A stretch of 64,000 nt of DNA from Candidatus Latescibacterota bacterium. GTDB lineage: Bacteria > Latescibacterota > UBA2968 > GCA-2709665. Shown in pieces: positions 1 to 64,000 of this stretch. Below the pieces are notes generated by a model, which saw only the letters and a list, made by a program, of their open reading frames with translations, was not told where the DNA came from and made no database searches. The translations under genes and the position numbers were made by a program. How positions within the stretch are numbered: the first letter of the stretch is position 1; each line of letters starts with the position of its first letter. The stretch is from contig CBDDDZ010000002.1 in NCBI GenBank assembly GCA_965226795.1, forward strand, positions 576,001 through 640,000. Direction: 5' to 3'.

Positions 1-159
1 CAGGTTGTTCATCGTATCCGACCCGATGCTGCTGGCGCTTCCTGAAATCCCCCGCGCCGCTTTGTAGGCCGGAATACGAGGGTCGACCTCAATCGTCTGC
101 GACCGAACGGGAACCGCGGTCAGCAGGAGCAACATTACACCGGCAACTGTTCGAATCAT
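1..159 (-). CDS. pstS: Phosphate ABC transporter substrate-binding protein, N-terminal part (runs off the window)
   Basis: Not in the ORF track. Manual translation: MIRTVAGVMLLLLTAVPVRSQTIEVDPRIPAYKAARGISGSASSIGSDTMNNL. Signal peptide followed by the PstS-type 'SIGSDTMNNL' motif; GGAGG RBS; Pho context. Confidence 0.85.
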   Translation of the reverse strand, partial: MIRTVAGVMLLLLTAVPVRSQTIEVDPRIPAYKAARGISGSASSIGSDTMNNL

Positions 160-211
160 CCGTCTACACCTCCCGATTTTCAGGGTGATTGTCTGAAGGA
201 ATTCAGAGATC

Positions 212-244
212 AATGTAAACCGCCAAGGTTACGTTTGTGTGCCA
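212..244 (-). promoter_or_regulatory. Putative Pho-box-like pair plus -10 element upstream of pstS
   Basis: Minus strand reads TGGCAC-N5-CGTAAC-N10-TACATT; same CGTAAC half-site as the arrays at 1504-1638. Confidence 0.45.
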
Positions 245-336
245 ACAGGAGAGGGAGTCGAAATTTCGCCGGGCGGGCGATCCCGGGACCGACTATGGCG
301 CGAGGGCTCCAGGCGTGGCAGCGGCCTCGACTCCAA

Positions 337-1311
337 CTAGAACTTGAAGTGCACCGTCATCCGCGGGACCACCTCGGTATCTGCATTCGAGGAAGCGTAA
401 ATCGTCGCCATTACATTGGGCATGATGTGAATGTTTCCGGCAGGCGTCACATCGATTCCGCCGATAATCATATACTCCTCGTCCCGTACTGTGCTCTGGC
501 CGGGATCGTAATAATCCAGGCGTGCAAATGCCTTGACCCGGGGTCTTACGGTTGCGGTGCCAGAAGCCGACATGCCCAGCACCTGTGCGTCGCCGTCGGC
601 TTCCCCCTTCTTGTTTTTTCGAACAAACGCCTCAATGCCGCCACGGAAATTCTCGCCCGACGTACCGAGCATCCCCGCGAAGGTGACACGATTTCTGCCT
701 TCGGGCTTGCCTTCCCAGTCGAGGTAGACCGTGGCTTCGATGGCGCCCGCAGGTTTCACGTGCAAAAGTGAGTACACCTTTTTTCCGTTATCGGCTTCCG
801 GGCGCTGCCCGTTTCCGTTGCCGAACATCAGTTGGGCGTTCACCCTGCCCTCACCATCCAGCATACCGTTGAAACCTACCCCGAGATCTGCCGAAGAACC
901 AATCTTGTGCAAATCCATAATTGTCTTTCCAATCGATCGGTATCCCCATATCCGCTCGGACACATTCCAGGTGGGTGTGCCGAAGAGCCCCATGTACACG
1001 GTTCGACCGTTCGATCGGTAACGCAAATAGCCGTGCTTCACGAACGGCCTCATCTTGTCTTCGGCGCCAAATCCCGAGTCGTTGGCTTCGTATCGCACCC
1101 GTCCGGACCAGCGGTCATTCCATTTCAGGTCGTACGTCAGATATATCCGCCGGAATTTGAAACCGTTTTCATTTTTGTTCGCTCCGGTAGTGACGAAATA
1201 ATAGTCGCCGAAAGCAACCCCCGTAATCTTGCCTTCCGCGCCTTCGGCGGGGCCGAAAAGGCCAAAGCTCAACACGGCGACGCTTCCCCGGATCGTGTAC
1301 TTAAACAGCAT
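337..1311 (-). CDS. Outer-membrane beta-barrel porin, probably phosphate-selective
   Basis: Signal peptide, 'FKFRRIYLTYD' porin-like motif, amphipathic strands, C-terminal Phe; directly upstream of pstS. Confidence 0.75.
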   Translation of the reverse strand: MLFKYTIRGSVAVLSFGLFGPAEGAEGKITGVAFGDYYFVTTGANKNENGFKFRRIYLTYDLKWNDRWSGRVRYEANDSGFGAEDKMRPFVKHGYLRYRSNGRTVYMGLFGTPTWNVSERIWGYRSIGKTIMDLHKIGSSADLGVGFNGMLDGEGRVNAQLMFGNGNGQRPEADNGKKVYSLLHVKPAGAIEATVYLDWEGKPEGRNRVTFAGMLGTSGENFRGGIEAFVRKNKKGEADGDAQVLGMSASGTATVRPRVKAFARLDYYDPGQSTVRDEEYMIIGGIDVTPAGNIHIMPNVMATIYASSNADTEVVPRMTVHFKF

Positions 1312-1503
1312 TGCTCCTCCCCATAGTGGCGGTTAATTCACCACCTGGACTCCACTCCCGGCGGCCGCGGCGGTTCACCGATTTTATGTACCGGGGTGGC
1401 GGTTCGACCGGGAAGTAAAACGCTGAGGTTCAACTTCAAGCGCAGACCCGAGGTCTCCCGGACTTACCGCTACATATCATGACCCATAAGAATAGTTCAA
1501 TAT

Positions 1504-1531
1504 GTTCCGTTTCCGTTACGAATAGGTTACG
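1504..1531 (-). promoter_or_regulatory. Pho-box-like direct-repeat array upstream of the porin
   Basis: CGTAAC, CGTAAC, CGGAAC on the minus strand at exact 11-bp spacing. Confidence 0.65.
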
Positions 1532-1599
1532 ATACCTGCCTTTAGTATCCTGATCCCGGAATTATGTCACCGTTCTTCCCAGTGCGACGTCGGCAAAAA

Positions 1600-1655
1600 T
1601 GTAATAGAATCGTAACCGTTCCGTAACCCGGCCTTAACATCCGACTCGTTACTTT
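1600..1655 (+). promoter_or_regulatory. Pho-box-like array (4 half-sites) plus -10 element upstream of the TBDR pseudogene
   Basis: TGTAAT(1600), CGTAAC(1611), CGTAAC(1622), CTTAAC(1633) at 11-bp period, then TACTTT at 1650. Confidence 0.65.
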
Positions 1656-1712
1656 GGCGCCGTGCAATGGCAGCGGAGCCGGCGCTGAAAACAGCGACCC
1701 GACTTCGGCAAT

Positions 1713-3958
1713 ATGACCAACCTGGACGGAAGGTTCAGTCTCAGCCTGCCCGTGGGAACGCACAGCATCGAGATTTCATACGTATCCTACGCCTCGAAAA
1801 CGGTAACCGGTGTCGAGGTCCGCGCCGATCAGCCGTTTCAGCTAAGTGAAGCCCTTACGCCCGAAGCGATCGAAGTAGAAGCGATTACGGTGACGGCCAG
1901 GCCGGAGCGGTCCAGCGAAGTCTCAATGCTGGTCATCCAGCAGAAGGCCGGTGTTGTCACGGACGGCATCAGTTCGGAACTTGATGAGCAAGGCCTCCTC
2001 CTCCGACGCCGGAGATGCGCTTAAGCGTGTCACGGGCATCACGGTGGTCGGAGGGCGATACGTTTACGTGCGCGGCCTGGGTGAACGTTACAGCAATACG
2101 CAGGTCAACGGGGCGCAGATGCCCAGCCCCGAGCCGAACCGCCGCGTCGTTCCTATGGATATTTTCCCGGCCGGACTCCTGGAAAACATCCAGGTGGCCA
2201 AGACCTTCTCTCCCGACCAGCACGGCGATTTTTCCGGGGGATCGGTCCGGATCAGAACCAAGGATTTCCCGGACCAGTTGACGCTTTCGCTTTCGGCCTC
2301 CACCAGCTTCCATTCCCAAACCAGCTTTGAAGATATACAGACCTACCCAGGCGGATCCTGGGATTTCATCGGCATCGACGACGGCGGGCGCAACCTGCCC
2401 GATCTGGTTCAAACCCAGGCCGCCGAGCAACCGGTCCGCAAACGCGGGCGTTTTTCCACGACGGGGTTTACGAGTGACGAGATCCAGACCCTCGGTCGTG
2501 CTTTCACCAATGTCTGGTCGCCCGAGACCCGGACGGCACCGCTCAACCAGAGCTACGGCTTCAGCGTGGGGAATGCCGTTTCTTCCGAAAACCGGGAACT
2601 GCGTTTCGTCCTGTCCCTCATTTATGATAATAGCTTCAAGAACCGGAGCCAGGAATGGAATAGCTACCGCCTCACGGCCAAAGACGGTCAGGAATTCCTC
2701 TCCCCGTTTACCAGTTACACGGTCAGCGGCACCACGAACAATGTCCTGTGGGGCGCCCTTTTTAACAGCAGCTTCCGATTCTCGCCGCTTCACAAGATAA
2801 GCCTGAAGACCCTCTATAATCGTAACACCGATGACGAGGCCCGCGGCTATACCGGGTTCAATTCCGACCGCGGCACCGACCTTCGCAACTTCAGGCTTCG
2901 CTATGTGCAGCGCAGCGTTTTTACCGGGCAGCTTGGAGGCGAACACCACATCGACCCCCTCTTCAGATCCAACCTGAACTGGCAGGTCGGCTTTGCCGAA
3001 GCAACGAGAGGCGAACCCGACAACCGCGAAGTCGTCTACGAAATGCGTAATCAGGTGTGGACCTTTTTCGACATTACCCAGAGCGGCAGCCGTTTTTATT
3101 TCGATCTCGCCGATACGGAATGGAGCGGCAAGCTCGACTGGACCGCCCCGTTCACCTCGCCGGCCGGCCTTCCCGAAAAGTTCAAGGTGGGCGGCCTCTG
3201 GCGAAAAAAAGACCGCAGTTTCGACGCCCGCCGGTTCCGCTTGTAAACAGTCCAGCGGCATCCAGCGGCACGTGGATCTTACCGCTGACCCCGAAGCTAT
3301 TTTCGCAGAGGGAAATATCGCTCCCGGGCGGTTTGAGCTGCGGGAAACAACCCGGTCTAACGACAACTACTCGGCAAAACAGGATCTCTGTGGCGGGCTA
3401 CATGATGGTGGACATGCCCGTATCCGCGGCCTGGAGGCTGGTGACCGTTTTGAGGGTCGAATCCTCCAGGCAGGAACTGAGATCTTTCGATCCGTTTGCC
3501 CTCAATTCCGTGCCAATTGTCGTTGTGCTGGACAATACCGACTTCCTGCCGGGCGTGAATCTGGTTCGCCGCCTTTCCGACCGGTCCAATCTGCGGGCGG
3601 CCTACTCCCGAACCCTGGCACGGCCCGATTTCCGGGAACTGGCCCCGTTCGAATTCACCGACTTCGTGGGCGGCAGGGCGGTTGTGGGCGACACCTTACT
3701 GACCCGTACCGTGGTGGACAACTTCGATCTCCGCTGGGAAATCTTCCCCAGGCTGGGCGAGTTGGCGGCTTTCAGCGTTTTCTACTAGAAATTCCACGAC
3801 CCCATCGAGCAGATCATCCAACCCACCGCCCAGCTCCGCGTCAGTTTCGCAAATGCCGCTTCGGCCAACAACTACGGCGTCGAATTCGAGTACCGCCGCA
3901 GACTCGACGCCCTCGTGCCGGACCTGGAGAAATTTTCGGTGAGCGCCAATGTCACACT
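1713..3958 (+). pseudogene. TonB-dependent receptor, disrupted
   Basis: Contiguous TBDR sequence spread over ORFs 1713, 1951, 2993 and 3057 (plug motif 'YVYVRGLGERY', barrel motif 'SRTLARPDFRELAPF'). Frameshifts near 1981, 3244 and 3388; TAG at 3786-3788; no signal peptide; barrel C-terminus missing. Confidence 0.85.
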
Positions 3959-5422
3959 ACGTTTGGCACTCTTCATCGTCCTGGCGCTCGGCCTTCCCGC
4001 CATGATTCAGGCGCAAACCGTCTCGAATGCCCGCGTCGATTTCGACGGCGACGGGACAATCGGATTCGGCGACTTCATCCTGTTCGGACAGAATTTCCAG
4101 TCGGACCATCCGATGTTCGACCTGAGCGGCAATGGCACGGTGGATTTTCCGGACTTTGTCGCATTCGCGAGCGTCTTTGGCCAGACGGTCGTGCAGGTTG
4201 AAGCCCCCAGGATGTCTTGGGCAACATCACGTCAGACGACGTATGGACGTCGGATCGAGACGATCTTCTCTCGGGTCCGGTCTTTGTGCAGGACGGCGCT
4301 ACACTGATCGTTATACCCGGCACAACGATCAGTGGCGAAGGGGCGTCGCAGGGCACGCTGATTATCGCACAGGGCGGGAAGCTCATCGCCGACGGAATCC
4401 CTCGAAACCCGATCGTGTTCACCAGCGATCAATTTGAGGGGGAACGCGACCGTGGCGACTGGGGCGGTCTGATCGTCAATAGCCGCGCCCCGATCAACAC
4501 GGGCACAACGGCTTTCGGTGAGGGCGACACGGGCGAGTATGGCGGCACGGATCCGGAGGACAACAGCGGCATTCTGTGCTACGTGCGCGTGGAGTTCGCG
4601 GGTATCGAGTTTTCGCCGGACAACGAATTGAACGGCATCGCCTTCCAGGGTGTAGGCTCGGGCACGGTGGTGGATTACGTACAGGTGCATTTCAACCAGG
4701 ACGACGGCATCGAGTTTTTCGGCGGCACGGTAAACGCGAAGCACCTGTATTGCACGGGGATCCGTGACGACTCGTTCGACCGGACGGACGGCTGGGTGGG
4801 GAAAGGTCAGTTCTGGGTGGGGCAGCAGTGCGGCGACGCCGCGGACAACGGGTTCGAGTCCGAGACAACAACGAAGCGACGCCGCGGTCGAATCCGACGA
4901 TCTACAACGTGACGCTGGTGGGGGACCCGGACGGGCCGAAGAGCGACACGGGGTTGGTGCTGCGTGAGGGCACGGCGGCGACGCTGAGGAACTTCATTGT
5001 GATGGGCTTCAACGCGAGCGGTCTGGACATCGATACGGAGTCGTCCATCACGCTGGCGAACAACGGGGACTTGTCGGTACAGAACTCGATTTTCTTCAAT
5101 AACGCCGCCGTCGACGATCAGGGCGTACGCACGTTGAGCAACTTCAGCGGTGACGGCGACGGGATCGACGAGGGTTCGTGGGCGACGACGTCGGGCTTCA
5201 ACAACTCGGAGTCGGACCCGGATCTGCGCGCACCGTATAGTCTGCGTTCGCCGAGTTACCAGCCATCGTCCTCGTCGCCAGCGGTGGACGGAACGGTGCC
5301 GGTCGCGAGCCCGCCTTCGGACGGGTTCTGTCGACGCGGTGGACTTCATCGGCGCGATGAGCGCGGACGACGACTGGCTGGCGGGGTGGATCACCACGGA
5401 GCAGCCCGCCGCGGCTCCATAG
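3959..5422 (+). pseudogene. Secreted protein with a dockerin-like EF-hand domain and a beta-helix-like domain, frameshifted
   Basis: Signal-peptide remnant, 'DFDGDGTIGFGDFILF' repeat, then 'GDWGGLIV...YVRVEFAG...DDGIEFFGG' motifs. The frame changes near 4217, 4863 and 5330. Confidence 0.75.
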
Positions 5423-5570
5423 ACACATTCCCGGAAACGGAGGAATAGAAGGGGAGGAAACCTCGCTCCCCTCCCCCTTAGAAACCGGACAGGCTCGCAC
5501 GGAGCGTGACCGCTTCATCGCCTGTTCGGTCTTCCTTGTTTTTTATACCGATTCAACGTATTATTATTGG

Positions 5571-6007
5571 GTGGACACAATGCTTTTTTTAAAAGCAGAA
5601 AGACACAGCCGTCGCAACTTGAACTTGATGAAGATGCACATATTGTCCGGCGCGCTTGCCATCCTGCTGGCGGCGGGATGCGCCAAGGAAATTGGGGAGG
5701 CGGACTCGCCGGAGAGGCTGGCGCGTGCCGTCGTAGTCGCCCTCAACAAAGAAGACCGCGAGGCCCTTCACAGCCTGCGAGTCCAGAAGGAAGAGTACCT
5801 GAGAAGCATCCTTCCGGCGTTTCCGCCCATCGGTTTCTCGCCGGTATTCGATTTGAGAAGCCGGAGGAAACCTATAAGGGTCTGAAACTCCTTCGCGGGA
5901 CCGTCTTAACTGTGCAGACCAGAAAAGGCGAGCAAGTGGACCTGCGTATCCTCGGATCGGTAGTCCTCAGAGACGGCCGCCACAAGCTCCTGAGCTATGA
6001 CGACTGA
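5571..6007 (+). pseudogene. Putative lipoprotein, frameshifted or internally deleted
   Basis: Lipobox-like 'LLAAGC' in ORF 5571; a plausible C-terminus (…LGSVVLRDGRHKLLSYDD) lies in another frame (ORF 5567). Confidence 0.5.
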
Positions 6008-6668
6008 ACGAAATGTCCGAAGCGAAGCGCGAAACAGGCTGATGTCTCTGGGCATCGGCCTTCTGTTTATCGGGCCTGTACTCCCGCTCCAGGCAGCGGA
6101 ACTTTCGTCCGTTCCGAGCATGGATGAAATCCGTTCGCTTCCGGTTTCGCTGACGCCGCTCGAACGCGAGCTTCTTGCGGACGTCGGCGACGGCCGCCTG
6201 GACCGGTTCGATCTGATCGCGTCCGGCGCTACCGAACCCGTTCTCCTGTCCCGGTACAAGAGAAGCTTCCGACATCTCCAGCAGCACGCCCTGCTCTCCA
6301 TTCCCTATCTCATGCAGACTGAACAGATGGCCGCCGAACTGTTTCACTATCTCCACCGTTACGTACTCCGTCAATTCGAAACCCGTCCGGTCACCGTGAT
6401 CAACCTCTGGACGGATGGACGGTATAACTGCATCGCCGCCTCGCGGCTGTACGTCGCATTCCGAAACGCCCTCGGGGCCCAGCTTACACATTCGGAAGAC
6501 AAACAATACCAACAGCTTACGCTCGACTTGGGTTTGGCCTATGCGACCTTTCTCCGTCAACGGGGCGACCGCGCCGGCGAAAGCGGAATCATCGCCTATC
6601 TTCGCGGATTGAAAAAAAATGTCCGCGGCGCATATCCCCGGCGGACTCTGACGGAAGTCATCCGATGA
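5997..6668 (+). CDS. Hypothetical exported protein with a transglutaminase-like 'GRYNC' motif, possibly truncated
   Basis: Hydrophobic N-terminal segment; stop overlaps the start of the CHAD gene (ATGA). Confidence 0.45.
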   Translation: MTTERNVRSEARNRLMSLGIGLLFIGPVLPLQAAELSSVPSMDEIRSLPVSLTPLERELLADVGDGRLDRFDLIASGATEPVLLSRYKRSFRHLQQHALLSIPYLMQTEQMAAELFHYLHRYVLRQFETRPVTVINLWTDGRYNCIAASRLYVAFRNALGAQLTHSEDKQYQQLTLDLGLAYATFLRQRGDRAGESGIIAYLRGLKKNVRGAYPRRTLTEVIR

Positions 6669-8200
6669 AAAACAAAGTATGTGCGCTGCGCCTGCCGGCA
6701 TCGATTGATTCGCACAGGGTATGGGAGGAGGCCGCCCGTTCCCATGCCAGCGAACCGATAGAGGATACAGAGCAGGTCCAGACCTTCCTCGATACCTTCG
6801 ACTGGCGCCTTTTCAACAGGAACATGGCTCTGCTGAAAGAAAAGGATCGCTACCTCCTCTACAGCCTGCCAAACCGTGAAACCGTCGCATCGCTCAGCCT
6901 GCCGCGTGGAACCGAACCGGTATTCAGCGCGGATTTTCCCGAGGGGCCATTCAAGAAGACCCTGCAAGCACATTTGAGCGTACGGGCGCTGTTACCGCGC
7001 GCGCGCGCCAGGACCCGCCGGCAGACCATGCGCGTCCTCAACAGGAATGAAAAGACCGTCCTCATCGCAACGCTTGAACAGGCCAGGGTGACGGACACCG
7101 CGCGTACCGAACAACCGTTCAACACGCTCTTGTTGCGGCCGATCCGGGGATATGAGAAACATCTGCGCAGACTGAACCGGTCCCTGCGAGAAGCCGGGGC
7201 CGAACCCCAAACCGAAGACCTGTTCCACGCCGCAGTGCGGGCGACCGGCAGGAGACCGGGAGACTATACTTCAAGACTCAATATCGCGCTTGAACCGGAT
7301 CTGACGGGCGCAGAGGCTGCGAGGCGGATTCTGGGGCTTCTGTTCCGAACCATCAGATGCAATGAAGCAGGGATAAAAGAGGACATCGATACGGAGTTTC
7401 TGCACGATTTCAGGGTGGGTATCCGGCGCACCCGGTCGGCGCTCGGTCAGATCAAATCCGTTTTTCCCGAAGCCCGTGTTGCCCGCTTCCGGAATGACTT
7501 TTCCTTTCTCGGCAAACTCACCAACCGCCTGCGAGACCTGGACGTCGCCTTGCTCAGGCAGGACGCGTACCGCCTTCTCCTGCCGGGATATCTGCGGCCT
7601 CGACTGGACTCTCTCTTTGAATCCCTGCGGGCCGAACGTACGGGTGAACACCAACGCCTATCCGCCGCCCTGGACGGCGACAGGTACTTGAAAATAGCCA
7701 CCGACTGGGAGGCGTTTCTGGAATGCCCGCCGGAGTCCGGATCGCCCGACAACGTCGATGTGCCGGCGACGGGGCTGGCGCAGAGGTTTATTGGAAAGAG
7801 ATACGGTCGCGTGATCGCAATGGGAACCGCAATCGATGAGGCAACGCCCGACGCCGACCTGCATCGGCTTCGGATTGAGTGCAAGAAACTACGCTACCTC
7901 CTCGAGTTTTTTTCGTCGCTTTTTCCCGTGGAAGAGATCCGGCTGATTGTCGAGCACCTGAAGAGCCTGCAAGACAACCTGGGCGACTTCAACGACCTCT
8001 CCGTTCAACAGGCAGACCTGAAGACGTACCTGGAAGCGTTACCGGCCGAGAGGGCTCAACCGGAAACCTTTGCCGCTATCGGCGGGCTGATCGGCTGCCT
8101 TTGCCGTGAGCAGCAGACCGTCCGTGCGGCCTTTTCAAAGACGTTTGCGCAATTCAACCGGGCGGAGGTCGCCGCGACGTTCCGACGTCTGTTCGTCTGA
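6665..8200 (+). CDS. CHAD-domain polyphosphate-binding protein with a degenerate CYTH-like N-terminus
   Basis: CHAD motifs 'EFLHDFRVGIRRTRS', 'LRDLDV', 'LHRLRIECKKLRYLLE', 'LQDNLGDFND'. Confidence 0.9.
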   Translation: MKNKVCALRLPASIDSHRVWEEAARSHASEPIEDTEQVQTFLDTFDWRLFNRNMALLKEKDRYLLYSLPNRETVASLSLPRGTEPVFSADFPEGPFKKTLQAHLSVRALLPRARARTRRQTMRVLNRNEKTVLIATLEQARVTDTARTEQPFNTLLLRPIRGYEKHLRRLNRSLREAGAEPQTEDLFHAAVRATGRRPGDYTSRLNIALEPDLTGAEAARRILGLLFRTIRCNEAGIKEDIDTEFLHDFRVGIRRTRSALGQIKSVFPEARVARFRNDFSFLGKLTNRLRDLDVALLRQDAYRLLLPGYLRPRLDSLFESLRAERTGEHQRLSAALDGDRYLKIATDWEAFLECPPESGSPDNVDVPATGLAQRFIGKRYGRVIAMGTAIDEATPDADLHRLRIECKKLRYLLEFFSSLFPVEEIRLIVEHLKSLQDNLGDFNDLSVQQADLKTYLEALPAERAQPETFAAIGGLIGCLCREQQTVRAAFSKTFAQFNRAEVAATFRRLFV

Positions 8201-8218
8201 CCATTTAGAGCGCATTCT

Positions 8219-8968
8219 ATGCCAACAGTCGCCCTGTACAACATCAAGGGCGGGGTGGGAAAGACCGCCACGGCTGTAAATCTGGCCTACCTCGCCGCAC
8301 ACGACGGCGCACAGACCATTCTGTTCGATCTGGACCCCCAAGGATCGGCCGCGTTTTATTTTCGCATCAATCCCTCCAAAAAACTCCCGGGTCGAATATT
8401 CGTCCGCGGGGGCCGAAGGATTGAGAAGCGCATCAGAGGCACCGACTACGAAAACCTGGATCTGCTGCCGTCTAACCTGTCATTCAGAAACCTGGACACG
8501 ATTCTGAGCAGATTGAAACGCTCCTCGAAGCGGCTCGATCGCATTCTGAAGCCGTATCTGAAGACATACGACTACATCTTTCTGGACTGTCCGCCCGGTA
8601 TTGGCCTGGCGTCGGAAAATATGCTTTTCGCCTCTGACATCGTCCTGGTGCCGTGTATCCCAACCACGCTGTCCATGCGGACCTATGACCAGCTGTTGCG
8701 GTTCTGTCATTCCAGACACCTGGATGTCTCCCGGATCCACCCGTTTTTCACCATGGTCGAGAAACGGAAACGGATGCACAGCGAACAGCTGGCAACCAGT
8801 AGAGATCTGGAAGACGGTTTTCTGGATACGCAGATACCCTACGCTTCGGAAGTCGAGAAAATGGGCATCCACCGAAAACCGGTGCCCTGCTTCGCGCCGG
8901 GTTCGCCCGCCTCAAACGCGTATCAGGATCTTTGGGATGAACTGAAAGCCATGGCTTCGAAACGTTGA
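8219..8968 (+). CDS. ParA/MinD-family ATPase
   Basis: Deviant Walker A KGGVGKT, 'DLDPQG', 'DCPP'; no parB nearby. Confidence 0.9.
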   Translation: MPTVALYNIKGGVGKTATAVNLAYLAAHDGAQTILFDLDPQGSAAFYFRINPSKKLPGRIFVRGGRRIEKRIRGTDYENLDLLPSNLSFRNLDTILSRLKRSSKRLDRILKPYLKTYDYIFLDCPPGIGLASENMLFASDIVLVPCIPTTLSMRTYDQLLRFCHSRHLDVSRIHPFFTMVEKRKRMHSEQLATSRDLEDGFLDTQIPYASEVEKMGIHRKPVPCFAPGSPASNAYQDLWDELKAMASKR

Positions 8969-9028
8969 CAGGTGATAACACAGCCCATCAAACCCCCGCG
9001 CCGTAAAGACTTGCAAACCTGATTCCGT

Positions 9029-9057
9029 TTGACTCCTGCCTTGTGTTGGCTTATCTT
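9029..9057 (+). promoter_or_regulatory. Putative sigma70 promoter for ppk1
   Basis: TTGACT-17 bp-TATCTT. Confidence 0.5.
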
Positions 9058-9106
9058 GAGCCGAATGCAGGTATCGATGACTCCAATTAACCACGAGAAA
9101 CGCGTC

Positions 9107-11194
9107 ATGAACCTGGACGATCCAAAACTCTATACCAACCGGGAAATCTCCTGGCTTCGCTTTAACGAACGCGTCCTCGAAGAAGCCCGGGACCCGAAAA
9201 ATCCACTGCTGGAGCGCGTGAAATTCCTGGCGATCGTCGCCAACAACCTGGACGAGTTCTTCGAAATCCGTGTCGCAGGATTGCTTCAGCAGATGGAAGC
9301 CGGCGTACACGATGCCGGCCCCGACGGGCTTTTGCCGGAAGAACTGTTCGAAGTCGTTTCCGAAGAAGCCCATCGGATGGTCGACGAACAATATGCCTGC
9401 TGGAACCAAGAGCTTTTGCCCGCGCTGAAAGAGGCGGACGTGCATATCCGTTCGTCGCAAGACCTCGAACCTGCCGAACAGGCATTTATCCGGGATTACT
9501 GGTTGAGGGAACTCCATCCGGTTCTGACGCCCCTCACCGTCAACCCGGCCCATCCCATTCCGCGCGTGGTAAACAAGTCGCTTTGCCTGGCCGTATTGCT
9601 CAAGGACAGTAAGGGTGACACCTTATTCGGCGTGGTTACGGTTCCGCGCATGTTGCCGCGTCTCATCCGCTTGCCCAGGGACGACGAGGGCCGGCGCGTG
9701 GATTACGTGTTTCTGGCCGACCTTGTGCGGGCCCACATCCCGGAGCTGTACAGAGGGTACGAGATCCTGGGTACCGCCGCTTTTCGTATCACGCGCAACA
9801 GCGACCTTTACCTCGATGAAGAAGAGGCCGACGACCTGCTCCTGGCCATTGAAGATGAACTCAAACGCAGACGCAAGGGCGATACCGTCCGGCTGGAAAT
9901 CGACGCCGCGGCGCCGAGACAGATCGAACGGCGACTTCGGGCCATTTATAATCTGGGCGAGAAACAGGTTTACCGGGTGAACGGTCCGGTCAATCTCAAT
10001 CGCCTCATGATGCTCTACGGGGCGACGCGGCGTCCGGACCTGAAGGACGCGCCGTACCATCCTGCGGAGTATCCCTTTGCCGAAGACCCCGACCATCTTT
10101 TCGCCGAAATCCGCCAGCGGGACATTCTGTTACATCATCCGTACGACTCATTCCATCCGGTCATTCAGTTTGTCCAGTCCGCCGCGCGGGATCCGGACGT
10201 CCTGGCCATTAAACAGACGCTGTATCGCACCACCGCGGACTCTCCCGTCATGGACGCTTTGCTCAAGGCAGCGGAGGCGGGCAAAGAGGTTACCGTGATT
10301 GTGGAACTCAAAGCCCGCTTCGACGAAGCTTCCAACATCCGATGGGCGCGGCAACTACAGGATGCAGGCGTCTACGTCGCCTACGGCGTGGTTGGCCTCA
10401 AGACCCACTGCAAGCTCTCCATGCTGGTCCGGCGCGAAGCCAATGGCCTCCGCCGCTACGCCCATATCGGTACCGGAAACTACAATGCATCGACGGCGCG
10501 GGTGTACACGGACCTGGGTCTGATGACCGCAAGGGAAGACATAACCAGCGACGTTGCCGAGGTATTCAACCTGCTCACCACCCAGTCAGATTGTCCTGAA
10601 GTCAAGAAGCTGCTTGTTGCGCCCTTCAATATGATGGATTCCATCCTGGCGAAAATCGATCGGGAGATTGAACACGCCAGGGCCCGGCGACCGGCACGCA
10701 TTGTCTGCAAAATGAACTCGCTTCAGGATGCAAAGGTCGTGAAAGCGCTTTACAGAGCCGCACAAGGCGGCGTGGACGTCGACCTGATCGTCCGCGGGAT
10801 CTGCAGCATCCGCCCGGGCATCCCCGGAATCAGCGACCGGATTCGCGTGAGAAGCATTGTCGGGCGTTACCTCGAGCACAGCCGCATCTACATGTTCGAG
10901 AACGGATCCAATCCCGAGATATACATCGGCAGCGCGGACTGGATGCCTCGTAATCTGCGTCGACGCGTGGAAATCCTCTGTCCCATAGAAGACCCGGTTC
11001 TTATCCGGAGAATCCAGTCCCGGATTCTCTCCCCGTGCCTGGCGGACAATATCAAGGCCCGTGAGCTTCTTCCAGACGGCGACCATCGCCGCGGAGGGGC
11101 CTCGAACGGACGGACGGCCATTTCGTCGCAGGAGATCCTGATGGGGCTGGCCAGAGGAGAACAATTCGACATCCCGGACCCGCCGCCCGTTTGA
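9107..11194 (+). CDS. ppk1: Polyphosphate kinase 1
   Basis: 'NREISWLRFNERVL', 'HHPYDSF', 'ELKARFDE', 'KTHCK', 'RYLEHSR'. Start set at ATG 9107. Confidence 0.97.
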   Translation: MNLDDPKLYTNREISWLRFNERVLEEARDPKNPLLERVKFLAIVANNLDEFFEIRVAGLLQQMEAGVHDAGPDGLLPEELFEVVSEEAHRMVDEQYACWNQELLPALKEADVHIRSSQDLEPAEQAFIRDYWLRELHPVLTPLTVNPAHPIPRVVNKSLCLAVLLKDSKGDTLFGVVTVPRMLPRLIRLPRDDEGRRVDYVFLADLVRAHIPELYRGYEILGTAAFRITRNSDLYLDEEEADDLLLAIEDELKRRRKGDTVRLEIDAAAPRQIERRLRAIYNLGEKQVYRVNGPVNLNRLMMLYGATRRPDLKDAPYHPAEYPFAEDPDHLFAEIRQRDILLHHPYDSFHPVIQFVQSAARDPDVLAIKQTLYRTTADSPVMDALLKAAEAGKEVTVIVELKARFDEASNIRWARQLQDAGVYVAYGVVGLKTHCKLSMLVRREANGLRRYAHIGTGNYNASTARVYTDLGLMTAREDITSDVAEVFNLLTTQSDCPEVKKLLVAPFNMMDSILAKIDREIEHARARRPARIVCKMNSLQDAKVVKALYRAAQGGVDVDLIVRGICSIRPGIPGISDRIRVRSIVGRYLEHSRIYMFENGSNPEIYIGSADWMPRNLRRRVEILCPIEDPVLIRRIQSRILSPCLADNIKARELLPDGDHRRGGASNGRTAISSQEILMGLARGEQFDIPDPPPV

Positions 11195-11206
11195 ATCCAC
11201 AACAAA

Positions 11207-11241
11207 GAAGACGGAGGGCATTCTTTCGCTCCTCCGTCTTC
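11207..11241. terminator. Hairpin between the convergent ppk1 and phoR genes
   Basis: GAAGACGGAGG...CCTCCGTCTTC inverted repeat. Confidence 0.6.
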
Positions 11242-11269
11242 CATACTTTCGGGACACACGGATGTACGA

Positions 11270-13141
11270 CTATGCAATCGGTAGGGTGAAGCCGAACGTC
11301 GCCCCGGCGCCGAGTACACTCTTCGCGTAGACCCGTTCCCCGTGGGCCTCAATGATATGCCGGACAATCGAAAGCCCCAGACCGGTTCCACCCAGGCTTC
11401 TGGAGCGCCCCTTGTCCACCCTGTAAAACCGTTCGAACACCCGCGGCAGCGAATCCGACGGGATCCCGATACCCGAATCCACGACTTCCAGAGCCACACG
11501 TTCGACCGCCGCGACCGGCCTCGAATCCCCGGCCGGATGGCCGGCGCCCGTTTCCAGAATAAACCGCGGTTCGTTCTCCGCATCCGCACCCGCGAAAACC
11601 GCATCCGTACCCAGCCGCCTGGCAGCCACCCACACCTGCCCGCCTTGAGGTGTATATTTCACGGCATTGTCGAGCAGGTTGACCACGGCCTGTTCAATCA
11701 ACTTCGTGCTGCCGCGGACCGTCAGTTCATCCTGAACCGTAATCGCAACCGCAATGCCCTTGCCTTCGGCCTGCTGCCTGATTGAATCGTACGCCCGGTC
11801 CACCACCGTTCGGATTGCGAAATCTTCCATTTCAATCGCCAGCCTGTCGGACTGCAGCCGCGAGAGATCGAGCAGATCTTCCAGCAGCAATTGGAGCCGG
11901 TCTGAATGCGCGAGTATGGTCTGCACAAACCGTTCGGCGGTTGCGCGGTCTTCAAGCGCGCCCTCGGCCAGCGTATCCGCACACCCCTTGATGGCCGTGA
12001 GAGGCGTTCTTATTTCGTGGGAAACATTTGCCACGAAATCCGTGCGTGCCCGCTCCAGCCGGTGCAATTCGGTCATATCGTAGAAGACCGCCACCACACC
12101 CGTCCCCCCGCCCTCCCGGCGAATGGGTCCCACGTGCACGTCGAAATGGCGTTCCGGCAGACCGGACGTCGTCATTATCTGCGTCCGGGCGTCGCCGGTT
12201 TTCAGGGTGTGTTCGATTGCCTCCTGAACCTGCACGTCACGGATCATTTCCACCGGCGGCCGGCCTTCCGTGGGCGGCATCACGCCGAAAAACCGCTCGA
12301 AGGTGTGATTGGTCAGCAGAACGCGGCCGTCGCGCCCCGTGACAAGGATGCCCACGGTAATGTCCGACAGGATCGTCTCCAGACGGGATTTTTCCGCAAC
12401 CATATCCGCGAAACGGTCGCGGATATTCTGCCGCGCCGAATCCAGAGTTCGTGCCAGATCCTTAATTTCCCGGGAAAAAGCAACGGCCGGCACCTCGTCA
12501 TCGAAGTTACCCGCTGCCACTGAGCGCGCAACCTGCGTCAGTTTCTCTATTGGCCGCGAGACATATTGCGAGACGTTGTAGGACAGCAGCAGCGCCAGGG
12601 CCAACCCCAGCGCGGATGCCGTCCACATCGTGCGGTTGACGCGATCCTGGAGTTGTCCCACGTGCGTCAGCGGCGCGGCCAGCCGCAGCACCACCCGCCC
12701 GCCCTCCGGCCCTTGAACGGTTTTTGCCACATACAGCATATCCTGTTCGGGCGTTTCGCCGGAACGCATGTGTCGCCCAACCGAACCTTCCCACGCGGAT
12801 CGGACCTCAGGGCGGTCTGCCTGATTCGCCAACCGCGAAAGATCCTCCACGCGCACCTCCGAATCCCACAACACCTTCCCGGCGCCGTCAATAACCGTCG
12901 CACGAGCGTCCAGCCGCCGGCCGATCCGGTTCACGATCTCATTTACGGTTCCCGAAGTCGCGGCCTCTTCCCATTGGCCTGCAAGATAGTCAGCGGCCGT
13001 CCTGACCTCTTTCGTGAGTGCGTCCCGGCGTTGCGCCAGCAGGATATCCCGAATCGTACGGGTCAGATACATATGTACGGCCGCCATGGCCATTGCGACA
13101 ACCGCCATGCAGATCAACATCAGCCGCCAATGCAATCGCAT
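11270..13141 (-). CDS. phoR: PhoR-type sensor histidine kinase (2 TM, HAMP, PAS, HisKA, HATPase)
   Basis: 'FVANVSHEIRTPLT', 'NLLDNAVKY', 'RVFERFYRVDKGRSR', 'GTGLGLSIV'. Start set at ATG 13141 after GGAGG. Confidence 0.88.
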   Translation of the reverse strand: MRLHWRLMLICMAVVAMAMAAVHMYLTRTIRDILLAQRRDALTKEVRTAADYLAGQWEEAATSGTVNEIVNRIGRRLDARATVIDGAGKVLWDSEVRVEDLSRLANQADRPEVRSAWEGSVGRHMRSGETPEQDMLYVAKTVQGPEGGRVVLRLAAPLTHVGQLQDRVNRTMWTASALGLALALLLSYNVSQYVSRPIEKLTQVARSVAAGNFDDEVPAVAFSREIKDLARTLDSARQNIRDRFADMVAEKSRLETILSDITVGILVTGRDGRVLLTNHTFERFFGVMPPTEGRPPVEMIRDVQVQEAIEHTLKTGDARTQIMTTSGLPERHFDVHVGPIRREGGGTGVVAVFYDMTELHRLERARTDFVANVSHEIRTPLTAIKGCADTLAEGALEDRATAERFVQTILAHSDRLQLLLEDLLDLSRLQSDRLAIEMEDFAIRTVVDRAYDSIRQQAEGKGIAVAITVQDELTVRGSTKLIEQAVVNLLDNAVKYTPQGGQVWVAARRLGTDAVFAGADAENEPRFILETGAGHPAGDSRPVAAVERVALEVVDSGIGIPSDSLPRVFERFYRVDKGRSRSLGGTGLGLSIVRHIIEAHGERVYAKSVLGAGATFGFTLPIA

Positions 13142-14604
13142 CTCACTCGCCTTCCTCCGGCGAATCCATTGAACTCGTCCAGGAACCACTCGGCTTGCTT
13201 TGTCATAAAGACGCCGATTTCCTCCCCCTTGAAGGCGAAAGATATCCTGAGCCCTCCAAGGTAAATATCCGTGATGTAGACTTCCATGTTGAGCGTCTGT
13301 GCGTCGATCCACGCGGCCGATGCCAGGCAATCGTATTCGATGCCGGGGACCGAGCCGATCTGTTCGCCGAAGTAGCCGCGTTGAGGGAACTTGCCCGGCA
13401 GCACGCGTCCGATACCGAACCGCAGCACATTGTCGCCCTGACCGTTGATGTACTCCCAGGCGCCTTCATCCTCCTCTAACGACAGGCGCATCCGCGTGAT
13501 CCCCATCGGGTTGTCATCCAAAGCATACCACGCTCCGTTGACTTCCGAAGCCGCCCTTGCGTCGGGGTCCCCCGGGATCGGCAGGACTGCCAGCCGCTCG
13601 ATCTTATCGCAGAGTTCCTCGTGGGCGTCACGGTTCTCCGGAAGCGGCGCATCTGAAAGGTGGGGGTAGAGTTCCTCCCGCATCACGGAAGGAATGGCGC
13701 TGCCGGCCGGCGCGCCCTGTGTGTCGGCGATGCAGGTGAACAGAAACTCCCTTTCGGGGAAACAGATGGCGTACTGACTGCCCATCCCGCGGAAGGAGAA
13801 TCCGTTCTCTTTATCGCGCCAGATCTGATATCCATACCCGCAGTTGCCCCGGATCGTGTTGTCGATTTGCCTGGAGGTCGCGGCACACACGTACTCTTCC
13901 GGCAGGACCCTTTCATCGCCCCACATACCGCAGTTCATGCAGGTGAGTGCGACTCTGGCCAGATCGCGAAGCGTACAGATCACCCCCGATCCGCCCCACG
14001 ACACACCCTCGGGCGTGCGGATGCACCATGCGTCAGCGGAGAATCCGATCCGGTCCAGAAAACGCGGTCGCATATAATCCAGAAAGGGAATACCGGCAAG
14101 CCGTTCGACCGTGGCCGTAAGCACGACGGTTGCCGCGGTGTCGTACGAGAAGATCGTTCCGGGAGGATGCGAGGGGATCCGGTTGAAGAAGGTCCAGACC
14201 CAGTCCGGGTCGTTGCGTGTATAGGAGTTTCTCGAATGGGGGGTCGACATCGTCAGGAGATCCCGGACGGTCGAGGCGGAAAGCCAGGGATGAAGGTTTT
14301 CCGGAAGTTTGTCCGGGAAGTATTCGGCGACCCGATCGTCGAGCGCGAGCCTGCCTTCGTCGACCATCATCCCCACCGCCAACGCGACAAAGCTCTTGCT
14401 GACCGAATACATCCGGTGTTTGCGCTCAACCGACCACGGGGACCAGTATCCCTCAGCAGCAATTCTGTTGTGACGCACCAGCAGGAACCCGTGCATACAG
14501 ATTCGCTCGGAATCGATCCGCTGCAGGAAATTCAGGATCGCCCGCGAAGGGATTCCCTGGCTTTCAGGTGAGGGCATCGTTGTAAACACTTTTTCGCTTT
14601 CCAT
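13120..14604 (-). CDS. Serine hydrolase, beta-lactamase class C-like
   Basis: SxxK motif ('YSVSKS'), 'PGTIFSY', 'YGYQIW'. Confidence 0.88.
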   Translation of the reverse strand: MESEKVFTTMPSPESQGIPSRAILNFLQRIDSERICMHGFLLVRHNRIAAEGYWSPWSVERKHRMYSVSKSFVALAVGMMVDEGRLALDDRVAEYFPDKLPENLHPWLSASTVRDLLTMSTPHSRNSYTRNDPDWVWTFFNRIPSHPPGTIFSYDTAATVVLTATVERLAGIPFLDYMRPRFLDRIGFSADAWCIRTPEGVSWGGSGVICTLRDLARVALTCMNCGMWGDERVLPEEYVCAATSRQIDNTIRGNCGYGYQIWRDKENGFSFRGMGSQYAICFPEREFLFTCIADTQGAPAGSAIPSVMREELYPHLSDAPLPENRDAHEELCDKIERLAVLPIPGDPDARAASEVNGAWYALDDNPMGITRMRLSLEEDEGAWEYINGQGDNVLRFGIGRVLPGKFPQRGYFGEQIGSVPGIEYDCLASAAWIDAQTLNMEVYITDIYLGGLRISFAFKGEEIGVFMTKQAEWFLDEFNGFAGGRRVRCDCIGG

Positions 14605-14614
14605 ATCGGCTCCA

Positions 14615-14745
14615 TGAGCTTGTCGAAACGTGGTCGTTGCCCGTGCTGAGCTTGTCGAAATGCCCGCGTTCAGCTATCCGTTCGACACCCTTCGCCGACG
14701 CTTCGACAAGCTCAGGCGACCGCAGGTTCAGGGAGCGGCTCAGGA
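14615..14745. repeat. REP/MITE-like palindromic element, copy 1
   Basis: Two TGAGCTTGTCGAAA units facing TTCGACAAGCTCAGG; homologous to 55988-56150. Confidence 0.75.
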
Positions 14746-14757
14746 TGCCGCCTCATC

Positions 14758-15465
14758 TCAAGAGCGTTCGCCCATGAATCGATAGCCAACGCCCCGAACC
14801 GTCTCCACCATTTCGCTCGCGCCGCCCAGTTTCTCTCTCAATCGGCGAATGTGCGTATCCACCGTCCGGCCATAGCCGGCGTAGTCGTAACCCCAAACCG
14901 TATTCAGCAGTTCCTCACGCGACTGCACGCGCCCCCTGCGTTCGGCCAGTGTAACGAGCAAACTGAATTCGGTGGATGTCAACGCCAGCACGTCGCCGCT
15001 CACGGTTACCCGGTGGGCGGCCTGATCGATGGTGAGCGGTCCGAATCTCATCGCTTCCGGATCGGACTCGGTCGTCGCCGAGTCCCGCCCCTCCTCCAAC
15101 CGCCTCAGGATGGCCTGGATACGGAGCACCAGTTCGCGGGGCGAGAACGGCTTTACGACATAGTCGTCCGCTCCCAGTTCGAGCCCCACGACGCGGTCCA
15201 CCTCCTCGGCGCGCGCCGTTAGCATCAGAATAGGCAGATCGCGGGTGGCTGCATCCTGCTTTAGCAGCCTGCACACTTCCAGGCCGTCTATTCCCGGCAG
15301 CATCAGGTCCAGCACGACCAGGTCCGGACGCCCCTGCCGAATCTGATCGAGGGCCTCCTCGCCCGTTTCGACGGCGGCTACCGAAAAACCAGCCTTCTCA
15401 AGATTGTAAGAGACGATCTCCTGAATATCGACTTCGTCTTCAACCACCAGAATATTGCCTTTCAT
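14758..15465 (-). CDS. phoB: PhoB/PhoP-type response regulator (REC plus winged helix)
   Basis: 'VVEDE', 'LDLMLPG', 'GADDYVVKPFS', 'RTVDTHIRRLREKL', 'TVRGVGYRF'. Start at ATG 15465 after GAGGA. Confidence 0.88.
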   Translation of the reverse strand: MKGNILVVEDEVDIQEIVSYNLEKAGFSVAAVETGEEALDQIRQGRPDLVVLDLMLPGIDGLEVCRLLKQDAATRDLPILMLTARAEEVDRVVGLELGADDYVVKPFSPRELVLRIQAILRRLEEGRDSATTESDPEAMRFGPLTIDQAAHRVTVSGDVLALTSTEFSLLVTLAERRGRVQSREELLNTVWGYDYAGYGRTVDTHIRRLREKLGGASEMVETVRGVGYRFMGERS

Positions 15466-15653
15466 GGTTGTCCTCGTATAAGCAACGGACCCGTCGCCCG
15501 GCAAGGAATCGAGACGTCATCTCCTCGGTGAAATGTAATATACAAAAAGGAAAAAAATGGGCAATCCTCCAGAGCATTTATAGGACCGCCGGCGAAAAAA
15601 TCCGAAATACCATCTCGAAGGAAATCAACGAAACAAAAAGGCAATCCGAATGA

Positions 15654-15693
15654 TCCGGCCTGTCTGCGTGCGACAGCACGCAGACAGGCCGGA
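15654..15693 (-). terminator. 18-bp perfect hairpin downstream of the RNase II-family gene
   Basis: TCCGGCCTGTCTGCGTGC-GACA-GCACGCAGACAGGCCGGA. Confidence 0.6.
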
Positions 15694-15723
15694 AGAGTGG
15701 TGACATTTGTCCGGTAAAGGACA

Positions 15724-17688
15724 CTATGCCATAGAAAAGGAAATATCGCCCCGCCAGGGATCGCATCGTCCCAATCGGACGGACACGGTGTCTCCCGGTT
15801 GCACCTTCGAGGGCGGCCTGATTTGCGTCTGGAACGCGAAATCCAGTACTTCCACGTTCAGTGTCCGACCACGTACTTCCAGCGCCACCGCCTCGAACAC
15901 CTCTCCCACGCGACCTTGCAGATAGCGTAACAACCAGTACCGCTCACGCTGCCGCTCGATGCGGATCAACGTCCGCATCCTTTCCTCGGCTTCAAAAACC
16001 ACACGCTGGATGCGCTCGTCGTCATAAGCCAGCGGCTGATCCAGCAGATAGGCCGCCACCTGCCGTTGAACCGCCAGATCCGTATACCGGCGCAGCGGCG
16101 AAGAGGTCTGGCAGTACGCCTCGACACCCAGCCCGCCGTGCAAATCCGGCGTCACGCTCATCGACGCCCGCCGCATTCTGCGCAACACGCTGTACCGGCG
16201 CAACACTTCGTTCTCCACGTCGCTGAAATCCGCCAGGTCCGGTGCTGTCTGGATCCGGTACACCACCGGAATGTTCAGGTCCCTGCAAAATCGGGCGACT
16301 GCCACATTGGCCATCACCATCATTTCGCTCACGAGCAAATTGGCCGGGGATCTGCCGTCCTGCATCGAAAACTCGATTTCTCCGTCCGGTGTTATCCCGA
16401 TTCGCCGATTCGGATGTTCAACGTCGATTGCGCCGTTCTGCAGTCGCTCGATACAGTGCCACTCCGCCACGGTGTGCAATGCCGAAAAGTCGTTGTGCAG
16501 CGAATGGGATGAATCCTCCAGAATCCCGTCCACGGCCTCATACGAGAGTTTCTCACGGCACCGTATAATGGACGGAACGATATCAACGTCTTCCACCGTT
16601 CCATCCGCCGAAACCTCGAAGAGCTGACTCAGCGCCAGCCGGCGCGCGCCCGGTCGCAGACTGCCCAGATTGCTTGAAACCGTCTCTGGGAACATGGGTA
16701 TCTTTCGGTCCGGGAAGTAAAGACTGGAAACCCTCGCCGCCGCCTCCCGGTCCGTCTCGGAATCCAGGGGAATCAACCCCGCCACGTCGGTGATATGCAC
16801 CCCTACCTGCATAGTCCCGTCTGCACGTATCAGGACCGATACACCATCGTCCATGTCGGTCGTTGTCGCGTCGTCAACCGCGTATACCGCGAGATCTGAA
16901 AGATCCCTGCGCCGGCCGTCATCCAGAAGCGGAGCCAGGCGCAATGCATCCGCCGCTTCGCTGACAACCGCCGGAAATTCGACCGGCACCTCGGCTCGAA
17001 TCAGGTCGAGGTGTTCATCCGGACCCCAGACGCCATGCCGCACAAGCCGATTGAAGACGAAGCGCGCGTCCATCCTGCCGCCCGCCATGCGTTCCACCCA
17101 GCCGACATGGGCACTCTTTTCACCGTGCAACACGTAATCCTTCAGCCGATCGACCCATCCACCAACAGATTCCGGCGATTCCTCCCCGTATTCCTCGAAC
17201 CAGTGCTGAAAACGCGCCTTTTCCGCGACGCGCGCCGCCTGACGCCCGGCAGCGGCCTGTCGAGCCTGAACCTCTTCCCCACTCAACGCGCGGTACCCGC
17301 CCCCGCGCCTCTCCGCCTCGAAATAAAGGTTCTGCTCGAGATGGACCAGTAACGCCGCGCGCTGATCGGGCGTTACGTCCCCACCGAAATAGAGATCCGC
17401 CAATCCGTCCACGGTCCAGATCTCCAGGTCGTCACGCACGAGTTCCCACGCGTCCTGAAGGTCTATGCCTTCGCTCTCCTCTTCGGCACGCGCCATCCAC
17501 TCGGCCGCCCCGGTCCAGTCTCCGGCCGTCTCACCGGTGCGGAGCAACACATTCTCAACCGGCGTATTCACCGTTTCCTTACGGGCAGTCGTAAAACGCA
17601 CCTTTCCTCCGCGCAAAGACAGGCATACCCCCGCCATCAAACGGTTGCGGTACCTGAAAAAGGCAATCTCGTTTTCCGTGACAGCCAT
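15724..17688 (-). CDS. RNase II/RNB-family exoribonuclease
   Basis: 'VDDATTTDMDDG' catalytic motif, 'SSPLRRYTDL', C-terminal S1-like domain. Confidence 0.9.
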   Translation of the reverse strand: MAVTENEIAFFRYRNRLMAGVCLSLRGGKVRFTTARKETVNTPVENVLLRTGETAGDWTGAAEWMARAEEESEGIDLQDAWELVRDDLEIWTVDGLADLYFGGDVTPDQRAALLVHLEQNLYFEAERRGGGYRALSGEEVQARQAAAGRQAARVAEKARFQHWFEEYGEESPESVGGWVDRLKDYVLHGEKSAHVGWVERMAGGRMDARFVFNRLVRHGVWGPDEHLDLIRAEVPVEFPAVVSEAADALRLAPLLDDGRRRDLSDLAVYAVDDATTTDMDDGVSVLIRADGTMQVGVHITDVAGLIPLDSETDREAAARVSSLYFPDRKIPMFPETVSSNLGSLRPGARRLALSQLFEVSADGTVEDVDIVPSIIRCREKLSYEAVDGILEDSSHSLHNDFSALHTVAEWHCIERLQNGAIDVEHPNRRIGITPDGEIEFSMQDGRSPANLLVSEMMVMANVAVARFCRDLNIPVVYRIQTAPDLADFSDVENEVLRRYSVLRRMRRASMSVTPDLHGGLGVEAYCQTSSPLRRYTDLAVQRQVAAYLLDQPLAYDDERIQRVVFEAEERMRTLIRIERQRERYWLLRYLQGRVGEVFEAVALEVRGRTLNVEVLDFAFQTQIRPPSKVQPGDTVSVRLGRCDPWRGDISFSMA

Positions 17689-17735
17689 TGTCACCGCCGT
17701 TCACCCGCCTGCCGGCCCGGGTATCGTGTTCAGTG

Positions 17736-18119
17736 TTATTGTTGCGGTTTTCTGGCGACCACGTCGATTTCCACCAGGATACCCGGCAGGACGGACTGCA
17801 CCGTCGTCCTGGCCGGCCGGACACCCGTAAAGAACCCCGAATACACCCCGTTGAATGCCGCGAAATCGCCGATATCCGCCAGGTGACAGGTGGACTTTAC
17901 CACGTCGTCCATGGTACAGCCCGCTTCGTGGAGAACCCTTCGGATATGCTCCAGCGTCGTACGTGTCTGAGTCTCGATATCGTTGCCGAGCACCTCGCCC
18001 GTGGCCATATCCAGCGACGCATGCCCGCTCACGTAAACCCAGCCATCCACCTCTACTGCCGCCGAATACGCCCCCGTATCCACCTGCTTATCCGGGTGTC
18101 TGATCTCCCGCTTGCCCAT
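17736..18119 (-). CDS. RidA/YjgF-family enamine deaminase
   Basis: 'GAYSAAV', 'RPARTTVQS', 'LVEID'. Confidence 0.9.
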   Translation of the reverse strand: MGKREIRHPDKQVDTGAYSAAVEVDGWVYVSGHASLDMATGEVLGNDIETQTRTTLEHIRRVLHEAGCTMDDVVKSTCHLADIGDFAAFNGVYSGFFTGVRPARTTVQSVLPGILVEIDVVARKPQQ

Positions 18120-18412
18120 CGTGTGGCCCCCATTAGAGAAAGTTCCTTTGTTGTTTGACGTGTCAATATAGCGAATTCCAACGTGCCAATCCAGCCGGTT
18201 CTGAGTATCGGATCATCGAGCCGATGCACCTTGCATTTCGTGCCCCGGGGCTTTATCTTTTCCGCTATCCATCCACGCCGGACGATTTCCTCCACGGATT
18301 TCGATACGCACTGCCCGGGCCCCGCCGGATGGGCGGGTGGTCGTTTCCGGTTTCAGATTCCCGCTGAACTGTCCAAACGGCACGCGCAATAGGTGCTCAG
18401 GAGAAACCCTCC

Positions 18413-20392
18413 GTGTCTACCGTTGCAGATCAGATCTCCGAGGCCATGCCCGACGCCCGCCTCGCGGAGTCCCGTCACGTCCACACCCCGTGGACGCTGG
18501 CGGCCTGTTCAACGCTTGAAGAATGGGAAGCCCGTGCCGCGCATATCAGGAAACACATTCTCGTTGTTCTGGGTCTGTACCCTTTACCCGAAGAGACCCC
18601 TCTCAATCCCCTTGTGTTCGGAAGGGTGGAACGCGGGGCCTATTCCGTCGAGAAAGTTTTCTTCGAGTCGCTACCGGGGTTCCTGGTGTGCGGCAACCTG
18701 TATCGTCCGTTGACTGAAGGACCTCACCCGGGCATTGCCTGCCCCCACGGCCACTGCCGTCGAGGTCGCCTGGAGAACGACGACACCGCTTTCGGGTCCA
18801 TTCCGGGTCGCTGTATCAATCTGGCTCGTCAGGGTCATATCGTCCTTTCCTACGACATGGCGGGGTACAATGACAGCAGCCAGATCGAGCATCGGAAATA
18901 CGGCGGGCGCGTGGAAGACCTATGGGGTATCGGCATTCTGGGGCTGCAACTGTGGAACAGCATCCGCGTTATCGACTTCCTGCAGTCCCTTCCAGACGTG
19001 GACCCGGACCGGATCGGCTGCACCGGCGCATCGGGCGGCGGCACCCAGACCTTCATGCTCGCCGCCGTGGACGACCGGGTCAAGGTTGCGGCGCCGGTCA
19101 ATATGATCTCGGCCCACATGCAGGGCGGATGCAACTGTGAAAACCAGGCCCATCTCCGCCTGGACGTCAACAATGTCGAGATCGCGGCCGCAATGGCGCC
19201 GCGCCCGCTTTTCCTCGTCTCCGCCTCCGGCGACTGGACCTGCAATACCCCCGAGGTGGAGTATCCGGCAATCCGGGAAATTTACCGTATGTACAACGCC
19301 GAAGACAGAGTAGGCACCGCCCAGGTGGACGCCGGGCACAACTATAATCGAAAGAGCCGCGAATACGTTTACAGATGGTTCGGAAAATGGCTGCTCGGCA
19401 GGGACGAACCGTTCATGGAGCGTGCCTTTACTGTGGAACCCGACGAGGATTTGCTGGTTTTCCACAGCCGGAAGCCGCCCTCCCACGCACTGGATGCGGA
19501 CGGGCTCACGAATTTCCTGATCGCCAGATCCGAGGTGCGCCTTAAAGACGCACTGCCGGATAACCCGGCCTCCATGCGCCGGTTCAAAGAGGGGATGGGT
19601 CCGGCGCTTCAACACGCAATCTCCGCCACGTACCCGAAGGCGCTTATCGCGAGGGATATGGGGCGTACCAGGAACAGGAACCGCATCATCCAGCGGCTCC
19701 TGCTAGGCCGGCGGGATTTCGGGGACCGCGTTCCGGCCCGACTGTTTCTGCCTCGAAACGGCCTGGAGAAGTCCCCGGGCACGCTCCTGGTACACCCTGG
19801 CGGAAATGACGCCCTCTCCGATCCGGATAACGGCTCACCCGGCCTCGTGGTCGCCGACCTGCTCCGCCGGGGCCAACGGGTTCTTGCCATCAGCCCGTTC
19901 CTCGTCGGTTCGTCTCCTTCAAACTCGGGTCGCCGCGACACCGATGTGCCCCTTTTCCACACCTACAACTCCTGCGATGCGACCTGTAGAATACAGGACA
20001 TCCTCACGGCCCTGGCCTATCTTCGGACCCGTGCCGACGTGACATCCATTCATCTTCAGGGCATGGGCGCCGCGGGGCTCTGGTGCCTGTTCGCGCGCGC
20101 CCTGGCGCCTGGCGTCGGCCGCACCGTCGTCGACGGCAACCGGTTACGGGCCAGCGACGACGCGTATTGGGCCGAACACCTCTTCATCCCGGCCATCCGC
20201 GCCGCCGGCGACCTTCGCACGGCCGCCGCGCTGATCGCGCCTGCGCCGCTCTTCGTCCACAACACGGGCGCAGACTTCCCCATAGACGAATTTCGCTCGT
20301 CTTACCGCGCCGCGGAAGCCTGCTCATCCCTGACGATCTCACGTCGGCGGGTCAACCGAAGGGCGTTGCACGACTGGCTCACGGATTCCTGA
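18413..20392 (+). CDS. Two-domain alpha/beta hydrolase (acetylxylan esterase-like)
   Basis: Nucleophile elbow 'GCTGASGGGTQT', 'CPHGH', 'GHNYN'; second domain degenerate. Confidence 0.8.
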   Translation: MSTVADQISEAMPDARLAESRHVHTPWTLAACSTLEEWEARAAHIRKHILVVLGLYPLPEETPLNPLVFGRVERGAYSVEKVFFESLPGFLVCGNLYRPLTEGPHPGIACPHGHCRRGRLENDDTAFGSIPGRCINLARQGHIVLSYDMAGYNDSSQIEHRKYGGRVEDLWGIGILGLQLWNSIRVIDFLQSLPDVDPDRIGCTGASGGGTQTFMLAAVDDRVKVAAPVNMISAHMQGGCNCENQAHLRLDVNNVEIAAAMAPRPLFLVSASGDWTCNTPEVEYPAIREIYRMYNAEDRVGTAQVDAGHNYNRKSREYVYRWFGKWLLGRDEPFMERAFTVEPDEDLLVFHSRKPPSHALDADGLTNFLIARSEVRLKDALPDNPASMRRFKEGMGPALQHAISATYPKALIARDMGRTRNRNRIIQRLLLGRRDFGDRVPARLFLPRNGLEKSPGTLLVHPGGNDALSDPDNGSPGLVVADLLRRGQRVLAISPFLVGSSPSNSGRRDTDVPLFHTYNSCDATCRIQDILTALAYLRTRADVTSIHLQGMGAAGLWCLFARALAPGVGRTVVDGNRLRASDDAYWAEHLFIPAIRAAGDLRTAAALIAPAPLFVHNTGADFPIDEFRSSYRAAEACSSLTISRRRVNRRALHDWLTDS

Positions 20393-20417
20393 CCACGCTT
20401 CTCACCTGGACCTCGTA

Positions 20418-21728
20418 ATGAAGATCGCCCACATTTCGGATTTTCATCTCCGCCATCATCTCCCCGGCACTTCCACCATATCCCGCCGTCTCAGCCGGCA
20501 CATGCCTGGCCTCATATCACAGGCGGTGGAACGCATTCGCGTGGAATCTCCCGATCTCGTCGTGGTCACTGGCGACCTGGTCGACCATCCCTTTTATGGA
20601 ATGCACGACCCGGAACTCATCGCGCTTGGAGAGAAGGACCTCCGTCTTGTCCGGGAATGCTTTGCGCCGCTGACCTGTCCGGTCGCCTGGCTCTACGGCA
20701 ACCACGACCATCCGGGATCCTTTCACAGCGTCTTCGGCGACCTGCCCGTGGATTTCGACGTGGCGGGTTATCGCGTCGTGATCTTTTTGGATGACGAAGT
20801 TGAAGACCACTTTCCGCAGCGAATGGGGGCGCAGCGCGAACGGTTTCTCGCCGCGTTGAACGACGACAATCCGCAGCCGCAGATCCACCTCCAGCACTAC
20901 CTGGTCGCGCCCGAGCGTACGGGCGGCTATCCCCACGCCTACCGCGAGGCCGGAAGCCTGAAGGCGGCCCTCCTGGCCGACAGCCGGGAGCGCCTTGTGC
21001 TGAGCGGACACTATCACAAAGGCGACAGCCTCTTCAGCGAGGGTCGCGTCCACTTCGCCAATGCGCCCGCATTCGGGGAACCGCCCCATCCGTTTCGCAT
21101 CTACACCACCGATGAGACCGGCGTCACACAGACCGAACATCAACTGTGTTCGCCAGATGCACAAAAGCGCGGCGCCGTCTTCCTGGACCGCGACGGCACC
21201 GTCAGCCCTGAGCCGGCCTACCGTACCGGTCCTGAGCACTTTAGCCTGCTTCCCGGCGCGGAGGAAGCCCTTTTGAGATTGAAGCGTGCCGGTTACGCCC
21301 TCGTTATTGTCTCGAACCAGACTGCCGTTGGCCAGGGATACGTCACCACCGAAACCGTCGGCGCCGTGAACGACCGCATGGCCGCGATGCTCGGATCTTC
21401 CAGTGTGGAACTGGACGGGGTCTACTGCCGGTACGACAGTCGGGGAGCGGTGTTACCTGAACATCGTACGGACACCCCGGAAACCAAACCCAGTCCCGCC
21501 ATGCTGTATGCCGCGGCCGACGACCTCAACCTTAACCTTGCCTCGTCTTTCATGATCGGCGACAGAAATAGCGACGTGGACGCCGGGAGAAACGCCGGCT
21601 GCCGTGCCACCATTCTTGTGAAAACAGGCTCCGGTCTGGAGGCGCTCGCGAATATGCCTCCCGGACACGCGGATTTCGTAGCCGCCGACCTCGCCGCCGC
21701 CGCGGACTGGATTCTGGAGCAGGGATGA
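20418..21728 (+). CDS. Metallophosphoesterase fused to a GmhB/HisB-like HAD phosphatase
   Basis: MPP motifs SDFH, GDLVD, GNHD, SGHYH; then 'FLDRDGT', 'VSNQ', 'KPSPAM', 'MIGD'. Confidence 0.85.
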   Translation: MKIAHISDFHLRHHLPGTSTISRRLSRHMPGLISQAVERIRVESPDLVVVTGDLVDHPFYGMHDPELIALGEKDLRLVRECFAPLTCPVAWLYGNHDHPGSFHSVFGDLPVDFDVAGYRVVIFLDDEVEDHFPQRMGAQRERFLAALNDDNPQPQIHLQHYLVAPERTGGYPHAYREAGSLKAALLADSRERLVLSGHYHKGDSLFSEGRVHFANAPAFGEPPHPFRIYTTDETGVTQTEHQLCSPDAQKRGAVFLDRDGTVSPEPAYRTGPEHFSLLPGAEEALLRLKRAGYALVIVSNQTAVGQGYVTTETVGAVNDRMAAMLGSSSVELDGVYCRYDSRGAVLPEHRTDTPETKPSPAMLYAAADDLNLNLASSFMIGDRNSDVDAGRNAGCRATILVKTGSGLEALANMPPGHADFVAADLAAAADWILEQG

Positions 21729-22351
21729 TGACAGGACTCTCCGTCCGATCCGTTCTTCGGGTCCTGATTCCGGCGGCCGCCGTGGCCGTGCTCATCGGTG
21801 TTGTCCTCACCGTGTATTCACGGGAACTGGACCGACGCCTTGGCTCCGGGCCGGAAAAACCCGCATCATCCGATCTACCGTCCATCCTGCACAGAGTCGC
21901 TGACTCGCTTTCGGCGGCGGACCTGGCCGGGACGCTGGCCCAACAATTGGTTCCGCCGCGAAGCCCGAATCATGCAGACGGTCTGAAGCGGATCTGTTTC
22001 GCCGTTCTGCTACCCCTCAAATACAAAAAAGAAAGCCTGCTGGCTTTCTTTTTTGACCGCACTTCGTTCGCCTTTCCTCGAAAAACCCCCGTGCGGGGCT
22101 TCGCGCGCGCCGCACGCGCCTATTTCGGCCTATCTCCGTGCCGGCTGACCACGGGGGAAGCCATCCTGCTGTTCCATATTGCCCGCTTTCCCGACGCACC
22201 GGTACCGGTAAACGACCCTGAACGAACCCTGGAACTTCGGAACCGCCTCCTTCTGGATCTCCAGAATGACAAACTGATTACGCCGGCACAGTACCGTTCC
22301 GAATCCAGCCGCCCGCTCATTCTGTCCGGCCGCCATCCGGCCGTGTGGTGA
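21725..22351 (+). CDS. Membrane-anchored protein with a degenerate transglycosylase (GT51)-like domain
   Basis: 'TLAQQLV', 'GFARAARAYFG', 'LTTGEAILL', 'RNRLL'; the catalytic EDxxF motif is not seen. Confidence 0.55.
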   Translation: MMTGLSVRSVLRVLIPAAAVAVLIGVVLTVYSRELDRRLGSGPEKPASSDLPSILHRVADSLSAADLAGTLAQQLVPPRSPNHADGLKRICFAVLLPLKYKKESLLAFFFDRTSFAFPRKTPVRGFARAARAYFGLSPCRLTTGEAILLFHIARFPDAPVPVNDPERTLELRNRLLLDLQNDKLITPAQYRSESSRPLILSGRHPAVW

Positions 22352-22618
22352 GAGACAGCGTTTTCGCCCCGCGCCAATCGTATTCTCGTGGCTTGCGCGA
22401 GGTTACCGGTGTATGCGGCTCCGGTCATAATTCGTTATATTGTCGTGTCCTGAGCAGGTGTACGGCGTCCAACCCGCAAGCCCAGATGTGAAACCCTGCC
22501 CACCTGCATCCGAGTGACGATGCGATAGCTATTGCGGCTACGGCTACCGGTTGACCACCCTCCGCAAGGCGTCGCCAGCCCATCTCCCGTTGCCGTCCTA
22601 TCCATTGAGGGGTCATAT

Positions 22619-22702
22619 AATTCGGGCCTCTATCCGTATTTCCGCCAACCGGGAGGGTTTGGCAAGCGGATTGCGCGACAGAGGCCCGCGTCCTGATTCA
22701 TC
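22619..22702 (-). ncRNA. Candidate structured RNA, copy 1 (unknown family; strand provisional)
   Basis: Long GGGCCTC/GAGGCCC stem with an inner hairpin; conserved at 27949-28031; minus-strand promoter TTGACT-18-TAACAT immediately upstream. Confidence 0.5.
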
Positions 22703-22807
22703 ATATGTTATCCGAATTTTCGACTCCGAGTCAACCCCCGGCGATCGAATCCGGTGGTTTTTTTTCTGACTGACCCGGATTAACGGTGGCAACTTGCGGT
22801 TCTACGC

Positions 22808-22846
22808 AATTAACTTTTTACGGACCACGTTTTTGACGTTCGCGCA
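22808..22846. repeat. Detached copy of the 3' end of the gene at 29241-29984
   Basis: AATTAACT....TACGGACCACGTTTTTGACGTTCGCGCA also occurs at about 29244-29282. Confidence 0.8.
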
Positions 22847-23417
22847 CGGTTGGTCGAGTCATCAATACCGATCGCCTGGATTCCGAACCACACGCAGGAG
22901 TGTGTGTGGATAATCGAAGGCGGGAAGGTCCTGGATCGCCACACGAAGGCAGGGAAAGCGATCACTCCTTCCATGGCGTTGGTTGAGTGATCGGCCACTG
23001 TCCATATTCCCGCTACGTCGTCCCCAAGTCAGGGCGCTCGATGATGCGTACGCTCGTTGTGGTCAACCGGGGAAGAAGCGCTCGCGCAGGGTCCCGATCT
23101 CTTGTGCAGGCTCCTCTGTCGGCTTGATTCGCCCCTCCTCGTTCCGCCGTTGTGACCCGAGTGTTTGGAACCGACACCATGCACCCGGTATTTTCAGTGA
23201 AAAAAAGACCGGAATTTCATTGGGACTTTACAAATCATATTGCAACGCTGATAGATTTGATACATATTCAGCGACAGACAAGCGTCGCGGTCGGTGCGGG
23301 CAGGCGGGTGAAGGATGCCCTCACAAGAGGCTGGCGCTGTCGTATTTCAGGCTATGGAGACCATGGTCGATCCTTGTGGAGGTGTTTTCCGCAATGGCAA
23401 CAGTAAAGGAGTGCGGC

Positions 23418-26400
23418 ATGGGTAACGAAATCTTCGACAAGAAAACGGCGGTGTCGATGCTGGTGCTCATCGCGCTGTTTTGCAGCCTTTCGGTGTCTGG
23501 CGCCGGTGTGGGTGGAATGGAGGAGGACCACCGGACGTGGCATCTGCCTGAGGGCGCGACTACGCGCCTGGGAAAAGGAGCTATTGGATCGGGGGACCGT
23601 GCGCTGGCCCTTTCTCCGGACGAGGGAACGCTGGCCGTGGCCAGCAGCATCGGCGTTTGGCTGTACGATGTGGCCACGGCCCGTACCCTGGCGCTGTTGC
23701 CGAGTCCAGTCCGGGTCAATTCGGTTGTGTTTTCCACGGATGGCGGTACGCTGGCCACAGCGTCGGAGGATGGGGCTGTGAGGCTGTGGGACGTGGCCAC
23801 GGGAATGGAGATCGCCACCCTCGAAGGGCATACGGGTAGAGTCACTTCGGTGATGTTTTCGCCGGAAGGGGACATGCTGGCCTCCGCGTCGGCGGACGGC
23901 ACGGTGAGGCTGTGGGACGTGGGCACCCGAACGGAGGCCGCCACCCTCGAAGGGCATACGGGCAATGTGAATTCGGTGATGTTTTCGCCGGATGGGGGGA
24001 CACTGGCCTCCGCGTCTTCGGATGGATCGGTAATTCTGTGGGACGTGGCCACGGAATCACAGGTCGGCGCTCTCGAAGGGGATACGGGTGCGGTCAACTC
24101 GGTGGCGTTTTCGACGAATGGGGACACGCTGGCCTCCGCGTCTTCGGATGGATCGGTAATTCTGTGGGACGTGGCCACGGAATCACAGGTCGACACTCTC
24201 GAAGGGGATACGGGTGCGGTCAACTCGGTGGCGTTTTCGCCGGATGGTGGCACGCTGGCCTCCGCGTCTTCGGATGGATCGGTGTTGCTTTGGGACGTCG
24301 CCAGGCGAAGAGTGGCCGACACCCTCGAAGGGCACACGGGTAGCGTCACTTCGGTGGTGTTTTCGACGGATGGTGCCACGCTGGCCTCCGCGTCGGAGGA
24401 TGGCACGGCCAGGCTGTGGGACGTGGAGACAGGGTATTTCGTCGCACTGACCGGGTATAAATCCGCGGTCAACTCGGTGGTGTTTTCGACGGACGGAGAC
24501 ACGCTGGTCTACGGGTCGGCGGATGGATCGGTAATTCTGTGGGACGTGGCCACAGAATCACAGATCAGTGCTTTCGAAGGGCACAGAGGGGGTGTCACTT
24601 CGGTGGCGTTTTCGCCGGTCGGGGACACGTTGGCCACTGCGTCAGCGGATAGCACGGTGAGGTTGTGGGACGTGGCCTCGCAATCACAGGCCGCCATCCT
24701 GGAAGGGCATACGGGTAAAGTCACTTCGGTGGTGTTTTCACCGGATGGCGGCACGCTGGCCTCCGGGTCGGAGGATGGTACGGCCAGGCTGTGGGACGTG
24801 GCCTCGCAATCACCGGCAGCCGCCCTCGAGCGGCATACGGGTAAAGTCACTTCGGTGGCGTTTTCACCGGATGGCGGCACGCTGGCCACCGTATCAGAGG
24901 ATGGCACGGTGAGGTTATGGGACGTCGCCATGCGAAGAGTGGTCTCCACCCACGAAGGGCATAGAGGGGGTGTCACTTCGGTGGTGTTTTCACCGGACGG
25001 CGGCACGCTGGCCTCCGGGTCGGAGGATGGCACTGTGAGGTTGTGGGACGTGGCCTCGAAAACACACGTCGCCACCCTGCAAGGACATTCGGACGGGGTC
25101 GAATCACTGGCGTTTTCGCAGGACGGCAGCAGGCTGGCCTCCGGGTCACACGACAACACAACCAAGGTTTGGGACGTGACGGCGCGAACCGAGGTCGCGA
25201 CATTGGAGGGACATAACGGCGACGTCCGTTCGGTTGTGTTTTCGTCGGATTGGGCCACGTTGGCCTCCGGGTCGGAGGATGGCACGGTGCTGCTGTGGGA
25301 TCTGTCGGCGTGGCCGGGTCTCCGACCATTCGGTCTGGAGGTTATCTCCGGCGACGGACAGGAGGGCGCGCCGGGTAGTGCGCTTGCCAACCCCCTGATC
25401 GTGGAGGTGAAAGATCAGAATGGCGAGCCCCTGCCGGATGTCGGCGTCACCTATACTGTCACGGCCGGCGACGGCAAGCTCAGCGGGCGGTTCACAGTCC
25501 AGCATACGCGGACGGATGCGGATGGCCTCGCAGCCACCACCCTGACGCTGGGTGCCCGGGCGGGCACGAACACCGTTGCGGTAACGCTCGGCGGTCGTGA
25601 GTTAGCGACGTTTTCCGCAGAAGGTGTGGGAACCCCCGTGGTCGTGTTGGACGGGGACTACCGGAAGTGGCGTCTGCCCGAGGGGGCTACGGCGCGCCTG
25701 GGCAAAGGCGCCATTGGCCAGAGCGACCGCGCGGTGGCTCTTTCGCCGGATGGACGAACACTGGCCGTGGCCAGCGGTATCGGTGTCTGGTTGTATGAAG
25801 TGAGCACCTCCCGCGCCACCGCATTGCTCCCAAGTCGCGCTCGTGTCCATTCAGTGGCGTTTTCAGGGCACGGCACCCTCGCGGCGGGGTTGAACGACGG
25901 CCAGGTCGAACTATGGAATGTAGAGTTTGGCGCACGGGTCGCCACCCTGAAGGGTCATGCGGATCGGGTCAATTCGGTGGTGTTTTCGACGGACGGCGCA
26001 ACGCTCGCCTCTGGTGCGGAGGATGCCACGATCAAGCTGTGGGACGCGGCCACGCAAACAGAAGTCGCCACATTGCGGCGGCACACGATTGGGGTCACTT
26101 CGGTGGCATTTTCTCCGGATGGCGGCCGGCTGGCTTCCGGATCGAGCGACCATACGGTTAAACTCTGGGACGTGGCCGCTCGATCCGAGGTCGCCACTCT
26201 CGAGGGGCATACGGATGGCGTCACTTCGGTGGTGTTTTCACAGAATGGGAGCACGCTGGCCTCCGGGTCGACTGACCGCACGGTTAAACTCTGGGACGTG
26301 GTCGCTCGATCCGAGGTCGCCACTCTCGAGGGGCATACGGATGGCGTCACTTCGGTGGTGTTTTCGCAGAATGGGAGCACGCTGGCCTCCGGATCGGGCG

Positions 26401-27653
26401 ACCGCACGGTCAAGCTGTGGGACGTGGCCACGCGAGATCTGATCAACACCCTGGAAGAGCATGCGGATAGAGTCTATTCGGTGGCGATCTCGCGCGATGG
26501 CTCCCTTCTCGCCACCGGGGCAGCGGACGGCACGGTCATCGTAAGGGATGTAGAGACGGGCAATGCCGGGGCAGTCTACGGGCATACGTCTCTGTCGTCG
26601 ATGGCGCTTACGTCAGATGGCGGCGTACTGGCCTCGGGGTCGCAGGATGGGACGGTCCGGTTATGGGACGTGGCCACGCAAACCGAGGTCGCCACTCTCG
26701 AAGGACATAGTGGCTGGGTCTATTCGGTGGCGTTCTCGTCGGACGGGAGCACGCTGGCCTCGGGGTCGCAGGACGGCACGGTCCGTTTATGGGACGTCGC
26801 CACGCGAACCGAGGTCGCCACGCTCGAAGGGAGTAGTAGCTGGGTCTATTCGGTGATATTCTCGCCAGACGGGAGCACGCTGGCCTCGGGGTCGAGGCAT
26901 GGCACGGTTAAGCTGTGGAACGTGGCTACGGGTACCGACGTCGCCACGCTCGAAGGCCAAGGGCACACGGGCGGAGTGGGCTCAGTGGCGTTCTCGCCGG
27001 ATGGGAGCACGCTGGCCGCCGGGTCGAGCGACAACACGGTCAAGCTTTGGGACGTGGCCACACGGACCGAGGTCGACATTCTCGAAGGACATACTGGCTG
27101 GGTCAATTCGGCGGTGTTTTCGCGGGACGGGACGACGCTGGTGTCGGGTTCGCAGGATGGCACGGTCCGGTTGTGGGACGTGGGCACGCGAACCGAGACG
27201 GCCACGCTCGAAGGGCACAGTGGATGGGTCTATTCGGTGGCGTTCTCGCCGGATGAGGACTCACTGGCCTCGGGGTCGCAGGACGGCACGGTCCGGCTAT
27301 GGGACGTGGCCACGCGAACCGGGACGGCCACGCTCGAAGGGCACAGTGGATGGGTCTATTCGGTGGCGTTCTCGCCGGATGGCAGCACGCTGGTTTCCGG
27401 ATCACGGGATGGCTCAATGCTGATGTGGAATATCGCGCCGGCGGTTCCACCGCCGACGGATCAACCGCAGACTGCCGATCCCGACTTCAACGACGACGGT
27501 AGTGTCGGCTTTGCCGATTTTGTGCTGTTCGCGCAACAGTTCGGCTTGCGCGAAGGCGATGCGGGATATGACGCGAAGTACGACCTGGACGAGGATGGCG
27601 CCATCGGCTTCGGTGATTTCGTGATATTCGCCAACGCGTTCGGGAAGAGTTAA
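23418..27653 (+). CDS. Secreted WD40 protein: 14 WD40 repeats, Big_1/Ig-like domain, 14 WD40 repeats, dockerin-like EF-hand tail
   Basis: RBS AAGGAG then ATG 23418; signal peptide; two 'LPEGAxxRLGKG' module starts; 'ISGDGQEGAPG' Ig motif; 'DFNDDGSVGFADFVLF' tail. Confidence 0.9.
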   Translation: MGNEIFDKKTAVSMLVLIALFCSLSVSGAGVGGMEEDHRTWHLPEGATTRLGKGAIGSGDRALALSPDEGTLAVASSIGVWLYDVATARTLALLPSPVRVNSVVFSTDGGTLATASEDGAVRLWDVATGMEIATLEGHTGRVTSVMFSPEGDMLASASADGTVRLWDVGTRTEAATLEGHTGNVNSVMFSPDGGTLASASSDGSVILWDVATESQVGALEGDTGAVNSVAFSTNGDTLASASSDGSVILWDVATESQVDTLEGDTGAVNSVAFSPDGGTLASASSDGSVLLWDVARRRVADTLEGHTGSVTSVVFSTDGATLASASEDGTARLWDVETGYFVALTGYKSAVNSVVFSTDGDTLVYGSADGSVILWDVATESQISAFEGHRGGVTSVAFSPVGDTLATASADSTVRLWDVASQSQAAILEGHTGKVTSVVFSPDGGTLASGSEDGTARLWDVASQSPAAALERHTGKVTSVAFSPDGGTLATVSEDGTVRLWDVAMRRVVSTHEGHRGGVTSVVFSPDGGTLASGSEDGTVRLWDVASKTHVATLQGHSDGVESLAFSQDGSRLASGSHDNTTKVWDVTARTEVATLEGHNGDVRSVVFSSDWATLASGSEDGTVLLWDLSAWPGLRPFGLEVISGDGQEGAPGSALANPLIVEVKDQNGEPLPDVGVTYTVTAGDGKLSGRFTVQHTRTDADGLAATTLTLGARAGTNTVAVTLGGRELATFSAEGVGTPVVVLDGDYRKWRLPEGATARLGKGAIGQSDRAVALSPDGRTLAVASGIGVWLYEVSTSRATALLPSRARVHSVAFSGHGTLAAGLNDGQVELWNVEFGARVATLKGHADRVNSVVFSTDGATLASGAEDATIKLWDAATQTEVATLRRHTIGVTSVAFSPDGGRLASGSSDHTVKLWDVAARSEVATLEGHTDGVTSVVFSQNGSTLASGSTDRTVKLWDVVARSEVATLEGHTDGVTSVVFSQNGSTLASGSGDRTVKLWDVATRDLINTLEEHADRVYSVAISRDGSLLATGAADGTVIVRDVETGNAGAVYGHTSLSSMALTSDGGVLASGSQDGTVRLWDVATQTEVATLEGHSGWVYSVAFSSDGSTLASGSQDGTVRLWDVATRTEVATLEGSSSWVYSVIFSPDGSTLASGSRHGTVKLWNVATGTDVATLEGQGHTGGVGSVAFSPDGSTLAAGSSDNTVKLWDVATRTEVDILEGHTGWVNSAVFSRDGTTLVSGSQDGTVRLWDVGTRTETATLEGHSGWVYSVAFSPDEDSLASGSQDGTVRLWDVATRTGTATLEGHSGWVYSVAFSPDGSTLVSGSRDGSMLMWNIAPAVPPPTDQPQTADPDFNDDGSVGFADFVLFAQQFGLREGDAGYDAKYDLDEDGAIGFGDFVIFANAFGKS

Positions 27654-27948
27654 GCCACTGAAGTCAGATCGCCCTTCATTGAATGATCCGGGCCACCTTG
27701 TCGGAGGTTGCGGTCGGGTTTTGTCCTGGAGTAATGTCCGGTCGCCGCTGCGGTTGAGCACACGCCCACAGTTTTTCGGATTCGCTCAGTACGCATCTCG
27801 AACGCCGCCTCACAACGTCCCGACACGCCGAAGGACCGTCAATTCCCGGATCGAAACGGCCGCCATGTCGGCCTCTCGGTGAGCATCGCCGTCACCGACA
27901 GTGTCGAATGGAAGGCACACATCCCCGGAGATCCTGAGGGGGATAATT

Positions 27949-28031
27949 AATTCGGGCCTCCATCCGTGCGTCCGCCGGCCGGGAGGGGAGGCAAACGGCG
28001 CGCACTATAGAGGCCCGCGTCCTGATTCATC
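27949..28031 (-). ncRNA. Candidate structured RNA, copy 2
   Basis: Paralog of 22619-22702; minus-strand promoter TTGACA-17-TAAAGT at 28036-28064. Confidence 0.5.
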
Positions 28032-28396
28032 CAAAACTTTACCCGATTTCCGATTGCGTGTCAAGCCCCTGCAATCGAAACCGGAAGATTCATTGGCGTA
28101 CGGCCATATCGGGGTTCAATCCGGCCGCAAGCGGTTTTACCTGTTTAACTCGATGCACACTACTTCTCCACGCCCCGGCGCTCGTTGATGTGCACGCTCG
28201 CAGGGTCAACCGGGATTGAGGCGCTCACGAAGTGTTTCAATCTCGTGCACCATATTTGTTGCAACGCAAACGAATCTAATACTTTTTCAGCACCAGACAA
28301 GCTCGTCATAGAGGCGGGATCGTGTCTTGATTTTCTCACCAAGGTCGATACAGGTGGAGGGATTCTCCACAACGGCAAGGAAAGAGGAGTGCGGTT

Positions 28397-29249
28397 TTGG
28401 GTAACCCTATCTTCAACAAGAGAGCGATCGTGTCGAGGCTGGTGGTCTTGATGGTGCTTTGCGGTCTCCCGTGGGCGGGAGCCGCCGTGGAGGTGATGAA
28501 CGAGGACTCTCAGACCTGGCATCTGCCCGACGGCGCGACTGCACGCCTGGGCAGAGGTAGCTTTAGACTGAGTTATGGCATACTGGCTTATTCACCGGAC
28601 GGACGACATCTTGCAGTGGCCACGAATATCGGCGTGTGGCTGTACGAAATGGCCACGTTGCACGCCGTGGCGCTGCTGCCGAGTACTGCGGATGTGGATG
28701 CCGTAGTATTTTCCCCGGATGGCGGGACACTCGCTACCGGGTCGTGGGATCGGACGGTGAGGCTGTGGGACGTAGCGACGCGAACTGAGATCGCCTCCCT
28801 GGAACGCCACCGCACGCCAGTCCTTGTCGGTGGCGTTTTCGCCGGACGGTGGTATGCTGGCTTCCGGGTCGGGCGATGGTACGGTCAGGCTGTGGGATAT
28901 AGCCATGCGGTCTAAAGTCGCCACCTTGGAGGGACATCGGTGGAGCGTCGAGTCGTTAGCATTTTCGTGGGATGGCGGGACGCTGGCCTCTGGATCGGAG
29001 GATGGCACGGTGCTACTGTGGGATATGTCGCCTTATATCACTCCCCAATCCCGCGATCCCGATTTCGACGGCGACGGGTCTGTCGGGTTCTCCGACTTTT
29101 TGCAATTCGCGCAAAAGTTCGGATTGCGTGAAGGCGATGCGGGATATCACGCGAAGTACGATCTGGATAAGGATGGCGCCATCGGATTCGGCGATTTTCT
29201 GGAATTTGCCAATGCGTACGGGCAGAGTCAAGTCACTCTATTAAATTAA
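28397..29249 (+). pseudogene. Short WD40/EF-hand paralog, frameshifted
   Basis: Same leader and 'WHLPDGATARLG' start as 23418; only about 4 WD40 repeats; frame change near 28823 (ORF 28397 to ORF 28824); same EF-hand tail. Confidence 0.8.
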
Positions 29250-29984
29250 CTCGATACGGACCACGTTTTTGACGTTCGCGCATCTGTCGTCGGTTTCAGG
29301 AACGAAAAGCCGCAACGGACCGCCCATGCGTTCCGGCAACGGATGGCCGTCCATACGGTAAACGAGAATGCCGTTTTCGACCGCCGCAGCAAGGGAGACC
29401 CGGGCAAAGAACCCGTCATCGGCCGAATGAAAAACGGCTTGGCCCGCGCTGGCGTCGATGTTCACGCCTTTCAAGAGCGCGGCAACGGATACGGCTGTCC
29501 CGCGGCGGCCGGGTAGAAGACGGCCGATGTCGTCTATCCGGTCCGCAATCCCATCGATATCCGCATACGTGAAGACCATCGGTCCGGGTAGACACCCCTC
29601 TATTGTGAGTAACGGCGCGCCGTCGTCACTGTGCAGCCCCGATACCGTCTGGTCGATGTAATCCTGCGCGATTTCGACCAGCCTTGCGTCGAAGCCGACC
29701 GTCGGCGCGACGTGGATTTCCATATCGGCATGGTCCTTGTGAAACCTGCCCACACGCTGTCGGATACGACGCAAAACCTGTTCGTCCTCGCGAAACAGGA
29801 ACGGCAGGACCGCGATCCGCTCCGCTCCGCGTTGAACGCACGCCGCCAGCGCGTCTTCAAGGGCCGGATGGCCATTCAGGACGCCGGCTTCTACCGCGAC
29901 GCCCCGATCCCGAAGCGCGTCGACAACCCGCGTCAGGCAGTTGTCATCCGCACGACCCGCAACAAGCACGGTGGCGTGGGACAT
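29241..29984 (-). CDS. CbiX/SirB-like domain fused to a molybdopterin-oxidoreductase-like domain
   Basis: 'HPALEDALAACVQRGAERIAVLPFLF' (chelatase fold); 'GHPLPERMGGPLRLFVP...CANVKNVVRIEL' (Oxidored_molyb-like). Start at ATG 29984 after GGAGGT. Confidence 0.7.
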   Translation of the reverse strand: MSHATVLVAGRADDNCLTRVVDALRDRGVAVEAGVLNGHPALEDALAACVQRGAERIAVLPFLFREDEQVLRRIRQRVGRFHKDHADMEIHVAPTVGFDARLVEIAQDYIDQTVSGLHSDDGAPLLTIEGCLPGPMVFTYADIDGIADRIDDIGRLLPGRRGTAVSVAALLKGVNIDASAGQAVFHSADDGFFARVSLAAAVENGILVYRMDGHPLPERMGGPLRLFVPETDDRCANVKNVVRIELI

Positions 29985-30096
29985 TGAATTACCTCCATCG
30001 CGCGATGGCAATTGTCTCGCATGTTCGACCGGTCCGAGGATCGGGTCGGACGAATCCATCGCTTCACTCGCGACCGCGCGGTCGCCCCGTTAGAGT

Positions 30097-30234
30097 ATGT
30101 TCCCCTTCTTCGATGATCTTCCGCTTCTCGTTCGAGTGGTTCTGCTGATTTCCGCCGTGCTCGTACTGGTGGTCGGCGCCGGCCTGGTCTGGCGAATGGT
30201 CAAGGCCGTGTTGGGAAGGAAAAACAGCGGCTGA
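30097..30234 (+). CDS. Small single-TM membrane protein (45 aa)
   Basis: Below the track cutoff: MFPFFDDLPLLVRVVLLISAVLVLVVGAGLVWRMVKAVLGRKNSG; one hydrophobic helix and a basic tail. Confidence 0.55.
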   Translation: MFPFFDDLPLLVRVVLLISAVLVLVVGAGLVWRMVKAVLGRKNSG

Positions 30235-30432
30235 CCCGCCGGTCGCAAAATCCTTCCCTGAGTCAACCTTAACCGCAAACCACCGCGACAGGCTCCATAA
30301 TACGCGCTACTCATCCTGTCGCATCGTTGTTACCGATCAAGCCGATCGTGATCCACACATATAAGTGTGTGTGGATTTGCCAATACCTTGATTTTGCGGC
30401 AGTTATTCCCAACCGCACGTCGCGTAATCACG

Positions 30433-30714
30433 CTATCTCTCCGGTCGATCCGAAGCCTTTTTCAACGTGCTTCGGGCGTAAGAGAGGGCCATAACTTCCA
30501 GGGCGTTGATGAGGTAGACGTCGCGCGCGCGGTCGTCCAGGGCCTCAGCCATCTCCCTGGCCAGCGCCGGGATTTCGGCCTCCAGGGAGGCCCTCATATC
30601 GTCCCAGCCGGAAAGGTGACCGTGTTTTTCGCGGTAGGACTCCCGCGCGGCGCGGTAGAGAGCCTTGGCGAGTTTGCGCGGGTCTCCGTCGAGCTGGATC
30701 TGAGAGTTATCCAT
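30433..30714 (-). CDS. Hypothetical helical protein (93 aa)
   Basis: Coding-like composition from MDNSQIQ; the upstream extension in the track looks non-coding or remnant. Confidence 0.55.
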   Translation of the reverse strand: MDNSQIQLDGDPRKLAKALYRAARESYREKHGHLSGWDDMRASLEAEIPALAREMAEALDDRARDVYLINALEVMALSYARSTLKKASDRPER

Positions 30715-31012
30715 TGGGATTTTGTGTTTTTGGTCGTGATTGTGGTTGATGGGGCGGCGTGCCCGGACACAGGATTCTGAGGTTGCGGTCTGATGTATAT
30801 GAGCAGACAAGAATGTCTGCTCCACCTTTTCAAGCCTTTGTTCGCGGTATTGCTTGAGCGCATTAACCAACTGCGACAAAACGCCTGTACTTGCTTCCAC
30901 TTCCCGAAGCAGCAAATGTCACCTGACTGCGTGCGGTGACGCACATGCAGGCTGGTCAGGACGCCTCCATCGAAGGCGCCTACCAGTCGGACGACACGAA
31001 ATCCATGATCCG

Positions 31013-34000
31013 CTATTCGCTCGAGCCGACAGGTTCAAAGAGGACCGTATCGCCGACCACGTAGTCCACGATTTGTACCCATGCGCCGGGCGCGAGATTG
31101 CGCAGCCGGTCGCCGTCGCCTCTATTGGGGTCGATGCGGACGGTGGTGCGGACGCGGCCGGGCGGCCAGGAACCCTCATTGCTCGCGTTGGAAATTACGG
31201 CCCAGTCGTCATTCGCGCCGGTCTGGATCCGCGTACCGTTGAGATTGCCGGATTTGGCCAGGATGTGAAAGCCGAAGTCGATCCTGCCGCTTTCGGCGGC
31301 GACCACCTTCGCGCGCCCGAGGAGCGAGGTGACGTCGAGCGTGAGTCGACTGACCCGGACGCCCGCGTCCTCGGCGGCTTCAACGCGATAGCTGTGCGCC
31401 CTGCCGTCCGGGTTGACGGTGATGCGGTCGCCCGCAGCGATGCCCTCCAGGCCTTCCACGTCGACCGTACACGCGTCCCTGTTGAGGGCGACGATGCGGC
31501 CGGTTTGATGGGCGTGACTGATTGCGAGTGACGCCGCGGAGTCCTGGAATGCGGATGCGCCTACGGTTGAAATCCGACCGTTGACCACGGTCGCCAGGGC
31601 GCCGTGTAACGTGACCCCGTCTTCAAAGCGCGTGGCGTCCTCGGGACCGGCATCGGGCGCCCAGTAAAGGGCGATTTCCTTGCCATGCGCGGTGGTGAGC
31701 CGCACGCCGGCGGCGGTGGGAGACTGCGCGGGAACGGCGACCGCTTCGGCAAGGGTCGGTTCGCCGATCCGGGGTTCGAATACCAGATCGACGCATGTGG
31801 TATCGTCTTGCGGCGTCCGCCGCCAGATGACGGGCTGATACAGGTAGTTGGACGTTTCGGGGGTACCCATCGACTGCGCCGCGCGGGCCGTGAACAGACG
31901 GGTTTCCGGGGAAACGTTGACCTGATGGAGATCCATGTGGACGGTGCGCTCGGCCTGCGATTGCCAGGCCCCGCTGAAGGCCGGCGGCGCTGGGCCGGCC
32001 GACACGTCGTCCATGTACGCGAGAGCGGTATGGTCCGGGTGCGGCAGGTCGCCGGTCTGCGCGCGTTGGATTTGGGGGCCGGCGACGGTTCCCGGTGACG
32101 GCTGGATGCCCGCGTCGTCCGAGTGGAAGACGCCTTCGAGTCCGCGGCAGGTACGCCAGTGTTCCGTGCCGCCAGAGATCCGGGAAAGGTCGATGAAGGC
32201 GACGCCGTCGCCGTCGGTCTCGACCAGAGCGATGAGGCGGCGGAACGTGACACCGAGCTTGCGCCATCCTTGTCCTGCGTCGTGCGCCCATCGGTGCGCC
32301 TCGACGTCCAGGACCTGGATGCCGTCCACAAACAGGCTGCGTACCAGGCGCCCGCGGCCGGCGCTGACGGGTTCGCCCGGAGGTAGGTCTGACCAGACGG
32401 TGTTGTGGGTTGCCCAGTGGGATTCCCAGGGGGACATGCTCGCCCACGACTGGGGGTAGCCCAGATCGGTGAGAAAAGGCCGGCCGAACGCAAAAAACTG
32501 GACGTCCAGAAGGTCTCGGTGGCGGTGGTGGAGCGTATCGCCGTAGACGATGCCGGCGGCGGCCCGCTCGGGGGCCTCGGGTGTGCGGAGAATCGCGATG
32601 CCGACGCCGTCGTGGACCGTGGGTCCGAGGGCCACGTGCCGTTTGTTCTGAACGGCCGACCGGATCTCCTTCACCCGCGGGTCATCGGTGAAGGCCACCG
32701 CTCGCTCAAGAAGATCGGGATCCATCGGCGGATGAAAGAGATCGCGTTCCAACCGGATCGTGCCCTCTCCCTTGAAGCCGGCCGAGCCGGGGGACGATCC
32801 ATCGCCGAACTGGAAGAAGGATTTTCCAACCATCGTGATCTCGTGCAGCGCGCGGGGTACGTGCGCTGCGCGACGATCGTCGAAGAGGGATGGGTAGTCG
32901 GCCTCAGGGTAGGCGTCGGGTTGCAGGGCACGAAGGTTTCGGAGGTGATGTTCCAGGTCGAACAGCCCGTCGCTGTGAATCGAGTTGTATCCACCCGTGG
33001 CCTCCTGGGGGGTACCGTCCGGGAAGAAGTCGTTGGTGGTGAAGACACGCAGCGTGTCCGGCCCTTCATCGTAGATCCAATCCATCACGTCCCCCGCGTC
33101 GGGGCGGTCCAGACAGCGCAGGATAAACAGCGCCCCCTGGCTTTCTCTCGGAAGGTTGCTGCTCGCGCCCCGATCCAGCGTGACCTGGAGCAAGGCCGCC
33201 AGCATCTCCTCCGTCAGTTGACAGGCATCTTCGGGAGTCTCAACGGAAAGGCCCATCGATTGGGCGCGTCCGACGAGCTCCCGGTCCTCCCGCATCAGCG
33301 GCCACACCGTGTCGTATGCCAGCGCCAGGCTCGCGATGAGATACGGGGTGTCGATGCTGTAGCGGACGCTACCCTTGGCGCGCAGCGCCTGAACCGGATC
33401 GGACTCGTCCGCCCAGTCGGGCTGGCCCCAATCCCAGGGTTCTTCCACGCCTTTCGACGGACCGTACCGGAACTGGGGTACGGAGGCCAGGTAGAGCTCT
33501 TCCGCGGCGTACCGCAGCAGCAGCAGCCCGAGCCGGCGCGCGAGCGCTTCGTCGAAACCCCCGGCGCGCAGGGCGTTCGTCAGAGCGCCGATTCCTGAAT
33601 GGAAGCTGCGGCTTTGATCCCGGTGATAGGTGGCTGCAAAGAGGAAGATGTGACCGTCGGCGTCGAAATAGCCGTACCCGTCGTCCGGATATTCGCCTGA
33701 AATATAGTCTTCGTTCACCAGGTCGTTGCTGGGATAAACCGAAGCGCAGTTGGGGCACTCGGACTTGAAATCACAAGGATGGTGGTTGCGTACCCAGGGA
33801 TAAAAACCACTGTGTTTGAAAATCGCCGTACCGCAGTTCGGACACCCCTGGTGGCAGTTTGCAAAGTGGGCTTTGGGCAGTTCCGCACGGGGAAGCTGCG
33901 CCCAGGCGATTTCATCCGATTGCGACGACCACCAGGCGATGGTTTCTTCGGCAAGCCGGTCCGATAGGGGCTCGTCCTGCAGCGTCTGCCGGGTCTTTGT

Positions 34001-34330
34001 GGTCAGGTAATTCTTCTCCAAAGGCCAGCGGCGCGGCCACGCGGCGCCGTTGTAGGTTTGCGGCCGGCGCAGGTCGTCCAGTGTGCGGACGTGGATGGTT
34101 GTTTCCGCGGTCTCGCCGCGGTGTGAGGCGAGCAGGGTGTAGTCCCCGGCCTGTCCGGGAGACCGCAAATAGTGGTAGATTGCGGCGTCACGTTCGGACC
34201 ACCTGGTGGTGATGACTTCGAATTGATCCGCCGAAAGCTCGACGTTGTCGCCGGGCGCCTGAACGGGCAGACGGAAGCTGCGTCCGGGGAGAATGACCCT
34301 GGGCCGCCAGGGTATGGCGAAATCGGACAT
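31013..34330 (-). CDS. Large heparinase II/III-like protein with a CxxC-CxxC zinc-ribbon
   Basis: 'GCPNCG...CPNC', 'DDGYGY', 'HHRHRDLLDV', 'DLGYP', 'ATHNTV'. Confidence 0.65.
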   Translation of the reverse strand: MSDFAIPWRPRVILPGRSFRLPVQAPGDNVELSADQFEVITTRWSERDAAIYHYLRSPGQAGDYTLLASHRGETAETTIHVRTLDDLRRPQTYNGAAWPRRWPLEKNYLTTKTRQTLQDEPLSDRLAEETIAWWSSQSDEIAWAQLPRAELPKAHFANCHQGCPNCGTAIFKHSGFYPWVRNHHPCDFKSECPNCASVYPSNDLVNEDYISGEYPDDGYGYFDADGHIFLFAATYHRDQSRSFHSGIGALTNALRAGGFDEALARRLGLLLLRYAAEELYLASVPQFRYGPSKGVEEPWDWGQPDWADESDPVQALRAKGSVRYSIDTPYLIASLALAYDTVWPLMREDRELVGRAQSMGLSVETPEDACQLTEEMLAALLQVTLDRGASSNLPRESQGALFILRCLDRPDAGDVMDWIYDEGPDTLRVFTTNDFFPDGTPQEATGGYNSIHSDGLFDLEHHLRNLRALQPDAYPEADYPSLFDDRRAAHVPRALHEITMVGKSFFQFGDGSSPGSAGFKGEGTIRLERDLFHPPMDPDLLERAVAFTDDPRVKEIRSAVQNKRHVALGPTVHDGVGIAILRTPEAPERAAAGIVYGDTLHHRHRDLLDVQFFAFGRPFLTDLGYPQSWASMSPWESHWATHNTVWSDLPPGEPVSAGRGRLVRSLFVDGIQVLDVEAHRWAHDAGQGWRKLGVTFRRLIALVETDGDGVAFIDLSRISGGTEHWRTCRGLEGVFHSDDAGIQPSPGTVAGPQIQRAQTGDLPHPDHTALAYMDDVSAGPAPPAFSGAWQSQAERTVHMDLHQVNVSPETRLFTARAAQSMGTPETSNYLYQPVIWRRTPQDDTTCVDLVFEPRIGEPTLAEAVAVPAQSPTAAGVRLTTAHGKEIALYWAPDAGPEDATRFEDGVTLHGALATVVNGRISTVGASAFQDSAASLAISHAHQTGRIVALNRDACTVDVEGLEGIAAGDRITVNPDGRAHSYRVEAAEDAGVRVSRLTLDVTSLLGRAKVVAAESGRIDFGFHILAKSGNLNGTRIQTGANDDWAVISNASNEGSWPPGRVRTTVRIDPNRGDGDRLRNLAPGAWVQIVDYVVGDTVLFEPVGSSE

Positions 34331-34393
34331 GGCAATGTTCCTCGGTGATGGGAAATTGGGGTTGTGGCGTGCGAACCAGTACTGTTTTCCGGC

Positions 34394-35230
34394 CTACACA
34401 GCCATTTTCGCCTTGACAGCGGCATGGCAGCGGTAGTTGATTAACTGGAAGTCGTCGTAGATGAAATCGTCGATTGTCTTTTGACCACGGTCCGTAATAC
34501 GCAGGCTCGGGAGTGGAAACGGATCGCGGGAAAGCTGTTCCTGAACCGCGTCCAGGTGGTTCAGGTAGATGTGGGCGTCGGCGAGAGTATGGATGAATTC
34601 ACCGGGTTCGAGACGGGTGATCCTGGCGACCATGTGGAGCAGGAGCGAATATGAGGCAATGTTGAGCGGGACCCCGAGAAACATGTCGCAGGACCGCTGG
34701 TACATCAGAAGGGAGAGTCTGCCATGGGCAACGTAAAACTGAAAGAAAGAATGGCAGGGGGGAAGGGCGACGTCTTCCGGCGCGACTTCGGCGGCATTCC
34801 AGGCGTTCACAATGATGCGCCTGGAGTCGGGGCTGCGGCGGATCAGGTCGATCGCTTCCCGCAGCTGGTCCACGGTCCGCTCCGCACCGCGCCAATGCCG
34901 CCACTGGACGCCGTAGATGCGTCCCATGGAACCGCCATTCTCGCGCAGGCCGAGCCTGTTGAGGTAATCTTCGTAGTTGCCGTCCCAGAGTTTGTTGTGG
35001 GGATAGATCTTCTTGAGGTCATTGATGTTGTCAGATCCTGAGATGAACCAAAGAAGCTCTGAGACCATGGATTTCCACACGAGCTTTTTCGTGGTGACCG
35101 CGGGGAATCCATCGTTCATATTATACCGCGCCTGAAGGCCGAAACAGGAAATCGTGCCGACACCAGTCCTGTCCTCCTTACTGACGCCGTGGTCCAGGAT
35201 ATGTCGAAGCTGATCGAGATATTGTTTCAT
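34394..35230 (-). CDS. thyA: Thymidylate synthase
   Basis: 'MKQYL', 'DRTGVGT', 'ALPPCH', 'YQRSCDMFLGVPLNIASY', 'AHIYLNH'. Confidence 0.97.
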   Translation of the reverse strand: MKQYLDQLRHILDHGVSKEDRTGVGTISCFGLQARYNMNDGFPAVTTKKLVWKSMVSELLWFISGSDNINDLKKIYPHNKLWDGNYEDYLNRLGLRENGGSMGRIYGVQWRHWRGAERTVDQLREAIDLIRRSPDSRRIIVNAWNAAEVAPEDVALPPCHSFFQFYVAHGRLSLLMYQRSCDMFLGVPLNIASYSLLLHMVARITRLEPGEFIHTLADAHIYLNHLDAVQEQLSRDPFPLPSLRITDRGQKTIDDFIYDDFQLINYRCHAAVKAKMAV

Positions 35231-35239
35231 AATTACACC

Positions 35240-35380
35240 ACTTGCTCAGAAAACAAGCTGTCAGCTATCAGCGGTCGGCTAAAGAACAAAACCGAAAACC
35301 AGACAGCAAGACGTCAGCCACGAGAAACAACAAAAACCAATTGGGGGGCTGCTGGGCCCTCTTGCGTCTTACGTCTCGCT
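35240..35380 (-). repeat. Dispersed intergenic repeat with 7-mer-like units, copy A
   Basis: Minus strand: AGCGAGACGTAAGACGCAAGAGG...TGACAGCTTGTTTTCTGA; matches 48207-48390. Confidence 0.7.
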
Positions 35381-35390
35381 TTTCGCCGAA

Positions 35391-35864
35391 TCAATAAACC
35401 TTCCGCCTCCTTTCATACACGAACAGGGTGAATTCCGGGTGGTTTTCCTTTCTGGCGATTCTCCAGTCGCCCTCATCGAACTCGGGGAAGAAGGTGTCAC
35501 CGTCGTAGTCGCCCTTGATGCGGGAGAGATACATCCGATTCGCGAGGGGAATGGACTGCCGGTAAATCTCCGCGCCGCCCGCGCTGAAAACGGGTTTCCC
35601 GTAGGACCTGGCTTTTTCGAGTGCTTCCTCAAAAGTGCGGCAGACGTCGACGCCCTCGGTTTCCGGGAATGAACGGCTGACGACGACGTGGGGGCGTTTC
35701 GGCAGGGGCCGGCAGCCGATGGATTCAAAGGTCTTGCGCCCCAGGATAAGTACGCCGCCGCCGGTGATTTTCTTGAACTGTAGGAGTTCCTCGGATACAT
35801 GCCACGGCATGGTATTGCCATTGCCGATCACCCCGTTTTCCGCCATGGCGGCGATGACGGTCAT
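35391..35864 (-). CDS. folA: Dihydrofolate reductase
   Basis: 'VIGNGNTMPWH', 'GRKTFESI', 'RPLPKR', 'GGAEIY', 'GDTFFP'. Confidence 0.95.
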   Translation of the reverse strand: MTVIAAMAENGVIGNGNTMPWHVSEELLQFKKITGGGVLILGRKTFESIGCRPLPKRPHVVVSRSFPETEGVDVCRTFEEALEKARSYGKPVFSAGGAEIYRQSIPLANRMYLSRIKGDYDGDTFFPEFDEGDWRIARKENHPEFTLFVYERRRKVY

Positions 35865-37204
35865 AAACGCCTCGGCGCAGCGATATCCAGCAGTTGCGGT
35901 GCGGCTGTCGAGCGTCCGATGAGATCGTGATCGAGTGCATCGGTTATCTCCACGTCCGTGAATTCGCCGACCCGCGCCTCTCCGGAAATAAAGACTTCGC
36001 CGTCGATCTCGGGAGCGTCCATGCGCGTACGGCCTATATAGTCATAGGCCGGATCGTCCGCCGGGCGGTCGACCAGCGCGGGGTAGGTCCGGCCGACGCA
36101 TTCGGCGGTGATTTCGGAGGAGATGACGGCCTGGAGGCTGAGGATGCGATCCAGCCGATCCCGCTTTTCGTCTTCCGGTACGTCGTCCTCCAGGCTGCCG
36201 GCGCGGGTACCGTCTTCGTGGGAATAGAGGAAGCCGACCAGCCGGTTGAAGCGGGTTTCCTCGATAAACTCCAGAAGTTCCTGTACGTTTTCCTCTTTCT
36301 CGCCCGGGAACCCGGCGATAACGGAGGACCGGAGGGCCAGGGTGGGCACGCGCTCCCGGAGCTTTCGGATGAGGGCTCGCGTACTCTCCTGGGTCGCGCC
36401 GCGATTCATCGCTTTGAGCATGGCATTGGAGGCGTGCTGGATGGGCATATCCACGTATGCGCAGAGTTTTTCCTCCGTTGCCAGGAGGTCGATCAGGTCG
36501 TCGCGCCAGCCCGTGGGGTAGGTGTAGAGCAGGCGAATCCATTGGAGGCCGTCGATGCGGACCAGTTCGCGCAAGAGGTCTACCAGACGGGGGCTGCCGT
36601 AAAGGTCTGCCCCGTAACGCATGGTATCCTGGGCGATAAGCGCGACCTCTTTCACTCCGCCCGCGACCATGCGCCAGGCTTCGGCGACCAGAACCTCGAT
36701 GGATTCGCTGCGGTTGGCGCCCCGGATGCCGGGAATGGCGCAGAAGGCACAGGTCCGGTCGCAGCCGTCCGAGATGCGCAGATAGGCCCAGTGATTGGGG
36801 GTGAGCAGGTGCCGGGCGCCCTCTTCTCTGTAGATTCTGGGGCGTGAGATGCCCAGAAGACGGTCGCAATGGGCGACGATCTCGCTTTCGCCGGCCAGAC
36901 CGACGACAAGGTCGGCCTCGGGAATTTCCGCTTCGAGTTCGAGTCGATAGCGTTCGGCCAGACACCCGGTGAGGATCAGACCCTTGCAGTTGCCGGTTTC
37001 CTTGTAGTCCGCGGCTTCGAGGGCCGTGGCGATGGACTCCTCTTTGGCCGGTTCGATAAAACCGCATGTGTTCACAACGATGATGTCGGCTTCATCGGGT
37101 TCTTCGGCCACGGTATAGTCGTTGCATTCCAGAAGCCGGTGCATGCGTTCCGAGTCGACGGTATTCTTAGGGCATCCGAGCGTTATGAGTGAAACTGTCG
37201 GCAT
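35861..37204 (-). CDS. rimO: Ribosomal protein S12 methylthiotransferase
   Basis: 'LGCPKNTVDSE', 'NTCGFIEPAKEESI', 'GCLAERY', CxxxCxxC, C-terminal TRAM 'DAPEIDG'. Start at ATG 37204. Confidence 0.95.
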   Translation of the reverse strand: MPTVSLITLGCPKNTVDSERMHRLLECNDYTVAEEPDEADIIVVNTCGFIEPAKEESIATALEAADYKETGNCKGLILTGCLAERYRLELEAEIPEADLVVGLAGESEIVAHCDRLLGISRPRIYREEGARHLLTPNHWAYLRISDGCDRTCAFCAIPGIRGANRSESIEVLVAEAWRMVAGGVKEVALIAQDTMRYGADLYGSPRLVDLLRELVRIDGLQWIRLLYTYPTGWRDDLIDLLATEEKLCAYVDMPIQHASNAMLKAMNRGATQESTRALIRKLRERVPTLALRSSVIAGFPGEKEENVQELLEFIEETRFNRLVGFLYSHEDGTRAGSLEDDVPEDEKRDRLDRILSLQAVISSEITAECVGRTYPALVDRPADDPAYDYIGRTRMDAPEIDGEVFISGEARVGEFTDVEITDALDHDLIGRSTAAPQLLDIAAPRRL

Positions 37205-37276
37205 AGTGATCTCCCGGAGCGGCGGATGACCGATGAATTTCATCGCTTTCGTCCGAATAATCGCAGGGCTTGCAGA

Positions 37277-37305
37277 AAAATCGTCGATGTGTGGAATTTT
37301 GTCAA
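37277..37305 (-). promoter_or_regulatory. Putative sigma70 promoter for rimO-folA-thyA
   Basis: TTGACA-17 bp-GATTTT on the minus strand. Confidence 0.45.
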
Positions 37306-37331
37306 GCGGAGATTGATCGGAAATCCATGAG

Positions 37332-38564
37332 GTGCAAATGAAAGACGGTGTCATTGGACGGGTCTCCTGTGGCTGGTTCGTCCTTCTGGTGGGGGTTCTG
37401 CTACTTACTACGCAGGGCAATGCAATGGACTTCGAGTTGTCCCGCATCGATACCGGAGAGGCGTCGGTCAGTCCATATTGGGGTTACAATGCGCCTAAAC
37501 TGGTGTTCGACGGCGACCACTTTTACACGGTGGGCCGGTGGGGGCCGCACCAGGATGCCGCTAGGGGTGTCGTCTACCGTAGCGGAAGCGACGGCTGGGA
37601 GGTCTTCCTCGAGTGGGAAGGGCTCCATCATCAACCGGGGATGGTATTGCTGGACTCACAACGACGCCTCGTACTCATTCATGCTCGGCGCGAGGCCGGT
37701 CCCCTGATTTTGCATCAGCGCCAGCGCGGCGACCCGCGAGGATTCGCCCGGATTGCTCTGCCGGACGGATTGGATCGCGCCGGCTATATCGGGGCGGCCG
37801 TGGACGGGGATCGGCTCGTCCTCGGGTACATCGGGGCGCCGGGGCAATATTCATTCAATGTCGCATGGGTCGACCTGGACACAGGTACATGGTCGGGGCC
37901 TTTTCTTCTGGCCAGGGAGCAGCGATCGAAGAAGCCCTGGACCACGTGGCTGTACCCCCTGATCGTGCCAGATGGCGATGGCTTCCATCTGGTGGTGAGT
38001 AACAACGCCTATCGCAGCCCGTATTACAACCGGATTAACTACCTTAATGTTCTTTACAGACATCCCTCGTCCGCCGTCGCAGAGGTCGTTTCGGAAGTGT
38101 CCCCGTGGACCGGAAACCTGGCCTTTGCCCAAGCTATTTGGCGATCGCATGGTGGCGCACTGTTTGTCACGGTCACGCACCAGCCCGAAGGCGGGAAGAA
38201 CCAATTGCTCGTTTACCGGCGAGACCCCAATACAGGGCATTGGGAGGCGGTAACCGCAGGCAGTGCGGGAATCGCCGCCGTTTTTCAAAACATGGGGCAT
38301 CCCGGGCAGATGTGGATGTCGAGTACCTCGGGACCGGCCCTCCGGCTCTACCGCGGCGAAGATGAAGGCCGAAGATGGTCCGCCGTCTCGCTGGGTTGTT
38401 TTGAAGGGTACGGACTGCGGAATACCTTTTTTCTGTACGGTATCACGCTGGCGAGCGGCAGCCTGCTGCCGGACGAGCCGTGCGCTGTGTTCAGCAGCGG
38501 CATCAATCCTAACCTGGAGCTGTGGTTTGTGCGTTTTCACACCTCGGATCGGCGCCTTCGGTAA
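37332..38564 (+). CDS. Secreted hypothetical protein, probably a beta-propeller (BNR/sialidase-like)
   Basis: Signal peptide, W/G-rich beta strands, Asp-box-like 'RGEDEGRRW'. Confidence 0.6.
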   Translation: MQMKDGVIGRVSCGWFVLLVGVLLLTTQGNAMDFELSRIDTGEASVSPYWGYNAPKLVFDGDHFYTVGRWGPHQDAARGVVYRSGSDGWEVFLEWEGLHHQPGMVLLDSQRRLVLIHARREAGPLILHQRQRGDPRGFARIALPDGLDRAGYIGAAVDGDRLVLGYIGAPGQYSFNVAWVDLDTGTWSGPFLLAREQRSKKPWTTWLYPLIVPDGDGFHLVVSNNAYRSPYYNRINYLNVLYRHPSSAVAEVVSEVSPWTGNLAFAQAIWRSHGGALFVTVTHQPEGGKNQLLVYRRDPNTGHWEAVTAGSAGIAAVFQNMGHPGQMWMSSTSGPALRLYRGEDEGRRWSAVSLGCFEGYGLRNTFFLYGITLASGSLLPDEPCAVFSSGINPNLELWFVRFHTSDRRLR

Positions 38565-38694
38565 CCGGCCGCCCAAATACCCACCCGCGGGGAACCCGGC
38601 GGTCTCCGCGGAACGGGTCCCCGCACCTGCGGGCAGGCGCGCCGGACAACAAAGGCTCCGTTCGGCTGAAGGAAGTCCGGATTCGGGTTCTTTC

Positions 38695-38722
38695 TTGACA
38701 AGTTTTGTCTGGCAGATATATT
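38695..38722 (+). promoter_or_regulatory. Putative sigma70 promoter for rpmB
   Basis: TTGACA-16 bp-TATATT. Confidence 0.5.
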
Positions 38723-38857
38723 TATGCTGTAAGGAATCCATGCGTCACCGTGATGTCTCGCGTTTTTTCGGATGACGTACCGGGATGTGAGAGCGGAGCG
38801 GTTTCAACTTCAAGTAGACACGAGCGACTCAATCAAGAGTTCCAGGAGGTCTTGGAA

Positions 38858-39049
38858 ATGGCAGCCAGATGTGAAATTTGCGGGAAAGGGCCGATGGTCG
38901 GCAATCACGTCAGCCACGCCAATAATAGAAAGAAACGGCGATTCAATCCGAATCTGAGGCGGGTGCGCGCGCTGGTGGACGGGACGGCCCGAAGGATGAA
39001 GGTCTGTACCAAGTGCATAAAGCTCGGCCGCGTAAAAAAAGCCGCATAA
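38858..39049 (+). CDS. rpmB: 50S ribosomal protein L28 (zinc-binding form)
   Basis: [10 protein letters not shown]...GNHVSHANN...FNPNL...VCTKC; AGGAGG RBS. Confidence 0.97.
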
Positions 39050-39130
39050 GGATTATCCGGAGTCGTCAGATGTCCGCCGGCGGTTCCCCGGCATGAGTTC
39101 GGAAAATGCCGGCAGAGGAATCCAACCCGG

Positions 39131-39166
39131 AAAAACTCACCTTTTGTTTCAAGGTGGGTTTTTTTA
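39131..39166 (+). terminator. Intrinsic terminator after rpmB
   Basis: AAAAACTCACCTT...AAGGTGGG followed by a T-tract. Confidence 0.75.
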
Positions 39167-39274
39167 TGTTACCGACGTGACAGCCACCCCAGAGGGTGAG
39201 GGCAGCCACGAGGGTTGCACACGCATGGACGAAACGGGTATTGGACCCGACGTTACCGACGGGACGCGCCCTGA

Positions 39275-41407
39275 ATGGACTACTTTCGCGCTAAACGCTA
39301 TCTGAATACCCTTCAGGATTGGGAGAGGGACGGGACGGCGGCGGGTACGCCGGACGACTACCTGCCCCGGATGCGGGCCCTGTTGCGCCGGATGGGAAAT
39401 TCCAAGCAGGAGTATGCCTCCGTCATTGTCGGAGGTACCAATGGAAAGGGGACGGTTGCCAACGTTCTGGCCGCCCTCATCCAGGCTTCGGGCCGACGGG
39501 CCGGTATCTACACGTCGCCCCATCTGCACACCATCCGCGAACGCATCCGGATCGACGGTCGGATTCTGGATAAGGATCTCTGGGCGAAAGGAATCGCCGA
39601 CCTTTACGATCGAACGCGCCGCTTCGAACAGGAGGGGTACGGTTCTTTCACGAGGTTTGAGGCGTTAACAGCGCTGGCGGCGTCCATGTTTGCCCGATCC
39701 GGGGTCGAAATCGGTGTGTTTGAGGTGGGGCTGGGCGGGCGTTACGACGCGACCAATGCCTGGGATTCCGATATGGCCGTCCTGACGTCGGTCGATCTGG
39801 ATCACACCGACGTGCTGGGTGATACCGTGGAGGCGATCGCGTTGGATAAGCTCTATATCGCCCGTTCCGGCAGGCCGCTTTTCACCCCGGGCACACAGAA
39901 ACCCGAGGTGCTCGCGTTGTTGCGGCGCGAGTGTCGTGAACGGGGAGTGGATCTTCGGGTTGTCGGCGGCGAAACGGAGGAGGGATCGCGCGATGAGCAG
40001 CGGGAATTCGGGCATCGGGACCCGACGGATCGGGGGTCCGTGTTCTGGAAAAACGCCCGGTTGGCGGTTGCCGTCGGGCGCTACCTTATGGGGGAGGAGC
40101 TCACACAGGCGCGTATCCTTGAGGCGGTGAACGGGCTCCGGCTGCCGGGCAGGTTCGAGGTGGCGCGCCGGTCGCCCCGGGTCGTGCTGGATGGTGCGCA
40201 CAACCCGGCCGGAGCCGCGGCCCTTGCCGCCGATCTGCGCCGGATTTCGGACCGGTGGACCTTTGTGGTAGGGGTGAACGCGGGGCATAATCCCCGGGGG
40301 ATACTCGGGGCGATCCAGCCGCTGTCGAAGCGGGTGATTCTGACGCGGTCCGACCACCCGAAGGCCCTGCCCGTGAACGTGTTGCGGGAGAGCTTGCCCG
40401 ATGGGCTTGCCGCCCGCTGCGCGACGAACGTTGTAGAAGCGCTGGAGCACGCGGGGTTGCGGGATGAGGATCCCGTCTGTATCATGGGATCGCTGCATCT
40501 GGTGGGCCGGGCGCGGGAAGCGCTGGGGCTGCCCTGTGAACGGGACGGTTTCGGGGAAGATCTTCACCGGGAGAGTCTGGCGTGCCTGGCGCCGGCCTGC
40601 AAGAACCTCGGCCTTCCGTTTGAAGCGGTTTCGGAAGACGGAAATCTGGTGTGCATACGGCCGCCAGGCGGCCGGCCGACCTATTTTCTGCGGAACAAGC
40701 ATCCCTTCAACGACTACGTTGCCGCCCGTCTGGCGGAAGACAAGGCATATCAATACGAGTTGTTTTCGCGTGCCGGGATTCCGGTTCCCGAAACGCTGGT
40801 GGCGTTCAACCCGTTTGCAGACGAACGGTTCGCGCGATATCGGACTCATCCGTCCATCGATGCGATTCTGCAGGAGGCGGAAGACCGGTTCTCCTATCCC
40901 GTGGTTGTTAAGCGCAACCTGGGGTCGCTGGCTCAGGGGGTGTTTCTGGAGCGAGACCGGTGCGCCCTGAAGAATCGCTTGCGGGCATTGTTTGAAAACA
41001 GCGGTTTTCTGGACAATATAGTCCTGGTTCAGGCCCACATTAGCGGGCCCGAGTATCGGATCGTTGCCGCCGGGGATGAATTGTTGCTGGCATACGAGAA
41101 AATAGGCGCATCCCCGGGCGGGGATCTGAATCCGCTGCATGGGGCGACGGGGTTTGCGAAGCGGGTGGATGCACCGGAACTGATCGATGCGCTTTCGCGG
41201 GTGGCGGCGGACGTGGCGGGCGTGGTCGAACTGGGGTTCTACGCCATCGATGCGATTCGGTCGCCGTCGGGATTCCAGGTTATTGAAATCAATCCCAACC
41301 CGATGTGTTATTTTTACAACCTGCACAACGGGCGATCGGATTTCGTCGGCATTTACGAAAAACTGATTCAAAGGCATCTGTCGGGTTCGCGGCCGCCGGA
41401 CGCGTAA
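39275..41407 (+). CDS. folC: Folylpolyglutamate synthase/dihydrofolate synthase fused to a C-terminal ATP-grasp domain
   Basis: 'GTNGKG', 'YTSPHL', 'EVGLGGRYDATN', 'LDGAHNP'; then 'EDKAYQY', 'YPVVVKRNLGSLAQGV', 'AIDAI', 'IEINPNP'. Confidence 0.85.
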   Translation: MDYFRAKRYLNTLQDWERDGTAAGTPDDYLPRMRALLRRMGNSKQEYASVIVGGTNGKGTVANVLAALIQASGRRAGIYTSPHLHTIRERIRIDGRILDKDLWAKGIADLYDRTRRFEQEGYGSFTRFEALTALAASMFARSGVEIGVFEVGLGGRYDATNAWDSDMAVLTSVDLDHTDVLGDTVEAIALDKLYIARSGRPLFTPGTQKPEVLALLRRECRERGVDLRVVGGETEEGSRDEQREFGHRDPTDRGSVFWKNARLAVAVGRYLMGEELTQARILEAVNGLRLPGRFEVARRSPRVVLDGAHNPAGAAALAADLRRISDRWTFVVGVNAGHNPRGILGAIQPLSKRVILTRSDHPKALPVNVLRESLPDGLAARCATNVVEALEHAGLRDEDPVCIMGSLHLVGRAREALGLPCERDGFGEDLHRESLACLAPACKNLGLPFEAVSEDGNLVCIRPPGGRPTYFLRNKHPFNDYVAARLAEDKAYQYELFSRAGIPVPETLVAFNPFADERFARYRTHPSIDAILQEAEDRFSYPVVVKRNLGSLAQGVFLERDRCALKNRLRALFENSGFLDNIVLVQAHISGPEYRIVAAGDELLLAYEKIGASPGGDLNPLHGATGFAKRVDAPELIDALSRVAADVAGVVELGFYAIDAIRSPSGFQVIEINPNPMCYFYNLHNGRSDFVGIYEKLIQRHLSGSRPPDA

Positions 41408-41571
41408 GCACGCGAAACGCCGGACGTGAACAGATCGATGAAGGTGGAGTTCCGGTTTCGCGGCGACTGGCCGGTATACGCGTTCCACGCTCAACTCTGT
41501 CCAACCGGACACAGTTTCGTTGGCAAACTGACATTCAAAACGTTATCCGGATTTTCAGAAAGGAACACGCT

Positions 41572-42309
41572 ATGCCCCTCACCGCCGCCCAACTCAAACG
41601 GTATCGTGCCGACGGCTATGCCGTGGGCGGCCGGATTCTCGACGACAACGCGCTCGTCCGGTTGCGCGCTGAATTGGATTCCATTATCGGGAACCTTGCT
41701 CCGGACCGGCGGCCGGAGAATATGCCCTCGCTTCATTACGACAATCGCTACCTTCGGGATCTGTTCCTGAGCGACAGCCTCATCGACGTGGCGGCGCAGA
41801 TCGTGGGGCCGGATGTCGCGCTTTTCACTTCCTACGTGATCAGCAAACGCCCCGACGACGGTCTGGCCGTCGACTGGCATCAGGATGCCGCGTTTTTTCC
41901 GATCGAGCCGATGGATACGTTCACCCTCTGGCTGGCGGTGGACGACTCGGACGTTGAGAACGGCTGTATGCGGGTGATACCCGGCAGCCACCGGGAGGAG
42001 GCCGTGCTGCTGCACAGCGTGGATCTCGATTCCGGCACCACCCTGCCGATGTCGCTGGAAAATCTCGACCTTTCGGAGGCCACGGACGTGCAACTGCGGG
42101 CGGGTGAGTATTCGGTTCACGATCCCTGGATCCTTCATGGATCCAATCCCAACAGGTCGTCCAGGCGGCGTTGCGGGATAACGCTGAAATACATTTCCAC
42201 CCACGTCGCGATCGACCGCACGTTCCGTTCTCCGTCCGGGTTCGACTGGGACGGGCTCCGCCTCTACCTGGCGCGAGGAAATCCGGGCCTGCACACCTAT
42301 GCGGGATGA
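41572..42309 (+). CDS. Phytanoyl-CoA dioxygenase-family Fe(II)/2OG enzyme
   Basis: 'WHQD', 'ENGCMRVIPGSH', 'HGSNPNRS..RR'. Confidence 0.9.
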   Translation: MPLTAAQLKRYRADGYAVGGRILDDNALVRLRAELDSIIGNLAPDRRPENMPSLHYDNRYLRDLFLSDSLIDVAAQIVGPDVALFTSYVISKRPDDGLAVDWHQDAAFFPIEPMDTFTLWLAVDDSDVENGCMRVIPGSHREEAVLLHSVDLDSGTTLPMSLENLDLSEATDVQLRAGEYSVHDPWILHGSNPNRSSRRRCGITLKYISTHVAIDRTFRSPSGFDWDGLRLYLARGNPGLHTYAG

Positions 42310-42357
42310 CTTTCACGGTCTTTCCGCACAACCCGGCGCGGAAATAGAAGAAATATA

Positions 42358-44031
42358 ATGGAAAGCGCGCATCGCTTTATCCTGCTGGCCGACCTCCACC
42401 TTTCCGACAACCCGGACACGGCAGCCTATCAGGCGCTCCGGTGGGCCGTAGACCGCGTGAATCTGGAGAAACCGGATTTCCTCGCTGTCGCGGGAGATGT
42501 CACGACCTTCTCCACGGCCGCATCCGCCGTCTGTTGCCTGGAGGCGCTGGAGCGGGTCGAGGTCCCGGTCTTGTTCACTCCCGGAAACGCGGATCGGCGG
42601 GGTCCGCACGCGCTGTCTGTGTTGAAAGACCTGGCGGCGCCTGAACGGCGGGTGGCCGTGTTCGACGACCTTTTGGTCCTTCTGCCCGATACGTCTTCCG
42701 GGAAGCTTCCCGATAACGAGCGCTTGTGGCTGAACCGGAGCGTCCGGTCCACATGTGCGGACCGGCGACTGGTCATCACCCACTATCCGCTGGACAGGAT
42801 GGATGCCGAAGACCGGACGTGGCTGACGCGCTGGCTTTCGGAGAACGGTGTCGAACTGCTTGCCGCGGGGCACAGCCACGTTCACAGGACCCGGCACGAG
42901 ACCGGCTTCGTGGAGGCCGTGGTCCGGGGGCTGGATCCGGATAAAGCAATTGGAGACTTGCCGGGGATCAGCCTCTTTGAGAGTTCGCAAAAGGCAGCCT
43001 GGACGGAGATATTCATGCCCTGGTCGCCCGCGATGCGGTTGCTGCCCGCGGACCTCCCGGGCGGAATACTGCCGTTGGGCTGGTCGATACAGGGCGATCC
43101 CGTGGCGGCCGCCGGGGAGACCATGGATTTCGGCCTGGCCTGCCTTGAAATCCGACCTGTCGATCTCGGTTTTTCTCAGCACGCGCTTTCGGTGGCGCTT
43201 GGCGAACTTCGGGATCGGGGCCCTCTTTTTCTGTCCTATCATCTGCCCGACCTGACGTGGAACGCGAGAACCGGACGCGTCGAGCGAGTCGATGCGGTCC
43301 GGGCGCACCTGGATTGCGCGATGGAAGCGGGTGTGGACAGCCTGACCGTCCATGTCCCCAGGGCGAGCGCCCGCGCAATGGAGCGCGTTCAGGTGGGTCG
43401 ACCGGAGCCGACCGGATGTTTCCTGGCTTTCACGGAAACTTTCACGAGCCTCTTTACGGAGGCGGCCAGCGCCGGCGTGGGGATCGCAATTGAGAATATC
43501 CACAATCCCGCCAATACCCCGGTGGATTCACCGGATCGGGAATTCGCCACGCGGATCGACGAATACCTGAGATGGATCGACGCCGTGGCGCACGAGACGG
43601 CGGATGTGCCTGGAGCAAGGGTGGGTGCGTTGTTGGATGTGGGCCACGCGCGGAACAACGGGGGCGATCTGGATAATCTGCAGCCCCTGGGCGACTGGTA
43701 TGCCCACCTGGGGCGGCGTATTCTGGGATATCATATCCACCAGGTGGACACGGATCCGGCGACGGGCAGGCTTTCCAACCATCACGAAATTTCGGATCTG
43801 TTCGGCAGTCGGATCTCCTTCGCCGGCTTTCTCTGGGCGTGGTCCACGCACCAGATCACCCGGGGCCCGCTTTTCGTAGAGGTCCGCGATGCCGAGGGCC
43901 GGCGGAATACGGTCCGACGCTTCAAGCGGCTTTTTGAGAACGCCCATAGAATTCGAGTGGCGGCGGATCTGTCGGACAGGTGGCCGTCATATCAAGACGC
44001 AGGAGGCACGGGAGCAGACGATGATTCCTGA
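42358..44031 (+). CDS. Metallophosphoesterase fused to an AP-endonuclease-2/xylose-isomerase-like TIM barrel
   Basis: 'ADLHL', 'AGD', 'PGNAD', 'GHSH'; then 'IAIENI', 'LDVGHA', 'YHIH', 'VE'. Confidence 0.75.
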   Translation: MESAHRFILLADLHLSDNPDTAAYQALRWAVDRVNLEKPDFLAVAGDVTTFSTAASAVCCLEALERVEVPVLFTPGNADRRGPHALSVLKDLAAPERRVAVFDDLLVLLPDTSSGKLPDNERLWLNRSVRSTCADRRLVITHYPLDRMDAEDRTWLTRWLSENGVELLAAGHSHVHRTRHETGFVEAVVRGLDPDKAIGDLPGISLFESSQKAAWTEIFMPWSPAMRLLPADLPGGILPLGWSIQGDPVAAAGETMDFGLACLEIRPVDLGFSQHALSVALGELRDRGPLFLSYHLPDLTWNARTGRVERVDAVRAHLDCAMEAGVDSLTVHVPRASARAMERVQVGRPEPTGCFLAFTETFTSLFTEAASAGVGIAIENIHNPANTPVDSPDREFATRIDEYLRWIDAVAHETADVPGARVGALLDVGHARNNGGDLDNLQPLGDWYAHLGRRILGYHIHQVDTDPATGRLSNHHEISDLFGSRISFAGFLWAWSTHQITRGPLFVEVRDAEGRRNTVRRFKRLFENAHRIRVAADLSDRWPSYQDAGGTGADDDS

Positions 44032-45094
44032 ACTTGAAGTGAAGGGCGCGCCATTCCAGCGTGGAGAACAGATCGGGTGCCGGTTCAAGACGCAGATAAG
44101 GAGCACGCTTGCCCGATTGTCTGAGAATAGGGAAGTTCGAGACCGCCAGATCACCCTGATGGAAGCGATGCTCGGGCATCTGGAGGCGGAATTTCCGGAG
44201 ATCCTGGAAGAGATCCGCGGCATTGCCCGGGGTGCGGAAATTTCGGATGATGACGCGTTCTTCAAGAATACATACAACGCCGTCGGACCCGCGCTGGCAG
44301 ACGACCTCGCCTGCAGCAGCGTGGCCTTTGTGGCCAGCGACGTGGGACCCATCCTCGGGAAGACCGATGACGGGAGCTTTCGCCCGGGTTCGGATCGCCT
44401 GGGGGGATTGACAATCCTGACGATACGTTCGGAGGAGGGATACGACGTATTGTGCGTGAACCAGATCGGAACCGTGTGGACCGAGTGCGGGGTGAACGAG
44501 AAAGGGCTGTGCATCGGGACGAATTCGGGCCATCCTACGATGAAGGGACAGGACGGGATCGGAGTGCCCCAGCACATCGTACCCCGCCTCCTGTTGCGGC
44601 GGTGCGCCAACGTGAAGGAGGGCATCGACTTCCTCAGGCGGACCACGTTGACGGGCAAGGGCATCAACATCGTGCTGGCCGACGCGGAGGGAAGCGCCGC
44701 CGCCACGGAGAACGCCTGCGCCATGAACGGTGTACGGGAGCCGGAGCATGGCGTTGTATTCTCGACAAACCACTATTTCAGCGAGGAGATGCAGGCCGTG
44801 GCGTGGAGATGGGATCCGGAGTTCATCCGTACGCGGTATTTTCAGAACTCTTTGAACCGGATCGCCCACCTTTACGGGCGATTTGGAGACGGCGGGAAAG
44901 CGCTCAGCCTGCAGGAAATGCGGGAGGTCCTGATGGATGAACACAATCCGGGCGGCCTGTGCCAGCGTCCACAGAATAATGAAAACAAAATGACCACGAA
45001 TTTCGGTGTGATTCTGGTGTGCCGGGATCGCGAAATGTGGCTGAACGAAGGGCCGCCGTCTCTGAACCGGTTCGATCGATACGCGCTGAGTTGA
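44021..45094 (+). CDS. Peptidase C45-family Ntn hydrolase/acyltransferase
   Basis: 'EEIRGIARGA', autocleavage Cys in 'LACSSVA', 'GVNEKGL', 'STNHY'. Confidence 0.85.
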   Translation: MIPELEVKGAPFQRGEQIGCRFKTQIRSTLARLSENREVRDRQITLMEAMLGHLEAEFPEILEEIRGIARGAEISDDDAFFKNTYNAVGPALADDLACSSVAFVASDVGPILGKTDDGSFRPGSDRLGGLTILTIRSEEGYDVLCVNQIGTVWTECGVNEKGLCIGTNSGHPTMKGQDGIGVPQHIVPRLLLRRCANVKEGIDFLRRTTLTGKGINIVLADAEGSAAATENACAMNGVREPEHGVVFSTNHYFSEEMQAVAWRWDPEFIRTRYFQNSLNRIAHLYGRFGDGGKALSLQEMREVLMDEHNPGGLCQRPQNNENKMTTNFGVILVCRDREMWLNEGPPSLNRFDRYALS

Positions 45095-45209
45095 TTGACC
45101 GCCCGGCGGGACAGCCGCATTCGAGGGAACGGAGAGGATCCGGTTAGGCGGGCTCGGCTTCGACCGTCTACAGTCTGCGGCGGAATCACTTTCGAGTGGG
45201 AGAATCGAC

Positions 45210-46172
45210 ATGACCCTGCGTAAACTCTACGAAACGGCCATCCAACTCGGCATGGGTCTCGACTTTCGAGGCGAGGCGGCACTCAATAAGGAACTTGCAA
45301 GCCGCCGGGAGGAATTCGAAGCGCTTCCGGACTGGAGAAAGCCCTACTTCGACCGGGAGCGGCTCAGGAATCCTTATGCGGATTGCCGCATTGTCAACGG
45401 TCCGGACGATGCGGAACTGAATACGGTCCTGTTGGGCATCAATATCCAGATGCCCGAGTTTCTGCTGGCCGGCCACCTGCGCGACAAGGGCACGCGGATC
45501 GATGCGCTGGTGGCGCATCACACAACCGGCACCGGCGTCGGACGTTCGCACGTTTACGACATCATGTCGGCCAATATAGATATCTTCCAACGGGAAGGGG
45601 TCCTCAGGGCCGAGGCGGAGCGGATTTATCGACCGCTCATGGAGCAGGCGTGGCAGGTCTACGATGACATCCCGAACCGCATGGCGCCGGATATGGCGAA
45701 GTTTTTCGATTTTCCGATGATCCAGATCCATGCCCCGACCGACCTGTATCACGGCAAAGCCATCGACGATGTCTTTACCGAGGCCCGTCCGGAGACGCTG
45801 GAAGATGTCCTTTGTGCGCTTATGACGATACCCGAGATGCAGAGCGCAGCACGGATCGGCGCCGAACCCCGGATCGTGGTTGGGGAAGCAGGTCGGCGCG
45901 CGGGCCGCATTCTGCACCAGGAACTGGGCGGGTGGGGGTGGCCTGCCGACGCCTATCCGCTTCTGGCGGAGGCGGGGGTGGACACGGTTCTACTCGTCGG
46001 CCTGGGGCCGGGCGTCCAGGAGGCGATTCGGAAAGCGGGCATGGGCGCCGTACGCATTCCGCACGCCGCGGTGGACAACCTCGGGATCAACCTGTTTCTG
46101 GACGAGGTGGAATGCAGGCTCGGCCCGTTAAACGTCATACCGTGCAATTATTTCGAGCGGATTACAAGATAG
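45210..46172 (+). CDS. NIF3 (DUF34)-like metal-binding protein
   Basis: 'RLRNPYADCRI', 'VAHH', 'IHAPTD', 'HAAVDNLGINLFLD'. Confidence 0.75.
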   Translation: MTLRKLYETAIQLGMGLDFRGEAALNKELASRREEFEALPDWRKPYFDRERLRNPYADCRIVNGPDDAELNTVLLGINIQMPEFLLAGHLRDKGTRIDALVAHHTTGTGVGRSHVYDIMSANIDIFQREGVLRAEAERIYRPLMEQAWQVYDDIPNRMAPDMAKFFDFPMIQIHAPTDLYHGKAIDDVFTEARPETLEDVLCALMTIPEMQSAARIGAEPRIVVGEAGRRAGRILHQELGGWGWPADAYPLLAEAGVDTVLLVGLGPGVQEAIRKAGMGAVRIPHAAVDNLGINLFLDEVECRLGPLNVIPCNYFERITR

Positions 46173-46182
46173 GAAATCCTGC

Positions 46183-46995
46183 ATGTCCGGACGTTCATCC
46201 GCCCCGCTCGCCGTGGTGACGGGCGCCGCCAGCGGCATCGGCAAGGCCACCGTCGAGCGCTTTGTCGACGAGGGGTTCCGCGCGGCGGCACTGGACCGGT
46301 CAATTGAGGGGCTCGACGCGCTTAAGGGTTCGCGGGTCGGCCCGCACGTGCACCCCTTCCGCTGTGATCTCTCTGACGTGGGCACCCTCACCCCGCTCGC
46401 CAGGCGAATCGTTGTGGATCTCGGGCCTCCGCGTGTGCTGGTCAACAGCGCTGGCGTGTGCCTGTACGCGGATATTACGGAGACAACGGATGAGATGTGG
46501 GAAACGTCCCTGAACACGAATCTCGTCGGCGCTTCCGCGTTGATCCGCGGGTTTGTACCTGGGATGCAACGGGTGGAGGGGGCGGCCATCGTCAACGTGG
46601 CTTCGCGCAATGCGTTGTCGAGCAGCCCGCGCGCGGCGACGTATGACGCCGCAAAGGCCGCGCTGGCGGCCCTTACGCGCACGCTGGCGGTGGAACTGGG
46701 CGGGGACGGCATCCGCGTGAACGCGGTGCTGCCGGGGTTTATCGATACGCCGATTCACGGGGACCTGCTTGAGGACCGGGTTTTCGTGCGGAATTACCTA
46801 AAGCTGATACCGCTCAACCGCATCGGAAAACCCGAGGATATTGCCAATATCATCTACTTTCTGGCTTCGGACGGGGCCGCATTTATCACCGGCCAGGGGA
46901 TCGTGGCCGACGGCGGACAGATGTCGGGCCAGAACTACGTCAAAGTGTTCGGGGAACGGGATTCATTCCGGGCCCGACAGGAGACCGACACATAG
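46183..46995 (+). CDS. Short-chain dehydrogenase/reductase
   Basis: TGAASGIG, NSAG, YxxxK ('YDAAK'). Confidence 0.92.
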   Translation: MSGRSSAPLAVVTGAASGIGKATVERFVDEGFRAAALDRSIEGLDALKGSRVGPHVHPFRCDLSDVGTLTPLARRIVVDLGPPRVLVNSAGVCLYADITETTDEMWETSLNTNLVGASALIRGFVPGMQRVEGAAIVNVASRNALSSSPRAATYDAAKAALAALTRTLAVELGGDGIRVNAVLPGFIDTPIHGDLLEDRVFVRNYLKLIPLNRIGKPEDIANIIYFLASDGAAFITGQGIVADGGQMSGQNYVKVFGERDSFRARQETDT

Positions 46996-47009
46996 GAAGG
47001 AAACCGGCC

Positions 47010-48179
47010 GTGGCATCTTCACCGGTCATTGCGCAGGTCAGGGTCTGGGAGGTCACGGTGCCGTTGCTGCAGGAGTGGGCCGCCAGCCCGGTATTTGGCG
47101 GTAACCCGAGCAGTATCGACGACCGGTTCGTGCTATGCATCACAGACTCTGAGGGCGTTGAGGGATGGGGCGAGGCCGTCCGGTCCGGCTTGCGTGAGGC
47201 GAACGAGGAAACGATTTCCGGGCTTGTGGGCAGGCCGGTGTCGGCGTTCAGGCTTTCCTTCCTGGAACTGTGGCCACCGGGCCGGCTATACTGGCAGCGC
47301 CCGCCGCCGCCGTCTCCGTACGCGGCCGATCCGGCCAATTTGCAGCACAGGCTGCGCCACCCGTTGCAGGCTCTTGTCGAGATGGCGCTCGGCGATCTCA
47401 CCGCCGGACGGGCGGGCCTGCCCCTGTGTGCTCTGTGGGGCGGCGCCTGGAGGGACCGCGTATCTGTGGATTACTGGATGCCGCGAACCACGCCCGACCA
47501 CGCCGCGAAATGCGTCGAGCGCGGCATGGCACTGGGCTTCTCGGGCGTCAAACTGAAGACGTCGCTCGAAGACCCCAATGTCGAGCGGCTGGAAGCCATC
47601 CGCCACGCGGCGGCGGACTGGCAGGTTACCGTGGATGCCAACGGGCGGTTCTACCGGCTGGACGACGCGATTTCGGTGCTTCGGGAGATGGACCGCGTGG
47701 GCAACATGGCCATCCTTGAGGATCCGTTTCCCCGCTTTCATCTCGAGGAGTTCGCGGAGTTGCGGCGCCGCGTTCAGGCGCGCCTGGTCGTGCACGTCGA
47801 TCCGCCGGAATCGCTGTGGAACGTGCTGACGTCCGGCGCCGTGGGAGGTCTGAATATCGACAGCGCCTGCGGTCTGTACAACTGGCGCCTGCAGGCGGCC
47901 GCGGCGGCCCAGGCGAACCTGCCGGTCTGGCAGGGCAGCGGGATCGACCTGGGGATCGCCACGGCGGCGCAACTCCACCTTTCGGCCAGCGCGCCGAACT
48001 GCACGCTGCCCGGGGATCAGGCGGGTCCGTGGCTGCGGGAGTCCCACCTGCTGACGCGGGATTTCGAAATCGAGAGCGGCCACGTACTGCTCCCCGATGG
48101 CCCCGGCCTGGGGGTAGAAGTCGACCTTGCTGCGGTGGACAGGTACTGTACACACCACCGGACCTGGCCGGCCGGTTGA
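47010..48179 (+). CDS. Enolase-superfamily enzyme (mandelate racemase/muconate lactonizing subgroup)
   Basis: 'EGWGE', KxK ('KLK'), 'VDAN', 'LEDP', 'PDGPGLGVEVD'. Confidence 0.88.
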   Translation: MASSPVIAQVRVWEVTVPLLQEWAASPVFGGNPSSIDDRFVLCITDSEGVEGWGEAVRSGLREANEETISGLVGRPVSAFRLSFLELWPPGRLYWQRPPPPSPYAADPANLQHRLRHPLQALVEMALGDLTAGRAGLPLCALWGGAWRDRVSVDYWMPRTTPDHAAKCVERGMALGFSGVKLKTSLEDPNVERLEAIRHAAADWQVTVDANGRFYRLDDAISVLREMDRVGNMAILEDPFPRFHLEEFAELRRRVQARLVVHVDPPESLWNVLTSGAVGGLNIDSACGLYNWRLQAAAAAQANLPVWQGSGIDLGIATAAQLHLSASAPNCTLPGDQAGPWLRESHLLTRDFEIESGHVLLPDGPGLGVEVDLAAVDRYCTHHRTWPAG

Positions 48180-48206
48180 ACGGGCGACGGACATCACCCG
48201 GACAAC

Positions 48207-48390
48207 AGCGAGACGTTAGACGCATGAGGTCCGCCCAACACCCCGTCGTTGTTCGCCTTGTCTCACGTCTTGCCTATTCCGGTCTTTCGCGCTTTGCCGT
48301 TTCTGACGTCTTACGTCTCCCGTCTCAGGTTTACCCCTGGGTTGGGTCGGGCGGGGAGTGTTGACCGTTGACAGCTTGTTTTCTGACCAG
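48207..48390 (+). repeat. Dispersed intergenic repeat, copy B
   Basis: AGCGAGACGTTAGACGCATGAGG...GACGTCTTACGTCTC...TGACAGCTTGTTTTCTGACCA. Confidence 0.7.
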
Positions 48391-48401
48391 GAGGTCAGCG
48401 A

Positions 48402-48854
48402 ATGGGGTTTACGAGGGTTCACCACGTCAAGTACACGGTTGGCGACCTGGACAGGTCGCTTGCGTTTTACCGGGATATGCTGGGGTTTGAAGTGACCTAC
48501 GAGGCCGCGCGTGAGGCCCTGCCTTCGTACGATAGAATTATGAAGATGCGGGACGTCAAGTTGCGGGTGGGGATGTTGCTTCACAGGCCCACGGGGTTTG
48601 TCTTGGGCCTGGTTCAGTTTCAGAACCCGCCGCCCGTCGAGCGGGAACTGCGCAACAACTATGTCGGGGCATCCAGCCTGGCGCTTCAGGTGGACGACGC
48701 GGTGTCCGAATACGAACGATTGACTTCGGCGGGGGTGGCGGCAACGAGCCCGCCCACCGAAATCGTCCGCGACGGAAAGGTGGCCGCCGTCGCATTCTAT
48801 GTTCTGGATCCGGATGCCATTCCCATCGAGATCTGGCAGCCGGTCGACGCGTAA
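48402..48854 (+). CDS. VOC/glyoxalase-family protein
   Basis: 'HHVKYTVGDLDRSLAFYRDMLG', 'YVLDPDAIPIE'. Confidence 0.88.
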   Translation: MGFTRVHHVKYTVGDLDRSLAFYRDMLGFEVTYEAAREALPSYDRIMKMRDVKLRVGMLLHRPTGFVLGLVQFQNPPPVERELRNNYVGASSLALQVDDAVSEYERLTSAGVAATSPPTEIVRDGKVAAVAFYVLDPDAIPIEIWQPVDA

Positions 48855-48899
48855 AGAGGCGTGGGGAAAGCTGCCGCTTCCTGTTATTGGAGATTGAAA

Positions 48900-51077
48900 A
48901 TGGAGATTCAGGTTCGAGGGCGAGTGATTGAAGATCCGTCGGGACGCGGCCTGGCCGGGGTTTCCGTCTCGAACGGTGAGCGGATTGTTCAGACGAATGC
49001 GGAGGGTCGGTACGAACTCCAGGTGGAACCCGGGTCGCACCGGTTCGTGTTTATCACGCTTCCGGACGGGTTTTCTGCGCCGGATGGGTACTACCGATCC
49101 ACGTGGAACTGGTCGGAGACGCGCGACGGTGTGGATTTCCGGCTTTCGCCGTCTCCCGAACGGGCCGGACGGTCGTTCACGCTCGTGCAGATTACCGATA
49201 CGCACGTCGTTACCGAAGGAGAAACGCTCACGTCGGGAGCCGTGCTTACGGAAGCCCTGCAGCGGCTCGAACGGGAGGCCGGACCCGATCTGATCGTGGC
49301 CAGCGGGGATCTGACGGATTGGGGAACCGTCGAACAGTTGACCGCCTTTCGCAATGCGGTCGAGAAGATTTCGGCGCCCGTATTTCCGTTGTTCGGCGGA
49401 CACGACGGGAACGAAGAGCGCACCGGCGGTATTTCCGTTGATGCGTTCGTAGGACTGAAGACGACGCCGAATAACCCGAAGCTTAAGGAAATCGAAAAGA
49501 AAAACGCCGGCAAGCCCGCTACGCTGCACTTCGAGGAGGTGCTGGGGCCCGCATATTACAGCCTTGATTGGGGCGGGCGGCACTTTGTGTTCTACCCCAA
49601 CGAACAGTCGTACTTCTCGACGTTGGACCTCGAACGCAAGGAAGGATGGTTCTGGGCGGACCTGGCGCTGCAGCCCGAAGACCGCGAAATTGTGGTTGTC
49701 GTGCATACCCCGCCGGCGGATTCGTTTCTTTGCGCGTTGAGTCGGTTCAACGTTCAAATTCTCCTTCATGGACACTGGCACTCCAGCAAGGTATTTTCGT
49801 ACGGTGATATGGTCGTGGCCGCCACCCCGCCGATCTGTTTCGGGGGGATCGACACCTCCCCCAGGGGCTACCGCCTGGTACGGTTCGAAGAGAATAGTTC
49901 GTCCATGGAAGCGGGCGTGCTGCAGTCCGCGGACGCCTCGCGAGCGTCTCAGGAACGGACGCCACCGGAAATCGGATTCGACGGCGTTGCACTGCATCTG
50001 CGCTGGGAGGGACGGATTCCGGGCGGGCTCCACCGGGCGGCGCCCGCGTTGTCCGGAGAGCGCGTGTTTCTGAGCCTGCGCGACGAGGGCTGGCCTGGAC
50101 GAACCGGAATCTGCTGCGTCGACGCAACGAGCGGGGACATGCTCTGGCATGCGCCTACGGATGCGGCGGTCAAGAACAGCCCCGCTATTGATGGCAACGT
50201 ATGCACGGCTGTTTCCGTCACCGGCCGGGTGCACGCGTTCGAGACGGCTTCCGGCGGCCCGTTGTGGGAGGCGGACCTGCCCGGGTATCCCGGGCGCTGG
50301 ATTTACACGTCTCCGGTTATTGCGGATGGAACGGTGTACGCAGGCGCCAAGTCCGGTTACGCTGCCTTCGATCTGACGTCGGGGCGTCGGCGTTGGCATA
50401 CGGTTAACGAAGGCAGTGACAATTGGGCCTGTTACGCCGGCCCTCAGGTTTCCGGCGACCTGCTTGTTCTGCTCGTGCAGCGGATGGGTCTTGTGGCGCT
50501 GGACCGCGAGACGGGGGACGTCGTCTGGGAACGGCCGATCGGGGTGGATTACCCCTATGCAGCGCCGGTCCTGTCGGGAGACCTGATCCTGAGCGGCGGC
50601 GGCGCATCCGACCTTCACCATTTCACGGGGAAAGCATCGCCACTCATCGCGGTGCGGGCGGAATCGGGCAGTGTCGTCTGGAACAGACCGATCCTGCCGT
50701 CCAGATATCCCACGGGACTGCTGGTTCACGACGAGCGGATCTATGCGACCACCCCAGAGGGCGAGGCTCTATGCTTTGACCTGGATGACGGTGCGTTGCA
50801 CTGGCGGTTCCGGACAGGAGATGACTTGCTGGATATGGTTCCCTATCGCAGGGGGGTGCGGTCCATCCTGGCCGCTCCGGTGATGTTCGAGGATCTTCTT
50901 CTGGTCGCCGGGTGCGACGGGATTCTCTATGCCCTGGATCACGCTTCGGGCCGATGCCTGGGCAGCGCTTCCTTCGACTCGCCGATTACGGCGCCTCCAT
51001 GTGCGGTGGAGGGCGGGCTGGTTGTGGGTACGTATGACGGGCGGGTCTTTTGTTTTGAAAGAACGGGGTACAAGTAA
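48900..51077 (+). CDS. Metallophosphoesterase (with N-terminal Ig-like domain) fused to a PQQ-like beta-propeller
   Basis: 'GVSVSNG', 'TDTH', 'SGDLTD', 'GGHD', 'HGHWH', then repeated PQQ/BamB-type blades. Confidence 0.82.
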   Translation: MEIQVRGRVIEDPSGRGLAGVSVSNGERIVQTNAEGRYELQVEPGSHRFVFITLPDGFSAPDGYYRSTWNWSETRDGVDFRLSPSPERAGRSFTLVQITDTHVVTEGETLTSGAVLTEALQRLEREAGPDLIVASGDLTDWGTVEQLTAFRNAVEKISAPVFPLFGGHDGNEERTGGISVDAFVGLKTTPNNPKLKEIEKKNAGKPATLHFEEVLGPAYYSLDWGGRHFVFYPNEQSYFSTLDLERKEGWFWADLALQPEDREIVVVVHTPPADSFLCALSRFNVQILLHGHWHSSKVFSYGDMVVAATPPICFGGIDTSPRGYRLVRFEENSSSMEAGVLQSADASRASQERTPPEIGFDGVALHLRWEGRIPGGLHRAAPALSGERVFLSLRDEGWPGRTGICCVDATSGDMLWHAPTDAAVKNSPAIDGNVCTAVSVTGRVHAFETASGGPLWEADLPGYPGRWIYTSPVIADGTVYAGAKSGYAAFDLTSGRRRWHTVNEGSDNWACYAGPQVSGDLLVLLVQRMGLVALDRETGDVVWERPIGVDYPYAAPVLSGDLILSGGGASDLHHFTGKASPLIAVRAESGSVVWNRPILPSRYPTGLLVHDERIYATTPEGEALCFDLDDGALHWRFRTGDDLLDMVPYRRGVRSILAAPVMFEDLLLVAGCDGILYALDHASGRCLGSASFDSPITAPPCAVEGGLVVGTYDGRVFCFERTGYK

Positions 51078-52351
51078 TGAAGAAGGTAGACCCCGTTGCG
51101 GTGTGGGATGTGCGGCCGTGGGGATGCGATACGTTCCGTGTTGACGATTTCAACGGCGACGGTAAGCATGAGGTGCTTTTTCTGCAGACGTCGGGATGCC
51201 ATGCCGACAGGCGGCACGATCCGAGGGTTCCGGAGTTCAGGGCCTACAAGACCGGCATCGAGGAGCAGGAATTGTTCTGTATGACGCTGGTGGATGGTGA
51301 GGGGAATATCCTGTGGCAGGTGGGAGAACCCTGGGCGCTGGACAGGCCCTTTTCGTGGAACGGGCACTGGAACGAGTTCTGCCACGTGGTGGATTTCGAC
51401 GGCGACGGGCAGGTGGAGATTCTGTTCGTGCACAAGGACGATTTGCGGATCTACGACGGGGCGACCGGGGCGCTGCGCCATCAGGCAGAGATGCCCCACC
51501 CGGGGGCGTATTACACCCGTGCGGTGAGGACCGATCATTCGGGGAAGTACCAAATTTTCGCGCACGTAGATCCCTGTTTTCTGCTGAATTCAAATTTCGA
51601 CGTGGTCTGGGAGAGAGACGCGCCCGGGGCGCTGCCCGGACATTTCGGGTGTTTTGCGGACGTGGACGGGGACGGGCTGGACGAACTGCTGGCCGGGTTC
51701 AGCCTGTTCGACCACGACGGCACGCCGCTGTGGGCCCATCCGCCTGCATCGGAGGGGGACCACCTGGACGACGCCCGCATCGCGGATATCGACGGGGACG
51801 GCCAACTGGAAATCGCCCTGGCGCACGACGGGCGCGACGCGGTGGTTCACAACGACGACGGTACCGAGCGGTTTCGCGTAAAGATGCACCACTGCCAGAA
51901 TATCCTGATCGGGAAATTTTTCGCCGATACGCCCGGGCTGCAGCTGGTTTTGATGGATAAGACAATCGGTCCGGCCGGAAAAAGGGAAGGGGTGGTTGTG
52001 GACGCCGAGGGAAGAGAGCTGTCCCGCCATCTCAATCTGGGGTACTATTCGTCCATTAACTGGGCCACCGATGTGGGTCCTTCGAGTCTGATCCGCGTGG
52101 AACGGCCGGTGGATCCGGATGGTGAGCACCGGGTGATGTGGGTTGCGCCTACTGGCGAGGAACTGGCCAGTTTAAAGGTGCGTTCGAGCTTTTACGACCG
52201 TATCCGACGGCACGGGCTGGACAGGCTTCCCGGACGGGGCCGGTATTACGGAACGGCCCATAGCCCGGCAATTGGCGATGTGAACGGAGACGGGTGCGAT
52301 GAATTGCTGGTGACGGATCGCGAGAGCGTGTGGGTTTTTGAGCGGCCGTGA
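51077..52351 (+). CDS. FG-GAP-repeat protein (rhamnogalacturonan lyase-like propeller)
   Basis: Five D-x-[DN]-GDG-xx-E calcium-blade motifs; 'GDHLD'. Confidence 0.7.
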   Translation: MKKVDPVAVWDVRPWGCDTFRVDDFNGDGKHEVLFLQTSGCHADRRHDPRVPEFRAYKTGIEEQELFCMTLVDGEGNILWQVGEPWALDRPFSWNGHWNEFCHVVDFDGDGQVEILFVHKDDLRIYDGATGALRHQAEMPHPGAYYTRAVRTDHSGKYQIFAHVDPCFLLNSNFDVVWERDAPGALPGHFGCFADVDGDGLDELLAGFSLFDHDGTPLWAHPPASEGDHLDDARIADIDGDGQLEIALAHDGRDAVVHNDDGTERFRVKMHHCQNILIGKFFADTPGLQLVLMDKTIGPAGKREGVVVDAEGRELSRHLNLGYYSSINWATDVGPSSLIRVERPVDPDGEHRVMWVAPTGEELASLKVRSSFYDRIRRHGLDRLPGRGRYYGTAHSPAIGDVNGDGCDELLVTDRESVWVFERP

Positions 52352-53562
52352 GGAAGGGAAACCCTTCAGGAGTGAAGTCCGGAATGCAACCGTTCTTTTC
52401 TGTTGCGCGATTCGATCGGCTTCTGGAATCGGCCGACATGGAGGCGATGCTGTTCTGCCGTCCCGCCTCCTTCCTCTATTTTACGACGTTGCCCTGGTAT
52501 GAAAGGGTCCATTTTTCCGATATGCCGGGACAATATGTCGTGCCGATCGCCGGATACGTTCGCGGTCGCCCGGATCAGGCTTTTTCCACGGCGTCGGCTC
52601 AGATGGATTTCCCGGATTTCAAGGCCCGGAATATCTGGATTCCGGATGTTCGTCCCACAATGGGCGCGGCGTCGTACGAGCGGCAGGCCGAGCATATCAT
52701 CCGGGTTCTCCGCGAAAAGGGCGTTCAGTCGGGCCAGGTGGGCATCGAACGGGGCACGCTTTCCCACGACCTGGTCGCGGCGCTTGATGCTCTCGCTCCC
52801 GATATCCGCTGGACGGAGAGCCGGGAGATACTCTTCAAACTCCAGGAGTTCAAGTCCAACGAAGAATTGGACAGGCTCAGGGCGGCCTGCCGGATCACGG
52901 AAAAGGGGATGATGCGCGTATTCGACCGTCTCGCTGCCGATGTGACCCCCGAGGAACTGATGGACGTCTATGTAAGATCCACCGCGGGACTCTATGCGGA
53001 GCGTTTCGGACATTTTTTTTCGGTCCACTTCAAGGATTTCCACTTTACCGGCCGCGAGTTGAAGGGTCCTCCCCTGAAGCCGGAGACACTCATTCATATC
53101 GACGTGTCAACTGTCTACAAGGGACTCATCTCGGATATCGGGAGGAATTTTTATTTCGGCGCTTCGGTGCCGCCGGAAGTGGAGCGGTGCAGTCTGGCCT
53201 GCACAAGAACAACGCAGGTCGTTTTCGACCATTTGAAACCCGGAATCTCCTGCGCCAAGGTGGACAGCTTGTCGAAAGACGTCCTTTTTGATTCGCTGGG
53301 CGATCCGACAGGCCTCAACGTGGGCTTTCATTCGCACGGAATCGGCTGGATTCTGTACAGCTATCCGTTAATTTCTCCCGAACCGGAAGGTGAAATCCTT
53401 CCCGGCCATGCGTTCACGCTGGAGTACAAGGTGAAATATCCCGGCATTGGACACTTCAAGTGCGAAGATACATTTGCGATGCACGAAAATGGTCCGGAAT
53501 GCCTCTGCGGGCTCGAGCGGAAGCTCTTCGTGCAGTCGGGCGACGCTCCGAAGGGCGGGTGA
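52348..53562 (+). CDS. M24-family (Xaa-Pro peptidase-like) metallohydrolase
   Basis: 'KSNEE', metal ligands in 'HIDV', 'SDIGR', 'HGIG', 'LEY', 'EDT'. Start is GTG 52348 or ATG 52384. Confidence 0.85.
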   Translation: MRKGNPSGVKSGMQPFFSVARFDRLLESADMEAMLFCRPASFLYFTTLPWYERVHFSDMPGQYVVPIAGYVRGRPDQAFSTASAQMDFPDFKARNIWIPDVRPTMGAASYERQAEHIIRVLREKGVQSGQVGIERGTLSHDLVAALDALAPDIRWTESREILFKLQEFKSNEELDRLRAACRITEKGMMRVFDRLAADVTPEELMDVYVRSTAGLYAERFGHFFSVHFKDFHFTGRELKGPPLKPETLIHIDVSTVYKGLISDIGRNFYFGASVPPEVERCSLACTRTTQVVFDHLKPGISCAKVDSLSKDVLFDSLGDPTGLNVGFHSHGIGWILYSYPLISPEPEGEILPGHAFTLEYKVKYPGIGHFKCEDTFAMHENGPECLCGLERKLFVQSGDAPKGG

Positions 53563-53629
53563 TCGGGAGCGGCTCAGGGGCCACAGTGTCGGAGAACGTT
53601 TCAGCCCGTTCCACCGGTCTCCAATCGCC

Positions 53630-53720
53630 TTTGCCTTTTCTAACGTCTTCCGTCTCAAGTCTTACCCTGGATTGGGTTGGATGGGCGGTGTAACCGCTGA
53701 AAGCTCGTTTCTCAGACCAA
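53630..53720 (+). repeat. Dispersed intergenic repeat, partial copy C
   Basis: TTGCCTTTTCTAACGTCTTCCGTCTCAAGTCTTACCCTGGATTGGGT...TGAAAGCTCGTTTCTCAGACCA resembles the 3' half of copy B. Confidence 0.6.
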
Positions 53721-53734
53721 CGGGAGTTTCAGGT

Positions 53735-55168
53735 ATGTATCAAGGGGTTTTGTACGCAGGTGCGGCCCAACGGGTGATTACACCGCCGGTAGGCGTGTCG
53801 ATGTCCGGGTGGAACCCCCGGGCCTCAGGCGATATCAAGTCGCGTTACGTACACGACGATCTGTATGCCAGGGCTCTGGTGCTGTCCAACGGTGAACGGG
53901 CGTGGGCCCTGGTTACCGTCGATCTGACGGGGGTGGACGCGGTCGCGACCGGGCAGATCCGCCGCGGCGCCGCGGCGGTGACGGGGCTTTGTCCCGAAGC
54001 GATTATGATCTGCGCGACCCACACGCACTCGGGGCCGGCGTTCTGCCCCGTGGCCACGACGTACAGCCCGGAGGATATGGCCCGCCTCACCGTAAGGGGA
54101 GATGGCTCGGCGCCCGCCGCCATGGGCGAGGTCACGGCGGTCTCGCCCTCCGCCAGTTGGGTGGGCGAGACAGGCATGGAATGGAAGTCGTGGTTTGTCG
54201 CGCAGGCGGTCGCGGCCGTGGAGGAGGCCTATGATGCGCGGCGACCTGCCGCGGTGGGGTTCGGAGAGGCCCCGGTCGAGGGCGTGGCCAGTTCGAGACG
54301 CGTTCTGATGTCGGACGGGAGTTGGGGAGATCCGAGGCGGGAGTCCGTCGATGGCGTCCGGGTGGTTTCGCGTACGCGGATCGATCCACTGGTGCGGGTG
54401 TTCGCCGTGAGGGAGCAGGGGACCGAAGCGCCGCTGGCGGCAGTGATCAACTACGGCACCCATCCGTGGATTTTCTGCGGATCGGGCATCTCCGCCGAAA
54501 TCGCGGGCGCGGCGGCTGATCGGGTGTCGGAAACGTGGGCGCGCGAAGGGTCCGAACCGCCGGTCGTACTCTATACCGCCGGACCGGAGGGCGACGTCAC
54601 CACAATCTGGAATATCGATATTGAGGCCGTGTGGAAGACCCGACCGGGCGAGGATCCCGAAGCGAGCCTGGCAAGACGGGAGCGGGGATTCGAACGGGAA
54701 CTGGCGCGTCTGAGCGGGCGGGTGGCGCACGGGGCGATGTCGGCGATCGGCGGCGTGGCGGCCTGGGATGCGACGCCGGAGGTGTGGGCCCGCCGGCGGG
54801 AGGTGGCGCTGCCTCTGAAGGAGGGGTACCGCCACGTGGAAGACGTCCTCCTGGCCGATTGGCAGCGTGCGGCGCCGGAATCCCATCACCTCACGGAAGT
54901 ACAGGCGCTGGGGGTGGGTGAGGGGGTCTTTCTGGGGCTTCCTGGAGAACCGTTTACGTCTCTTGGCACGGCAATCCGGGAGCAGTCCGGTTCCCGCCAA
55001 CTGGTGATTGCCGCGCTTGCGAACGAGTTCGGCGCCATCAGCTACGTCGCCGACCGGGAGGCCTTCGACCTGGGAGGGTACGAGACCGCGTTCACTCCCG
55101 TGGGTTCGGGTGGTGGCGAGGCGCTGGTGGATGGCGCGATCGGGCTGTTGGGCGAGACGTTAGATTAA
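53735..55168 (+). CDS. Neutral/alkaline ceramidase-like amidohydrolase
   Basis: 'ITPPVG', 'HDDLYARALVL', 'ATHTHSGP', 'NYGTHP', 'PGEPF', 'GGYE'. Confidence 0.82.
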   Translation: MYQGVLYAGAAQRVITPPVGVSMSGWNPRASGDIKSRYVHDDLYARALVLSNGERAWALVTVDLTGVDAVATGQIRRGAAAVTGLCPEAIMICATHTHSGPAFCPVATTYSPEDMARLTVRGDGSAPAAMGEVTAVSPSASWVGETGMEWKSWFVAQAVAAVEEAYDARRPAAVGFGEAPVEGVASSRRVLMSDGSWGDPRRESVDGVRVVSRTRIDPLVRVFAVREQGTEAPLAAVINYGTHPWIFCGSGISAEIAGAAADRVSETWAREGSEPPVVLYTAGPEGDVTTIWNIDIEAVWKTRPGEDPEASLARRERGFERELARLSGRVAHGAMSAIGGVAAWDATPEVWARRREVALPLKEGYRHVEDVLLADWQRAAPESHHLTEVQALGVGEGVFLGLPGEPFTSLGTAIREQSGSRQLVIAALANEFGAISYVADREAFDLGGYETAFTPVGSGGGEALVDGAIGLLGETLD

Positions 55169-55230
55169 AGGTTTGTGAAGGAGGGCTGACTTCGAGAGTC
55201 TTGTACACCCTTCACAGAGGATTAAACACG

Positions 55231-55965
55231 ATGACAGGGATTGAACCTGCACCCCGTTTGACGGACCTGAGCGGCGCCAGAATTGGACTGCTGGATCCGG
55301 GAAAGCGCAATACCGGCGCCGTCCTCAACGCGATTGGGGAACGCCTTGCAGAAGATTTCGGTGCGAATGTGATTCGTACCTGGACGAAAACGTCGGCATA
55401 TCGCGTAAGCTCGAAGAAACTCGTCGAAGAGATCGTTCCCCAATGCGATGGCCTTGTCATGGGGATGGTCGACTGATGCGGCGCCAGTTCGTGCAGTCTG
55501 CACGATATGCTGGAATTCGAACTGAGAGGCGTTCCGACTGCATATATCACGGCCAGGGGTCGTGTTCCGGCAATCGAACGTATTGAAGGCGGACATCTCT
55601 TGACGCATCGATTGGATAGGGATCTGGCGGCGAAATGGGACGATTCCGGCCAACCGTCCGATCGGCTTCAACGTGACCTTATCCATTTTGGGTTTCATCG
55701 GTTCATGAGGGCGAGTGGGGTGAAAGAGGGCGATCACGTAATCATGGGGGGTAAGAAACTCCGGTGGACCTATCCACGGAAAGAGTTGGAAGCCCGTGTC
55801 AAGCCTGCCGGAATCGGCGCCTGGTCGAGCCGTAAGGACGGTATCATCGGCTACAGAAGCATCGATTTGTCTCCGGACCGCGCACCTGTCGAAGGCGATG
55901 ATTTCGAAGCGTGTGTCCGGATAGCCGTTCCGGAGGTTGTCTCGATTTTGACGGGAGTTAAGTGA
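55231..55965 (+). CDS. UGSC-family-like selenoprotein (Sec at TGA 55474-55476), 244 aa, with an inserted Obg-CTD-like domain
   Basis: Track ORFs 55201 and 55507 are in the same frame, separated only by TGA: ...GLVMGMVD-U-CGASSCSLHDMLEFELRGVPT...; the N-half 'LSGARIGLLDPGKRN' and C-half both fit the UGSC family; SECIS hairpin follows. Confidence 0.85.
55474..55505 (+). promoter_or_regulatory. Bacterial SECIS element
   Basis: TGA, 12 nt, then TCGTGC-AGTCT-GCACGA; closely resembles the apical UGC-AGGUCU-GCA hairpin and spacing of the E. coli fdhF SECIS. Confidence 0.8.
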
Positions 55966-55987
55966 TCATGGTCCCGTCGGCAGCCCC

Positions 55988-56150
55988 GGGCTTGTCGAGA
56001 CGATCGTTGAGCCAGTCGAAGCGTGGTCATTGAGCTTGTCGAAATGCCCGCATATATACAACAAGCAGATATTTTAGAGAGCGCTAATGTTTCGTTACCC
56101 TTCGCCGACCCTTCGACAAGCTCAGGGAGCGGCTCAGAGTGCGGGCTCAG
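55988..56150. repeat. REP/MITE-like palindromic element, copy 2
   Basis: TGAGCTTGTCGAAATGCCCGC...CCCTTCGCCGACCCTTCGACAAGCTCAGGGAGCGGCTCAG; shared with 14615-14745. Confidence 0.75.
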
Positions 56151-56200
56151 CGTCGGTCTGCCGGAGGGACGGTGCGCGAAGAGAAACTATGAAATAGTCC

Positions 56201-56230
56201 TTGACAAACCGCAAAATCGTAACGTATTTT
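56201..56230 (+). promoter_or_regulatory. Putative sigma70 promoter for the TBDR operon
   Basis: TTGACA-18 bp-TATTTT in an AT-rich stretch. Confidence 0.45.
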
Positions 56231-56371
56231 AAATAGTAGAAATTTCTTAGGACGGCGTTGCATGTTGCAACAGGATACATTGTTTCGCGATCGGTGCGGA
56301 ATAGTAATTCTCGAGTTTCCAGGCGGAATTTCACTCGATTCTCGCTCTGGATCTTTAGGTAATACATATGG

Positions 56372-59300
56372 ATGGGGGATACCGGAATGGACAGGCCGAA
56401 GACTAATCTGGTTGTCACGTTAGCGATCCTTACGGTTTTTGCGTTATCCGGCGCGGCGTTGGCCGGTACTACGGGCAAAATCGTTGGAACGGTGATCGAC
56501 GAGAACGGGGAGCCGCTGCCCGGCGCCAGTGTGGTCCTCGAAGGGACGCGGCTGGGCGCTTCCACGGATGCCGAGGGGTTCTACATTATTCTTTCCGCCG
56601 ATCCGGCAATGTACAAGATGACGGCTTCGATGGTTGGCTACCATTCGGTGACACAGGAGCAGATCCAGGTCCGGTCGGATTTCACCGTGACGCTGGATTT
56701 TCGGCTTCGTGAACAGGAGTTGGAGTTGGAGGAGATGGTTGTCGTTGCTGAAGCCCCTCCCGTGGAGCCGGACAAGACGGAGAGCCGGTACGTGGTGACC
56801 GCCCAGGATATCGCGCGGACGCCAATTCTCAGAGACCCCTCCGAGTTTGTCGCGCTGGAGGCGGGTGTGGCGGTGGACGGCAGCGGCGTTATTCGCGGCG
56901 GTCAGGTGGAAGACAATCTGATCTACGTGGACGGCGTGCGGCTGCAGAGCCAGGACGGGCGCGCCGGACCCACGTCATCCGGAAGGCAGTGGTGGGGCGC
57001 CAACGTAAAGGCGTTGCAGGAGGTCTCCGTGATCACCGGCGGGATGAACGCCGAGTACGGAAACGCGCAGGCGGGTGTGGTGCAGATGGTGACGCGGGAT
57101 GGAGGATCGACGTACCACGGGGAGGCCGAGTATCGGCTGACGCCCGGCGGCAAGAAACACTGGGGCGCCAACATATACGACGCGCCGGAACACCGCGGGC
57201 ACATGCGGTGGAACGATCCCGCGTGGACATCCGAGGTGGATCCGGAGACCGGCGCGCTTGTTCACCAGCGCACAAACTATACGGATCAGCGGGGTCACTA
57301 TTTCGACGGATATCTCGGCGGCCCTCTCCTCCCGGAAACGTCCTTTTTCATCAGTTCGCGGCACCGCCGGGATGCCGCGGCATTTCCGGGGGCATGGTCT
57401 GTTCTTCCGTTCAATTCCCGGAACACGGCAAAGTTGACCATCCGGGCGCACGATAGTGTCAAGATGCAAATCGGGTGGATTCACGACCGTTGGAAGACTT
57501 TCAACAACGGCGGGCTGGGCGGGACAACCCCGTCTGTCAGCAACGTGCTCAGGGGCCCGGGCCGCGACATTTTTCTGCCCGAAGGGTCGCCCGCGGGGGA
57601 AACGGTCAACACCGAGAACGTCGTCTATGGCGTGATAACGCACACGGTCAGCCCACGGACCTTCTACGAATTGAGACTTTCGCGGTATCAGAGCACACAG
57701 GATACCAGCGGCGTTTCGAACACGACGGCGGACATAGGAAGCGATTCGGATGGCTGGTTCTACACCGGCCGGGCGGACGTTCGCGCGTATACCTTCGGCA
57801 AACAGACACGGAGCGGTCTGAAGTTCGACCTGTCAAGCCAACTCACGAAAACGCATTTCTACAAGATCGGGATCGATTTCACGGGCTATAGCAATCATTT
57901 CATTCGTGAAGGCAACACACCCGGTGACGCGCGGAAACAGATCCTGTATATTGGCAACCCGGAACCCGGAACGCCTATCGAGCCCAAGCAGTTCGCGGCC
58001 TATATCCAGGACAAGATGGAGTTCGAGGGTTTCATTGTAAACGCCGGTATCCGCTACGACCGCTTCTGGGGCGCCGACGTCCCGGTGATGGGGGCGTTGC
58101 GGGCGTTCCAGTACACGACGATGTCGCGGTATCTTACGGCGCCCAGGTACCCCATGAAGCCCCTCGTGAACTGGAGTCCTCGGTTGGGTATCTCCCACCC
58201 GATCACGTACAGGTCGAGCCTCCATTTCTTCTACGGTCATTTCTACCAGTTGCCGAGTTTTTATCAGATGTTCCACGACCAGTGGTTCGGCTCGGGCGAC
58301 GGGATACCGGGCATCGGCTTCAGCGAATACACCAGCCACTACCGTCCGGCAACCACGTCCATTGCGCGGCCGATGTGGGACAATACGGCGCGAACGATCA
58401 GCTTCGAACTGGGCGCCGACTGGAACTTCGTGTCCGACTATACCCTCGCGCTGGCGACGTTCTATAAGAGCGCTTCGTTCCAGGAAACCGGGGGTTGGGA
58501 CGTGTTCCTGTACCCGGAGTTGCGTGGGGCGGGCGTCCGCCTCCGCCAGCGGCTCACCAGCAGCCTGTCCAATATCCGCCTTGAAGACACGCGGGGCCTG
58601 GAATTCAGCTTGAGGAAGGGTTTCAGCCACTACTTCTCGTTCCGCGCGGCCCTCAACCTGGCCTGGAGCGACTACAGCCTCGGAGGGGGCGGCACCGTCA
58701 GCAACGGCGCAACAGTGATACCGGATTCGAATTACATTGCCAGCGGCAATTATTTCTTCGCGTGGGAGGTCGCGGGCGGCTCGGAGCGTCCGGTTACCCT
58801 TACGGATGAACAGATCCGGATCATCGGTCACGGCGCCAACGAAGCCATAAAAGCCGCACAGGCGGACCGGCGGGTCGCTGGAGGTTACGTCTACGACATG
58901 TCGACAAACAAGGACGCCATCGTGCCCACGTGGGAGGAAAACTGGTTATCCGAAGCGGCCGCCGAGGGGTCCCGGGGCCTGTGGATCGTGCATGGACACA
59001 GGGCGAATCCGGGCACGGACGTGGGCCGCCGGAGCCAGGGTAGTCTCCAGATGTTCCTGTCCACGCCGCAGGATTTCGGTACGGGGCCGAATATTGCGGG
59101 AAGCACGCTTCTGGGGGGCATCAACGCCAACCTGATCTACCGGATCTATACCGGATCGCAGTTTACGTATCTGGTCCTGGACGGTACGCGCCAGGTAGCG
59201 CGAGGACCATTGCGCACGGCTATGGATCTGAACTTGCAGAAACGCTTCGAAATCGGTCGGGCCAATGCCGACGTGTTCCTGGAGGTCTTCAATCTGTTCA

Positions 59301-59464
59301 ACCAGCAGGACGCGTTGGCCTCGGGAACCGACTATATGTGGTGGGGGCTGCAGACGCCCCGGCCGAACGATGCGAACTATCTCAATTACGGCGATTTTCA
59401 GGATCGCAGCCGGTATATCGGCGAACCCCGGATAACGCACGTGGGTATTCGAATCCGGTTTTAA
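56372..59464 (+). CDS. TonB-dependent receptor with a carboxypeptidase-regulatory-like N-domain
   Basis: Signal peptide, 'GTTGKIVGTV', 'ITGGMNAEYGNA', 'QDKMEF', 'SPRLGISHPI', C-terminal Phe. Start may be ATG 56387. Confidence 0.92.
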   Translation: MGDTGMDRPKTNLVVTLAILTVFALSGAALAGTTGKIVGTVIDENGEPLPGASVVLEGTRLGASTDAEGFYIILSADPAMYKMTASMVGYHSVTQEQIQVRSDFTVTLDFRLREQELELEEMVVVAEAPPVEPDKTESRYVVTAQDIARTPILRDPSEFVALEAGVAVDGSGVIRGGQVEDNLIYVDGVRLQSQDGRAGPTSSGRQWWGANVKALQEVSVITGGMNAEYGNAQAGVVQMVTRDGGSTYHGEAEYRLTPGGKKHWGANIYDAPEHRGHMRWNDPAWTSEVDPETGALVHQRTNYTDQRGHYFDGYLGGPLLPETSFFISSRHRRDAAAFPGAWSVLPFNSRNTAKLTIRAHDSVKMQIGWIHDRWKTFNNGGLGGTTPSVSNVLRGPGRDIFLPEGSPAGETVNTENVVYGVITHTVSPRTFYELRLSRYQSTQDTSGVSNTTADIGSDSDGWFYTGRADVRAYTFGKQTRSGLKFDLSSQLTKTHFYKIGIDFTGYSNHFIREGNTPGDARKQILYIGNPEPGTPIEPKQFAAYIQDKMEFEGFIVNAGIRYDRFWGADVPVMGALRAFQYTTMSRYLTAPRYPMKPLVNWSPRLGISHPITYRSSLHFFYGHFYQLPSFYQMFHDQWFGSGDGIPGIGFSEYTSHYRPATTSIARPMWDNTARTISFELGADWNFVSDYTLALATFYKSASFQETGGWDVFLYPELRGAGVRLRQRLTSSLSNIRLEDTRGLEFSLRKGFSHYFSFRAALNLAWSDYSLGGGGTVSNGATVIPDSNYIASGNYFFAWEVAGGSERPVTLTDEQIRIIGHGANEAIKAAQADRRVAGGYVYDMSTNKDAIVPTWEENWLSEAAAEGSRGLWIVHGHRANPGTDVGRRSQGSLQMFLSTPQDFGTGPNIAGSTLLGGINANLIYRIYTGSQFTYLVLDGTRQVARGPLRTAMDLNLQKRFEIGRANADVFLEVFNLFNQQDALASGTDYMWWGLQTPRPNDANYLNYGDFQDRSRYIGEPRITHVGIRIRF

Positions 59465-59564
59465 GTCATCCGGGTAACAACGCCTGCGGATGAACTCTTT
59501 TTCAGACAGCCCGGACAAACCGGATGCGGGAACAACTCATGCTGACACGAAGGAGACCTGGGAG

Positions 59565-61871
59565 ATGATCAAGTTTCCGAAGATCGAGGCGATAACAGTG
59601 CTTCTTGCGCTGCTTCTGTGCGTGCCGGACCCCGCGGCGGCACAGGAGAACCACAGGTTCCAGACGCGCGCGAAGGTGTGGGACATGTTCTGGAACTATG
59701 GCACCCAGGGCGTTTCCGAAGATCCGGACGCCTGGTTGAGCTATTACCGCCAGATGGGCATGCAATATCCGGGTGTGTGGACCCGACAGTATTCCACGGA
59801 ATTCCAGGACTACTGGGGAGAGCGGAACTGGGGTTCGCTTCATCCGGCCTATGCCGCCCTTTTCGAATCGACGGCCACGATGCCCGGTTTCAGCACGTAC
59901 ATAGCAACGCGCGCGTCGGACGATCCCGACGGCGAATACTACGTGTCCGTGTCGAAGCCTCGCGCCATAACGGACGACATCAGGATGATGTCATACGATG
60001 CGTCCATGGGGCCGGAGGCGACTATCGGGTACCCGAACTATTCTCCCGTAGGGCCCGCGATGGCCAACTGGTGGCCGGGGCAGCCCCCGGTAGAAAGCAG
60101 GTACGTCACCGAGATTCACAACTACCGGTACGGCCAGTATATGGATCCCGATAAAGATACGTTCCCCGAGAGCCTTCTCATTATGCGTTATACCACGAAG
60201 CGGGGGATCACGGTAACCAAAAAGGTCTATACCTGGAGTTATCCGGACTACGACGACTTTCAAATTATGGAATACGAGTTCGAGAACACCGGAGACTCCG
60301 ACGGAGACGGTTCGGCCGACCTTAACGGCGGTGCCGGACTGCAACTGAACGACACCTTTTTCGCCTTTTCGGTGCGATTTTTCATCTCCCAGGCAGGGCA
60401 CGGGTGGATGAACTACGATGCGTGGTACCGAAACACCAAATCGACCGACAACGACGACTGGTTCAAGTTCACCGAGGCGGCCAATTACGACGGCCCGGCC
60501 CTGGGTATGGGCATGAAAATGTGGTACGCCTTCGACGGGGACAACCCGCTCACGCCGGGCGACGACCTGGGCAAGCCATACAACCCTGCCACGGCAAACC
60601 CGGGCTATGTCGGGCGGCCATCGCAGGTGCGGGTACCGGGGGAGTTAACGGCATTTCAGTACACAGGATTCGCGCCCATCGCTTACCGGCCGTCAACCTC
60701 GAACGATCCGGGCACCTTTTCCTACGACACGAATGGCGACAACAGCTACGTCGCCCCCAGAATGGACGATCAGCCCCATACGGTCAGATGGTGGGAATAC
60801 CGGAACCGCGGCGACTTCGACGAGCCGGATCAGGGCAATCATTCCTTCCAGGAAATCTATGAAATGCTGGCGGGCGCCGAATCCGATATCAAAGATAATC
60901 CACCGGTGGTCGGGGCCTGGCATGGGTCGATCGCTTACGGTCCATACGATCTCGCGCCCGGCGACAAGGCCAAATTCGTTTTCGTTCTGGCCGCGGCCGC
61001 GCCCGCGGAAGAGAATATCTGGGGCTGGGCCAAGCTGGGCAACCAGGATGAGATGCGTACGGACAAGGCTTTCAACAACCTGGTCAAGCACGTCGACAAG
61101 GCCAAGGAAGCCTTTCAGTGGAACTACGACCTTCCCGACGCGCCCCCCGACGTGAAGGTCGACGTGAGCGTGACGACGGAAGGCTTCATTTCTCTCGGCT
61201 GGGATGGCACGGCCGACGACGCGGTCAACCCCGACTACTCGGGTGAGGAGGCCAGGGATGTGAGCGGCTACCGGGTATACCGCTCGCTCTTCAAACGCGA
61301 CGCCTGGGAATTGATGCAGGAAATCCCGTTAAAGGCAGATCCGTTTTACAGCGGCGGCAAGTACGAGTTTGTTGATACGAAATCGATTGCGGGATTCCTG
61401 TACGACTACAGTGTCCGCACGTACAGCGAGGCGCACAGCGACTGGAACGGCACCGGAATCGCCATACCCTCTCTGGAAAGCGGGAACAGTTCACCCGAGC
61501 AGTGGGTGAATGGCGTCAAGGTTTCGACCCCCTATGTCCCGTCCACGGCGCAGTCCGACCAACTGGATCGAAAGGTGATTGTGACCCCCAATCCATACCG
61601 GGACGACGGCGCTCACGCCTACGAGACCAAAGGCCAGATCCGATTCCTGAACATCCCGCGGAAGTGCCAGATCAGGATATATACGGTGGCCGGGGATCTG
61701 ATGGCAGAGGTGAATCACGACGACCAGGGGCGGGGCGAGACCACCTGGAGCCAGACAACCATCGACAACGTCGGTTCGGCTTCCGCCGGCGTGTACTTTT
61801 ACGTGGTCGAATCGCTGGTGGATGGGACAACCGGAAAAATTCAACGGGGAATATTCGTAATCAGCAAGTGA
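59565..61871 (+). CDS. Secreted protein with an Fn3-like domain and a T9SS type-A-like C-terminal domain
   Basis: Signal peptide; 'PDAPP', 'GYRVYRS'; tail 'VTPNPY...IRIYTVAGDL...W...AGVYFYVVE...GIFVISK'. Confidence 0.75.
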   Translation: MIKFPKIEAITVLLALLLCVPDPAAAQENHRFQTRAKVWDMFWNYGTQGVSEDPDAWLSYYRQMGMQYPGVWTRQYSTEFQDYWGERNWGSLHPAYAALFESTATMPGFSTYIATRASDDPDGEYYVSVSKPRAITDDIRMMSYDASMGPEATIGYPNYSPVGPAMANWWPGQPPVESRYVTEIHNYRYGQYMDPDKDTFPESLLIMRYTTKRGITVTKKVYTWSYPDYDDFQIMEYEFENTGDSDGDGSADLNGGAGLQLNDTFFAFSVRFFISQAGHGWMNYDAWYRNTKSTDNDDWFKFTEAANYDGPALGMGMKMWYAFDGDNPLTPGDDLGKPYNPATANPGYVGRPSQVRVPGELTAFQYTGFAPIAYRPSTSNDPGTFSYDTNGDNSYVAPRMDDQPHTVRWWEYRNRGDFDEPDQGNHSFQEIYEMLAGAESDIKDNPPVVGAWHGSIAYGPYDLAPGDKAKFVFVLAAAAPAEENIWGWAKLGNQDEMRTDKAFNNLVKHVDKAKEAFQWNYDLPDAPPDVKVDVSVTTEGFISLGWDGTADDAVNPDYSGEEARDVSGYRVYRSLFKRDAWELMQEIPLKADPFYSGGKYEFVDTKSIAGFLYDYSVRTYSEAHSDWNGTGIAIPSLESGNSSPEQWVNGVKVSTPYVPSTAQSDQLDRKVIVTPNPYRDDGAHAYETKGQIRFLNIPRKCQIRIYTVAGDLMAEVNHDDQGRGETTWSQTTIDNVGSASAGVYFYVVESLVDGTTGKIQRGIFVISK

Positions 61872-61952
61872 GACGGCCGAATTACCGAGTCAGGGATTCT
61901 CGATTCGCCTTCTCGTCGAACCGCCAAACAGAAACGGAGAAGGAACAAACCT

Positions 61953-62906
61953 ATGAAACGGATCTTGTGGATTGGAATCGTGGCGTGCGCGGGATACGCG
62001 ATGCTGTTTCCCGAGGGTGCCTACTGCGACACGCAGAAGCGGCTCGGTCAGGCCGTATTCTCCGTGCACAAGGTGGACCATGGGGCGCGTGTCGCGGGCA
62101 TGGGCGGGGCGTTTACGGCCATCGCCGACGACATCAGCACCATCTTTGTGAACCCGGCCGGACTCACCAATGTCGAAGAGATGGAATATACCCTTTCGTA
62201 CACCCGCTGGCTCGTCGATACCCGATTCTATTCGGGTGCGCTCGCCTACAATACGGCCCGCGGTGTGGTCGGGTTGTCCGTGATGGCGTTTTCGGTTCCG
62301 GACGTGGAGGAGACCACCATTTATCAACCGATCGGGACCGGCAGAATGCTGGAAATCGGTGATTTCAGCATCGGCGGTTCCTACGCGACGAAGTTGACCG
62401 ATAAGCTCTCGTTCGGATTTCAGGTGAGGTGGACGCAGGAAACCATCGACGTGGACAGGTTGACCGGTGTGGATGTCAATTTCGGCACCACGTTCAACAC
62501 CGGATTCAGAAGCCTTCGGCTCGGGATGGCGTTCAAGAACCTGGGCAAAGACATTAAGGCCCGTGAAATCAACTACCAGATGCCGGTTGCGTTCGACTTT
62601 GGGTTCGCGGTGGAAGTCTTCGGCGAAAAGGGCAGCGACGCCACCTATCTGACGCTTACGGGAGAGAGCCACTACGCGACGGATTACTCCGAGCCGCGGT
62701 ATCGTTTGGGCGGCGAACTCTGGCTACAGAACGCATTCGCATTGCGCGCCGGTGTGAAACCCGGATACGATACAGAGGTGTACAGTTTGGGTCTGGGGTT
62801 GAAGGTCAAGCCCATCGAGGGCAAGGTCGTCCGCGTCGATTTCGCGTACAGCGAGGGAAACGATTTCGATCCACCGCTTCGCTTCAGCGTGAGCGGATCG
62901 TTCTGA
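61953..62906 (+). CDS. PorV/PorQ-family outer-membrane beta-barrel
   Basis: 'GARVAGMGGAFTAIADD...FVNPAGL', C-terminal Phe. Confidence 0.85.
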   Translation: MKRILWIGIVACAGYAMLFPEGAYCDTQKRLGQAVFSVHKVDHGARVAGMGGAFTAIADDISTIFVNPAGLTNVEEMEYTLSYTRWLVDTRFYSGALAYNTARGVVGLSVMAFSVPDVEETTIYQPIGTGRMLEIGDFSIGGSYATKLTDKLSFGFQVRWTQETIDVDRLTGVDVNFGTTFNTGFRSLRLGMAFKNLGKDIKAREINYQMPVAFDFGFAVEVFGEKGSDATYLTLTGESHYATDYSEPRYRLGGELWLQNAFALRAGVKPGYDTEVYSLGLGLKVKPIEGKVVRVDFAYSEGNDFDPPLRFSVSGSF

Positions 62907-63024
62907 CCGCTCAAGTGTATGTGGTTTCACTTTCGGACAACGACCGTGAAGTAAATGGCGTACACTACGATATAGAGATTTCTCAGGGCCTCGAGGATCG
63001 GTTGTTGGTGCATTTACGCGACTT

Positions 63025-63054
63025 AAAATACCCCGGTATTGCCGGGGTATTTTT
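63025..63054. terminator. Bidirectional intrinsic terminator
   Basis: AAAATACCCCGG-TATTG-CCGGGGTATTTTT. Confidence 0.8.
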
Positions 63055-63407
63055 CTTCATTGAGCCGGGCCGGGTCGTTCATGCCGGCGCTTCCCCACCC
63101 ACTCGCATTATCCCTACCGCGCTCGCCATGACTGTCGCAAAATGCACCTAAACGTAGCAAGATGCGACACCTCCACTGTCGCGCTTTTTCGGCACTTCCT
63201 GTAAGTTGTTGAAATATGATGAAAAGATGTATTGACGAATATTTCGACCGTAGATGAAAGCAGTTCAGTGACTATCGATGATTCAGGATTTTTTCTGAAC
63301 AACCGTGCATCACATCCGTATGTCAGGCACGATTTACAGATCGACGTTCAGTCCGAGTGAATAGAACAACCCGCCCGTATCTAAACCGTTCAGAGTGATT
63401 AGGTCCG

Positions 63408-63641
63408 TTAACGCCGCCCTCTCATTCTGCGTCTCTGGTCTCTGATGAGTGTGACGACTTCACTCGTCGAGATGTCCGCCTCGATGGAGGGCACATCCAG
63501 AGGCGAGGCGGTGGGGCGTTCCGGCACCAGGGCATAAATCCTGCCGTCTTTTCTGCGTATAAGGACCTTCCCCGTTGACTCGGCTTTGTCAAGCACGCGC
63601 GAGAAATTCTGTCTGGCTTCCGAGTACGTATATACGTCCAT
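63408..63641 (-). CDS. Phd/YefM-family antitoxin
   Basis: 'YTYSEARQNFSRVLDKA...VLIRRKDG'; GGAGG RBS lies within the toxin 3' end. Confidence 0.88.
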   Translation of the reverse strand: MDVYTYSEARQNFSRVLDKAESTGKVLIRRKDGRIYALVPERPTASPLDVPSIEADISTSEVVTLIRDQRRRMRGRR

Positions 63642-63642
63642 C

Positions 63643-63999
63643 TTACACCTCCAGACTAACAAGATTGACGCCCAGTGCGCCTGCGGCCCGGCTTAGTGTT
63701 CGATCCAGCGTCAATAAAGGCGCCGCATGCCGCAAGGCGCAGTCCAGGAAGTACGCATCGTATGCGTACGCGTTTACCTGGGCCGCGATGGACAGAACAT
63801 TCGCCATGTCGACGCTCACGTATTGCAGCGGGATGCTGTCGAGTATCTTCAGAGCCCGGTGTGCATCCGCGACACCGACGCAACGCTGCTTGATCATCGC
63901 CGAGAAAGCATTTCCAATTTCCCAGGGTATGGAGCCGGGGCCGATTAGTGTATGCCCCGATGTGGCCGCGACAATCGCGTCTCGTTCTGGTTCAGCTAC
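63643..63999 (-). CDS. PIN-domain (VapC-like) toxin, 5' end outside the window
   Basis: The frame stays open to the window edge: 'SIPWEIGNAFS', 'YAYDAYFL', 'LLTLDR'. Confidence 0.88.
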   Translation of the reverse strand, partial: VAEPERDAIVAATSGHTLIGPGSIPWEIGNAFSAMIKQRCVGVADAHRALKILDSIPLQYVSVDMANVLSIAAQVNAYAYDAYFLDCALRHAAPLLTLDRTLSRAAGALGVNLVSLEV

Positions 64000-64000
64000 G

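Follow-up and report, generated by a model that had tools for sequence, protein, structure and literature searches.

A Predicted UGSC-Family Selenoprotein of Candidatus Latescibacterota with a Nested Domain Homologous to the C-Terminal Domain of Obg

Introduction

The UGSC proteins form an abundant and uncharacterised selenoprotein family (PMC2398784; PMC13188914); few marine selenoprotein families were more abundant in the GOS survey. In the papers cited here, the OCT domain (PF09269, DUF1967) is described only as the tail domain of Obg; its role is poorly defined, although stress signalling and association with the ribosome are reported (PMC9312934; PMC4028186; PMC3775756; PMC5765353; PMC9545696). 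A gene in the 64,000-nucleotide stretch of a Candidatus Latescibacterota genome analysed here (hereafter, the window) appears to bring the two together. From the letters alone, the original prediction proposed that an OCT-like segment of about 70 residues is inserted in a redox selenoprotein, that this would be an unusual architecture, and that it might couple the protein to the ribosome, the membrane, or RNA. Is the segment an OCT domain, how is it built into its host, and what could it do there?

The architecture itself is apparently undescribed in print. No paper on an OCT–UGSC fusion was found in the open literature (subscription papers and bioRxiv supplements lay outside the search), and a 2026 review mentions neither Obg nor DUF1967. 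In the papers cited above, OCT is otherwise described only in Obg, and the presence of such a domain in a predicted selenoprotein is indeed unusual.

The Gene and Its Nested Insertion

The features of the locus are as follows:

55231..55965, + strand: whole gene, encoding a UGSC-type protein with a nested OCT domain (244 aa if TGA82 is selenocysteine)
55243..55557, + strand: N-terminal part of the UGSC host domain (residues 5–109; PF24696, hhalign, and AF2 model), with predicted strands 1–4 of a Rossmann/flavodoxin-like alpha/beta sandwich
55474..55476, + strand: in-frame TGA, predicted Sec82, within the motif D-U-C-G-A-S-S-C (55471–55494)
55484..55513, + strand: bacterial SECIS-like hairpin, with an upper stem of 7 bp and a 3-nt loop led by G-U, 19 nt 3' of the UGA
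55561..55776, + strand: inserted domain homologous to OCT/DUF1967 (residues 111–182), predicted beta-beta-alpha-alpha-alpha-beta-beta
55777..55827, + strand: linker helix and Gly-rich loop leading from the insert back to the host (residues 183–199), of low model confidence
55828..55950, + strand: C-terminal part of the UGSC host domain (residues 200–240; hhalign and PF24696), with strand 5 and the last helix

The TGA at codon 82 is the only one in frame, and AGAGGA at 55216–55221 is a likely ribosome-binding site. The residues quoted in the original prediction were all found, in one + strand frame, and the bounds of the insert moved only from 55550–55775 to 55561–55776.

Membership of the host in the UGSC family follows from a PF24696 match over residues 5–108 (79.8 bits against a gathering threshold of 25, E 3e-22). 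The fusion protein falls below the cut-off of the NF041046 equivalog (62 bits against 125) and has U-C-G-A in place of the UGSC/UxxC motif given in PMC2398784 and PMC13188914. In hhalign comparisons with a plain UGSC protein, residues 5–109 of the fusion align with residues 15–119 at 98.7% probability, and residues 200–240 with residues 129–169 at 71%, where 100 shuffles reached at most 1.7%; relatives P0050, P0051, and P0058 also match PF24696 positions 127–171. About nine residues of the plain protein are thus replaced in the fusion by about 90, comprising ~70 of OCT and ~17 of linker; relative to the family, the fusion carries ~80 extra residues. Because both flanks align to plain UGSC, the OCT-like segment is, on these alignments, a true nested insertion inside the UGSC domain.

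An AF2 model of the whole protein (pLDDT 77) predicts a Rossmann/flavodoxin-like sandwich, with pLDDT below 50 in the active-site loop (84–86) and at linker residues 192–206; the linker is shorter in relatives P0052 and P0054. The best fold matches of the host model are WrbA, periplasmic-binding-type domains, and 8S7V chain H (Foldseek E 5e-4, VIA Z 8.3–10.1), with only 5–22% identity over the Foldseek top 10 and the VIA rows and with many ties. The protein shares a predicted fold with flavodoxin-like and Rossmann-like sandwiches; the likeness is generic and points to no function. Chain H of 8S7V, a subunit of a methyl-coenzyme M reductase activation complex, is the best VIA match (Z 10.1), tied with generic ones. 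A thioredoxin-like fold had been suggested as likely for UGSC (PMC2398784); the 50 VIA matches listed for the whole predicted model contain no chain that we recognised as having this fold, and the predicted host fold is not obviously thioredoxin. A plain-UGSC profile search of the PDB found no solved relative.

A possible likeness of UGSC to GrdB/PrdB found no support: PF07355 (GRDB) matched neither the fusion protein nor three plain UGSC proteins, and a genome search was blank, its controls included. The fusion protein shows no match to a GTPase family, and the Obg fold and G domain are absent upstream of the OCT domain. No hydrophobic stretch that could serve as a membrane segment was found in it (maximum 19-residue Kyte-Doolittle mean 1.46), and the coupling to ribosome, membrane, or RNA envisaged in the original prediction is so far conjectural.

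A Predicted Selenocysteine at Codon 82

The same single in-frame TGA is found in 24 of 25 matches, the 25th being a C-terminal fragment, and three full-length relatives have Cys at the position aligned with Sec82. The hairpin downstream fits the bacterial SECIS consensus rules as quoted in PMC13188914. Four codons of its stem are identical in 23/23 loci, compared with 6/90 of the other codons for invariant residues; its folding energy is no better than that of shuffles (z -1.4 to +0.5). In the UGSC family, the Sec codon lies at the same position and the same hairpin core is present. The genome encodes selA, selB, selD, and tRNA-Sec. The hallmarks of bacterial selenoproteins, namely a conserved UGA aligned with Cys, a 3' SECIS hairpin, and the selA/B/D and tRNA-Sec set, are thus found together; TGA82 is likely translated as selenocysteine, and the host can be regarded, as had been proposed, as a predicted selenoprotein.

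In the opposite reading, translation would end at TGA82, and the half with the OCT domain would be a protein of its own or the gene a broken one. This reading draws on gene callers, which split the gene at the TGA, and on the C-halves of ~153 aa present in databases. This splitting helps to explain the lack of annotation. A real stop is nevertheless highly improbable, for every full copy has its TGA at this codon, the Cys relatives read through, the hairpin is conserved down to its codons, the genome has the full Sec machinery, and one predicted domain would be cut in two.

The Insert Is Homologous to the Obg C-Terminal Domain

In a single sequence, the OCT signal is weak. With PF09269, the whole protein reaches 16.5 bits and the insert alone 18.6 bits (E 0.002), against a cut-off of 27, and the match covers only the C-terminal half of the profile; TIGR03595 is likewise below its cut-off (13.9 bits against 37.65). 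Among close relatives, only 20/31 match PF09269 at E<=1 (best 1.7e-4). A more distant member, P0052, exceeds the cut-off (29.2 against 27), and other relatives narrowly miss it at 26.8 and 26.1. Of the 48,461 frames of the genome, the window ORF scored best with a hidden Markov model of 12 independent OCT domains, yet with an E-value of 1.4, and the two paralogs of the window gene were absent from the best 12 frames. PDB sequence searches with profiles of the C-half and of the insert gave chance matches only, and 1UDX, the T. thermophilus Obg structure, was not found.

At the level of profiles and folds, the signal rises well above chance. A HMMER search of 1.84 billion representatives with a 72-position insert profile (threshold E<=0.001) returned 18 matches: 15 fusion members or fragments, three Obg tails (E 2.9e-5, 7.1e-5, and 2.8e-4, all passing PF09269), and no unrelated protein. 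A word-based search among longer proteins gave 37 matches, of which a single one, an Obg with PF09269 (E 5.2), was an outsider. Comparison by hhalign with four Obgs gave 94.3% probability over 68 columns, a biased choice, as these Obgs had been reached via the word-search match; the comparison with 12 OCT domains collected by whole-Obg queries gave 96.9% over 59 columns, where the reversed control reached 0.55% and 100 shuffles at most 1.4%. In an ESM Atlas search, PF09269 was present in 29/30 matches. In the profile check suggested with the original prediction, the insert alone stays below the DUF1967 cut-off; the link emerges from the insert-profile search and from profile–profile comparison.

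Structure prediction, the second check suggested, agrees. Modelled alone (pLDDT 84), the insert retrieved the OCT domain of 1UDX as its best match both in Foldseek (E 0.017, TM 0.71; runner-up E 1.6, TM 0.25) and in VIA-align (1UDX 342–415, Z 5.5, rmsd 2.6, 66/72 residues; runner-up Z 3.0). Both scores are modest: the Z of 5.5 lies below the tool's caution level of 8, and the structure predictor may lean on 1UDX from its training. The insert resembles the Obg OCT (PF09269/TIGR03595) in its length of ~70 aa, predicted topology, and core residues (G154, G163, G167, D168, and V170, common to the inserts). It differs in being internal to a non-GTPase, in falling below the family cut-offs, and in having new invariant His, Arg, Trp, and Tyr residues.

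Convergence on a short G-x-x-x-G-D-x-V motif would account for Pfam matches that cover, in most members, the C-terminal half only, and for the low identity of the insert to 19 OCT domains (11–33%). We consider it scarcely credible, given that the alignment spans the whole domain (68 columns; 66 of the 72 residues superposed) and that Obg tails are the only outside matches in the exhaustive search. The insert is almost certainly homologous to the OCT domain of Obg. The fusion joins two known, functionally obscure domains and is real and conserved. It reveals OCT as a module capable of moving, and offers a small, soluble natural context for testing OCT binding.

A tblastn search of plasmids with the insert gave nothing meaningful, and an ESM Atlas search with a full-length Cys relative, PF09269 clusters excluded, gave no usable match. 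The ESM Atlas does hold several clusters of stand-alone DUF1967 proteins of 54–83 aa, which may be fragments or free OCT domains. Five weak PF09269 matches lie outside fusion genes among the 168 genomes of the phylum; the frame of one of them is presumably an unrelated repressor.

Distribution, Origin, and Selection

The fusion is present in 22/168 genomes of the phylum, and its relatives are labelled mostly Candidatus Latescibacterota, with some Gemmatimonadota. The source genome has three copies, of which the window copy is 63–70% identical to all other copies. The other two lie in a ~37-kb near-identical block (95–99.6%; G000:C3:1-37574 and G000:C4:854485-896967), which could be an island present in duplicate or could reflect redundant strains within the assembly. 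Another family has a copy that matches the C3 copy at 98% identity. The identity of the C3 copy to the copies of genomes G097 and G104 is 89–91%, while the Obgs of these genomes are only 58% identical to that of the source genome, a discrepancy that points to horizontal transfer of the fusion gene. Seven more distant members share 27–43% identity. Two truncated extra C-terminal copies occur in one genome (G058; L131:11459-11725 and L132:4908-5102), one of which is 80% identical to the divergent lineage of the window and not to the full copy of G058.

In a tree with 19 OCT domains, 14/14 inserts lie on one side of a branch with 100/99 support, which is consistent with an insertion that arose once. 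The inserts join the OCT tree beside P0060, and Chloroflexota-labelled Obg tails are among the best scores; the tree is unrooted, the branch is long (1.21), and the Obg tails in this donor comparison had been picked by the insert profile (P0062 was removed as a near-copy of P0055), and we infer no donor from it. The fusion is under purifying selection: the insert has a dN/dS of 0.17, compared with 0.13 and 0.32 for the two parts of the host and 0.03 for the surroundings of the motif (22 loci, non-independent pairs with a synonymous difference of 0.05–0.6).

The Obg of the source genome itself, encoded by a single obg on another contig, is ~330 aa long and lacks the OCT domain, which settles a question raised with the original prediction. 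The absence is phylum-wide: no protein exceeds the PF09269 cut-off in the 168 genomes, and in the 61 genomes of the class all 57 Obg frames measure 319–385 aa. The insert thus occurs in a phylum whose Obg is without that domain. Since the fusion is found in only 22 of these genomes, a role as stand-in for the lost Obg tail is unlikely.

Departures from Plain UGSC: Motif, Unknown_1, and Surface

Plain UGSC proteins have the motif U-G-S-C-x-x-C in the short form and U-S-T-C in the long form. The fusion has U-C-G-A-S-S-C, in which only positions 82 and 88 are constant across distant members, the last Cys being common to the fusion and the short plain form. Position 85 is Ala or Ser across the Sec clade and Cys in P0049 only.

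A second departure concerns Unknown_1, which we identified from Fig S1A of PMC2398784. This domain of ~330 aa belongs to no Pfam family and has a conserved Cys; in the seven loci read, it is either a neighbour of plain UGSC or its fusion partner. As in the UGSC/Unknown_1 fusion of that figure, the protein described here joins UGSC to an extra domain, and both forms occur in the phylum; Unknown_1, however, is joined end-to-end or encoded next door, whereas OCT is nested, mostly where Unknown_1 is undetected. Unknown_1 was found in 41/168 genomes: each of the 40 that have a UGSC free of OCT, and a further one that has a fragment. With one protein query, it turned up in 0/18 genomes whose sole form is the fusion, 14 of which belong to one genus, so that the 18 represent few independent events; these fusion-only genomes have it neither as neighbour nor as fusion partner. 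Four genomes have both the fusion and a UGSC–Unknown_1 gene. For UGSC biology, the clue is that Unknown_1 accompanies every plain UGSC in the phylum, while the OCT form dispenses with both Unknown_1 and the UxxC cysteine.

Unknown_1 is seen, for example, at L087:500-1483, at L067:115-1461, and in L089, and some of its copies have an extra N-terminal domain. In G104, a long UGSC–Unknown_1 gene (L130:10573-12197) that lies ~3 kb away from the gene with the OCT domain carries a frameshift, as though it were decaying in the presence of the OCT form.

The third departure lies in the insert itself. Besides the OCT core, R111, H126, H156, R157, R160, W179, and Y181 are fixed in the inserts, and H126, H156, R157, and R160 are kept in 12–14 of 14 inserts and not in the 19 OCT domains. 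Net charge is positive in 14/14 inserts. In a wide alignment, 9/12 invariant columns fall inside the insert, the N-terminal host being missing from 7/14 rows.

These residues bear on a purely structural explanation, in which OCT is kept for stability or self-association and has no outside target. Many invariant residues of the insert are of the fold type and shared with OCT domains at large, and in the 1UDX crystal the C-terminal domain touches a neighbouring molecule (PMC9545696). A structural role nonetheless appears unlikely to us, as the insert-specific R111, H126, H156, R157, R160, and Y181 are fixed across proteins only 27–43% identical, and it leaves the absence of Unknown_1 unexplained.

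The same histidines could instead belong to a site that binds or detoxifies a metal or metalloid, together with Sec82, Cys83, Cys88, and H91 of the host, H126 and H156 being contributed by the insert as a lid. The vicinal U-C, Cys88, and the conserved histidines would suit such a site, and PMC13188914 tabulates a metal-binding selenoprotein that has a CU motif. Other observations argue the other way: of the three distant full-length relatives, two have Ala or Gly in place of Cys83; several relatives have Arg in place of H91; H126 is Tyr in 2/14 inserts; and no metal-resistance gene was recognised among the shared neighbours. We consider a metal role quite doubtful.

A Possible Role for the Inserted Domain

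Our tentative proposal, which we hold with slightly less than even confidence, is that OCT acts as a target-selecting lid next to the selenocysteine of a Sec-dependent oxidoreductase with an anionic target, and that it replaces Unknown_1. The 3' end of an obg gene would have been captured into a UGSC gene, probably once. In the AF2 model, U82 follows the predicted strand 74–80 (strand 3) and the insert follows strand 103–108 (strand 4). Strands 3 and 4 are neighbours in Rossmann/flavodoxin-like folds, and their C-terminal loops share an edge. By this predicted secondary structure, the insert would sit in the loop after strand 4 and share an edge with the Sec82 loop. Sec82 would attack an oxidised substrate; as the usual UxxC cysteine is gone, resolution might fall to the invariant Cys88 or, in the window clade, to the neighbouring Cys83. 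The lid residues R111, H126, H156, R157, R160, W179, and Y181 would grip the anionic partner, and the lid would supersede the Unknown_1 domain of plain UGSC proteins. Read-through as Sec, the redox chemistry, and the function of OCT as a lid are all inferred here, and the last, which we put forward with the same reserve, rests on position, conservation, and co-occurrence in a setting where UGSC, Unknown_1, and OCT have no known function. No conserved operon that would name the substrate was found across the fusion loci.

The ribosomal coupling of the original prediction corresponds to another proposal, in which OCT would dock the selenoprotein on the ribosome, Obg, or stress regulators and place ribosome assembly or the stress response under redox control. 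The basic charge of the insert would suit docking, as would the Obgs of the class, which all end without OCT. Set against this are the patchy (22/168) and apparently mobile occurrence of the fusion, unlike core translation machinery; an Obg that is without OCT in genomes with and without the fusion alike; a conserved insert surface unlike that of the Obg OCT; and the lack of any visible linkage to obg or ribosomal genes. Docking of this kind seems to us distinctly improbable. The same low probability attaches to its bolder form, in which a captured Obg tail would re-target the selenoenzyme to the sites of Obg-OCT (the ribosome or stress-signalling proteins) and free it from Unknown_1, as a mobile single-gene redox switch passed between host-associated bacteria.

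Genomic Surroundings and RNA

For the 25 loci, no obg or ribosomal gene appeared among the 40 largest ORF clusters listed as shared between them, five of which were scanned. The neighbours that fusion loci do share are a glyoxalase-like gene (15/25) and a PhyH-like gene (12/25), both absent beside the window copy; this is synteny among close kin. Upstream of the window copy, a same-strand run of catabolic appearance (47010–55168) comprises enolase-superfamily, glyoxalase, metallophosphoesterase with beta-propeller, FG-GAP repeat, M24 peptidase, and ceramidase-like genes; it was not recognised beside other fusion copies. Downstream (56372–62906) lie a TonB-dependent-receptor-like gene, a gene for a 793-aa protein with a weak match to a type IX secretion signal, and a PorV-like gene. 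A sigma-70-like site precedes this cluster at 56201–56230, in a promoter and terminator scan that performed at chance level.

Contigs from the 4 metatranscriptome runs compared, out of 19 listed, cover parts of the gene. One RNA-library contig reaches from the TGA across to where the insert begins, and a contig from a run labelled sponge metagenome equals 55590–55792 with no difference. The intergenic gap is covered by RNA as well, and since DNA carry-over is possible, this coverage is no proof of expression. Just 3' of the gene, at 56015–56145, lies an intergenic palindromic repeat, one arm of which has ~40 BLAST matches in the genome and which we take to be a REP/MITE-type element; RNA-library contigs pile up on it.
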